A DNA stretch of 64,000 nucleotides, taken from assembly GCA_000165425.1 (NCBI GenBank), contig CT868000.1, forward strand, positions 178,173-242,172. The letters run 5' to 3'. Origin of the DNA: Paramecium tetraurelia (lineage: Eukaryota). The translations under genes and the position numbers were made by a program. This document shows, piece after piece, positions 1-64,000 of this stretch (position 1 is the first letter of the stretch; every line of letters starts with the position of its first letter). The notes beneath the pieces were generated by a model. That model was not told where the DNA came from. It searched no databases and was given only the letters and a program-made list of their open reading frames with translations.

Positions 1-1077
1 ATATCGCAGATGTGCCTTTGACTAACATAGCGAATACAATGTTCATAGGTGAATTATAGGTTGGAAGTGCCTAAGGAAGGAACGCTTTCGACGTTATATT
101 CGACACAGGTTCTGCCTTGACATGTGTTGCTTCAGAACAATGTAAAGATATCGGATGTTAGAAGAGTAAAAGATATAATAGAGCTGACAGTTAATCATTC
201 AATGAGATTGGCAAGTCAGTGGAAATTGTATTTGGAAGTGGAACTTTGAAAGGATTGATAAACAGAGAGAGAATCAGAGTAGATGGTTTAGATTTGAAGG
301 ATGCTTTGTTTATTGAAGTGACTTAATAAATTGGAGACGCATTTCATGAGGGGGAATTCGATGGTATTGTGGGATTAGGCTATCCTCATATGACAGGAGT
401 ACCCACTTTGTTTGATTACATGATCTAATAGCATAAACTACACTCAAATGTGTTTACATTCCATTTGAATAGAGCAACTGGAAATTCAGGGTCATAATTA
501 ATTTTTGGTGGAAGTGACGATTCTCAAATCAAAGGAGAATGGGTGTATCATAATGTTCATGAACAATTCTATTGGTCAATAATGGCAGAATAGATTAAAG
601 TGGGTAATAAGGACACTGGAATCTGTACACATTAACATAAGTGCAAGATGGTTGTTGACACAGGAACCACTTTGTTGACAGGACCAACAAAGGATGTGAG
701 AGCATTGTTGTCAATGATCAGAGTTGAGCCAAAATGCCAAAATTATCCAACAATGCCAGATATCACATTTGTTATTGATGGACATGATTACGTCTTATCA
801 CCTAAGGATTACATTCTAACCATCACATGTAAATATCATCTCTATATCTAATAGAAAAAGGAGTCGAAGCACCTTATCAACATTCATCAATGGATTAGAT
901 TGTTGGTTGTGCTGGAACTATCTTTCCTTTGGATCTACCACCCAAACAGTATGATTTTATATTAATTGTAGAGGTCCCTTATGGATTTTAGGTGATGTAT
1001 TTATTACAAAGTACTCTGCTAAGTTCGATAGAGATAAAAACAGAGTTGGTTTGGCATTAAATAAGAATCTTGAATGA
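1..1077 (+). CDS. Pepsin-family (A1) aspartic protease, cathepsin D-like; 5' end lies outside the window
   Basis: Ciliate-code frame from nt 3 gives FDTGS (~100) and VVDTGT (~651), [10 protein letters not shown] and WILGDVF. Introns 829-854 and 949-971. TGA at 1075-1077. Confidence 0.95.
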
Positions 1078-1108
1078 AATCATTAAAATAAACATATCGA
1101 ATAATTAA

Positions 1109-1990
1109 TCACTCATTTGTACTAAAGTATTATTGAAATGTCTGCAACGCTTCACTATTGTATATCAATCGGACATCCTCTTTATTAAGTTATTCGAATG
1201 CTTGATCCTCGTAGCCTCTGTCATCATGTAAACTAAGAGTAGACTTCTTAGATGGCAACAGAGTCTCCATCTTATCTCTCTCTGCCTATTCCCCTTAATT
1301 ATAAGGGGAGATCTTATGGAATATTCTAAATATCGTATCTATGAAGATGAGACATTCCATCATTGAATGGAATTTAATTGACGCTTGTTCACTCTAATCA
1401 TCATATTTAGACATTTGACCACGAGTTGATATCATTTATTCTAAGTACAATAAGAGTTGAGTGCATTGATCGATTCCTTGACCTAACAAAGTGGGAGGGC
1501 CTGTTCTTTTCTACTTCTCTTTTCCCAATCGAAAGAATGTAATCATTATGTCTATATTAAACTATTTGATTCTTGCCATATATCTCTTTTTTACTGCCTT
1601 GTTTTACACATAAGACTCACTCAATCCAATTAAGTACTTTATGATGAACTTCATTGTGCACACTTTCAATACGCTGGGTGGTCTCTTCTGAAATTAATCA
1701 GACAATTCAAACCAAAATTAATTAGTATACAAATCATTCCTCTTCATTTGTTGAAACATACTATGTTCTTCTGCTTAATTGAATTCAGATCTATTGATGT
1801 TACTATCTATGTAATATCTCCATCTATATTCACATAAAGAGGGTGTCATTTTATTGTAAAAGAATATTTTATTCATCTAACTTGAAATTTGAGAAAAATC
1901 ATTCTGGAAATGCTTTTGCAATTTCAATAATAAATCATCTTCTTATGAATTCCACTTAACCTTATCCAGTTACTGTAATTCAATGTCCAT
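1109..1990 (-). CDS. Myb/SANT-domain protein (293 aa, intronless)
   Basis: Open frame throughout. N-terminus KWNSQEDDLLLKL...CEYRWRYYI followed by EFNQAEE... resembles tandem Myb repeats. Confidence 0.8.
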
Positions 1991-3144
1991 TAATAACAAA
2001 TATATTTAGGATTCTCATAGTCAATTTTAATTAATATATATATTTTAAAATCATTTTATTATTTATATCAATCATCTTATAATTAAATGCAGTTTTTTTG
2101 GATGTAATCTCAGATAACGCCCATATTAATTGTAATATAAAAAGGCTGAATATCACCTTAGATAATTCAAACTCATCGAATTAAATAAGTTTTCCATTCT
2201 TAAAATAAAAAAAATATAATTAATATTCGATCTTTCTCATATAAGAGTTCTCTTAATATCTAACTAATAATTCATTGACTCTTATTCTCAAATTGTAATC
2301 TTTTAAAAATGGTAAAAATGAAAAGTTAAATATTAATGTAGACCTGTTATAATATATGTGAATTCGATTTTACAACACAAAACAATAAGATTAAATCATA
2401 ATATCTAAATTGCTAATTGACAAGAAGATTTAATATTTTATATTTAATAAATACTATTTACAGTATCAAATATAAAATATATCCTTTTTTTATCAATAAT
2501 CCAAAAATACTTACTATTTTTCTAGACTAATTATTCTCAATAAGAGTATAATATCAGAAGTAGTTATTGCAAATACAAATTAAATCATTAATTAGACTCA
2601 GAAAATCCCTGATGATATCAATTATAGTAAAGCCAACACTTAATTAGCTAAGTTTACACTTTAACAAATTCCATTGTAATATAATTAGTTAATGAATTTA
2701 TATTTTATAAAAAATCTAATCTAATGACATATGATGAAGTTAAGGATAAAAATTAATAATTCTGAAATTCAAGTAGATTTTGTTTATATTCTCTCCAAAA
2801 AAGTAATGAAATTTGTAAAAATCATGAGGTCAATTTAAGATGAAATAATTTAGTTTGATTTTAAATAAACCCTTCTTATTTATAACACCCATCGATTACT
2901 CTTCTTAAAAAGGGAGGAAACAAATTAAGATATTTCGCATGGATCTAAAGATATATTTGGTATTACTAATATACATAATTGTTATACTAAAATTCTCAAT
3001 AATTGTACCGATGTTGTTAAAAGCAAATGGATTTTCAAATACAAATATAAATGAATTGAATTTATGGCAATACTGAACCAAGATTGTGAGAGCAACAACG
3101 AGAAGTAGTTCACAATTATTTTATAATTAATTTGTATTCGTTGA

Positions 3145-4585
3145 ATGCACATAAATAAATTATCTGAGCATCAAAACTAAAAAAGTGGGTCATTTGTACA
3201 TTTGTCTCCGTAAGCTTATGAGGCCTTATAAACATTAGAGTAAATTAAAAAGAATAACATACTTCAGCAGAATTCCTAAATCGTTAGAAGAGTTTCATCA
3301 CAATATGTTCAATAGCCTTCTCAAAAAAATTAATAGAGAACATCCAGTTAATTGCAGGCTTCTCCAATACAGCAGAGAAAAGAGCTCTAAACCAATTCAT
3401 CATTATCATTCATCAGAGGAGCTCTATAGTCAAATCGCACCAACAAAATGGAAACAGAGGGTAGTCACAAACCAAATTCATAAACTGAAAGATAGATTAG
3501 TTAACAGCAAACTCTGGGCAAATCGGACGAGCCTACTCCATTCTTCAGAGACACTTTATCAAGTGACCGCAACAAATGCAACTAGACTAGCTTAAGCTAA
3601 TATTTGTCTAGACATCAATTTTAATAGCAATTCAAATATATCAATGAAGAATTATAAGCATTTAAATAATAGGTCGAAAACGATGTCTTGATTGAGACTG
3701 TTATCACCAAATTTGAATCCCCCAAAGACAATTCCAAAAATAGTCAGCTCTTTGTAGACCAATCTTAAAAGGAGAATTTTTCTCCTACAAACCAAATTAA
3801 TGATGAAAAAGCAATTGATCCTAAATCAGATCCTCTCTCTCGATAATCAAATCAAGATTATGGAAGATGAAGAAACTAAAATTGCTCTTGACCCTTAGAA
3901 ATCAAAGAAGAAGTAAAATACTACTCATTCCCCTTCCAAGTAATAGATTGTTGAAAGTCTATATGAAAGAGCGTAAAAGAAGCAATCGAATTTCTAAAAA
4001 CTATTTGAGGAAACTCAGATAAGCAAAGAATAGAATGTATTTAAAGAGTGTACTTTTATTCCAAAGATAAATAAGTAGAATATATCTGGAAATTTTATGG
4101 AGCGCTTGGATGATTGGATCAAGAGGAAAAACAAAAAGATCACTTAACAACAAGAGCAAAGCTAGGAAAGAATAATGAGAGAGTGCACTTTTAGTCCTTT
4201 ACATAAACAATTAAATAAGACCAATCTCAGTCACACAGCAGTTTATTAAAGAAATCAAGAGTGGTAGAATAGGATAAATATAAAGAAACAAAAGATGAAG
4301 GCCTAAAACTCATTTATACAAATGAGTGCAAAAAAGGAGTAGAGCACTCCAAAAAAAATACACAAGAGATCTAGTTCATAATAATATTAGATTGATCTTG
4401 CTAAAATATTATAATCAACAAATTCTTAAAATACCACGAAAAGGGTAAAACAATAATCTCCTATCCTAACTGAAATTCAAAGTGGAATTCTTAATGCTTC
4501 AAATAAGAAAATTGAAAATGTAGACACGAAGTATTAACAACTATGTGAAATGGCAAATAGGATTAAAGCCAAATCTAAAAATTGA
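3145..4585 (+). CDS. Hypothetical protein with ECTFxP repeats; one +1 frameshift near 3860
   Basis: Frame 1 is open from ATG 3145 to TGA ~3868. Frame 2 continues with ECTFIPKIN and ECTFSPL motifs to TGA 4583-4585. No consensus intron at the junction. Confidence 0.7.
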
Positions 4586-4757
4586 TATTTTTAACTTTTG
4601 CAGATATATTATCAGTAGTATTATTTTTATGCGATTTTAATTAATAAAATAAATTTATGATTAACTTATGTGTCTGTTTTATATAAATCCTTCAATCTAA
4701 TCGCAAGCAGAGATTTAAACTGTAAATATTTAATATTAATAATAATTCTGAAATAAC

Positions 4758-7700
4758 TCACTTAAATTCAAAAGTACACATTTCACAAAAGTGGTTTAAA
4801 TTTGATTGTAAGAATGTACAAACTGGACATTGCATTTGATCATCCATTTTTGCTCCTGTTTCTGGTTTAAGATTGGGCATGAAGACTTGTACTTCTTCAT
4901 CGATTCTCACTCTAAAATAAATGCAAATCTATACTGCTTCTTTGCTTATTATTATGGAGCAGAGCTAGTCTAATCATTATAATTAATGTCCATGGTTTCA
5001 ATGAACATTCCCCAATCCATGGAAGGGATTGTCTTCATAATTGTAGTCAAGTAAACAGTAGTACGAGGAGGAACAACCTTGCAAATTTTAGCTGGATGTC
5101 TAATGATATTTTGGATTAGAAGTACTTAAAATTGACCATAATATCTGGATCAAGGGTAATCTAATAGGTTATATGTAGGGTTTGATTGGTAGTATTGTTC
5201 AACATGAATCTCTTCAGCATTGGAGCAATTTGAATATCTACATCGCAGTGTATCAGTTATTGTGGGGTCTCTCCAAATTAGCTAAAAGTAATAGAATCTT
5301 TACTTACACAAGAGGGATTGTATTATTAGCCTCACTCTACTTATTTGATTCTACGATGTGTTCCAATTCCATTGAGAACTGAGATAGTTGCATCATTGAA
5401 TCTTATTCGGCCTTGCTTTATTCGGCAGTAGGATTGGCATCAGTTCCAAAATCAATTCCATCAATTACATCCTTCTTTTTTGGAAGAGGAGGAGGTTTTG
5501 GAATAGTAAAGGATCCTTACTTTTAGATAAGGTTGTGGATATTTGATGAAGCATCTATTTTCACTGTCTACAAGTAAATGTTATCATATAATATGTTGCT
5601 TGGGAAGACACTATTGGTTGTCATAGTAGGTTTAGATTCAGCAAAATGGATAGTGGATTCATAACACTCTAGGATGACTCCATCTACTTATACGACACTT
5701 GAAACTAGTTCTGTCTGGATTGTGTTGCCTATGATGTAGATTGGTTGAATGGAATCATAGAAGCCAATTTCTGTAACTTAAGAATAGTAGTTCTTAAATT
5801 ATTGCCAGAATTGGAATGTTTCTTCAACTTCCTTTTGTTTATTGAAAAAGATGGTTGTTGCTATCACTGGATACTTTTTACAATCATCCAAAAATTCATT
5901 CAGGAATCCTTCAAACCAATCTGTGTATTTGGAGTATAAATAACATGGGGGTGGTAGATTAACCAAATAAGAAAATACTAATTTGTTTGCATTAGCAGCA
6001 GCCAGAACCATCTTCATCATTTGGATAGCCACATTTTAAAATCTCTTTTAATTCTCAAATAATAAATTCAAAATGGAAAGATTATCATTTTGAGAACCGA
6101 TATGAGATTAGTAAAGTATGCTTTGATAAGATAAATTGGTTGAGCAACCTGTTGTGTATTTGTCTTGATAATTAGGTTCTGGAAAACCAAGTAACCATTC
6201 AATACGCTCTTATTGATAAGAATCATAGATGTTAAGTAGATTGTAGGCTAGACCTAAGAATTACCCTATAATTTCATAGTTGGCTTTGTTGATTTCTTCA
6301 ATTAACACCTCAATCACAGATCTAGATAGAGGTTCATTATCGAATACCATTCTCTAGATGATCAGCTTAACTGTTTCGAAATCCTGACATTCTATCAACG
6401 CTCTTTTATAAAAGATTTAGGTTTGGAGACAAATCATATCATTTTTTGATAACACATAATGCTGGTCTTACAATAAGTAGTAAATGCATTAGAAAAGTTA
6501 AGAATAGTATGGGACAACCATTTTGCTTGCCATTGTTATTTTCTTCTCAGAGATGAATTCATAAAATTACGTTTTTTGTAATCCTTAAGGAGATTACTTT
6601 TCCATAAAGAAATCCGCAAAAATTGAAACCAATTCTATTTAACTAGCAAATTTGACGTTGATTGTTGATGATTTGACAAAATCCTTCCAAAAAGTGAAAT
6701 ATTGAGTGAATTTAGTTGGATTTTTGGCAACATCATTTTATAGTTTCTGTAGTAGATCTAATAAGAACCTCATCACAACTTGATCGCAACTTACTGATGA
6801 ATTATCTGGCTATAGAACTTAGAGTAATTCAGTGTTCAATTAAAGAGCATGAATGTAAACCATGACATTTATATAATGCAAGAGGATTTGCTGGATAGCT
6901 TATCTAATAGTGTAATCAGGAGCACACAATAATACATTAAATACTCTCTATTGACGATCGACTATCAGTTGTCGGAAAACATAAAAAGCACCTGTTGGTA
7001 TTATGTTAATGAGATTCATGATGATAAGCACATAACTTTTGATAGTGGAATGATCAGATGACCTAGCAATCAATTCTATTGCTGTGTATGTCATATTGGA
7101 TAGCAATAATTGAATATTTTCAGTTCCCTGTAGGTCCTAATAATTATTGTAAATGCCAAAATACTAAGGGACCTATTCTGGATTTGTGATTAACGTGTAA
7201 TCCTTAGGATATGGAAAAGCCTCTCCAATTTCCTTAACAAACCTAAAGAACTCCTCACTGTAAACATGTCTCTCTACCATAAATCTGTGATTATCATGCC
7301 AAATTTCCTAATACAAAGAGTCTGGTATGTGTTGTTATGTCATAGTTTTATAATCTAATTTATATGTAAGTTCCTGATTGTTCTCCTCTTAAATGACACT
7401 ATCGAATTTCTGCATAATCTCTTGCTTTTATTGTAGATCAGCGAATTTCAATTCGACTTGTTCTTTCTGGATTCTCTCGTAGACTAAGATGTAAGCATTA
7501 GTACTACTGCCAGACTCTTGAAAGTCCTGGCCATCTTCTGTATCTTTGCCTCCGTAACATTCATATGGTAATCTTTTCACATCGAAATCTTCAATCACAG
7601 AATCATTGAATTTCAACCACTTTTCATCCTTGGTATTAATCAAACTATAATAATGTCCATATAAAGCAGTTCCTTTGTGAACTACAACTCCTTTCAATTT

Positions 7701-10700
7701 GTATTAGTAATATGATTGCTATTTGATGTCAGAGTTAAGCAATCCTTCTCTTGTATACTATTATAGATTTAGATTGTGTGGGAATTCCAAACGAGTGCTT
7801 AGTTTTTCATTCATGAAGATATCTAGATTGAATACAATTCTTTGGATATGTACTATCAATACATTTGGTAGGGTTTGTAAACATTGACGTTTGATGAGAT
7901 CATTCTTTTGTTTGCATTATTCACAATAGTAATCTTTGATGACCTCTCCATTAATCATGCTTTCAAAGGATTCATGGATTGATTTAACACCTTTGACTTT
8001 TACTGAAAGAGTGTAAAACAGATCAAATTTCTCTCTCATATTTTTGCATCCACTACATATCATTTAACTGCAAGTCTACCCACCATAAATGGATTCAATA
8101 AATTGTTGCCAACCTTTATTCTTTAATTAATTATCCAGACGATCAAAAAACTGATTTAAGAATTCTTAAGCATCTTACTATAAGGATACATTGACTGGTT
8201 GATTATCGTAATCCTTAAAAGAATAACAAAAATGTTGAGGATTGAAATCGGGTCTTTCACTCAATTCTAAATAAGCAAGTAATCTCTAGAATTGGTGAAT
8301 AGAGTTATCATCTATTTGATGTTCTAGACCCTGATTGTCTTTGTAATTAACCACTTTGTTTTCAACACCATCCTCTGCTCTCAACATACTGTATCTGAAT
8401 TCTGGAGTCATAAAGAATTGCTGCATCATGGCATTCATGTAACAAATGCATCCCAAATTTCGGATGCCAACAAAACCGTGGTATGTTTTGGGATTCAATT
8501 TTATGTCAAATCCACTAAAAATAATGATTTGGTAAATGATTATATTTAAATCCAACAGTTCAGGATTGTAATTCTATTTCAAATACAATATTATTATTCT
8601 ATAAACAATCTTTCTACTCTCGGGAGATTTGCTCTTCACATAATCTGGAGTATGTTACTTCTAGGGAGTAAGTTAAAATGTATTTAAATGGAAACAAAAT
8701 AAATGAACTTGGTATAAGTACATGATCAATTGTTATGTCAATATACTTTGATCCACAATACTCAAACTTTCTAAAATGGACAGCAAACCTGTGAGAGTCT
8801 TATCTGATGTCAACCCAATTCTTGATTCCGTTGGCTCATATTCTTTTAGCTATGTAATGATATTCTCTGCAAACTGCCTATCACTGTATTTAGATTCCTG
8901 AATCAACTTTGCCAATAAATCGAAATATGATTAAGAATCCTTATTTTCATTTTTTGGGAATTATTCAATCAACATACTTATCAGAGTTCTCCCCAATTGA
9001 TTCTAACATTTGAAAATCAAATACAAAGAGTTTCCTGCAAACTTTCTTATTAATAATTGTTTTGGAGCATACAAAAATTATTCGTACCTTTACTTTATTG
9101 ATTGGATTGAAGAAACAAAGTAATCATAACAATCTCCTAGATTGAATCCAACGATGGTTGTGATTAAGATTAAAGCAAATTCTATTATAAATCTATCATC
9201 AGCGATATCCACTTGCATTTTGATGATGTATTTTAGTAAATCAACATAATCTATTTGTACATCTAAGCCATCCATAAACTTGACTAATTCTAGGAAATCT
9301 TCAGTCTCCTTCACTCTCAATACGGGTTTATTGTCAGATTATGAAGGGTAAGTGCCATCAATTATCTATGCGATGATATCAAATGTTGCTTAAATTGGTT
9401 GTTTAACGTGTTGCTGAATTTGATAGATATTCTTGAATTAGGGTTGGAATTAAGCAGCTATGTGTCGACTGAGAATATTCAAAATCAGGCATTACACCAA
9501 TTTAACAATCTTAGTGTCTTCTTATTCTAAATTATTTAAAATGAATTGCAATTATTTGAACCCTCCATATTTAACAAAGTTTCTACAATATTCTTCAGTG
9601 TATAAAAGATGTTCTATAATTTTGATTGAATATATTAATTGATATGATCTATCCTTAGTGAAATCTTCAAAGTTAAGTATGCGTTATTTGGCTGCTTCAA
9701 AAACTGGCAAAGAACACAATAACTTCCAACATTCCTAAGCAACCTCATCACTTTGATTAATGAAGTGAAACATCAATCTATAGAATCTTTCATTGTGAGC
9801 CAATTGATAACGAGGCAATTTCTGTTCATCCAAGTCAATTTCATCATTATCTATTAATGTTAAATCATTCTTATAACCGAATGAATGCAAGTTCTTCCAA
9901 ACTATAGACGAGATCTTTTATTAAATACAACAATCCTCATAAAAAGATATAAAGTTTTCAACTGCTAAATATCCTTTCTATTCTCCATACAAGACCCACA
10001 CTTCCTTGATTTTCCTTCCATCCTTAAAACTCTCATCATTTGCAGCCTTCACTCCAAAACTCGACAATTGCTCTGAACTCATCTTACCGTCTGTTGAATA
10101 CAACTCAAACAACTTATGCAAGACTTTAATAAATTTAGGTGTTAATTTGTTATCCTCAACCAAAGGCAATTAAGGAATTGGCTTTGTCTTTCTTCTGTAC
10201 ACATTTATCACTTCACTCTTTCTGACATTCATCTGTTTCAATGTCTTACCATTATCTGTATCCTACACTGTCACCCCATTTCTGACTAATTTCACCTATT
10301 CCCAATTAGTTTATAACTCTTTTGCTATCACTCTTCTCAATTCAAACATAGTCATTCTAGAATACACCTTTATTGTTGTTCTGTTACTAGGAGCTCCATC
10401 TCCCATGTCATTTATGATATTGATACTAAATCCGTCACCTTTCACTAATCCATCCAATGAAAGCAAGGATCCAACACCCTTCGTTTCAGTTTCATTCAAT
10501 AAATTTCTCAGAACTTCCAAGCATTTAAGTATTGTCTATTCGTTTGTACAATCCATCTTATCCAAGATCCTGTCTATGAATTGTTCTTATTGTGATAAAT
10601 TCAATTTCACTAACAATTAAACTGCTTTATCCAATTGGGAATTAAACACTATGTGCCATAAATATTCAATTCCTATAATTTAATTCACATCCGCTAGTAG

Positions 10701-13455
10701 AGACAATTCAATTTGCTAGTCGTTTTCATTTACATTTGTATTGGTCATACTGATCACATTTCCATATTGATCACAATTTTAATTCACGTTTGATTATTGT
10801 CTATGTAATCGATGCTGTTTTTAATTTATATAGTACAATATTGCCTAAAAGCAATTGAATGCACTTTCAGTGAGATGAGAATCTGAATTCAACAATCGAC
10901 TGTAAAATGTATCTAATTAAGTTTGACTGAATTACTCATCTTTCTCTACTAAATCTCTTAACCAATTACTGGCCATGTCGCATTCCTATTTACAAATAGG
11001 TCTCAAAATCAACTCATTCCAAATCAGATCTAAAAACTATTGATCAATGATATCTGTAGCAGTGCCATTAATTTTAATTAAAGTTTTAATCAATAGAATT
11101 CTTTCTTATAATTTATTCATATATCTTGCTGTTTCTTATAGGTTCTCTGCATTAATGACTCTATTTGAAATACGAAGATTCTCTATGTTTTATCTTAATA
11201 TTTGATGTATATTAGATTGTTGGATAAGCTCCTTCACAAATTCATCTTATGTGATCTCCTCCACTTTGCTTTCAGTGTTAGTAGATTATTCAATTTCTTC
11301 TTTGATTTTCTATGTAAGCATAAGATTGGGATTGTTCTACACAAATGGGTAAGTCATAACTTAAGAAGGTTAGGTTTCTACATTATTAGCTGGTAATTGT
11401 GGTTATTATTATGGCTATTGTTTTGATGGAAATGAACATATTAAATGAGATAATGTTTTGATTGACGAACTCTCTACTTTCATTTATTATATATTAGACA
11501 TCAATTTCTGAACCATTTAAACTTTAATTTCTTTAATCTCTAGATTCTTGATCAAATCACAAAGATATGACCTTGATTTATCTTCTAATGCCTGCTTTTA
11601 TGATGAACCAGCATATTCGATTATTCTCCATAAATTATCGATTGTCATAATAATCAATTCTTAATTTTTAATTTAATATCTATTCATCTCAAATAATAAT
11701 TAAACATGCTCAATCAATATTTAATCCTCTTTCAATTATTTGATTTGTTCCATAAAGAAAATCACATGATAATCTCTCATAGCAAAAGCAATTTCATTTA
11801 TCAATTTAAAAATGATGGGTCTCAATTCATTATCATTTTACTACATCAAATCCCAGATCATAGACATATGTTTGGCAGTAAATGCATTATCGATGTTCAA
11901 ATAAATTCTAATCAATTCTTTAGTTCTCTCCAATAGTTGCAGATGCGTATTGTGATGAAGCAATGTCTCCATGATGTTCTCAGAATCAATCCATTACAAG
12001 ACAGTTTAGGGACACTTGTCAAGACTAGCTTACTTCAACATATCAGTCAATAACTTTAATCCCATAATTTTCTTATCCAAGAAATTGCAATTGAAACAAA
12101 CCTACACAAATTCCAAACTCAACTTTTAAAGCCATTCTCTCCTTTGATCCTCACTCATAATTCTATCCAAGAGTACTTTAAAGGCTTGGATAATCAAATT
12201 CATCTTTTCTCTTCCCATGTTTCTCAGGGTTTGCTCATCCGAATGAAGCAGAGTTTATCTCAATCCCTGCAATTTTGGAACATACTCTTAACAGAATGAT
12301 CTGAACAATTAAGCATGAATGTTGCCAATAGCAGACATGTAATTGGCTAGAATATCCACTGATTAGATGTTGAGTATCTTTTCAAATCCTCCAAAATAAC
12401 CAAAATAATTGATGAATTAAATTAAAAGGAAACTCTTTGATTGCTTAGGTCTCAAGATGGCATGGAACTTCTCCTCCTAATAGTCTTATTCATATAGGAT
12501 ATCATAACTATCGTCAATGTATTATTCAATTGAATTGAATTTCCTTACGATGTGATCGCCAGATAGTGCCAATCGAGGATGACATGCAGTTATTTATTCG
12601 TCATGATATTTGTTATAACCAATGTATTTCATCTGAGTTCCATCGTCTATGGAATTTCCATCCTCTGTATAAAATCGAAATGCCACATTGTATTTTAGAA
12701 TTTGCTCAATATCCTGATCCTCTATGCGCTCTTAGATGGTGCTCAACACCCATTTATCTGATTGAGTTGCCAAGATCACCTAGCCTACTTAAAGATTGAA
12801 CATTTGATCTAATCTTTGAGATCGAGTCCTGTATGGCATGAGATTGCCACTTCTTATATTGTAAATATGTTTGACGGACTGCTCATTTAAATATCTAACC
12901 TTTATGCTATCCTCAGTGCGTTCTTCGACCACTCCTCTTGACCAATTCAATCTGGCAGTGCTACGACAGTTGCGCAGACAATCTACGTAAGCTCCTTCTT
13001 AAAGTTGATCGATGAATTACTTATATTGAGGATTGAGAGAGTAAGAATATTTAATGAACTAACTTTATTCAATTGATTACTTGATCATGCCATTCAGTAC
13101 GATGTGCATTATGCTCATATATCATACGAGACGGATCCATTATGGTCCTAAACATTTAGCTTACCTTCTCATCTTAGAGATTATTGGAAATGTATTTCAA
13201 CACACACTTTATGAATGACTCTATATTGAAAAGCACTCTATCAGGATAAGCTTTATGATTGATGACGAAATTCACACATATGTTTACTAACTCTGGCAAA
13301 TATTGTCGACCATCTGCGGTGACAGTCTCCTCCATATACTACTCCACTCGTTATAATGCTTGCAGAATCGCTTCATATTACTATTCACTCTTGGCTGTCT
13401 TTAACTTATCCACTTAAGGCACCAATTATTTCATAGCCTGTATTTCTTCACTCAT
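4758..13455 (-). CDS. Large ubiquitin carboxyl-terminal hydrolase (USP9/24/34-like), ~2866 aa
   Basis: Cys box GFVGIRNLGCICYMNAMMQQF (~8480-8420); His box VVVHKGTALYGHYYSLI and KFND (~7690-7600). Introns 13059-13080, 5282-5307, 5100-5125 and 4912-4934 give a length divisible by 3. Confidence 0.95.
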
Positions 13456-14292
13456 TTATATTTATATTACATCTTAAATTTTACAAATGAAGTTTATATA
13501 GTATATAAAATAACTCAATCCAATCCTCAAGTCAACCATCTTCATTTGGATCAACCGAGAATCTACACCTCCCTTTCTAATTCTTACATAATATTTCTTT
13601 ATTAATCTATTAACCCCTACGTCAATTAATAATATTTTTAAATTTCAATATTCTCCATTCATAATTTTCAATGAAATCTGTCATATTATACATAACTTAA
13701 TTGCATACATGATGGAAATATGATGGAAATGGTGAAGTTTAATTTGGATCTCCCTTAAGTAATACTTTTTTATTAGTATTACATTTAAATTATCCCTTCT
13801 AAAGACTCAAAAGATCAACATACATTGAATACCTTATTCACGCGAAATATGATTAAATTTTGATTCATGTGATAAGATTTAACTTGATAAGAGAATATAT
13901 TATTTTTAAAGGAAAATACATAATTTTTAAGACAAATTCTTTGAATCTATCATTTAAGGGAACAATCGGAGCTAAATTTCACTAATATCATATATTAATA
14001 ACCTTTTTGAATAAAAAAATGTTATTAACTAACTTAAGGTTAATCAATTTAGAATTTTTATAAGTTTCGAGTAAATTAGTTGTGCAAATCATAGAAAGGA
14101 CATAAAAAATAATAATTTTATCAGAATATTATATTATATGGAGATTGTGACAAGGAGGCTTACTTAAAATGAAGAAAGAGTTAATTAATTATTTTCATAA
14201 TTTTTGACCTTATGATAATAAATATACTTAATAAACAAGATTACTCAATCTACTAATAGTCATTAATAGTAAAATTAAACAACCTTCAAAAC

Positions 14293-14790
14293 TCATAATT
14301 TCTCCAATAGAATTACTTAATTAGACTAAGAATAATTAATTACTATATTGAATTTTATAAATGATTTGTAACAATTGTGTTTTTCAAAATCATTTAAATC
14401 TTGATTATCGTTACAAATATCAATAAACTTTAGATATCCCATAATTACTGAAGATATTAATAAAAGTAAATCTATTGATGATATTATGATATTTTCTTCT
14501 CTTAAACCTGAAAGCAAGTAGTATAATGTTGTTAAACTACTAATTAAATTATTCTATGATGATTCTATTGGTTGTAAAGCCATTCAATTTCTTGACTATT
14601 TATTATGTGTTATTTTAACATATTTCAAGATTATTGCAATAAACCACATATATATTAGAATTTGCATTCCATATGTATTTCTTAAGTTCATTTTTTAATC
14701 TTCAATTTTCAATGTTAGATTAAATCTTTGAAAAAGATCTAATTTAAAAATCCTTTTTAGAGATAAGTGATTGATTTCTTCTTAATTCAT
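14293..14790 (-). pseudogene. Small membrane-protein gene with an in-frame TGA; probable pseudogene
   Basis: ATG 14790. The same frame is open on both sides of TGA 14584-14586. Hydrophobic segments MQILIYMWFIAIIL and IDLLLLISSVIMGYL. Confidence 0.45.
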
Positions 14791-14804
14791 TTATTAATAA
14801 CTAA

Positions 14805-15954
<1,150 letters not shown>

Positions 15955-16516
15955 GACAGTTAATAAAATTAATATATATATTTATTTATCTATCAAAATG
16001 ATTTCTAGTTTACTCAAATTATTACGATCCTTTCTGGATCTGAAATATTGCTTCAAATAAATAATAGACATAAATTAAGATACTAGAAATGTTTCAAAAT
16101 TAAAGAACAATATTTGATAAGATTTAATTAATTAATTAAAATCCGCAACAATAGTATTTTATGTATATTCATCAATGAACTACATATTCATAAGTTTTTG
16201 TATAAATAAAATTGATGTTCTTTTTATGGTATTCCAATTGTAAATATATGTTTGGTTAATATTCTTGTTATTCATTGTAGATGAATAACATGGATCTTTA
16301 TATTTAGAATTTTATTTTGATAGTATTATGTACATTTATTAGACAACCAGTCTTTAAGGGTCTTTATTAATGATATTCTAAATTGATTATCAAATTCACG
16401 TTTATTTATTATTAGATGGTGTGTTTTAGTTGATGGAGTTATTTGATTGATGAGGGCACTTTCTTAAATTGAACATCAAAATGAATTTAGTCGTATATGA
16501 AAATAAATTAATAAAT

Positions 16517-18148
16517 ATGTTTAAATTGATCACATTTGTTATGAAAATACTTGTTCTGATTAAGCTATGTTAAGGGAGCATAATAAATACAAAACAAGTA
16601 ACTATTTATTCAAATACTGACATAATTATTGACTCTTTTGATGGAGTGCTTGTAGATTCCAATTTTACTTTTAATTAAGATTTTCAACTCTCAAATCCTT
16701 GTAGTACATTTCCATAAACGATTAATGTGACTCCGTATAGCAAAAACATCACACAAATAATAAATTAGGCTTTTGAGGACAATTTTGTGGATGGACATCA
16801 AAAGAGTTCAACACCTAAATTAATCGGAATTGGGAAGGTGGGATTAGGAATAATAGTGTTGAGTTAATAAGGTGTTTTAATATTTTATACTTAAGAAAAT
16901 AACAAGTATGATATAAGATCATTATAGCAGTACTAAGAATTGAATGGAATTGAAAAAGCATTTATAGAGTTTTTAGAAGACTAAATAGTGATTTTAAGTG
17001 ATAGAGATGCGTGGATTCTTAAACCTAATTTTAGTTAGCATAATATATTTGAAAATGCTCATTTAGACAATGTTCACATGTAAGTTGGTCTTGGTAATAT
17101 TCATAAATTGCATACAATATAAAACTATTTGTTTCTGACCTTTCTTAATTAGGGATTCGGAATTTATAGACTGGAAAATGCTCAATTATAGATTCTCCAA
17201 AAAGTAGAACTCAAGTCTATTATTGATTCTTTGGTAGTTGTAAAAGAGGATAAAATAAATGTGTTAATTTTAGATCGTGAAGTTGGTATTCATTTTTATG
17301 TGTACAACAAAATCATTAATGAGATGCACAAAAATTAGATCATAAATACATTTAAGATCAAATGCAGTTTCTTTGAGTACGTGCAATCTAATTTGTTTAT
17401 ACTGACAACTCAAGACAATCCAAATTTGAATACCTTATCAATATATACTCTCGACTTTTAAAACCCTACTTTAAATCTCAAATATTCTAAGCTAATAGAA
17501 GGAGAAGTGTAAGGCATTGAAATAATTACAGATCACTTCATCCTTTATAATCGAAGCTAAATAACAGTGTTTTATGGTAATTTAGGAGAAATTATCAAAC
17601 TTGATAGCACAAATTTCTTGATACCTGGGACTAGGTAATTGATTTTCAGAAAAAATGAATAAAAATAAAATCAAATTGTAGGTATTACAAATAATGAGTT
17701 TTTTGCACTTGATGTTTCTATCTCAAAAATTCGTCTTGTATGTTATGTTACTCAAGATTATCCAGATGAATTTTCATTCAATTATGAATTATCAACTGTT
17801 TTACCTACAGAGAATAACTCAATAAAGTATGATATTTTTGTCATTTTCCCATTAAAGAGATAGCAAAAAATGAATTGGATTCTTACGGTTATTTTTATTA
17901 TTTTTTGTCTCAGCATAAGCATCTTAATTGTTTTGTTGTTGAATTGGCACAAATACTCAAAAATTAAGAATCAAACAGGTGGTCAATTTTAAGAATTCGG
18001 AATAGATACTCTAAAAACAACTAAAAGAGTAGAACCATAGATGAGAGGACATGAGGAAACGGATAAAAATGTGCAATGTTGTGATGTCATTTAGACTTGT
18101 CTTCCAGCTAGTCGACACCCTATTATCCAGAATGAACATTAACACTGA
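16517..18148 (+). CDS. Type I single-pass membrane protein of unknown function (543 aa)
   Basis: Signal-peptide-like MFKLITFVMKILVLIKLCQG, beta-rich ectodomain, TM segment WILTVIFIIFCLSISILIVLLL (~17876-17940), TGA 18146-18148. Confidence 0.75.
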
Positions 18149-18180
18149 ATTAAATTATTTATAAATAATATTTTAATTCC

Positions 18181-20108
18181 ATGAAGAAAAATGAAATTGA
18201 ATTTCAGGATAGTTCTATTTCCATTAAGAGACAGCCACTTTTAAATAGGAAACAAAGTTAGGACAGGAAAGATGGTCTTGGAAAGTCATCTTATCGCGAT
18301 GATCCCTTAGGCTAATTAAAAAAATCTATTCTTGAAGCTAGTGCGCATTAATAGTTTGATCAACATGTATTAATTTGAATATAGTAAGCCATCTCTTTAA
18401 GAATTATATGATTCCTTAGCCTTAATGAGTCTCGAATAAAAATGCCATCAGCTTTTAAAATCGGTCTAAGAATAAGAAGTCTAGGAAATTCTAGCCATCT
18501 TAGATCATTTTAATACAATTTCACCTCGGCCAAAACTCAAAAATATATATGACTAAAAATAATAGACTATTCTTCATATATCATGCTTTAAAAACTTACC
18601 AACTGCTGTTGAAAGGATCTTAATGTATGAGAAGGCTAATTCAACAATTGAGGAATTCAATAACTGGATAAATTTAAAAAATAAGGATTCCTTCGCATCA
18701 GTTCATTTTGCTGCATATGCAGGATCAATAGAAACATTAGAAATTTTAAAAAAATATGGAGCAGATACTAAAGTTAAAAATTAATAGGGTCAAAATGCAC
18801 TATCCATTGCAGCATAAGGCGATCAAGTGTCTGCTATGGTTTGGCTATATTTGCAAGGGTTGTCCTATACTGAATAAGATGAAAAAGGGGGAACTCCTTT
18901 ACATTGGGCTACTTATTATGGAAGTGAGTTTGCAGTGCAATTTTTGCTGAGTTGGTTACAAAAAACCAAGGAGGGCAAAAAAATTATTAACTAGTAAGAT
19001 ACAGAAGGGATGACACCTTTACATTTAGCAGCAATGACAGGAAATTAAAGAATTGCTAAAAAACTTCTCTATAAAGGGAGCTAAAAAAGCCTTAGGGACA
19101 TTAAAAATTAAACTCCAGCCTAAACAGCGTTAGATAATGGATACGATATAATCTATAAAATTTTGGAAACAAATAATTGTCTAATGGAATTTTTAAATAT
19201 CCGAGCAAGGTAAATGCTAAGTTCACTCTTATTAGTTATAAACCTGCCTCAATCAGTTGGAGTTAGATTTGTTCATTTTTTTTAATTTATTTCTATTGCA
19301 TGATTGGCTCCGTTATTTTTGTATATCCATTTTTTGATACTGATACTTGGTTATAGTATTTATCAATAGCATCATTTTTGATTGGACTAGTTTTTTATTT
19401 TTTGACCATGTACATAAGTCCAGGGTATGTTGAAAAAAATGATGATTCAAGAAAATTATTCTCACTTCTCACTTAATATGAGCCTTGGGAACTCTGTCCA
19501 GAATGCTAAATACATAAACCATTAAGATCTAGACATTGCGAATTTTGTTCAAGATGCGTCATTGTCTACGATCATCATTGTCCTTGGTTAAACAATTGTG
19601 TAAATATTTATATTTTTAATTAAGATAGGAGCTAAAAATTATCCCTATTTTATATGCTTTATTTTGACCATCTTTATAAACTTAATTCATCTAATTATAT
19701 TGAACGCAATATTTTTGATACATTATTATCCTGCTAACTTAAATAATCCTCATTATCCATGGTTCAATAATGTCACCAATTTAAAGGCACTCGATATCTC
19801 CAAAATATGCGTTCAATCCTCTATTTTAATTTTATGCATACTCTTTCTATTCCCCTTGGCATACTTGATCTATGTTTAAATGGATAATTTATTTAGAAAC
19901 ATAACTACTTTTGAAAAATATCGACAAGAAGAACAAACTAATGTTTAAGGATCAAAAGAAAAGAAGAGTCAGCAAAGTATCGAGTATATAATACCATTAT
20001 TTTAGATCTACTTCATCTATTAAATCATAAGTGTAACATAATATATCATGTTCAAATTGTATAGAAATGTGTTGTAACAATTCAAAAAATACTTCATTTC
20101 AAATTTGA
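18181..20108 (+). CDS. Ankyrin-repeat DHHC palmitoyltransferase (AKR1/ZDHHC17-like)
   Basis: Ankyrin motifs GGTPLHWA and [39 protein letters not shown] segments; several tiny introns. The first intron lacks its donor G (see findings). Confidence 0.92.
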
Positions 20109-20477
20109 CACATTAAATATTTATTATAATTTGAATTTTATTCTATTAAATTTTATATATCGAATTAATAAATTATATAGTTAAATTTTTGTAAATCATT
20201 GAAAAAAAGTGATATCTTATAAAGTTCATATTTTTTGACTTATCCTTTTAATAGCGTTTAAAAAATTATGATTTAAAGATTAAATTAATAATTAATTGGT
20301 TTCATTACTTTTTAGTGTTTTGAAAAAATAAAATCTAGAGTCATTTTAATAAAAAAAAAATAGATCTACTTTAATTTTTTATATTTATAATTATTTTAGA
20401 AGAAATTATGTATGAGATATTCCAAATTAGAAGCTATTATGTAAAGTATTCATTATACAAAATTTACAATAAAAATA

Positions 20478-21283
20478 TCAATCGTACCAGTTATTTATGC
20501 TTTTGCCATTTGGATTTGATTTCTAATTAACATTATGCATCATTTAATTATATTTTTCTCTCCCTGTGTCCAGAATATCTTATTTTTGCAAATATTTGTA
20601 AAATATTGGTCTTTTAAAATTAATTTCTTATTCTGTTAATTCTTCCTAAGAGAGAGCAAACTCTTTTATTTGAACAGCAATCTTCTCATTAATTTTTGAT
20701 TCTTTCATAATGTCGAATTAATATAATTATAAGCCTTCTGCTGATAACTCAAGACTCTGTACATCTTTATCAAAGCCTTAATGTTCAAAGTTTTTAAAAG
20801 GTATTGAATAAGTATTCCACATTTAAGATTAATCAACAATGTATGCCTAAGGATGAAATTTATTTATACATAAGCGTGATGTTATCCAAAATCATATGAT
20901 GAGTTAACTCCTATTCTTATTTTATAGATTTAACCATCTGTTCTCATTTTAAAGAGGATTTTTGTAAATTTGGCGATATTGACTGATTTCGAATATTTAT
21001 ATTCAATTCCAACATAAGGTAATGATTCTAATTACTTTTTCTTATCAATTTGGATTTACCCCAAGAATGTAACTAAAATGTAAGAATTATATGTACCAGC
21101 TTCGTCTTCTTCCTTAAAGACAACAACACCTTTACTATCACCTCCTATGAGTTAATCTGTAAAAACATTAAATTTCTACTCATTTCCTTTTTCACAAAAA
21201 GTGTCCATAACAACAACAGGTGAACTTTTTAGATGGAGTGTGTATGGAGTAGCTAATTATTTTACTTTTTAGAATATTTTCAT
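20478..21283 (-). CDS. CIA30/NDUFAF1-like complex I assembly protein
   Basis: FNVFTDQLIGGDSKG...TFLGQI...KMRTDGQIYKI...WNTYSIPFKNF matches the CIA30 motif order. One 23-nt intron restores the frame. Confidence 0.65.
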
Positions 21284-21316
21284 GTATTTATTTATTATAA
21301 TTGAAATATTACAAAG

Positions 21317-21834
21317 TCATCCAAAAAAAACTTATGATCTATTTCTATATGTTTCAGAAGGTGGTTATAATGGAGGTAAATTATAGTGCCCACTTCCTTC
21401 ATTTAAGATGAATTTGCCAATTAGTTTAGCTGAGCTTTCTGTAACTCTTGGTGAAGTCAAGGGAAATAAAGCTTGCTAACTTTAATATCTCTATTAATAT
21501 TTCATTGGTATTGAAGTCTGTTTGCTCAGTTCTAAAGGCGTGAAGATTTTACTATCCTTAAAGATGTCATAAATGATATACCTCTGGTTTCTTAAATCTT
21601 TGATAAGAAACATTTGAAATAGTTGATAGATTGTTCATGGTAGTAATCTTATCGGTATTTTTGATGCAATCTTGTTTGTCATACCATTGATATTGTTCAG
21701 TGTGAGTTATTTGATTCTTATGATCTATCAGGTTGAATAATAATATAATTACTTTAAAGTGTTCTAATATAGGTTTTCTTCTATCCATCATATAGAACTT
21801 ATCTATATAGTGGATTGGCTTCTGGATTGAGCAT
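21317..21834 (-). CDS. Hypothetical protein
   Basis: ATG 21834, two tiny GT..AG introns, TGA at 21317-21319. Confidence 0.6.
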
Positions 21835-21891
21835 GAGATATAATAAATAATAAATATATTAATATTAAGTTATATATTTTTAATATCACAT

Positions 21892-22804
21892 TCACACTCC
21901 ATTTTAAATTAGACTCTTTAGACTTAACTCAACCTTCATTTTAGGTCGATTTGAATCTAATACTATTTCAATATTAGATACCTTATTTGATAAGAACTCT
22001 TTAGGTTGGACACCTACTAAGATCGACTATCACATGAGATTGATTTTAATTATGGGTTTCCTTAACCTTAACTTAAATCAATTTATTTTAAGATCTGTCA
22101 GTCCTTAAAGTTCTTTGATTGATAGTTGATATATTATTCTCTTTCGCCTGTCTGAAGGGGGATGCAGAGGGAGTAGTCCTTTAAGTGGTTCTGGGAGTAA
22201 GTTTTGATGCAATTGCATTCTTAATAAAAGGGGATTTGCTTCTTTGTTAATTGCTAGGCTAATTGTTCTATGGTCTTTGTAGAAATTATCTATATGGAGA
22301 TGTGCTTCTCTTGGGAGAGACATCTTTATTTTTGCTTGGTTAAGGTTAGTTTTGACTAGGCTAATTGATTTTGTGCTGTGGCTGAGTTTTATTAATTTAA
22401 TAGTTTAAAGTTTCCGAGGTTTGTTTGGAAGTAATGCTGTGTTAACTATTAGTATTGGTGGATAGTTTTTGGGATTAGTCATCTTGTTACAGGTACTTGA
22501 AGATGGAATGCATATGGTTTATTTGCAGAATCACATCATTGTCTTAAACTATAGGTAATTCTTCGATTTCATATTGTTTTAGAGTCATCTTAATGGAATC
22601 AGGTACTGAGTATTGTTGAATAATTTTGCTATCAGGGATTTCCAAGGATCTGTTAGTGTCTGATTAAATAGTTTGGAATAACTCTTGGCATTCTGTAGTG
22701 GATGCTGATTCCTTACTAGTAGATTTATATCTATGGAGTAATTCTTGAACAGAGAAACAAACTGGTTTTTAAGTTGGTTTAATTGCATTATCAAAGGTTT
22801 TCAT
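21892..22804 (-). CDS. Hypothetical low-complexity (Q/S/P-rich) protein
   Basis: Long open frame from ATG 22804, one 25-nt intron near 21957-21981, ending ELSLKSLIQNGV*. Confidence 0.65.
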
Positions 22805-22987
22805 TTAGCAGTTAAACAAAATTTATTAATAAATTATCTTTACTATTGATAAAATGATTATGTTTACTAATCATAGAGGATTTTTTGAAGAAAGTCAAGT
22901 GCATTTATTATTAAAGAGAGAAAAGGTTCTGATTAAAAAGACATAATAATTAGAAAATTGAAATATATATTATAATATATTCAAAAA

Positions 22988-23518
22988 ATGCAAAAGAGCA
23001 GCTTTGTTGAGTCTTAATCCTTTTTCTATAAATACATGTAACAAGCTATGAAGAATAAAAAGAAGGCTAATAATTAAGATGCAGCTGCAGTGAGATGTTA
23101 GAGATGTTTAAAATATGGTCATTTGACTTATGAATGCAAAAACGAAAATGTGTATTTGTATAGACCCTCAAGAAAAATGCAGTTTAAGTAAGAAATATAA
23201 TCTATAATGATTTTAGAGAGAAATAATTACAATATGAATTAAATAATGTAAAGCCTCCTGAGGTTCCTGATGCATTTGATGGAGATTGAAAGAGAAACAC
23301 AAAAAAGAAGGTACCTTTGGAGGTATTTTCAGATTCAAGTAGTGATGAATAAGTGCAGTTAAAAGAAAGAGGGAACCGCAATCAATGTAAAGAAATAAAA
23401 GAATTCATTATCTTCTGAGAGCAGTAGTGAGAACTCTAGTAGCAGTGATAGCGACTCATCTGCTCCATATTATAAAAGGAGTAAAAGTAGATCTAAGGAT
23501 AAAAGAAAAAAAAAATGA
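22988..23518 (+). pseudogene. ZCCHC10-like zinc-knuckle gene with a premature TGA and a +1 frameshift
   Basis: [26 protein letters not shown]; intron 23188-23216; in-frame TGA 23287-23289; the Ser/Lys-rich tail is in the +1 frame after ~23362. Confidence 0.75.
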
Positions 23519-23547
23519 ATTTTATACATTTAAATAATTATCAATTA

Positions 23548-25110
23548 ATGAGTAGTAAGAAAAAGAATATTTCCAAGAATGATGATGGTTATGATGAAGT
23601 GGGATATTTCTGTGGATGGATTAAAAAAAAGAATTCTAAAAATGTCAATATCGAATAGAGCAGACTGTCGGTAAATAAACAGACAAGAAACTCATTATAT
23701 AAATCTGTACTAGACACCAGCAACCATAATTGCTCCTCATAATTGAACTAATTAAATTCGACTAACACTGAGACACAAAGGTAAATTAGTGATGCCTCGC
23801 CATTTGTAAGCAATTTTGTGGTCCCTAGTTTTGAGAATAATTATCCATAAAATTAGCTATTCTAACTTAAGAATAATTAAAATGGGGACACCATTTTTGC
23901 TAAAATCACATCAACAAAAATCGAAGTGTCCAAGTCTATGCTTATCAACGAAGATGTCTACAATAGTCAAAGAATTTCAGATTAAATCTCAAAATATATT
24001 GCCACTCGAATTAAAGACTAGATTAATTCATTAGCAGAATTAGGATGTGGAGATGGAGGAAACACTGTTCAAGTATGATATGAAATAAATAAAAGTTTGC
24101 CAATTATTTAGACTTTGTTATTGCAATTGATAAATCCACTGAAGCATGTTTGAAAACTAGAAAAAACTGTGATAAAGGCAATTAAAATCAAGATTTCCCT
24201 AATCCAAAAGTAGAAATCATAAATTCGGATATCTTTAAATTAAAACGGCGTTTGCCCTTTGATAGTATTTTCATTAATCCTACAATCAATTCAGAATCTG
24301 CCTTTATTTGTAGAGATTTATTAAAAGATTGTCAACCTAATTTGTAACAACTCTTAATGACGATTTCAGATCAAATTGAAAACTTAATTATCCAATTTCC
24401 TGCTCAAATCGATTATTCGCAATTACCTCTCCTATTAAATATAAATCAATAATATTAAAATAACACTTAACATAAATATTAATCACTAGTAACATAACAA
24501 AAATAATAATCATTTATTGCTCATTGTTCTTTAGAAATTGAAAAAATTTATGTTAATGGAGTGCACGTACAAAACATTATTTATTATGGCAAAATTGCCA
24601 ATATTTCCAGAGAGGAATTACGATCAATCTTAACTACACAATTATAAAATTAAGAAGTTAAACCAGAAGCAATTTAGAATGTTATTACTAAATTGAAAGA
24701 TAAAATAGGTATGTAATCCAATTTTAATTAAGTTTAGGAAGCTTAGAAGTTGTTTATGAATTACTTCAAGCCTAAAGTTTTAAGTACAATATAGATAAAT
24801 TTTTAGAAGTAGTTTGTGATAAGTATAAATTAGACTATTGTGATTACGGGTTTATTCTTTATCAAAAGTTATCAAAGTAATATATTGAGAATAATCAATA
24901 ATTAGGGAATTTTCATAGAATACATTTAATTATCAATATAAATTAAGAGATTCGCATAATGAATTACAATAATCTGAATGCGCATATAGTCCCAAGTTCT
25001 CTTATAATTTGAATGGATTGCAAATAGATGACTCTGATTCTTTAGAAGAGAATGAGGATATTGAAGCACTGGGTTTAAGTTAGGATAATAAGTAAAATAA
25101 ATTGAAATGA
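23548..25110 (+). CDS. TGS1-like SAM-dependent methyltransferase (divergent RNA cap trimethylguanosine synthase family)
   Basis: AELGCGDGGNTVQFA...VIAIDK...FDSIFINP...IIQFPAQID...LEIEKIYVNG...YYG parallels TGS1. Three introns (23, 29, 29 nt) restore the frame. Confidence 0.75.
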
Positions 25111-25132
25111 TTTCATTTAATATATTTCTTAA

Positions 25133-27586
25133 TCAAAACTTGTAGTTACTCTATTCTAACTGGTTTTATGATGTAATCCTTCATTCCACTTTCTAATGCT
25201 TTGCTTAAATTATCTTCTGTATCGTATGCCGAACACATAATGATATTTAATTTGTTATCAATTTATAGTAATTAGGTTGATGTTTGATATCCATTTAACA
25301 CTGGCATTTCAATATCCATAAAGATTATTTTGTATTATGCTTTCTATTAGAGATTCCGTTTCTTAATTTAATTTATAGCCTGATAGCCATCATAAACAGT
25401 GTCACTTTCATAACCAAGGTTTTTAATCAGTAACTTCAAAGAAATCAGATTAAAAACTACATCATCGCAAATTAGTATCTACGACATTGCTTCACTTTAA
25501 ATCAGTCTATTAGAGAAGAAGGTTTGAGTCAAAAAAGGAACCTGGTGTTGCTCCTATTAGTTATTTTCAATATCAAATTATTCTGACGAAATGATGTGGT
25601 CGATTTTAATGGAAGAAATCTTTGGTCCTAAGGAATAAGAAGTTATTTAGTTAAAAATTCTGAAACTCACTTTTGTAAACTACCCTTCCTTGCTTCTGAT
25701 CTTGAAATATGATTTTTTAGAATAAGCCAATTCATTGCTCATCCTACTTCCTATTGTGAATCCCAATCCTACATATTTGGTTGTGAAGTTCTTTAACTAA
25801 TGATATACATCATCAGCGACAGAAGTATGGATAATATTATTAATGGCATCCAATTCTGATTTGGCTATTCCTCTACCTGTATCATGGACTATAAATTTGA
25901 TAAAATTATCTTTGATTATTCCTGAGCTTTTTTGTTTACTTTTAGCTGTAATACAAATTGCATCATTTTCTCTGGTAAATTTGAGAGAATTATTAATTAA
26001 ATTAACTAAGAGCTACAATATCCTTTCAGGATCATTGTATATTATAATATTTTCAAGAGAGTCAAAAATTGAAAAGATCAGTTTTATTCCTTTTGTTGAA
26101 CAGATTTCCAAATAGTATTCTTCCAATTATTTGAATACATCTTAAATAAGGAAATCACAGATATTTATTTGAAATGTTCCAAGACCGAATGAAGCATAAT
26201 CTAAAATATCATTGATTTGATGCATCAGTAATTTATTTGAAACTATGGCAGGATTTAAATAGTTTTTTATAAGTTGACTAGAAATGGATTAAGTTTTCAA
26301 TGCTTGTAGTAAGGTTAAGGAGCAATTGAGCGGTGTTCTCAATTCATGAGAGAATGAATTAAAATGTAAAGTCTAGAACTTTTGTTTTTGAATATATTGT
26401 TATAGTCTTTCGTTTTCAGTCACATCCTAGACTAAAATCAAATATCCGCCTTGATTTAATATATTAGCAATTTTACAAAATTACAACTCAATAATCTTTT
26501 CTATGTTATTGGTTGTAAGATTGACTTTCAATTTGTCGGCTTTAATGAAAGTTCTTTGATCTAAACTATAATAGTATACAAAAGGTACGGATTAATTATT
26601 TGGGAATCAGCAAATAAGGATAGGAGTAGCTGTCTAAATTCAGAAATAGTGAATTAGCTCTTTTTTTATTTATTTGATAAAAATTAAGAGTCCAGTCTTT
26701 TTTCACTCTTGGATTAGAATCGTTTGAGATTTTATTCAGCAGAGGCAATTAAACTTTCTATCATTTTGCTATCAGCCTTTTGTAAGAGATGCTTCTATGA
26801 GGCTCTGGTCTTGATTTCTTTTTGTTAACTGTTCAAATTTTAATCCTATTCAATTCCTCTATTAATTTAGTACTAAATTTACTGTATAATTATTTTCTGC
26901 AATTAAAACATGGCCAATTCTTATGATTACGTCTACAATAATTTCTGAGCCTTCTCATTCAAGTATTAGATGTCAAGGTTCTATCCAAAGTAGATGATAC
27001 CTTGCCGAATATGGTTGAGGATGTAGATTAATTCATCTTTAGTAATTAAATCTATTTTCCTATTAGATGATGTATTTACTGCAGGAATAGTAGAATATGA
27101 ATGGAATACTTCGTTGGAGTTTTGGTGTTTATGGAGTAATTATTAAGAATTCAGAGATGTTTTTATAACTATGATGATAATAAAAATTAATGTTGTGATG
27201 GTGTATTAATGAATTAAAGTGTTTTGGAATTGTATTTCAATCATACAATATAAGTAAGTTATGTATTAGAGATACTTCAGCTACTGGTTTTGGTGTTCGT
27301 AATACAATAATAGTAGGTATTTATAAAGGTTAAATGGATTTAGAGATGTGAAGGTTTGTCTGATTTCAAAAGCCATTTGCATTTGATACAGGAGTTGGAG
27401 CAAGATAGTGAGTAAGGATAGCTTTACTTTTTTATAAATTGCAAATGATAAGAGAATGCTCGATAAAGCTATAAAGCATCTTATTCCTGACAATATGTAG
27501 TTGACATCCGAGAGTGGATTCAAAAGGTTTAAAGTAGCATCTGTTCCAATAACCAGATTTATAGATAAGGCAATCCAAATATTCAT
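25133..27586 (-). CDS. Membrane hybrid histidine kinase (TM-PAS-like-HisKA-HATPase-REC), 817 aa
   Basis: H-box FSHELRTPLN, N-box QLLVNLINNSLKFT, G1 VHDTGRGI, receiver ILICDD...FMDIEMP...KP. Length divisible by 3 without introns. Confidence 0.93.
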
Positions 27587-27629
27587 GAATTTTTTAATAC
27601 GGAAAATATATCACATTAATTAATTAACA

Positions 27630-28199
27630 ATGGAAACAAAAACATGGATTTTAATATTGAGATGGGTCAATATTGTAGCTGCGTAAAAAGTAGTATTACT
27701 AAATTAGAGTAGTAATCGGAGCCATGGGAATCTATCAATTAGTTACATTTTAGATGTTTTCCGATTTCCATTTCTATGAAATCTGGAGTATATTCACACC
27801 AATCTATTCATTGTAAACTATTTCACCGAATAATCTAGGATCTTTTGTGGTCTCTTATTGGCAATCGAATTTAAGAAAGATTTCATAGCAGAGTAATTTC
27901 AATTCATGATGACTTGTTTTGGAAGAGGAATTTTTTACATATTGTATATTTTACAATATTATACAAAATAGTTTAGGATCAGTGGTATCGTATTCACCAA
28001 CAGGATCGTCATCATAATAAGTGTAAATTATCACATAGAATATAGAGCTGGGTGGATTTGGGGATTGACTTTGTGGTTAGTGGGAATATTTTATGTGGTT
28101 ATTCATTTTGTTGGACCAAAGAGTGCGACTGCGGGATTAAGAGATGTATTAGTGTTCCTTTGATTTTAGGCTGTAAGTGCAGAATATGGAACTGCTTGA
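27630..28199 (+). CDS. COPI-associated/TVP15-like small multi-pass Golgi membrane protein
   Basis: LLLAIEF...FQFMMTCFGRGIFYIFLG motif; five tiny introns; TGA 28197-28199. Confidence 0.75.
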
Positions 28200-28331
28200 A
28201 CAATATTAAGGATATCTATATATATGTGGGGGGCAGAGGTTTATATTTATGTAAACTCTCTTGAAAAGTTATTCATAATTGTGGGTAAATCAGATAAAAT
28301 ATGGATTCAGACAGTATTCTACTTATTATAT

Positions 28332-29523
28332 ATGCTATGTGTGTCAATACGCAGCAAAACAAATAGCAGACATCAATATTATGCTACTAAGCCTTTGCAA
28401 TATTAGAAATTTTATGAGATGAAAAAAAAATATGATTTCAAGAATGATGATTTGACATTCCCCATCAATATACCACTTAAACAAAGGTACTCGCAAACAA
28501 AATTATATCAAGATATGCATATCGACCATAAAGACAATTCAATAAAGCCACCCCATAAAATGATTATCTTAATACAGAAGTTATGAGTGGCAATGAAATC
28601 CTCTTATACTTTGAATAATTAGACAACTTGAGAATCAATGAGATCTTGAATGGTCTTGAGAGATTGCATAAATACAATAAAGGATGTATGACTAAGTTCA
28701 TGATTAGAATTCAATCTTGCTGAACATCCTTGGGTTAAAGCTGCCTTAGACAAAGTATTTGAAGAACACAATCATCTTACCAAAATTCAATTTATACAAT
28801 TACTCAATATCTACAGTAATTATGGCATTGAAACACCAGAGGTTTGGGCAAAGTTTTAAGAAAGAATGATTAAGTAATGTGTGAATCATATTTCAAAGAC
28901 TATTACCCAATATTCCAGCTAAATTGTTTGGTGAATGTGTTAGACTATTCATGGAAAAGTCAGAAAGATCAACTGATGAATTCAAAAAAGAATTGAGTCT
29001 TGTTATCCCTGTTCATTTAACTAAAATGTCTCCATAGGCAATTGCAACAGCATTCGAAATGGTTTACAAACACAATCTGATGACTGAATACTTATTCTTT
29101 GATCATTTACACTTAATTTTGAGAAACAGATTCAAATGGTTCATAAAGGGAAAAGCTTGTCCACTCATGTTGAGACTCCTAAGAGAAGCTAACTTTGAAG
29201 TATTTATTACACATTATTAATAGACATGTGAATTTTTATGGCCTGAAGTGTACAAACAACTTGAGGCAGAATTAGATAGAATTCCAAATGATTAATGTGC
29301 ACCAATCAGAAATGAGCTAGTCAAAATTGGTGAGGCATTTCCCAGTCATTCACAATATAATAATATTATTATAGCCAAAAAGATAGGTGCTAGAGCTACT
29401 TGGGAAGCGACACTTGGAGGATAAGCTAGAAAATTAAGTTTAGTGGAAATTGTTAAAAATGATATCCTATATTACAAGGAGAAATAGAAGCTATAGAGAA
29501 GTCAAAGCTAACAGAGTCCTTGA
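28332..29523 (+). CDS. Probable mitochondrial alpha-helical-repeat protein
   Basis: Short basic N-terminus MLCVSIRSK, helical-repeat-like body, four tiny introns, TGA 29521-29523. The gene is clear; the product is inferred. Confidence 0.6.
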
Positions 29524-29781
29524 TATATAATTATGAAATTGTAAAATATACAATTATTTACAAAAACTAAAATATTTATTTAATTGTACTTAATTATAAA
29601 ATGTGTATTATCATTTTAAAAAATACTGAATTATAAAGAAACTATTATGCTCTTTCAAATAATTAAGTTATTTTTACTAAATAGAACTAAAAATTCCATT
29701 GATTAAACTTTATTTACACTATTCAAATAAAACGAGAAATGATTAATCACCATAAATTAACTTAAAATCTTTTAAGTATTA

Positions 29782-31310
29782 ATGTCTAAATTAGAACTTG
29801 AAAAAACCCTAGAGCTTTCAGATTTGACTCATGCATTTATTTATAAAGATTTGATTAGACCATCAATTGCTAATGCCTTTTGTTACACACTTCAGCAAAT
29901 GCCTGTTGCTTTCACCATTTATTTTTTGGAACAAACCTAAAATCAATTGCATGTTGCAACATTTGGAGTTGGAACTATTTTCTATTAAGCTTTCGGGTTC
30001 AGTGCTATGAATGGATTAGCTAGCGTATTAATTTAATTCAGCATAGGGTTTACAAGCTTTGGCTTCTTAGGCAATAGGTGCATAAAAATTTTAATTTTGT
30101 GGTAAATTGTATTATCAATCGATTTTCATTGCCTGTATTTTAATTATACCAATATCCATAATACTATATTCATCAGAAGACATAATGCTGTTTATGAAAA
30201 TGTATTGATATCTTAATTCTAGTGATTCAGAATTGGCTGAAGCAACTGGACTCCTAAATAAAGGCATGATCTCAGTCATATTACTTGAAGGCATATTTGC
30301 ATAGACCAAAGCCTTTCTAAATGCTTAGAACCTTTATCAGTATTATATGTGACATAAATTTAGCCTTTCCGTGTACACTCACTTTGCATCTTGCTTCTTA
30401 TCTCTGATATTTAATTACTTCTTTATTTCAATTTTAGAAATGCAACTAATGGGAGGTATTATTGCTAGAAATCTCCTTGAGCTCTCCAATAATTTGATTA
30501 TAATCTATCTCATAAAGGTATTAAATAAATGTAATTTCAAAGAAATTCGATTGTTGCAAACAAACACTAATCAAATTTGACTGGTCCTTATTAGATGGTA
30601 CATTCAAATTCTTCAAAACTGCCTTGCCAATCGGATGTATATTTTGGTATGAAAGCATTTGTTTTGAACTATTCTAAATCCAGGTGAACTATCTAGCCTC
30701 TTTGCTACTGAGCTTAAATGTCTTAATGTACACTGTAGCATTGATTGCTTATTAATTCAGTTATGGAATATCCATAGCTGCAACTACTTTTGCTGGAAAT
30801 GCAATGGGAGCAAAGTCAGTCAAACTGGCTAAGTAATACACTATTGGATCCTTTGTTTTATTTGGAGGATTTCAAATTTTATGTCTGGCATTAATTATTT
30901 GTTACCAACAAGAAATTGTTTAATTTTTGACTTCAGAAGTTGAAATGGAAGTACTATTCATAAAGTTTTTGCCTGTTTTACTAATCTAAATTGTGACTGA
31001 TGGGGTTTAAGCCTTAGTTTCCGGCATTGTAAAAGTTATAGGAAAAGAGCACTTTGCCTCTAAATCTATGATGTTTTGTTACATTGTTTTTGGATAACCA
31101 ACTGCTTACTTATTGACTTATGTTTGGGACTTTGAATTAGCAGGAGTTTGGTGGGGAATGATTGTTGCAGCTTCTACATATTCTTTATTATAAATATATA
31201 TTATGTTGAAAAGTGATTGGCATCATTTATCAAATGAAATCAATGATAAAATACATTCTATGGGTGCGCATCATGCTGACACAGAATTATAACTATTAGA
31301 AAAAGCTTGA
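29782..31310 (+). CDS. MATE-family efflux transporter
   Basis: Many TM segments; GLQALASQAIGA, GNAMGA, DGVQALVSGIVKVIGK and ELAGVWWGM motifs; tiny introns. Confidence 0.92.
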
Positions 31311-31730
31311 TATAATTAATATATATATATAATTATTATTTAATATGTCCACATAAATTGGTGGCTTACTTATTTTATATTAAACCTAACTTTTAATAAT
31401 AAAATTGCATGCTAAATGTCGTTCTTTTTAAAAGTATTATTTATCTATTTGCTATATGAATTTATTGAGGTTTTCATTATTATGTATTAAATTTTGAAAC
31501 ATTATTAATAAACTGCAAATAATTATAGAAATCAGACAAAAGCAGTTAGAAATTCTCTTAAATACAATAAGATATCATTTTAAAGATAAGCATTCTTTGC
31601 TCCAAATTGAAAATCAAACACAATAAATTGATTAATAACTTAGGTTAAATTAGATATTTAAATTGTGAATATTCTCAGGCAGTCTCAATTGCGATTTTAT
31701 ATTAAATTTATAATATTATTGTATTACACT

Positions 31731-32310
31731 ATGTAATAGCTGCATCCTAAATTTAGAGCCACATCTGTTCAAGAACAGGGAGAGCAAAGATCAAAATTCC
31801 CAAATATTTAGACTCCTACATTTGCTGATTGGAAAATCCCTAGTGATTCTAGAGCTCATCCAAAAATAAGCAGAAGAAACCCTTTATTCAAATTTGGGCT
31901 GATTCCACCTAAAAAAGCAACAACACCTTCTTCGTAAACTCATCACATAACTCATGATTTTCGTGGACTCAAATCTGAAGAGCAAAGTTAGAGGATTAAA
32001 GAAATTATTGTTGAAGATAGAGTGAGTACAACAGAAACAAATAATCTTCATTAATTTGAATCTGAAAAAAAATACTTTCAACTCAGAAACAGATCCATTA
32101 GTGGACCTAAACACTCAAATTAATTGGTAAGTGATTTTAATTATTAATCATTAGTTAATCGAATGTAAATAATTATTTGATAATTAGAAGAAGGCTTTTG
32201 AGGAAATATTAAAACAGAATAGTCTTTACAATAAGTATTCTAAAGTAATCGACAAAGAATAAAATGTAACAAATTAGAAAATAATGCAAATTTTTAACTT
32301 ATATAAATGA
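31731..32310 (+). CDS. Hypothetical protein
   Basis: Open frame from ATG 31731, one intron near 32127-32153, TGA 32308-32310. Confidence 0.65.
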
Positions 32311-32379
32311 TTATATATATAACTTAATTGTTAAGAAACAATTCAAACATTTATCAAATAGACTCATTATTTAAACAAC

Positions 32380-32816
32380 TCATTCCTTTTTTGAACTATC
32401 AATAATTTTTAATTTTGGCTTTAATTCATTCAAATACTTATCCTCCAATTCTTTTTAATACGGTGCCTTCGTGATAAATCTTCTATAGAGGGAGTATCCG
32501 TAAATAGCCACTCCTGGAATTCCGAATATCCCAGTTAATTAGCAATATCGTTAGAATTTTAATGATGCTCCCTTACTAGATTTGAATTCTTGCATCAGCC
32601 TTTACTTTTTGATATTAATCATTACCTATAAGCCATAAATGTTGAAGGCATTAACACAAATGCTGTACCTGCCTCAAGAAGGAAAGTGTATTTGTAATGA
32701 TTGAAATACTATTGTTCTTCAATAGTGAATTCTTTATTATCTTTTTTTCTTTGATACAAAAACTAGAATAAAGGGGATTCTGATTAATATTGATACTCCA
32801 ATAAAAAATCGTCCAT
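32380..32816 (-). CDS. Small two-TM hypothetical protein
   Basis: ATG 32816, one 26-nt intron, hydrophobic segments FLLEAGTAFVLMP and LTGIFGIPGVAIYGYSLY. Confidence 0.65.
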
Positions 32817-33214
32817 CTTATATCTCTAAATAAAAATAATTAAATAATCTAATTTTATAATTCCTATAATCAATCTAATTAATCGAATTAATCATAATTC
32901 AATGAAATACTAATATATCTCTTTTATGAAATATCACAAATACTAAGCAGTATCTTAGATCGTCCAAAATTGATGCATTAATAAGTTTATATCATTTATA
33001 TATCGATTCGACGTGTGTTATTGTTTATGATTGTTGTAATATATGAATAATGACATCATAAAATTAATATTCATTTGTATAGACTTAATTCATGCTTTAA
33101 TCTATGATGTATGAGGAAATTGATTGTTTTATAAATCATTGTTATCGCCAGATACTTGAAAAGAGGTGTTAATGTATAGATTATAAAATTTAAGTTATAA
33201 ATGTATATAATTAA

Positions 33215-33839
33215 TCAGTAGAGGCTTTGAGTGAACAAGCCTGGCTTTTAATATTCTAAGTCGATTGCCTTCCTCGATTTATTGTATTTACCGTAATATT
33301 CCATGCAAGTAAAAGTAAATCTTTTATTTAATATAAGGAGAGTACCTGATGCAATTTCCAAACTTAGCAGTTCGTAAATACTCTTTAGAGATTCCAGTTT
33401 TCGTGAGATCATCAGCATAGACGAAAATATCTGAACCATCTGAGTCCATCACTATGAATCCATAGTTTTTATTCTCATCAAAGAACTTCAAGAAGCCAGC
33501 ACTTCTATTTTTCTTTGGTTGATCAAGTGCTAAGTCCTGTAGGAGTTGCGTTACGCTGACTTAAGGGTCTTAAATAAAGCGATTGCATTCCTATATGATC
33601 TGATCACCATCAATATTGCTTTCCTCTATCAATTATTGTTTATACTAGAATATTAATGATTAATTCGATACTTAATTTCTTGGATAAGAAGAACTCTTCT
33701 TAATTAAGGGGGGTTTGTGCATTTGATCCAATTTGAAAGTGTCATAGTCAAGGTCATTTTCGCTAATGTTTGTTGAGAAATCCTTGTATTCAGATCTCGA
33801 GGGCGACAACTACAAATCAATCAACTTCACAGGGAACAT
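33215..33839 (-). CDS. Cold-shock domain nucleic-acid-binding protein
   Basis: GFLKFFDENKNYGFIVMDSDGSDIFVYADDL (RNP1/RNP2-like); two introns; TGA 33215-33217. Confidence 0.85.
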
Positions 33840-34549
33840 TAATAGACAAATAATTAAAATATTTATAAATAATTTTATTTTCTAAATCCTTGTACATATA
33901 TATATTGATATAATTATAAAAAAGATCTTTTCAATAGATCATCATCAATTTTAAGGAACAATATATCGAATGTTTTCGAAATCCATAAGTAAAGTAACTT
34001 TATAGTCATGATATATAAAAGAATCTTAAAAATTCATTTATTTTGCAGAAATCCTATCAAAGATTAACTATTAGCATATGAATTATAAACTGAGGTTCTA
34101 ACGATAGAATAATAGTTCTCTTATTGCACTAAATAAGCATAGATATTTTTTCTTTTTTCTTATACCTTTTTTATGATACACTTATTATTCTTAGTTAGTA
34201 GCCTACTTCTGTTTAAATCATCCTCTATAAGTGATTATAAAATTATATAAGTTTTACTCAGATTAATCTCATCTCAAAGGAACAAAAACTAAAAAATACA
34301 AATAGGGATGATAATAAAACAGTATTATTTTTATTTACTTAGATTATTGGTAGCCATAATTGTAAAATCTTTAAATTTAGTCATTTTGTTAATATTATAT
34401 CGCATAATGATAATAAGCAAAGTTATTATTAGTAATTTAGAATAAACATCAATTTAAGAAATTTAATAGCTATCAAATAATCAAAATTTAATAGAGTCGC
34501 CAATTCATTTTGAAGATTAACTTTAGGAATTTAATAAATTAAATAATAC

Positions 34550-35450
34550 TGAATTTAATGTGTAATGTTCTTATTTCTATAAATTATTTTAATTGATAGA
34601 TTTTATCCATTGTAATCCAATAGTATTTGTGGATGTTTAATGAAATTCATCATTAACAATATGCTTATCTAAGCTTCTTAATAAAGCTAATCTTAGGATA
34701 AAAGAAATAAAGATGTGCTTTTATATCAATAGTCTAAATTATATCAACATCCAATATAAGATTTAATTAATTGTCATATTGTTTGCTTTAAACTTTAATA
34801 AAAAGTATCTTTGAATAACTAATTTCTTTATTCTATTTATAACATTCTAAGACAAAATAGTGCAATCTCTTCAAGATCTGAATTAATTATTCATAAAAAA
34901 TTAAAAATTTATATTTTTGTGAAAATTCCTAGGTTATCAAATTTAGAAAATATAACTAGCTGTTCATGTAAAACATTCTATTGTTCTACAATTTTCATTT
35001 AATTTGATTGATTTATTTGCAAAATCTTGAATTAAAATTTTAATTCTTTGATAAATTTTCTTTCTCCAGATTTTCCTATCAATTTTGAAATTTCTTTTTT
35101 ATAATTCAGATTTCTTTTCTTCAACAATAGAATACCAACTTCGAATTGTTGCAATATATATTTGATATCTTTTATTATCAAACTGCTTAAACATTGAGTT
35201 GATATAGGATTCTTAATGGTTGAATAATCTGGGATTATTGAAAGGATTTAAATAAATAATGTTAGGGATCGAATTTGGCATGTTTGTTACTTATATCAAC
35301 TATATTGGATTTTAATAATAAAGGATGTAGAAATCATTAGAATAAGACAATAATGAGTTTTACAAATTTATTTGGTTAATGTCTATTTAAGAATTTCTGC
35401 TGATAAAGGAATTCATAAATTCAATTAGGCTCATGTTTGCAAGTAGTTTG
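34550..35450 (-). pseudogene. Degenerate coding relic
   Basis: Coding-like segments (e.g. MPNSIPNIIYLNPFNNPRLF) broken by several TGAs and frame changes. Boundaries approximate. Confidence 0.35.
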
Positions 35451-35494
35451 ACATAGATTGATAAATATTTATATATTTTAAATATATACCCAAT

Positions 35495-36660
35495 ATGCAA
35501 AACCAATTCCAATAGTTCCTCACTATTATGGCCTCAAGAGAAGAAGTTATCTTTATGATTCGAATCTTAACTCACTAAACTCTTGAAGATGGAAGAAATC
35601 TCAGGGAATATTAATATGAAATCATGAGAGGAGAGAGGAAAAGAGAAGAACTAGAAAATTAAGTGTATGAATAGTGTTTTATAGGGATTGATAGTTATGC
35701 GGCTATAGATGAATCTACGGACAGAAAAGCATTCCTTCCCAAAGTAGTGTAGAAGTTTAACAAACTACTAACCTATTATTCCAATAAAACAAAGGTAATC
35801 TACATTCAATTTATAAGATCTACTTCCCTAAATAAGGATAATAAATCGGATAGGAGAACATGAGTCAACCAAATCTAAGGAATGTTATAATGCGCATGTA
35901 ACATGAGAGCTTAGTTACCATCCTTAAATACTTAGCTAGCTAGTAGAAAATGAGAATGAAGCTAGAACTCAATCGGGCATAGTATATGGAAAAGTAATAT
36001 ATAAAAGGCTATGCATTATTCTAGAGAAGAGAGGTGTAATCGTAATGAGAAGTTCTTTTCCGAACCTCTGCTCACCGGAAACTTTGGTATGAATTACATC
36101 AACAAATTACATCAGAAATATTATTTCTTTGCATCATAACGCAATTGGAAGAATGTTTATGATGTTCTCATATTGGATGACAATACAAAATAGATGTACT
36201 TATAAGGAGCAGGTTAATTTGGATATTAATATAGGCTTCAAGAGTGTGATTGCCAGCATTAATAAATAAAAGAAGACTACTGATGCCCCTTAGGTATATA
36301 TCCCCATAGAAACAACTCAAGAAATCATTACTACCAGATATGAGAAGTTGCTCAAGGATCTCATGGATATGAATCATCATGTTTCAAAATCTATCATGAA
36401 ATACAATGAATTGCATCAACGCAGAAAAAAGAATAAGGAGTCATAAAATAGGATCAAAATAACTACAACCAGACACTCATAATAGGTTCAGATGCTTAAT
36501 TTAAGTGACTTTGGTAAATTTTCTGCTCCATCATCCAGATATAGTAGAACACGATAACTCAAAACACAGTTGTCATGCATGCAGTCACCATCTGAACCTC
36601 ACTTTAGATAACATGAGTTTCTTTTAAGTTTACGCCAACCTGTTAATTCAGGTCGTCTGA
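35495..36660 (+). CDS. Hypothetical protein
   Basis: ATG 35495, long open frames joined by tiny introns, TGA 36658-36660. Confidence 0.65.
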
Positions 36661-36685
36661 TTAATAAATACATTAATTAAAATTC

Positions 36686-37642
36686 ATGAAATACTTTAAG
36701 GAAGCTTCATTCTCATTAAAATAAAAGTTTGGTTACACTCCAGAAGAATAAGCTGTCAAACTCTTTGATCAAGCATATCATTACGAAAGCTCAATTCTCC
36801 CTATCAATCTTCTTGATCAGATAGCTGAATTAAGTTTTCAAATGTATATATAATTGAAATTATTTTTAGCGATCATTATCCTAAAATAATCAATTAAATA
36901 GTTCTGTAATTATCTACTACCGGAATCACTCCCAACGTTATTCTTAAAGTACCATATTTCTCCATTAATTTAATTAGACACTTATAATTACTGATTATCT
37001 ATTGAAATACGGATGTTCCGGTATTATAGATGATCTAAAGGTTAGGATATACATGTTTAGAAATTATCAAGAATTTAAAGTAGAATTCTAAGATCCTATT
37101 TATATAACATGTAACATTTTGTACTATTTAAAAGTACGGCAAAAAGCTGGAAACATCGCTAATTAGTTAACCAATAGAAAGCTTTTGTATAAGGAGAAAG
37201 AAATAGCTAAGTAAATGAAGATTAAGATATAAATCAATAAGCAAAAAACTTAATCATTAAGTCATTAAGATTATAAATAGACAACCACCACTCTTGATGA
37301 CATTCTGGAAAATTATATTTTTAAATACATGGATAAATTTAATGATAAATTGGAAGGATGGGGAGATCAAATAAACGATTAGTTAGATCAAATTATTGAT
37401 AATATCACAATAAATGCTGCTTATGAAAGAGATGAAAATGGGTATTACTTTCCAGAATCTTGCATGGATGAAATCACTATTACTAATAAACCGAATAAGA
37501 GTTAAGAATAGCCATAGAATGATCAATAAAATAAAAGTCATCAGACGAAAGATTTATGTAATATCATTTTAATAATGTAGTGGATTTTGAAAACGATAAT
37601 ATTGAGTAATAACAGAAGTAAGAGATTAATTTACTCGATTGA
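36686..37642 (+). CDS. ENTH-domain (epsin-like) protein
   Basis: LLDQIAELSF...ILKTLIITDYLLKYGCSGII...LRQKAGNIANQLTNRKLLYKEKEIAK matches ENTH helices. Ends EINLLD*, a clathrin-box-like tail. Confidence 0.8.
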
Positions 37643-38246
37643 TAATACTATTAAGTAATTTATAATATTGTTGATTTCTATTGTTGTGTTGAGTAGATTC
37701 GCAACACTAAGAAATATTTTAATAAATAATTTAATTATATTAATATGTAAATATAAAATTCTACAATTCTTTTTATTGCAAATCTAAAGTTACTTTTTTA
37801 AAAGGATTTTCAATGAAATATGAATTAAGAATAAATTTCAATTGTGTACTAAAATAACTATTTGCCGAAGCAATATATTCATACTGATAATATTATAAGG
37901 AGTGAGCAATTAAAAGAGCGTATCATATTAATTAATTATATTTAATTATTTTATATTCAAATGTTATAAAATGATTTGATAATTGAATCAATTTTTTCTT
38001 TTGAGTCACAACTTAGTTATCGTTTTCATACTTTAGAGTATTGAAATGAATAATCAGTGATGCTTCGTTTCTGAAATCCTTAGGTAATAACTAAAATATG
38101 AAGCAAATGATGCCCTGAGATGGTTTTATTGGTCGCTTGGGAATCAGATTGTTTGTAACCATTTGAAATTATTTGATTAAAGTTTCTGTTCTTATAATGT
38201 CATTTATAATATATATGATTTAAAGTATGTAAATTTATATGTTAAT

Positions 38247-38702
38247 TCAAATAAAACTTGATACTTGAGTCTTATCTGCATTTTAGACATTCTTCCAATT
38301 ATAGAATTCTAGAGAAAGTTCTAGAATTTAAGTATAGAATCGATTGAACTTATTAGCAATGTCTTCAACTAATAACTCTTCTCGAATTAACTCTTCAATC
38401 TCGAATGCTATTTTTTCCATATGCTCCACAATGATTCCAATTGTAATTTCAGGAATGGTAGTACTTTTTGATTTACTCAGAATGTTTTGAATTTGTTTCT
38501 TTAATTCTAGGATTTTATGTGTTCTTTCACAGTGAACTAACTTATTCAATTTTTTTTCGAGCTTCACCCACAATTATAATATCTTGGCCTGGAGATCAGG
38601 CAGTGTTGTGGGTTTTGGGTTGTAATTCTCGTTTTCAACTTTGATAAGACGAATGAGAGTTTTAGGTTGTTTTGTTATTGGTTTTGTTATACAAAGACCC
38701 AT
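38247..38702 (-). CDS. Hypothetical protein with an N-terminal MGLC (myristoylation/palmitoylation-type) motif
   Basis: Open frame from ATG 38702 to TGA 38247-38249, containing track ORF 38328-38573. The 3' end is uncertain. Confidence 0.6.
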
Positions 38703-38840
38703 AATATTTAGATATTTAAATAATATTACATAATCATTCTTTAATGAGTGACTTTTATTACGAGAAATTAAATCTTTTTATGTATTTTTTAATTATTAGA
38801 TTAAAAATATTCTTCATACAAAATTAAATGATAATTATGA

Positions 38841-40736
38841 TCATTGAGCTTTTTGCAATAAAACTGGTGAATTATGCTAAAGTTGAAATCCAAATTTATC
38901 AATCAGACTTTTATAATCAAACAGTTTGTTTCCATTGAATTCCTTAAAAATGAACTATCCCAAGCTTTCCTTCTGCCTCTCATCCAATTACACATTGCTA
39001 ACTTATAAAGCAGCCTTAAATTCACTTTCATAGCATAACTCACAATTTTGAGTGTTTGCTCTTTTGAATAGGATGCCCTTGATTTGTTCAACAATTAATT
39101 ATCTAAATTTCCAAATTTATTAGGCAATAGAATTAATAATTTGCTAATATTGTTCCTCATTTATCAATGTGTATTTCCCTATGACATTCTTCAGTACACT
39201 TTTGATTATGCATATGTTATTGACTTAAAAAGGTGTAAAATCAACAAATTACTATGAATTGTCCTCAATCAAGTAACGAGCCAATAATAATGCTTACTTA
39301 TCATCTTAAATATTAAAAGGATAGGCTTATAATATACCCACTAATTCTTCAATTGTAATTTCCTATTTCTAATCGAAAAATGTATTTAGGTCCTCCATCG
39401 CTATCTTTTCAGCCATTAATTAATATTTCAAAGATTTTCCAATATTTTCAACATCCTAAAAATTAACGCGAGGTAATTTTTAAATTGCAAATTCAATTTC
39501 TTACAAGTGCCTTTAACTCTAAACCTAAGATGTCTTTTGCTCCTCCACTACAGAATCTAGACTTCCACGATGTTGAATCACTTAAGATTTGTCTTTAATC
39601 TCATCCTCAACTACAATTTTAGAATGTGACCCTAGTTTAATAGAACGAATCATTTCATCTTCGGATATTATGATTTTATTTTTGTTAACTTTTTCATCTA
39701 AAATTTCTTAGGACACTTAAGGGACTTCCTTCTTATTAGTAAGCCATGATTTCTTCGACTCATATTAATCTTCCAATTCCTTAAATTAATGTTATTTCTA
39801 AGATACTAACATCCTCTACTTTTCTAAATCAATTTAAAATTGCATGATTTAAGTCTATTAGCTAGATAATTAATAATTTAGATTTTCTATGGTTTCTTTG
39901 TATTTATTTTTCTTTTAGATTTCTTATTCATGATCCTTTTTGAATTTAACAAACTCATTTGATACCTATTCATATTACTTCCTATATTTCTCCTTCAGTG
40001 CTTAACATGTCAATAGTTCTTGTCTTAGATTTAAAATTTTCTTCTTTTGCTTTTGATGTGAATAGGTGAATTGTCTCAATTATTCTTCTAATTGAATGGT
40101 TTGAACAGTTAATTTTTGAAATTTGTTTACCTCACTGTCAGTCTTTAAAATTTAGTTGAATTACTTGCTTAAAAACTCAAACTTTAACTTGGTTACACAG
40201 AGTTCAGTCTTGGAATATCAATAAAGCACAATACTTCCATCTCTTATAGCCGCATATAACGAGTATTCTTTTTCAAATTATCGATTTCAGTCTATTTCTC
40301 TTGCAGCAGTAACCTAGCCTATTTTAGTTTTTCAGCAAGTCTGGTGTTTTGAATGGTTATCGTAAAATCATCAGATCCATCCTGTGTAGTTCGTTTCTCA
40401 ATTTGTTCTTTCTATTATCAATAATAATTTGATTACCTCATCAAGTTTTATCTAAAAACATAATTATTGGTTTAAATGCTTTAGTTGATAATTCTCTTTT
40501 TTTAATTGCATAATTTCTTCTTTCAATTCTTCAGCATCCTTCTTGAGTGGAAACAGTGATCTGCCCGTAGCAAATTCATTGTTTGGAGAATCTTAATATT
40601 TATGTGTAAGTCTTCTCCTATGGAATTAAAATGTGCCCATATTTGTGTTGTCCTAATTCAATACTGGCAATCCGTTTGTCATAGATTAATTGAGGGAATA
40701 TGGAGCTCGTTAATTTTGGCGAGTACTTTGATTCAT
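38841..40736 (-). CDS. Coiled-coil protein (weakly IQCE-like)
   Basis: Long E/K/Q heptad region with LKKNTRYMRLQEME; tiny introns; TGA 38841-38843. Confidence 0.65.
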
Positions 40737-40894
40737 TATAAATTTATTATTTGTAACAATTTTGATCATAACTTATGAAATCAAAAAAAATAGATATCAA
40801 AGAGATGTTAAATCAATGATTAAGCATACTTTCTAATTTTTAGTAATCTATAATAATAACGAAAATGAGTTATTAAATTCTAATTCAAAATCTA

Positions 40895-43767
40895 TCAAAG
40901 CTCTTCAAGTTGAGAGAACACTTCTGAAATCATTTCGGTTCTAATTGGTTTTGAAAGGAAAGCATCAAATCCTAATTTTTCACACTTCTCCTATTAAGAT
41001 TCATCGTCAAATCCTGACAAAGCAATCAATTTTATATTATCGATTTCATTATTATTAATCTACATAGAATTAAATTGTTTACCATCTTTCGAATTGTTTC
41101 GGCTGCTTACCATCCATTTACGATAGGCATTTGCAAATCCATAAACACATACTTTATGTTTAAACTCCTCTGATACTGGCATAACTATATTCATAATTCA
41201 AAATTACTTTATTTATCGCTTATTATCCATTATAGGCTTCAATTATGTCTGCTTAAGGTATTAAATTTTATAGTAGCAGTTTAACAGCCATCACATTAAA
41301 TATTTGATCGTCCACAATTAGAATACTAAACTTCTTGCTTTGAATCAACTATTGAAGTATTTATTTAGGATCTTGCACATCCAAAGAATCTTATGATTGT
41401 AGACACTTTTAAATCTAAGATTTCTAAGATATCGACTAAAATCGCAGAATATTCTTTTATTTCGATTGGTCGCTATCCTCTATTGAAGGCTCATTCATCT
41501 CAGTCTCAGCCTTTTCCAAAGGTTTCGTGTATAATCTTAGATACGATGATCTGACAAATACAGATTATTAATAAGGTTTATCTTTTGCATTCGGAGAGTC
41601 TTCGTTATGGAAATTGCTCAAGTGTTGAGAACTGTTCTCCTATTTAAAACAACTAACGTAATTTGTGATTTTATAAGAAGAATCTTATAATTTAGCATAA
41701 ATCTAAAATGTCATTTTGGTTCCTACATTTACTTAGCTTTACAAATCTATTGTATCTGATGGCCCCAATAAACTTATTAGTTTTTTACACACCATTAGAC
41801 CTATCCCAGTGCCATTCTTATTTTCTATTTTTTAAGATGAGAAAGTAGCAAACAAGTTGAATAATTTTGGTTTGATCGAATCAGCAATTCCACAGCCTGT
41901 ATCCTCAATTGAGATTGTGTATACAAGTTTGTTGGAAGACACTGGAGGTTGTTTGCCTTAAAGAGACTTTCGAATCTGAGAAATTGATTAATTGCCATTT
42001 CCATAATTGATGTTTTTCGAGGAATTGCTCCTCTTTATGTGTTAAGATTTATCAGTATTTAAAGATTAAATAGTGATTGTTATACTACCTTTTTCAGTGA
42101 ATTTCAATGAATTAGACAAGATATTCATGATAACCTACTTGATCCTATTGGGATCCGAATACACTTGATAAGAGGGAATATCATAAAAGGTCTTAATTTC
42201 AACTCCTTTTTATTCAGCTGAAATCGCTATGGTCTCAATAACTTCATCTATCAATTCATTAATATAAAAATCGCTAATGCAGAGTCTGAGTTGATTCTTT
42301 TCTATTCTTGCATAATCCTATATATCATAAATCATGTATAACATAAGATAAACATTTGTTCTTATAATATTTAGAAGATATTTCTCCTATGCATTCAAAT
42401 TCTAATTGCCTTCCAAACTCTCCAAAATAGCCACGATTCCATTTATTGGAGTTTTGAAATCATGGAAAACAGTAGCAAGAATCATATCTTTATTTTCACA
42501 GATTTATTTTGACTCTGATAATTGTTACTATAATGCATTCATTGATTTTTCCGTCTCCTTGTTTTGAAATATCAACACGAAAGCTTGATTTTTATTCCAA
42601 AAACAGTGGTTAAAGAAGAGTTTCAATTTCTTCCTCTTCAATTCACTTACGCACACATTTCTTTAACATTGACTCTAAATCAAGAATTCTTCCATTATTT
42701 TAGACTTTTTATTCGTCGGGGTCTCTTCGCTTAACTACATTGGAGCTCTGCAAAACTGAAGGTATTTTGGAGTGTCAATCATTATTTCAGGAAAGTTTTA
42801 ATTCTAGAATTTTTGTTGCTCTTCGTTTTATTCCTCATTGTGAGCTGCACCTAATTCAAAGAACTTTTGAAACAAAGGACTCGTTGCTATATATTAGCAA
42901 TTGTCCATGACTTCTGAAAATATGGATCTGAAGCTGTTTTGGGGTTTGTATAAAAAGTCTTTAGAATTTTCGAATAGGGTTTAGAGTTTAATTTAGTTGT
43001 CTGAAGAAAAGTGATACAAACAATCCATAAATTCATTCGAATGGCTTTAATCGTATTTGTATTCATTTTCCAAAGCCTTGGTATGATAGAGAGATTTCCG
43101 AGAAAATTTATCTATCACCAACAAAGGCACTGGCAAGATCTCCTTGAGTAGCATTAAAAGGTCATTTTGGTCGTTTTATTCTTGGAACTACAATTATATT
43201 GATCATCTTACCAGAAAAATAGGAGAGAACGTAAATCCTAAATAGGATATTGGGTATTAATACTCATTGAATCTTATGATTGAATATATGAGCACTGTGA
43301 AATATATTAATTTCTAAAGTAACTATACTTGGAGAACTTAAGTCAAGGCCAAAAGTTTCAGTATGATGAATATGAAAATTCCCTTGATGTTAGAGCACTA
43401 TATATACCTTCTCCTCAGTGTTTATAGTCATTTCAACCTCCACTATCTAGATAATCAATTAAGTTAGAGCTAAGTAATAATCTCCTGTTGAACAAATAAA
43501 CTTTTATTTGTAGTCTAACAATAGAAAAATCAAGGAAAATATGATATCCACAATAACAAATAGTCCAGAATCCAATGCATTGATCAATTAAGTAAGTCCC
43601 AAAACTAAAAATACAATGGATGCAATCAGATTGCATATTGCGAATCTTTGCTGTAATCCAATTTTCATAGCCAAAGAATTGAATATAATTTAATAAAATA
43701 ATTTTTCATATGTTCCTCAACTTATACACAACAAGCCGATGAAACCCTATTCTAATTTGCTTTCCAT
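40895..43767 (-). CDS. Membrane hybrid histidine kinase (TM-HisKA-HATPase-REC); start at 43767 or 43668
   Basis: H-box TVSHDFKTPING, QVIMNILSNSLKFT, IEDTGCGI, GTGIGLMVCKKL, receiver ILIVDD...FMDLQMP...SKP. In-frame TGA at 43717-43719 lies upstream of the second ATG. Confidence 0.93.
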
Positions 43768-44529
43768 AATTTATTAACTTAATCACTTTTATATAAAAAT
43801 ACTCTGAAATAAATAATAAATGATGAGAATTCTGTAATCTTCTTTGCATAATTAAAATATTCTTTGACGCTTTACCAGTATTAAATTAATCTGCGCACAC
43901 TAAATTCTTTTATGTCAGCATTTTTATCTTATAGATCTTAATATCTGTGAGTGTATCATTTCTATCTGACAATTCGATTTAAAAAATCAATTCATTTTTT
44001 TCGAGACTATTCTCTATATTAAGAAACAATTAAGATAATTTGTATTAGAAATAATATAAATATTCTTTTGGTGCTGTAGACTTATTGTGTTTAAATTAAG
44101 AGTTTAAATTATAGAGAATATTACTAATATGAAATTCTCGAATTGTTAATAAATTTTAATATTATCACTTCCGCATCAACAATTTGAATAACATTTAACT
44201 ATTTTGATCAATAGTATCAACAGATAAATTTGAAGGATTAATACATATTAATCTGCTTATCTCGGAATTAGACTCATATCAAGTTAGAAGAGTTTTTCAT
44301 TGATTTATATTAATAATTTTTCAATAAAATAAGTAAAAGTTTTAAATATATATGTTTAATTGATCAATATATTTTTATTATAAACTTATACACTGAAAAT
44401 AATTGCATCAAAACAAAAGGTAAACTAAATGATACATAAGCGAAGATTAATTAAGATAATGGAATAAATATACTTTGAAGGTTGATGCAAAAGTACTAAT
44501 CTTTGTAGACTTATTAAAGTAGTTAATAA

Positions 44530-45450
44530 AGTATTTCAGTAAATCGGAGAAGGTAGGAAAGGAAACTTATGGAATAGTAAATAAAGCATGTATAAAGAAA
44601 TTAAAAATTTCAAGGAACATTGTGACGAAGTTGTCTCTTAAAATTTGATAAGAGAGATACAATTGTACTGAAATTGATACGTCCAAGCTTAATAAGATTA
44701 TTATTTTATATAATAATTAAAAGGAAATAATTTTTGGGAACTTATAAATATTACTTCTCTGAATATTAATTAAGAGATTATTTAAAAAATATTGTTGGTA
44801 TCACCTTTGTAATAATAAGAGATTATCATATAGAGATATAAAGTTACAAAACATAATTTTGAATTACATTGAATCGACCGATTTTGGATTCATCAAGAGT
44901 GTTACCATTTCCTTTTTTTGAATTTACAATCGAAATTGAAACTCATGCACACAATGCATTTGAACTAATATTAAGAGATAGCAATCTAGGTAACACAATG
45001 AGAATGATTAATTTAGGAATGCGAAATCATGAATAAGCCAAATGAAGGCTAAGGATAACAGTTAAGTAATATTGATATAATAGAAAGAAATATTGTGCTA
45101 AACTTCATAAAGTACTTATTCGAAAGTTTTTAGATTGAGAAAATTGATGCAAGCAATATATTAATCTCTCCCTTAATTATATACAAGTTTAATTGTCTAA
45201 ATCTATATCTTAAACTTAATTATTTATTAATTCTAATCTCTTCATAGGGATTTCAAATGATGGCTAAGTTATACATACAAATAAGATTGAAAACTATAAG
45301 TTAGGACACTTTGTTTGAGAATTGAATTATTTTTTCGATTTTAAGCTTTCTAGAGCAATCCTTCATTCATCATAAACCGAAGGTTAATATTTTCACAACT
45401 TAAATATTTAAAATATAATTATCTTCAGCAAAATTAGATACCCTTTAATG
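44530..45450 (+). pseudogene. Decayed CDK-like kinase pseudogene
   Basis: Remnants EKVGKETYGIVNKA (~44545), YRDIKLQNII and TDFGF (~44830-44890), with stops, frameshifts and deletions between them. Confidence 0.7.
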
Positions 45451-45618
45451 CTACAATATGAGTTAAAACAAATTGAAACTAGATTCATATTTAAGAAATC
45501 TATGTGAATGAGGTTAAGTAACAGTGAGAAGTTATTACAGAACAATTAGATAGTATGACAAACCCTTTATGAATCAAATATTAATTTCTAATTATAATAT
45601 TGCAATAGACTGATAAAT

Positions 45619-47382
45619 TCAAATAAGTTAACATGAGGATGAATTTGAAGTCTTCTAAGTGCTATTTGCGTTATGATTCTAATTCTGATCCTATTTCTTC
45701 TACTCTACCTAAACCTACTGCTATCCCTAATCCTATTTCTACTGCTATGTCTGGTCCTATTTCTACTCCTATTTCTACTCCTATTTCTACTCCTATTTCT
45801 AATCTTATTTCTAATCTTATTTTTCTTTCTAATTCTCATTTTATTAAGTATTTTAACTTTTCTACTGGGTAGAATTTTAATGATTAGCTTAATTTTATGA
45901 ATTTTGGGAATTTCTTGAATTTTGTAAATCATTCTGGAGCTTTTAAACTTGTTGTTCAAGTCTCTTTATTTTTTATTTTTCTTCTTTTTCTTTTTGTTCT
46001 ATTAGTGCTTAGAATTATGATACCATTACATTCCTATCCTCATTTAATTGAGATATCAACTTCTCAATCACAGAAGTATCCTATTTCTAATTTTAGAGTT
46101 TTTAGTATTCACTCTTTAATTTTTCATTTTCACTTTTCAAAAGTTTTTCCTATCTTTCTTTTTCTTCTAATAATTTTTTTTTATCAATTTCATCTTATTC
46201 TTATTTAACTTTGGCCTACATTGCTTATTGATAAAATGATTCAACGACAGCGAAATATTATTTTATTTATGTTAATTGAGATTTTGCAAATTTATTTGCA
46301 ATTTCAATATTTTTATATCCATCAATGAGATTAGAAAACTCCTCAAAATATTTAAAGACTTTTTAGAAATTTTTACAATTTTGATATGAACTATTAGAGT
46401 CTATTGTCGTTAAAATGTTTTGACATGTCAAAACAAATGCTTCAAACCACTCATAAGGGTTTTTATTTGTTTGATTAAGGATCAATTCTTCCAACTTTTT
46501 GACATTAGTTTAGGCATTGAAAATTTTTTCGTTTGATTATATATTTACTAAATTTGTAATTTAACTCTGAAAATTTTAATCCAAAGCAAATACGTATTCT
46601 TAGATAATCTTTAATGCTTCATTATTTATATATTAACTTATTTTTTCGCTTTGATGCAGTTTTTTTGGGGCATATTCGCAAGGTTTCAAATTTTCAATAC
46701 AAGACCACAGTTTTTGTCTTGATTCTTAATTAAAAATTTAATTAACAACTTCTTAGCTTTAGGCTCCTTTTAAGACATGGATTTCTCTGATGTACTTTGT
46801 ATATTGCGTGAGATCCTATCTTATTTTCTTTAATAATTCTTCAATTGATTATTTTGCAATATAATTATTTAAGATCAAATCAAATGATATATTTTTGTTT
46901 TAAGTATCAAGAGAATTTAGGAATTTTTAGAAATCAGTCGCTCTACCACTAAGTTTAAATGAAGGATTTTCCAATACATAAATAACTTTTAAAGGACCAA
47001 AAGATATAATTTTGTTAAATAGAAGGTCATATAATAATTGATCCTCTTCTCCATTTGTATCTTAAAACCCAGGAAAATCAATAATTAAATGTTTCTTTGC
47101 TTGATTGTAATAGAAATTTGGTGACTTTGTAACAGAATTGATACTATCGTTTATTAAAGAAAACTCTTATTTATTATTGGTTATTGTTAATTGACTCTCA
47201 TTGTTTATTGCGAACTCTGCTCCGCATAAAAAATTGAAAATAGTACTTTTGCCGGACCCTGTTAATCCAACAATCATAACAGTCTTAATATCATTTGGTT
47301 AATTCTTAGGATATTGATTTAACAAGTTTTAACATTTATCTACCATAGCCAATATGTTCTCTGTTTTAATCCCATTATTCAT
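45619..47382 (-). CDS. AIG1/GIMAP-like TRAFAC GTPase with coiled coil, Gln-rich repeat and C-terminal CaaX (587 aa, intronless)
   Basis: Translated line by line with no TGA. G1 GLTGSGKST, G2 SVT, G3 IIDFPGFQDT; ends SSSCQLI*. Confidence 0.88.
45690..45830 (-). repeat. 12-bp-period coding tandem repeat (TAGAAATAGGAG-like) encoding QKQ(D/E) units
   Basis: Plus strand shows repeated ctcctatttcta / atcttatttcta units inside the GTPase 3' end. Confidence 0.9.
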
Positions 47383-47419
47383 TTCAAATTTACTTTAATA
47401 AATGTTTATTTCCCTGAAA

Positions 47420-48400
47420 AAATGTCTAAAAACACCCCTAAAGAATACTCTAGAATTTTAATTAAAGCAATTGTTAAAAAGAATAAAAATTTAATTGACT
47501 ATTTTAAGTAATTTCTAATACTGAAGAAAATTGATTTTTCAAAGGACTGGTCTTCTAATGCATGCTAAGGCTTTGAAAGACACTGTGACTAACCTTGATG
47601 TGCTGATTGCAAATTTGGTTTTTCTAATTATTTTGACGTTCCTGCATGTAGCTTGAAGTCATAACTTTGAGATTAGATCCTACTTTGAGAGAGATCGAAT
47701 GGTAATCCAACTTTCAGCAAAATTTTTTGTGTCCTCTCAAATAAACTCCTTCTACCAATCTAGGAGACCTTATGGGAGCAACTGTTTTTAACTAAATTTA
47801 TAGTAATTTTTAGAGATTATTTTTCCGTTAAGAAATTACGGAAAACAGAAGTGTAATTTATCAAGTAGAGGAGAATTTTTGAGTAAAGCAAAAAAGTAAT
47901 TAATTCTTGAAATTTGATAAAGTTTGATTAAAAAAGGAAGTTGATATTTTTTTTAAATTTCTAACTTCAGCTATTTTTTTGTATTTTTTCCTTATGGTTG
48001 ATCTATCAAATCCTCCTACACTTAGTAATTATATTGCTGCTACATTTTGAGCTTGCACCTTTGTGTTGAAAAATATTGTGACATTATTTTACTTTTGCCT
48101 TTCCCAATCATACAAATAGGTATCTATGAGAAAACAGTCATAAATTCTTAAGGATACTCAACAAGTTTTATCAGCACTTTTTATCACTTGTCTTCCTAAT
48201 TTTTTTTATTCATAACAAAATGTTGATATGCTTTATAATGTTTAATAGGTAGACGATTATTTATGGGAGGAAGTAAATTTCCTTTTTGTTCAATATTATA
48301 CAAGTATGATTTGAGATTAGTTCTGGTTTTTAATAGTTGCTTTTTCCAAAAATTTAAATGAAAAGACTTAAGGAAGGTGATACCTAGATTAAACATGATT
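47420..48400 (-). pseudogene. Degenerate coding relic upstream of the GTPase
   Basis: Higher-GC coding-like segments with TGAs in the frames read and no consistent intron solution. Strand and boundaries uncertain. Confidence 0.35.
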
Positions 48401-48525
48401 TGATGAAATTGGACAATTTATAATTAATGCTGTAATTTAATCCAATTAAAAGAACTTAAGTGAAGTATTATTATAACACAATTTGTTTAATGATATTAGA
48501 TATAATTATTGATTATTGTATATCA

Positions 48526-49653
48526 TCATTATTATTTCTCTTCCTAGACTAGTTTTAATAACATTTCTTAATAGGCTTCTGTCCAATTTTAGACATACCA
48601 GTCATATTGGGAACTATCTGGGTTGAAATAATCAAAGCATTCTTCTTTAGACATTTCGTATTTGGATGATGTTTATAAGAAACAAGAATGGTTGTTGTTG
48701 TGTTCGAATTTTCTATTTTTGGTTGATTATTATTGGCCTGTCAATTATAAGAAACTAGAGTGGGATCTAGACTTGAGTTGTTCTTCCAAATTGATAGAGC
48801 CATGATAGATTTCAAAAGCGAAGGAATATCTAATTTTCAATTCATCATAAGCATAATCGACACAACTTCCTGGTGCCAAATAACCAATGGCTTATGATGC
48901 AACCCCAACATCACATGATGGACAATACTTGCCAGATATATCATTAAGAATGTCCATCATTTTTTCTTCATTTTGTTCAGCTAGAATTATTGAGTTTATG
49001 ATTTACCTGCATCTGTTGAATAAGCATGAGGTGTAAACATTCCCAAAGTACCAGAATGCACGGTTAAGAATATGTGTGGGTTAAATGATTTTAAAGAATC
49101 ACGCACTGCTCTAGTTTCAGGTTCAGAAAATGGGTTTGGTCCAGATGTTACTTATCTGACATCATCTTGAACCTTTTCCCAATGTGCATCATAATTTCTA
49201 TTTATATCCACTCCATTTTCATTCTCTCTTAAACAATATTCTCCTCCTTCTACTTTCTGTCTAGATAGTGGATTTGCATTAAGAATCAGTCTTAATTCGA
49301 AATTATCAAGAATCTGTTGGTTTTTTGGATCGGTTTTTTCATAGCATAAGTCGTTTAAGAAATGAATTCCTGATTCTGGACTGATCAATTCTCTTGGATG
49401 TTCACCAAACAAAATGTAAGCTGTGCATATATATACCCAATTCAATACCCCTGTACTTTTTGTTTTGATTTCTATTAATGTTCACTTCCTTAATTTATGG
49501 ACTATCAGAAGCATTTGATAATGACAAGAATGAGCAACTACGACTCAAAGATTCTAATTCCTCATTCAATTCTGCTGTTGTGTGGTACTTGCTACTGAAC
49601 TTAGTTGCAAAAACCAATGACAGGCTCAAGGTGACAATTAATGCAATTTTCAT
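48526..49653 (-). CDS. Secreted zinc carboxypeptidase (M14 family)
   Basis: Signal peptide; HxxE in FGEHPRE; RENENGVDINRNY; GPKPFSEPETRA; TVHSG; 28-nt first intron. Confidence 0.92.
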
Positions 49654-49683
49654 AATATAATAAAAACGGAACTTAGTTTAATT

Positions 49684-50823
49684 TCAGAATTATAATATTT
49701 TATTTGTGTGATTGAAAGGACTTCCATTAGCATATTTCATCATTACTGGAGTTGCATAGATTGTAGGAGTTGAAGTTTTGGGTTATTCGTATGAATGATT
49801 GGATTGATAGGCATTCAAATTGTTACATTGAGGTTGAATTCTCATACTTAATTGCTAATGATGCTATTGAGCCTGAAAATACTGACTAAAGTAATGATTA
49901 CGAGGCTCAACATTAGGTGATTTATTGAGTTGTTTATAATGTTAACTATTATTGTTCCTTATAACTGGTTATTGCTTGACTCCTGGCTCACTAACCTAAG
50001 TCAAGCATCTGTTTTTTGAATCGCTCTTCATCTATTTGACAATCAATTACTCCAGCATTTATTTTGTCATCGACTTTTACTACTATATCAACTCAGCATT
50101 TAATTATTTTAGCCGTTTAATTTCATCAAGCAATACTTAAATTTCATCTGTGTGTTTAATTGACTTGCTCTCCTGATTCTTTGTAATGATCTTCTTCTTA
50201 TCAAAATCAAATTCTATCTCTATCTCCTCAGACCCCTGCTTCAGTAACTTATCTTATTGTTACAATAAAATCTGATTCAATTTCTTCTCCAACATCCAAT
50301 AATTCCTTTTCCAATCATCCAATTCCAATTCCATCTTCTGAATCATCTCGACTAATTTTGTTACTTTATATACAATAAAAGTCTCCTGATCACATTACAA
50401 ATCAATCGCATCATCCATTTCAATTTTATCCAAAATCTTCATTAAATTATTTGTATCTATCTTCCCCTAAGTGACCTATGATTAACACAGACTCCTCTGA
50501 TAAAATTCAGTCTCCTCTTGTATAACCTGAAGATCATTCTCATCACAACGCTAGTCCTCAAAAATAGAGTTATCCAAATTGCACTTCAACTAAACAATTT
50601 CTCTGTTGTGAATTCGCTCCTATTCCTCATACTTCTCTTCCCACATCTACTTATAAAAATCATATTACTTTTATTTATTCTCTTAATCCTGAAATCTCTT
50701 CCTCCAATTGCTAAATCGTTGTCTTTAGATGCTACTATTAATAATCTACCTTACTTCATAATCCTGATGTTTTTAAACTGAAGTAGTAGCTGATTCACTG
50801 CCTGTTGATTAATTTACAAGCAT
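49684..50823 (-). CDS. Coiled-coil hypothetical protein
   Basis: ATG 50823, two tiny introns near the 5' end, TGA 49684-49686. Confidence 0.7.
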
Positions 50824-51556
50824 TGTTATATAAAAATTATAAATAATTAATAAATTGAAATCATTAGAAACTTCAGGCCTATCAAGATTGAACAAACTCT
50901 TTAAAAACTAATCTACACATTATTCAATCAATTAAATATTTCTCAACGCGTATATTGCTAAATTTTTAATAAAAACAAATAAAATCAAGTACTCATTAAA
51001 GATCAAAAAAGAATACTAGAATTAATTTAGAAGAATTAATAGTATTGTTCACACATTAAATTTAATTAGCATAAGCAAAACATAGCCTTATTTTGATAAT
51101 TTTAAGAATATTATTAATTTAATAGAATAAATTAAATTTAGTTCTTACTATAGTTTCTGCACAAAAAGATTTGCTAAAATGAAGTATTTATATATAAATT
51201 TAAAAACAAAATATACTTATTTTAGTGTGATTTATATTCTATTGAATTATCAGACTAAAATTTAATAAATTAATAAATAATAGTATTTTTTTAAATTTGT
51301 ATTTCAGGCTGTTAGGTTATTTATTATCTCCTCTATTAGCTAGAATTTTTCAAAACTTTGATTTCAATAGTAACACCTTATTCAGATAATTGCCATATTC
51401 ATCTAATTACCTTATCTCCTTACATTTTGGAGATAAAAATTCTCAATTTTATCATATATGTTAAACTAAACAATAATCGTGAGTTAAAAATCATATATTT
51501 AACACTTGCAGCATAAGAATACTTTATGTTATAATTGGCATTTATATATATTTATA

Positions 51557-53418
51557 TCACTTTTCAATACATTAAATGAAATATCTTAATTGTTCTTATA
51601 ATTAGTCCAAAGTAGTTACTTCTTCTGCTTCTTCCTATTAACTACGCTCGTCATTTTAAATAAGCACTAAAGCAAGCCATTACATCACTTGTATGAATTC
51701 ATAATAAAATAAGCCTTCAAACCCATTAAATTTTTCATCATGAAACAATTCTTTATATGCTGTCTTAATGATTCCATCCAGATTGTCTCCTTTATAGCCG
51801 GAATCTTGGATTAGTTATTTAATTTCCTCCTATCTGATATGGAATTTAATGTCAGAATTATCATCATTCCCTTGGCTAAATCTTTTAATGAATATATTCT
51901 GCATTTAATCTTAAATTTCCTAAGTAGATATTATTTCGATATACCCGAATAAAATTGACTAAAATTTCATTGTACTTCATATGTTATTAGAAATTATTGA
52001 ATTCTTTTTCATCAGCGTTAATTTCAATTATTTTATCTACAATCTTCGTGACTAATTGATCTTGGGCTAGAATGATATTATTAGATATATTGTACATTCT
52101 ACTTCACTAAGATTATTAGTTTTTTTAAATTAAGCCAATTCTACAATGATCACAAAGAACTCTTGAAATTTAACAGACAATTCCAAGCTTTTTCTGACAT
52201 CTTTTGATTTAGTTCCCTATTTATCATATGTTTCCACAAAAGAAAATAGTTCCTGACTATCTTGTACTAATCCATACTAATGTTAAATTGGAGATTGAAT
52301 ACAAATTTTAAGAAGTGCATCACATCCTAAAATGAGATACTAATTTCATCTTTTTTTGCATGATCTGTATTATAAAGAATAGCATATTGTCGAAATACTT
52401 CGTAAAGTAGAGGCAATTTATCATCCATATAGGCAGCAATCTTATTGTAAAAGTTTTCTTCCTTTTGATAAACAATATATTATATACTAGATCTTTAAGT
52501 TCAAGATTGCCCTCTGCATTTTTTTAAATGATTGTCCAGAGCTTCTCAAATTTATAAGGACACTCTTCGGCAGCAGATTGTTTATTTTTTTAACTATCTT
52601 CCCTCTTTTGTATCTGCTATTGTTGGAGATCCTTTTCTTTTTGTTAAGCGTATTCCATGATCTTTTTTTGTATTTCCTATTGAGAAATGGGGACAGGATT
52701 GAGTCTTGCTGTGTGATCAAAGTTTTTCATGTCCAATGCAAAGATAGATTGTTGTGGTTCTTAGCCTTCTTTTTCTGTGATAATTTAGCCATAGAATTAG
52801 AATGTGAATTAGCCAAGAGGAAGAGTGATTTCTGCAAAATACTTTTTAAAATTATCTCCAGCTCTAGAGATAGAATAATAATATAATGAACTTGATTTCT
52901 TTCATGATGATTTTATCTTTGCTTGGATAATTTTTAGTATCGAATTCATGCATGACTTCAGGGAACATCTTATACTCGTATTGGATGAGATATGTTGGTT
53001 CTTGGCGATTGACGACTTTCTAATTTAATGGAGCCAATTAAAAGGTGGCAGTGAATTGATTTCTCATCTTTCCAAAGGCTTCATCATACCATTCTAATAT
53101 AGTGGTATTGATAATACTTTCTTATTGATCAGTCATAATCCATCCTTATCCTTTCCTTATTTCTACTTGCACTAAGGTTTCTTTGCCTTCTTCATCTTCT
53201 TTGAGATAGTCGAAGATTTTGGCACGTGGGGGAGGAGTTAAAAACATGTCAGTTCCAGGGACTCTGAATTGCAAATAGCAGGGAAGATAATTGGAGTCAG
53301 GATTCTTTTTGTTGGAATAGAGTTTGGCAGCGGCAAGGGCAAACCATGCGAAATCATTCAATCCTTGTCCTACATTGATGTAGAAGACGAATTCTTCGAC
53401 TTATACTTTAAATTTCAT
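51557..53418 (-). CDS. Hypothetical protein with a Par3/HAL-N-like N-terminal beta-grasp segment and EF-hand-like helices
   Basis: MKFKVQVEEFVFYINVGQGLNDFAWFALAAAKLY N-terminus; frames joined by 26-nt introns; TGA 51557-51559. Domain calls are tentative. Confidence 0.65.
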
Positions 53419-53435
53419 TATTATTAATTATTTTA

Positions 53436-54259
53436 ATGGGAATTTGTACTAATAAGTAATATGCTTAAGCCAGTGAACCTCCTCAGAATCACAGACAGAA
53501 TCGATTATATTTAAACTATCAACAATTGGCAAATATCAATCACCCTCTGAATGTGAATCACAAATACAACAACTACTTCCAAATCATACCAGATACCACT
53601 GCTAGGGAAGGGCATTAAAATGACCAATCAATACACGAGTCGTCTGAGCAGAGAGGAGTGGCTGGAGAAGAGGAAGGAATTTTGGGGTAGGATTTTATAA
53701 GTTATTTAAAGAATCGAGGGTTGAGGGAGAGAGAGTTTATTGGCAATCAATCTAAAAAGCAATTGAAGAACAGGATGAAGGTATTGTCATCAATATGTAG
53801 CCAATGCATAAGCAATTCTCAATGCATGTGATCTCAAATTGGTTAATAATTCCATTCAGCTACTTTACGACGCCTCCATGCATAAATATGATGTCCCAGT
53901 CTTTATGATCAATGAACCTCAATCTTTCCCCTCCACCAAGTTTTGTGATGCTGGGTTGATTCAGGATTTTCAAGAAACGGAATTAAAAGTATATATTTGT
54001 TAAGGATAATCTATTCCCAGATCAAAGTGAGATCTAACAAACTGCCTTAGGATTTCGAGATTGTTACTCACACCAACCAAAGCATTGCTGACTTAAAGAC
54101 AAAGGTTCAGGAGTCATCTCCAGGAATTGATTAGTGCAGGCTCTTCTTCAAAGGCAGAGAGATGAAGAATCATCATCTCATTGGAAATTATTAATTAAAA
54201 GACGGAGAAGTATAACCCTTTACTATTCATTTATCTAGATGGTCCAGGCCTTTATGTGA
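53436..54259 (+). CDS. UBTD1/2-like (DC-UbP plus ubiquitin-like) protein; +1 frameshift near 53595
   Basis: MGIC start; EWLEKRKEFWESRVEGERVYWQSIQKA; LLYDASMHKYDVPVFMINEP; C-terminal Ubl CRLFFKGREM. Confidence 0.85.
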
Positions 54260-54292
54260 TATTACTTATTAACAAACAATATTATATTTATA

Positions 54293-55503
54293 ATGGCATT
54301 AATTCACAATCAGAATGACATACAAAACATGTTTAGCAAGGCTGGCAAAATCACCTCAGAAAAATATATTGTCTTCCAAAGAAAAGATGAAATTATCAAC
54401 AATAAACCAAGATATTATAACACCAAATCCTTATCAGTTTCATCTCCTGAAGAACCCAACCTATAATCCGAAAAGAAAACTGCAGATACCCTTACCAAAA
54501 AGCCAGAACAAATTACTGAAACAGAACTCGTCCAACGCAAAAATCAACTCAAACTCTCCTAACCCTTCTCTAAACAACTCTCTCGACAAGTCGGACATTA
54601 TACCAAGCTCAGTAATGATAGCAAACCCTCCTGTGGACAATATCATGTCAAGTACATTCCATTCACGATTATGACAAATCCCTAAAGCAAACCACTCCCG
54701 GAGTCGTATAAGGAAAGCTTGGATAACCAGAATGCATTGAGTAACTCATTATTGCGTCTATTCAAGCAAACCTATTGTTGATCGACCTAGATTTTCTCGT
54801 ACTTGTTTCACAGATCTGACCAGGTAAACTCAAAGGTAATCAAATTCATCCTACTGAATAGACCTGACATCTTCTTTGGAAGACCTACTCCACATCCAGA
54901 TAGATTCACATTCTTGGGTGTCACCAATTCTTGGAGTAAAATCCCAAGAACCCCCAATGTTTAATTGGACAAGTAATTGTCAAGGGATTAAATGATCATT
55001 TATAAAAAGAAATAATTTGCCCCAGATTATCATCCCAATTTTGAATTCGGTAGAAAGTATTATAAATATTCTAATTCAATTAGACAATTAGGTAGTTGTG
55101 GAGCTCCCTTCGATAAACTTGAAATCAGAAAGGATATTATGACCAAAATACCTCCCTATAATAATGAGGCCTATTTTGAATTTGATGTCTACTCAAAAGA
55201 TCCATAAAGTAAATTATTTAGAAATCCTACTGCCCCTAATTTTGAAAGAATGCTAGAAAGAGAGTGCGATGGAAAGTCATTGTTACCCAGCTTTATGTAG
55301 GTAAATTATTCATTAAAAATGAGAAATACACCAATACTAGGATGGGGATTGCTCATTTGAATCAAAAAATGTTAGAAGTCAACAATTTTAGAGATGGTAG
55401 ATTTCAAACTGTCACTACAAGTTTTGCCCCATCAAAATTAAAAAAAAAATAACACCTTGATGAGTCCAGCGAAGAAATTGAATAGATTGAAGACTAATAA
55501 TGA
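54293..55503 (+). CDS. Probable ciliary repeat protein (weak STPG/SHIPPO-like); frame lesion near 54655
   Basis: PSCGQYHV and APDYHPNF motifs; introns 54741-54766 and ~54836-54861; TGA 55501-55503. Confidence 0.55.
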
Positions 55504-55861
55504 ATTTATTTTATTTAATTATATTAATCATCCATGGACTTTAGTAGTTTTATCACAATAGGAAATTGGTACTGTTTACTTCAATTTCGAAGTTGCCCAT
55601 CGTCTTTGATTGAAAATTCGTTGTGTATATTTCAAATAAAATTACTTCTCTCGTCTATAAATCTTAGTTAAAATAATTTATATAATTCAGTTTTTTAAAA
55701 AAAAGTTTTTATTACATTTTGATTTAAGCATCTTGGCCTTGGGCTAAAATAATGGTCAATTGAAGCATTATCACACATATAGGAATATTTCGTATCTTAT
55801 TTCTAAGATTATTAAGTTTATTAGATTATTTTTTCTCATTACTTTTAATTTCTAAAATTTT

Positions 55862-56632
55862 ATGAACGTCTTTCAAAATAATGGTCAAATCTCTTCAAAT
55901 CCTAACATTTCTGTGATTTTCAACCATGTTTAAGAGCAAATTCAATAATAGCATTTCGAAATTCAACAGATGTAAATTGAGAGATAAAAGACTTACGAAA
56001 AGTTGAAAAAACACCTAGATAAGCTTAATCTATTAGTTTATCGAATGACCAACCAATAGATTGTTTAATAAGTAGACTCTAAATCCAACATTTGTAATCA
56101 GTAATACAAATATGAAATTTAAATGGATCAAGATCTAGAGCTTCCATGCTATAGGAATAGAATTTTTTAAATAAGACTTCGACTTGTTGAAAATTAAAAG
56201 GTCATTTGTAATGCCAATAATATCCTTGTGGAGTTACAAGTGTAAAATAGTACTTAATATTAGTTGGACCTACGATAATCAACCAAAAAAGCTGAGTCAT
56301 AACAACAAAAACTAATCTATATACAAGGGATGCTAATAAACCATTATTAAGAAAGGCTATGGATGTTTGAATAGAATACAGATTAAGGAAGTTTCTTCTC
56401 ATTTTCCAAGAGGAGTATTTCAACTCATAGTACTTCCTATAGAAGATGGTGCCGTGGTAGGAAATGAAAGGTATTAAATTCAATAATAGATAGTAAATTA
56501 CATATAAAAAAAGAATTGGTCAAACCTCTAGTTATCAATGATGTTTCAATTAAGGCAAAAAAGTTTTCAGATAGACACTGTCCATATTTTGCCAAATCTG
56601 ATGGAACAATTAATTTAATTGAATAAAACTGA
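55862..56632 (+). CDS. Coiled-coil plus beta-sandwich protein; candidate CudA/STAT-like DNA-binding factor
   Basis: Clean three-exon model (22- and 23-nt introns); RIQIKEVSSHFPRGVFQLIVLP...VKPLVINDVSIKAKK. The gene is well supported; the fold is inferred. Confidence 0.7.
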
Positions 56633-58126
56633 TTGATTTTTTTGCTATAATAATAAAAAAACATTACATCAAATCAAATCAAGCATTATAATTGTTCCGA
56701 TTTGCTCATTAAATGAGGAAGTAAAAAATTATAAAACTTCTTATTTTATTCCTTTTTGAAAAATACTACATTCCATTATTACTACTAAAGTATTAGAATA
56801 AGAGTAATAAAATTTAAATAATATGGCAAAGTTATACAAAATTTAATTATTTTTATTCTCAATGCAATGGGCATCTAAATTTATTTGAAAAAAATTTTAA
56901 ATTAAACAATTCATTGATGTTCTATTTTAAAAAACAGTAATAAATTGATAAACTTAAGTCAATATTAGATAAAAGTTGATAAAAATATAAATGCTCAAAA
57001 AAAAAGACATTTCTGAAGTTTATAAAATTCTAATCAATATTATAAATTTCAAATCTAAACTAAGACAATCCCAATAATGAAAAATTCATGTATAGTAAAA
57101 CACTTATACCAAAAGTAAATATAAGCGTTTTCATATGTAGTTGAAATAGGTAAGTTGAATTTTTTCATTTACTGTAGTAATTTCATATTTTATTCAAATA
57201 GTAATTTATAACTTTAACTTAAAATTTGATATGACTAAAGACGATAAGAAATAATCACAGAAGATTTTGCTTTATCAACATATTAATTTCAAATAATTTT
57301 GAATTACTTTATTTTAATAAAAAGTATATCGTAATAGTATGTAATGCTATTTATTTCATAATCTTCAGTTAAAATTCCATAAATTTGAGACGAAGATTTA
57401 TATATATTAAGTGATACTATTTCAACATCAAGATAATTTAGTATTATTATTATAAGATAAAAGTCATTAGCCTATCTATTTATTTGGTAGAATAAATTAA
57501 AAAAAGAAAAATAGGTTTCTGTTAATCGATTGTGCATGATTTCTAATTAATCTGAATTTTAATAAAATAGGGGAAAAACTCTCTTTATTTTTAAAGCCAA
57601 ATAGAGTAAATCTACGTTAATGTTATCAAAAAAAGTGAAACTCTCTAAAATGAAAAAAAAATTCATTTATTAATAATAATAAATGAAATAATAGGAAGTT
57701 TGAAAAAAATAATTGAAATAGTAAAGTCAAATTGTAAATGAAAATTTTTGGTTTATTAATCATTTAGTAATATGTCTACTATTAAAGCTATTTCTTAAAC
57801 TATATCATAAATTAAAATAATTAAAGAATAATTGCATATTTCATAATTTATAAAGGGAATTAGAAATATGTTTTTTTTGAAATTAAATGTACCTACTTAT
57901 CTTTATGAAAATATTATTTCATAATCTCTTTGGAGACTAATAATACATTCGATTATTTATTTTGTAAAGAATCAATAAAAATATAGTATTTTGATGATTT
58001 TAATATGATGTAATTGGTTTGTATCAATCGAAACTCTATTTTTTTTTTAAAATATTGCAATAAATATCTAAAATTATCTATTTACCTCAATAATTTTTAA
58101 TAATTAACTCAATTCTTTTGAAATAA

Positions 58127-59327
58127 ATGCTAGAATATACTGGACAGACTAAAGCAAATTCAGAAGGTTTCCATTCAGTTGTAGACTCCGATATAGAAAG
58201 TTGGATAAAGTAATAAATACGCTTACAAATTTTAGAAGACCTAAATCCAGTTCACAACAAGATTATCGAAAACTATTTGAATTAACAAAACATTGTTACG
58301 CTGCAAAATTGCCTTAAGCAAATTGTGATGAGATTCCTGAGTTTGATACTTATGAGGATTCCTTCTTACAAAGACCTTCTATGTGTACGAATAAATCAAG
58401 CAAACAAAGCTATGAAATTATGAAGGAGGAGAAGCAATAGGAGAAAGAATTAATCACACCTATAAATGATGAGGACAAGCATTTGTTGTTGAGGAGTGAT
58501 CAAGAGCAATGCAAATTGTTAGCAATCAAAATGAAGAGTGGAGGATGCTATACAGGATAGTGGTACAAAAGAAAACCACACGGTATTGGGGAATATCTAT
58601 TTGCTGATTCGAGTAGATATGTCGGAGAAGTAACTAGATATTACAATAATAGTGGAATAATGGTTTTGCAAGCGGAAAGGGAGAGTATTATTATGCTGAT
58701 GGTGGACACTATAAAGGAGAATTCCATTTAAACAGCATGCATGGCACAGGAATTTACAAATACGCAGATGGAACCGTATATGATGGTATGAAATATCCTT
58801 ATCGTTAAGGTCAATGGATGAATGATAAATACCATGGATATGGAATTGAAATAAAAAACGAAAGCCAATATAAGGGTAAGGATAAATTATATATTAGGTA
58901 AGTTTAAGAATGGTTTGAAACATGGTCAAGGAACCTTGGTATTTTCTAATCAGGAAAAGTACGAGGGGTCATTTGTGAATGGTCTATTTGAAGGGAAAGG
59001 AGTTTTTGTAAGCAATCTATTTTTATCTTTAGATTTGGCCAGATGGAAGAAGATATGAAGGAGATTGGAAAAAAGGAGTGATGCATGGATAAGGGATGTT
59101 GCAATGGTTAGATGGTAATAAACTGTCTCAAAATAGGTCGTATCTACGTAGGACAGTATGTGAATGATAAAAGACAAGGATTCGGAACATTCCAATTTGC
59201 TGATGGTCGTAAATATGCAGGTTAGTGGATGAATGGACTATAACATGGATCAGGAGAGTTTACTGAATTTCATGGTTAAGTTACGAAAGGAGTTTGGAGA
59301 GACGGCAAATTGTTTTCAATTTATTGA
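58127..59327 (+). CDS. MORN-repeat protein
   Basis: About ten YxGxWxxxxxHGxG-type repeats; many tiny introns; TGA 59325-59327. Confidence 0.92.
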
Positions 59328-59351
59328 TTATATGATACTAATTTATATATC

Positions 59352-60754
59352 TCATAATTTTGGTTAGGAATACTTAGCAAGGTTATCTGGAGTTGGTGCT
59401 GGGAATAAACTAGGTGTGAATAGAGTTCTAATAAGATATTATTGACTATTTACGCTTTCTTCATATTTCCCTTGATCTTCATTTGTCCTTTTAAGAATGC
59501 TTCATTGGCTTACAATTTTCCTAAGCAAACCTTTTCAAAATCATCATCAATCATTGTGAAAGTGGCATCAGCTGATTCTTTTCCTTCCTTTATTCCTCCT
59601 TGACCATTCTTTAGATCAATCACCCAGGATTTTACCACTGGTCCACCTTTTTATGTGATAATTTCAAAATTGAAAACTCCTTAAATTTTAGGAATGAATT
59701 CTTTTCCTTCTCCTCTATCCAAGAATGCTTTCATTAAACCAAAAATCTTGTCTGCTTTTAGATTAACACTTGGAGCTTGTGTAGTTTATTATGTTTAAGC
59801 TGTTGATGTTTTTCCTTCTTTCTATTATTTAATGAAATCTTCCTTATTGAAAAAGATTTCAAAGATCTCTGATGATGTTTAAGGATAGCAAACATTATCT
59901 CCAAAACCAGCTACTTATTCCCATTTATCTCTAACATCTTCAGGGGTGAATGGTGTGTCAAAGAAATAGCCTTGATTTCTTTACCATCTCAATTTAGAAA
60001 TGTATCCAGCTCCCAATTCATAAATTGCACCTGTTTCTTTTGAATCATCATGACTCAACACACCTACAAGTGGTACAACAAATTCTGGCTTTAAATTTGC
60101 AAGTAATTCTTTGCTCATAACAGTCTCAGTCAATCTACTTGCAGCTACAGGACAGATTGAATTAACTAAAATATTTCTCTTCAATCCTTCTCTTGCCAAA
60201 GCCAATGTCAATCCGTGAATACCCATCTTGGCAGCACAATAATTTGTTTTAACCAAAGACACCATAAACACCAGAGGCTGAAGATGTGTTAATGATTCTT
60301 CCATACTTTTATTCTCTCATGTATGGCCAAGCAGCTTTAGTGCAAGAGTATGTGCCTTTTAAATGAACCTAAAAGGCATATTATCATATATTACTCTATA
60401 AATGAGATCCCAATCTTCATCTTTCATTTTTTCAAATGAAACATCTCTTAGAATACCAGCGTTGTTTATTAAAATATCAATTTTTCCAAATGCCTTAATT
60501 GCAGTGTCAATCACTTTCTCTCCAAATTCAACACTATCATAATTGGCGACAGCAACTCCACCAGCAGCTTTAATTTCATCAACAACTTTATCAGCAGCAG
60601 AAGATGAAGCTCCTGTACCTTTCATTGAACCTCCTAAATCATTAACAACGACTTTTGCTCCTCTTTTTCCAAAAAATAATGCGTACTCCTTTCCTAAGCC
60701 ATTACCAGCTCCAGTGATAACGACAACTTTACCATCAAATCTCAATTAACTCAT
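59352..60754 (-). CDS. Peroxisomal (R)-3-hydroxyacyl-CoA dehydrogenase (HSD17B4-type SDR) fused to SCP2; 1-nt insertion near 60248
   Basis: [26 protein letters not shown]2-like WVIDLKNG...DATFT...[17 protein letters not shown]1-like PKL*. Two 26-nt introns. Confidence 0.93.
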
Positions 60755-61213
60755 ATTTTTAATATACTAATACAAATCCAAATGACATTATATATATAAT
60801 GAACACTTTTAGGAAATCGTGCGTCATAATTAAAAGAGTGATTCAATTATTATTATTTAATATGTTACCTTTCAAAATTTATAATAATTTATTTTGCTCA
60901 ATCAATTTGTGCTTTAATTTATTTTATACTTTAACATTATAAATTGTTAAAACTATTCAATCAAATTAGGTAGTCTAATTTTCTTATTTTTATATTTCAA
61001 AGTTAATAATTATTTCAAATTTTGAATGTTCCCTTATGCCAAAATGATAGTAACTTGAATATATCTTTGCTTAATATAATCTTGTAATAAAAACAAACAT
61101 TCAATATTTTATACTATTCATGATTGGATTATAGAGACATTATTAGTAATTAGCCTAATTGCTAATGAATATTTGTTAGATTAGGATTAATTTTAATAAT
61201 TGTATTTAAAAAT

Positions 61214-61963
61214 ATGTCTTACGACACTGCTCTTACAGTTTTTTCTCCAGATGGATAACTATTTCAAGTAGAATATGCAATGGAAGCCGTGAAAAGAGGA
61301 TTGTGTTGTGTTGGAGTCAGAGGAAAAGACATCATTGTTCTCGGGGTAGAGAAAAAGGCAACATCTAAACTCTAGAATGTTAAGACAATCAAGAAAGTGT
61401 ATTAGTTGGGTAGCAATTTATTCAAATGATAGATAACAATTTATGCATGACATTTTCTGGATTAAATGCTGATGCAAGAATATTGGCAAATCAAACAAGA
61501 TTATAATGCTAATAGTATAAAATTTATTATGAGGATGATCCTTCAGTTGATTACATTGCTAAATTTACTAGCTAACAATAATAGAAATTCACTTAAAGAG
61601 GTGGAGCAAGACCTTATGGCATTTCAACATTAATTGCCGGGTTTGATAATTAAAATAAGCCAAAGTTATTTTAGACAGATCCATCTGGGGCTTGTTCTGA
61701 ATGGAAGGCTACATCTCTTGGGAAGAGTGCAAAATAAGTGAAGGATTTCTTAGAGAAGCATTGGAGAGAAGGATTGCACGAGAAGGATGCACTTCTACTA
61801 ACAACGAAGGTATCGGATTGTGGTATATGTCAAGGCTTTGATGGATGTAGTTGAAAGTGGGAATAAGAACATTGAGTTGTGTGTGATTAAGAAGAACACT
61901 TGCTGGTTTTTGAGTGAGGCTGAAGTAGAGGAATTGACGAAAATAACCGCATAGATCTAATGA
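61214..61963 (+). CDS. PSMA7: 20S proteasome subunit alpha4 (alpha type-7)
   Basis: [24 protein letters not shown]...[11 protein letters not shown]...[15 protein letters not shown]. Introns of 23 and 25 nt give 233 aa. Confidence 0.92.
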
Positions 61964-62187
61964 TTATTATTATAATTAAGAGATTGAACAAATTTGGCTT
62001 ATTTCAATGATGTTTTATCCTATTTTCCAATAAGGATAGTTCGCAATAAATTCAAAATATTAGGAATAATTGAGTGCTTTTTATGGAATGATATTTGAAT
62101 CCTTATAATGCGGTAATAATTTAATACTTGCAATTAATAATATATATCATAATTTCATTCATTCTGAAATCTCAAATATTATAATTA

Positions 62188-63780
62188 ATGAAACAGGAAT
62201 CGTGGGACGATTTACATTTGGCAAATGAAAAATCTATTACTAAAATCTTGGAGCCTGGAGAGTAAGTGTTATTTTCAAGTCTACTCTATAAATTCAATGA
62301 AGTCAATAAACGCCAAGAGAGAACATTACTGATTACAAGCCATAACCTATACAATCTATCGAAATTGACAGTGAAAAGAAAAATACCTATCAAAAGAGTT
62401 TATGGAATAACCATAGGTCTGATTGGTACAGAATTCGTGGTGCACGTGCCTGAAGAATACGACTATAGATATTCAAGTTCAGAACGAAGAGATCAAGCAG
62501 TATTAAGCATAATCAAGGCCTATTGTTTATAACACAGAGGCACTGCATTGCCAGTCTTCTACAAGGATGAACTTACTCTCACTGCATATACGACAACTAA
62601 AGTGGACAAAAAAAAAGGTGTCAATAGATTACCAACCACTGGTTCGGAATTAATGAATGAAGAGTAATTCAGAAAGAGGATAGATTCATAAACAGAAGAA
62701 CGATTGTAAACTCGAGCAAAGACTTCGACACTCTTCGCGAGATAGAAGGGTGAGGTAGTAACAATTGATGACTTTGACCTAATAAAAGTCTTGGGAAGAG
62801 GAGCCTATGGAAAAGTGATGCTGGTCGAGAAGAAAAGTGACAAATAATATTATGCTATGAAATCAATTAGAAAAGAAGACATTGCTGATCCAGAATAATT
62901 AGAACACACCAAAACAGAAAGATTAGTGTTGGAGCATGTAAATCATCCATTCCTTGTAAATTTGCATTGGGCATTTTAAACACCTGAAAAGTTGTTTTTT
63001 GTTACTCAATTCATGAAGGGAGGAGAACTATTTTAACATCTGAAACATGTCAAAAGATTTGATGAAAGCAGAACAAGATTTTATGTTTCAGAAATTGTAA
63101 ATACTCATTATCATTTTAGATATTAGCATTAGAACATTTGCATTAGAAAAATATCATCTACAGAGATCTAAAACCAGAGAATGTTTTATTGGATGAAGTA
63201 GGTCACATTTGTTTAACAGACTTTGGAATGGCCAAAATGCTCAAAAAAAATGAACTCGCCAAATCATTCTGTGGAACTCCTGAATATCTAGCTCCTGAAA
63301 TACTTCTAGAAACTGGACATTCTCAATCTGCAGATTGGTGGGCATTGGGCATACTAACATATGAGATGCTCTATGCATTACCTCCATTTTACAATAAAAA
63401 TCAAGATTTGATGTTTAAATAAATCCAAACCAAAGAAATTACATTCCCAACTACACCACAACTCTCCAACGAGGCCAAAGATTTCATTTCTAAAGTAAAT
63501 ATCCAGTTTAATCTAGTTAACAATTAAAGATCCAAAACAAAGATTAGGAACAGCCAAAGTCGATGAAGTCAAAAATCATCCATGGTTTAAAGGAATCAAT
63601 TGGGAAAAACTCTTGAAAAAAGAAATTGATACTCCTTTCAAACCCTAAATCCAAGGTGATGCTTGGATTGATAATTTCGATAAACAATTTACAGCAGAAG
63701 AAGCTATCAATTCATATGCCCCTGAGAATAATCTAGTCAACCAAGATGAATTTAGAGAATTTGACTATTATTAAAAATGA
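62188..63780 (+). CDS. AGC kinase (Akt/SGK/S6K-like) with an N-terminal myosin-I TH1-like domain
   Basis: [11 protein letters not shown]...[15 protein letters not shown]...KRKIPI...[12 protein letters not shown] (TH1-like); [31 protein letters not shown]. Introns 63097-63119 and 63495-63516. Confidence 0.93.
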
Positions 63781-64000
63781 ATTGAAAATAAATATGTAAT
63801 CATTTATTAATTATGAATTTATGCTAAAGTAATTCCAAGGAAATAGGTCATTATTTTTAATCTCTTTATAAGCATAATCTTTGAGACAGATGTTGAGCTA
63901 ATCGATTAGTTTTAGAAATCTTAGATTTACATTTGGCTAGAACTCATAAATCATAAATCCCCTCTTTTTAGAATAGAATTCATTCTGTAAATATAATTTA

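Follow-up and report, generated by a model that had tools for sequence, protein, structure and literature searches.

The Locus and Its Reading Frame

An open reading frame of 587 codons, read on the minus strand, occupies 45619..47382 of the window, by which we mean the whole 64-kb stretch of Paramecium tetraurelia DNA that was analysed (Table 1). The frame is open under the ciliate code alone: translation with NCBI table 6 and the listing of open reading frames agree on a protein of 587 amino acids ended by TGA, in which 65 TAA or TAG codons are read as glutamine, and the plus strand of the same interval is broken by stops throughout. A preliminary description of this DNA had already pointed to a 587-residue frame hidden under the standard code and to its G1, G2, G3, LILNNY and CQLI motifs; all of these are present, at coordinates checked by script.

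Table 1. Features of the GTPase gene and of its predicted product (positions in the window).
Feature	Position	Strand	Residues and remarks
Whole open reading frame	45619..47382	minus	587 codons + TGA stop (45619-45621); ATG 47380-47382
G domain, alpha/beta TRAFAC-type fold	46678..47295	minus	residues 30-235
G1/P-loop GLTGSGKST	47242..47268	minus	residues 39-47
Switch I SVTKSP	47119..47136	minus	residues 83-88; T85 invariant
G3/switch II DFPGFQDTNG	47050..47079	minus	residues 102-111; family signature DxPGFxDTxG
Arg147	46942..46944	minus	candidate arginine finger, after strand 4 and before helix 3
G4 remnant LILNNY	46861..46878	minus	residues 169-174; N172 invariant
All-helical domain, five helices	46186..46650	minus	residues 245-399; AF2 model, pLDDT 84.8
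Coiled-coil-like K/E/Q/L-rich stretch	45919..46185	minus	residues 400-488
Q/N/K-rich low-complexity spacer	45634..45942	minus	residues 481-583; 37% Q
CaaX box CQLI	45622..45633	minus	residues 584-587; TGT TAA CTT ATT, then TGA

A run of 588 codons devoid of TGA has a chance probability of about 5.5e-5 per frame; in shuffles of 12 kb, however, the longest runs averaged 366 codons and reached a maximum of 1028, so that the length of the frame is by itself weak evidence for a gene. It is homology that lifts the frame above chance, with 20 relatives at E-values down to 5.7e-84, and all 28 of the family-invariant residues are retained in the window protein. The gene also appears to be intronless, as had been described: the frame is continuous, and the sole gain in length in the alignment with paralogues is an insertion of four residues, too short for an intron.

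A Divergent G Domain

The G domain is a divergent representative of the TRAFAC class. It keeps an intact G1, switch-I threonine and G3; of G4 an invariant asparagine is left, and one arginine is likewise invariant. Its only Pfam match above the gathering cut-off is MMR_HSR1 (PF01926; 30.7 bits against 21.9), a model matched by 15/15 family members. In G1, positions G39, T41, G42, G44, K45, S46 and T47 are invariant in the 15 aligned sequences; in G3, D102, F103, P104, G105, F106, D108, T109 and G111 are invariant, and the signature of this motif recurs in most of the 166 proteins collected. Arg147, invariant in alignments A2 and A5 and nearly so in the bacterial alignment A3, falls in a stretch that we take to correspond to the conserved box of AIG1 between G3 and G4, whose catalytic Arg reaches across the dimer of G domains, and is a candidate arginine finger. 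Arginine fingers are reported for paraseptin GTPases in PMC11238149.

Canonical NKxD is missing from the window protein, LILNNY being the closest motif, exactly as the preliminary description had it; no Asp stands at +3 anywhere in the Paramecium family alignment, while some bacterial relatives keep NKxD-like motifs (for example NKFD in P0049). As G4 thus lacks the Asp that specifies guanine, specificity for GTP is not assured. A homodimer prediction for the paralogue P0005 (residues 25-245, two copies with GTP) scored 0.27 against a mark of 0.32, which speaks neither for nor against a dimer.

Helical Domain, Spacer and Predicted Membrane Anchor

Beyond the G domain come a family-specific domain of five helices, a coiled-coil-like stretch, a Q-rich spacer of approximately 100 residues and a conserved CaaX box. 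This succession of helical region, coiled coil and spacer had been recognised beforehand and finds its counterpart in the helices of the AF2 model, in coiled-coil-like heptad segments at residues 356-407 and 426-488 (by a crude heptad score) and in the glutamine content of the spacer. Searched on its own at the level of fold, the helical domain gave no specific match, and the helical parts of GBPs, GIMAPs and IRGs were not in the lists. The spacer is built on a 12-nt tandem repeat present in nine copies (45715-45822), and its glutamine codons include 22 TAG and 8 TAA.

The Q of CQLI is itself a TAA codon and the CaaX box therefore exists under the ciliate code alone. The motif has its Cys at -4, an aliphatic a2 and an X that is permissive under the rules relating this residue to prenylation, in keeping with the earlier designation of the terminus as a prenylation box. 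Its conservation in homologues, proposed at that stage as a test, is borne out: a Cys at -4 is found in 23/121 relatives of at least 350 amino acids, against 0-2 at each of positions -1 to -3 and -5 to -10 (P ~3e-21), the box is carried by 11/33 core members and by 6/6 sister-clade members, and the window protein ends in NSS(S)CQLI as do paralogues that are just 39% identical to it. Paralogues P0021, P0034 and P0036 have transmembrane (TM) tails instead, and across the family CaaX boxes, TM tails and polybasic tails are interchanged; this swapping of anchors suggests that paralogues are targeted to different membranes.

A Paramecium Family with Turnover

Every named homologue comes from Paramecium (20/20, and 4/4 in a second search), and the gene thus belongs, as far as sequence comparison can tell, to a multi-paralogue, Paramecium-specific family. 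A profile search gathered 2202 relatives at E<=1e-3, of which 268 remained at a cut-off of E<=1e-10 and 26 at one of E<=1e-30; with P0053 as the query, three homologues were retrieved, all of them metagenome entries. The 64-kb window holds no second copy. The family is annotated merely as “G domain-containing protein”, and a search of the literature on Paramecium or ciliate GIMAP or AIG1 GTPases found no paper on it. The family does show turnover, as had been suspected: P0002, its closest P. octaurelia counterpart to the window protein, is frame-disrupted, with G1 and G3 read out of frame, and members of the subclade (P0003, P0009, P0031 and P0035) are truncated or degenerate. The window protein itself sits on a terminal branch of 1.08, against a median of 0.3.

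Comparison with Known GTPases

In fold, the G domain appears to lie nearest to the GIMAP/Toc-type “paraseptin” GTPases. The top Foldseek list comprises GIMAP7, EHD2 (match 3), GBP5, farnesylated GBP1, IRGa6, atlastin and BDLP. The preliminary description had called the protein an AIG1/GIMAP-like GTPase with a body plan in the style of GBPs. The first half of this label has some support at the level of fold, with GIMAP7 in the list; at the level of Pfam it has none for the window protein, as AIG1 (PF04548, gathering cut-off 27 bits) gives no match to the window protein at E<=1 and only MMR_HSR1 remains, although weak AIG1 matches appear in 6/15 family members (best E 6e-6). With human GIMAP7, GIMAP2, GIMAP5 and GIMAP1, the window protein shares a G3 of type DxPGxxDT and a predicted C-terminal membrane anchor; GIMAPs use TM anchors, and a TM tail is present in some Paramecium paralogues. 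A further likeness is the invariant Arg after strand 4, in a class of GTPases for which arginine fingers are reported (PMC11238149). In contrast, identity to the GIMAPs is 13-19%, their Z margin over EngB is below 1, and the window protein is far longer, with a 150-residue helical domain devoid of GIMAP likeness among the matches listed, a coiled coil and a Q-rich spacer, and ends in a CaaX box rather than in a TM helix.

The comparison with GBPs is of another kind. Like farnesylated human GBP1, GBP2 and GBP5, the window protein has a large G domain at its N terminus, then an elongated helical stretch, and a CaaX box at its C terminus, and full-length GBP1 and GBP5 are among the Foldseek top 10 (E 4e-5 to 8e-5), but with TM-scores of ~0.3. 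GBP and GBP_C (PF02263, PF02841) do not match the window protein at E<=1, GBP is not among the 25 Pfam families listed for the 15 family members, and the lists hold no match to a GBP helical domain. The GBP-style plan thus survives as a description of architecture and of fold neighbours and finds no support as a statement of kinship: the likeness is architectural and does not make the protein a GBP.

As for septins and Toc34/Toc33, Cdc11 is the sole PDB sequence match that covers G1 to G3 (E 0.002-0.006, with a marginal phmmer E of 0.002), and the family profile reaches multi-G proteins (P0045, P0054, P0068 and P0150) in which both Septin and AIG1 exceed their cut-offs. The window protein differs from these groups, however, in having no Septin Pfam match (PF00735), no septin unique element and no Toc transmembrane architecture, and the E-values are marginal. 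When PDB chains were searched by sequence, both with the single protein and with the family profile, the matches were otherwise at the level of the P-loop, GIMAP and GBP being absent from them; Dynamin_N (PF00350) scored 12.7-17.1 bits, below its 27-bit cut-off, and no model came near its cut-off in the NCBIfam scan.

Homologues in Endosymbionts of Protists

Outside Paramecium, the nearest named relatives are genes of bacteria living within protists: Ca. Finniella, Caedibacter, Ca. Odyssella and a Chlamydiae MAG have genes with which the G domain shares homology. An hhalign comparison of the family with the symbiont G domain gave 99.6% and an E-value of 2.7e-24 over 214 columns, and tblastn with the window protein reached a Caedibacter-labelled locus (L004) at E 5e-11. 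The homology ends where the helical domain begins. The symbiont GTPases have the same core of G1, switch I, G3, Arg and Asn as the Paramecium family and, like the window protein, a coiled coil after the G domain; they differ in their N-terminal signal-like segments, in their other fusions, in the retention of NKxD by some of them and in a C-terminal motif other than CQLI. A U-box is fused to one of these GTPase genes (L006, 47.6 bits) and a weak lipase-like match lies in another symbiont locus (L007). As the G domain is common to intracellular bacteria of protists, the earlier suggestion of a horizontally shared family was a good guess; the tree that includes the symbiont genes is unrooted. 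In the Aravind review (PMC3417536), host membranes are proposed to be remodelled by GIMAP-like GTPase effectors, such as those of Amoebophilus.

Expression and Flanking DNA

In all three oligo-dT RNA-Seq runs, not a single read falls in the five bins spanning 46021-47105 or in the next two bins up to 47539, and the whole block of 43.85-48.4 kb is silent in RNA, whereas the neighbouring gene at 48408-49700 is covered 7.7-66.7x in the same runs. A depth of ~1x is seen over the last ~200 nt of the frame, on the expected strand and in 2/3 runs; these 3' reads map to the tandem repeats and may have their origin in other loci. Absence of transcription had been named in advance as a result that would tell against the proposed role, and in these runs there is essentially none; they are three polyA runs from one study that sample a narrow range of conditions, and their strain may differ from that of the window, variant positions at 30-90% being present in the neighbouring gene. 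In the X3 contigs, whose label as RNA is a guess, parts of the frame are covered at a depth of 4.6-8.6 and intergenic DNA at 3.6-4.1; this coverage may be carry-over of DNA and was left out of account.

The flanks (43851-45586 and 47540-48407) are unusually long and essentially unread in RNA, and the downstream one contains short frames alone. The locus had been said to sit between two decayed relics, a view that finds no footing here: neither Pfam nor family matches occur in the flanks and nothing marks them as remnants of genes. Of nine open reading frames scanned, eight have no Pfam match, those in the flanks included, and the only one that does is a histidine kinase at 41049-43154.

Interpretation and Alternatives

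We hold it moderately probable that the locus carries an intact, intronless gene of this Paramecium-specific multi-paralogue family of large GTPases with predicted membrane anchors, and that the gene is either conditionally expressed or decaying; the silence or near-silence of this copy, its long branch and the disruption of P0002 point to expression under special conditions or to an early stage of loss. A terminal I in position X directs geranylgeranylation, and the C-terminal Cys would probably be geranylgeranylated for that reason. The lipid, together with the long flexible spacer, may then tether the protein to an endomembrane, where the coiled coil and nucleotide-dependent contacts between G domains would make it assemble with itself into a scaffold on the membrane, much as is known of GIMAPs, septins and GBPs.

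Decay could also be further advanced, the gene being an intact-looking paralogue that has been functionally released in a birth-and-death family, is no longer expressed and is becoming a pseudogene. The zero coverage of most of the frame beside a well-covered neighbour, the silence of the entire block, the out-of-frame G1 and G3 of P0002, the truncated or degenerate members of the subclade and the long terminal branch would all be expected of such a copy. We nonetheless regard this as unlikely, because the improbable run of 587 codons without TGA and the 28 family-invariant residues and CaaX box are all intact, because faint reads on the expected strand cover the 3'-most ~200 nt in 2/3 runs, and because the three runs stem from one study with narrow conditions and possibly from another strain. 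A pseudo-GTPase or ATPase scaffold, without GTP cycling and acting as a static coiled-coil tether anchored by its lipid, is improbable. Throughout the Paramecium family G4 does read LNxY, with no Asp, EHD2, the third Foldseek match, is an ATPase, and P0040, P0048 and P0050 have degenerate P-loops, lack DFPGF and keep the CaaX box, so that anchor and helical parts can evidently persist when the G domain no longer works; yet the conservation of G1, the switch-I Thr, G3 and Arg in 15/15 aligned members argues for catalysis, and non-canonical G4 motifs occur in many GTPases of this class. Least probable by far is a housekeeping GTPase of ribosome biogenesis of the EngB/Era/HflX type, an outcome also named in advance as adverse. 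Its one support is that the sole Pfam model above cut-off bears the name “50S ribosome-binding GTPase”, but MMR_HSR1 is a generic G-domain model and no NCBIfam equivalog comes near its cut-off. EngB/YsxC, Era and HflX occur as conserved single copies, are soluble and have partner domains that bind RNA, whereas the window gene is lineage-specific, has numerous paralogues in place of a single conserved orthologue, and its named homologues are confined to Paramecium; its helical domain, coiled coil, spacer and predicted membrane anchor do not fit, nor does its silence in polyA RNA of growing cells, where a housekeeping gene should be expressed.

One may speculate about a role in defence on food vacuoles or endosymbionts. 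Large membrane-anchored GTPases of the GBP, IRG and GIMAP families play a key part in the cell-autonomous immunity of animals and plants, and to our knowledge little is known of counterparts in free-living protists that ingest and host bacteria. A defence GTPase that coats, attacks or marks food or symbiont vacuoles in the manner of prenylated GBPs nevertheless seems quite unlikely here. The combination of G domain, helical domain and CaaX box seen in farnesylated GBP1, the presence of GBP1, GBP5 and IRG in the Foldseek list, the lineage-specific expansion with turnover and the silence in standard cultures, which fits an inducible gene, are in its favour, as are the homology of the G domain to genes of obligate protist endosymbionts, the U-box fusion, such as would be expected were symbionts to imitate a host system or to act on it, and the membrane-remodelling role proposed for GIMAP-like effectors in the Aravind review (PMC3417536). 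Against it, there is no GBP or GBP_C sequence match, the helical domain has no GBP or IRG likeness in the lists, and homology to symbiont genes in an unrooted tree does not show interaction. A bolder extension, which we consider distinctly doubtful, is that the Paramecium GTPases with CaaX or TM anchors and their symbiont homologues are opposing parties in a single conflict between host and symbiont, the window gene being an inducible member that is silent in clean cultures. The host proteins would then assemble on vacuole membranes around bacteria, and secreted symbiont copies with U-box or lipase-like fusions would join, poison or ubiquitinate these assemblies via the shared G-domain interface.

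Apparently silent and with its nearest relative broken, the locus in the window makes a weaker case than the family as a whole, in which the interchange of anchors and the symbiont-shared G domain offer a concrete entry point into Paramecium host-symbiont biology. What is new here, going by sequence comparison, is that the G domain has homologues among the genes of Holosporales-like and chlamydial endosymbionts, one of these genes carrying a U-box. In viral contigs, a scan with the family profile produced 589 pattern matches and no confirmed relative; a fold search of BFVD found giant-virus GBP-, AIG1- and dynamin-like proteins that are similar at the level of fold (E 3e-7 to 1e-3, TM ~0.2-0.36).

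The GTPase Gene and Its Paramecium Family

Translated with NCBI table 6, the minus strand of 45619-47382 (Table) gives a single 587-residue frame closed by TGA, and the ORF listing returns the same ORF; 65 TAA/TAG codons within it are read as glutamine, and the plus strand of the same interval is closed. The frame and every motif listed in the preliminary description are confirmed by this translation and by coordinates checked by script, and that first observation was essentially right. Where the sole stop is TGA, the length of a frame is weak evidence alone: a TGA-free frame this long has a chance of P ~5.5e-5 per frame, and the longest run in 12-kb shuffles averaged 366 codons and reached 1028 once. 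Homology, in the form of 20 relatives with E values down to 5.7e-84, decisively settles that the ORF is real.

The 20 named homologues (20/20) all belong to the Paramecium aurelia complex (tetraurelia, octaurelia, primaurelia, pentaurelia and sonneborni), and a second search with divergent members gave four matches, again all from Paramecium. Among the homologues listed, the top identity to the window protein is 53% and no entry is identical to it; no second family copy was found in the window, where the gene stands as a single copy. Alignment A2, which takes in about the first 400 residues of 15 members, has 28 invariant positions, including those of the Table, and a script check finds all 28 kept by the window protein. 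Searched against 1.84 billion representatives, a profile built from A2 retrieves 2202 proteins at E<=1e-3, of which 268 reach E<=1e-10 and 26 reach E<=1e-30. Most of them carry the signature G(N/D/K)TG(S/A)GKS ... DxPGFxDTxG. When 54 of them were scanned with Pfam, the matches were mostly generic or sub-threshold GTPase models, with Septin and AIG1 both above cut-off in four multi-G-domain proteins.

Table. Coordinates of the GTPase gene, its motifs and domains, its neighbours and the bacterial loci discussed (motifs checked by script).
Feature	Position	Strand	Remarks
GTPase gene	45619-47382	-	587 aa
G1 GLTGSGKST	residues 39-47		A2 invariants G39, T41, G42, G44, K45, S46, T47
Switch I SVTKSP	residues 83-88		A2 invariant T85
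G3 DFPGFQDTNG	residues 102-111		A2 invariants D102, F103, P104, G105, F106, D108, T109, G111
Further A2 invariant	R147
LILNNY	residues 169-174		without NKxD; A2 invariant N172, sole G4 remnant
Alpha/beta G domain	residues ~30-235		AlphaFold2 model
Helical domain	residues 245-399		AlphaFold2 model
Coiled-coil-like segments	residues 356-407 and 426-488		crude heptad scoring
CaaX box CQLI	residues 584-587
Hybrid histidine-kinase-like gene, HisKA+HATPase_c	41046-43154 (kinase also given as 41049-43154)	-	nearest identifiable gene on one side; weakly expressed
Hydrophobic ORF upstream of the kinase	43264-43668	-	ORF listing
Well-expressed neighbouring gene	48408-49700	-	nearest identifiable gene on the other side, by RNA reads
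L006 gene	2563-4932	+	790 aa; Alphaproteobacteria MAG, 223-kb contig
L007 GTPase gene and next ORF	2725-3837 and 3890-4918	+	Ca. Odyssella sp. MAG

Fold of the G Domain

The only Pfam model above cut-off for the window protein is the generic MMR_HSR1 (30.7 bits vs 21.9); AIG1, GBP and Septin do not match it at E<=1, and an NCBIfam scan found nothing. Pfam votes over the 15 members go to MMR_HSR1 (15), RsgA_GTPase (15), Dynamin_N (13), SRPRB (10), AIG1 (6, best E 6e-6) and URGCP_GTPase (4), and sequence searches of the PDB give P-loop-level matches only, the G1-to-G3 span being reached in septin Cdc11 alone (E 0.002-0.006). AlphaFold2 models residues 1-400 with confidence (pLDDT 81.6, pTM 0.76), and the Foldseek leaders for this model in the PDB are GIMAP7 (E 4.4e-6), EHD2, GBP5, farnesylated GBP1, IRGa6, atlastin and BDLP, with TM ~0.3 throughout. 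Structural re-scoring of Foldseek's 1000 best chains gives GIMAP7 15.0, GIMAP2 14.6, 13.7, 13.7, 13.5 and 13.4, GIMAP5 13.2, GIMAP1 12.3 and Toc34 13.0, and interleaves with the GIMAPs EngB/YsxC (14.1, 13.9) and Era and HflX (13.2). GIMAPs have the longest alignments and come consistently first, with a lead of <1 Z over generic TRAFAC GTPases. A fair statement from the model is that GIMAP/Toc-type GTPases would be the closest fold, a likeness that does not establish family membership. The GIMAP-like identity first proposed agrees with the predicted fold, within that narrow lead, but fails the family test, the AIG1 profile being unmatched; the proposed likeness to GBPs holds for architecture only, the GBP profile being equally unmatched.

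The Predicted C-Terminal Anchor

In the spacer, residues 481-583 are 37% glutamine, mostly TAG-encoded, within a 12-nt tandem repeat. The final codons are TGT TAA CTT ATT TGA, and the CaaX box exists solely under this organism's code because TAA is read as glutamine. The box had been proposed from the window protein, and it is conserved in homologues: in a tree of 33 core members, 11 have a CaaX end (CQLI, CQIF, CFIC or CKIM) and three (P0021, P0034, P0036) carry TM-like tails, and all six members of the sister clade to the window gene's subclade have CaaX ends. Cysteine occupies position -4 in 23 of 121 proteins of at least 350 aa and every other position from -1 to -10 in 0-2 (binomial P ~3e-21, cysteine frequency 0.0116), and the ending NSSCQLI is common to paralogues sharing just 39% identity. 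Paralogues P0010 and P0011 have polybasic ends, and others end in HPWFKK. Judged from these endings, the CaaX box is a genuine family feature. It is kept even in the Paramecium proteins P0040, P0048 and P0050 (CQLI, CQIF or CQIQ), whose P-loops are degenerate (GSARCGKT, GSQKSGKT, GSQNSGKT) and which have no DFPGF motif, and which are possible pseudo-GTPases with a retained anchor. The most likely mechanism would be that of a prenyl-anchored, self-assembling membrane GTPase, for which we infer each of prenylation, membrane binding and self-assembly.

Relatives in Bacterial Symbionts of Protists

An Ala/Arg-rich subfamily (alignment A3) has matches at 40 loci of a prokaryotic genome collection, the best of which come from Alphaproteobacteria MAGs, Ca. 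Finniella inopinata and a second Ca. Finniella sp., Caedibacter sp. 37-49, Ca. Odyssella sp. (92-kb contig), Gammaproteobacteria MAGs, a Chlamydiae MAG (172-kb contig) and a proteobacterial MAG (2.18-Mb contig); matches in Clostridia rank lower, cover G1 to G3 only and may be other GTPases. One relative, P0132, is 100% identical to the Finniella locus, and a direct match of the window protein to the locus labelled Caedibacter extends over 290 residues (E 5e-11, 24% identity). Aligned by hhalign, A2 and A3 are homologous with 99.6% probability (E 2.7e-24); the 214 aligned columns correspond to residues 33-246 of the window protein, taking in the entire G domain and stopping there. A G-domain tree built on 99 rows, after removal of 30 of the original 129 on coverage, recovers the Paramecium core as monophyletic (99% SH-aLRT), inside a 97% group to which the Odyssella and proteobacterial MAG genes also belong; because this tree is unrooted and most of its rows are unnamed, no direction of transfer is claimed. 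The suspected link to intracellular bacteria is, on these alignments and symbiont loci, real for the G domain; the defence function would be a candidate role only, and the first interpretation was partly right.

In the protein of locus L006, a signal-like N-terminus is followed by a U-box (47.6 bits vs 21.4) and then by a GTPase domain belonging to the same superfamily; its gene adjoins pnp-like housekeeping genes, and the protein resembles a eukaryote-like effector from a symbiont of protists. In L007, a lipase-like GHSQG segment precedes the GTPase (Lipase_3 20.7 bits, under cut-off), and weak matches to RING fingers occur in the ORF that comes after it. Amoebophilus effectors are described as having GIMAP/AIG1-related GTPase domains that may remodel host membranes (PMC3417536); the terms 'GTP', 'U-box' and 'ubiquitin' are absent from the main text of a 2025 Holosporales review (PMC11909080). 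A C-terminal motif is common to the bacterial-subfamily members P0049, P0093, P0113, L002 and L006, and endings in this subfamily include FGLQFMRL, FGIGFMRY, YGLQMMRM, HFMFRL and NFTFRL. Among proteins encoded by giant viruses of protists, BFVD matches reveal look-alikes at the level of fold, including Marseillevirus and Pithovirus AIG1-family proteins and a Tupanvirus protein with the annotation RING-type domain-containing, a parallel to the bacterial U-box fusion.

Expression, Possible Decay and Neighbouring Genes

Raw reads of three oligo-dT RNA-Seq runs with the same species label, all from one study and each read to 33-42%, were mapped to 43200-49700. Depth is 7.7-66.7 over the well-expressed neighbour and 0.2-3.2 over the histidine-kinase end (43200-43850); not a single read from any of the three runs falls in bins 46021-47539, which span most of the GTPase ORF. 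In the 3'-most bin (45587-45803) the depths are 1.07, 0 and 1.07; the reads there have the orientation of a minus-strand mRNA, but they fall within the tandem-repeat region. Some 4.5 kb (43851-48407), with the GTPase gene and the AT-rich flanks on its two sides, is essentially without polyA reads in the three runs, and because the flanks are also essentially unread, 43.85-48.4 kb forms a silent block. This silence contrasts with an otherwise gene-dense genome. Lack of transcription had been named beforehand as telling against the proposed role, and transcription is not detectable in these three runs; the RNA strain may differ from that of the window, as hinted by variant positions in the neighbouring gene.

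The window copy would be either conditionally expressed or starting to decay. It groups with the truncated or degenerate P0003, P0009, P0031 and P0035 (96% support), on a terminal branch of 1.08 vs a median of 0.3. Its closest relative, P0002 of P. octaurelia, is highly similar to window positions 46255-47335 wherever the two share a reading frame, at 53% identity over the entire gapped 333-column alignment. The first 25 residues of P0002 match the window at 76% in another frame and its G3 region is likewise an out-of-frame reading, and therefore G1 and G3 are lost in this copy or in its gene model; P0002 is likely a pseudogene or a faulty gene model.

The two decayed relics once placed beside the gene are unsubstantiated, the flanks holding short frames only, with neither Pfam match nor family homology. 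The hydrophobic ORF upstream of the histidine kinase may be its N-terminal exon. The well-expressed neighbour has no Pfam match on the single exon tested; it shows alternative letters at 19 positions, mostly in 30-90% of reads, which suggests a different strain, alleles or duplicate-gene reads. Reads in it have loose ends at 48726, 48982/49007 and 49418/49449 that look like small introns. Without meeting a TGA, one run in the window extends over 2622 codons, the longest there, which suggests that a very large ORF lies elsewhere in it.
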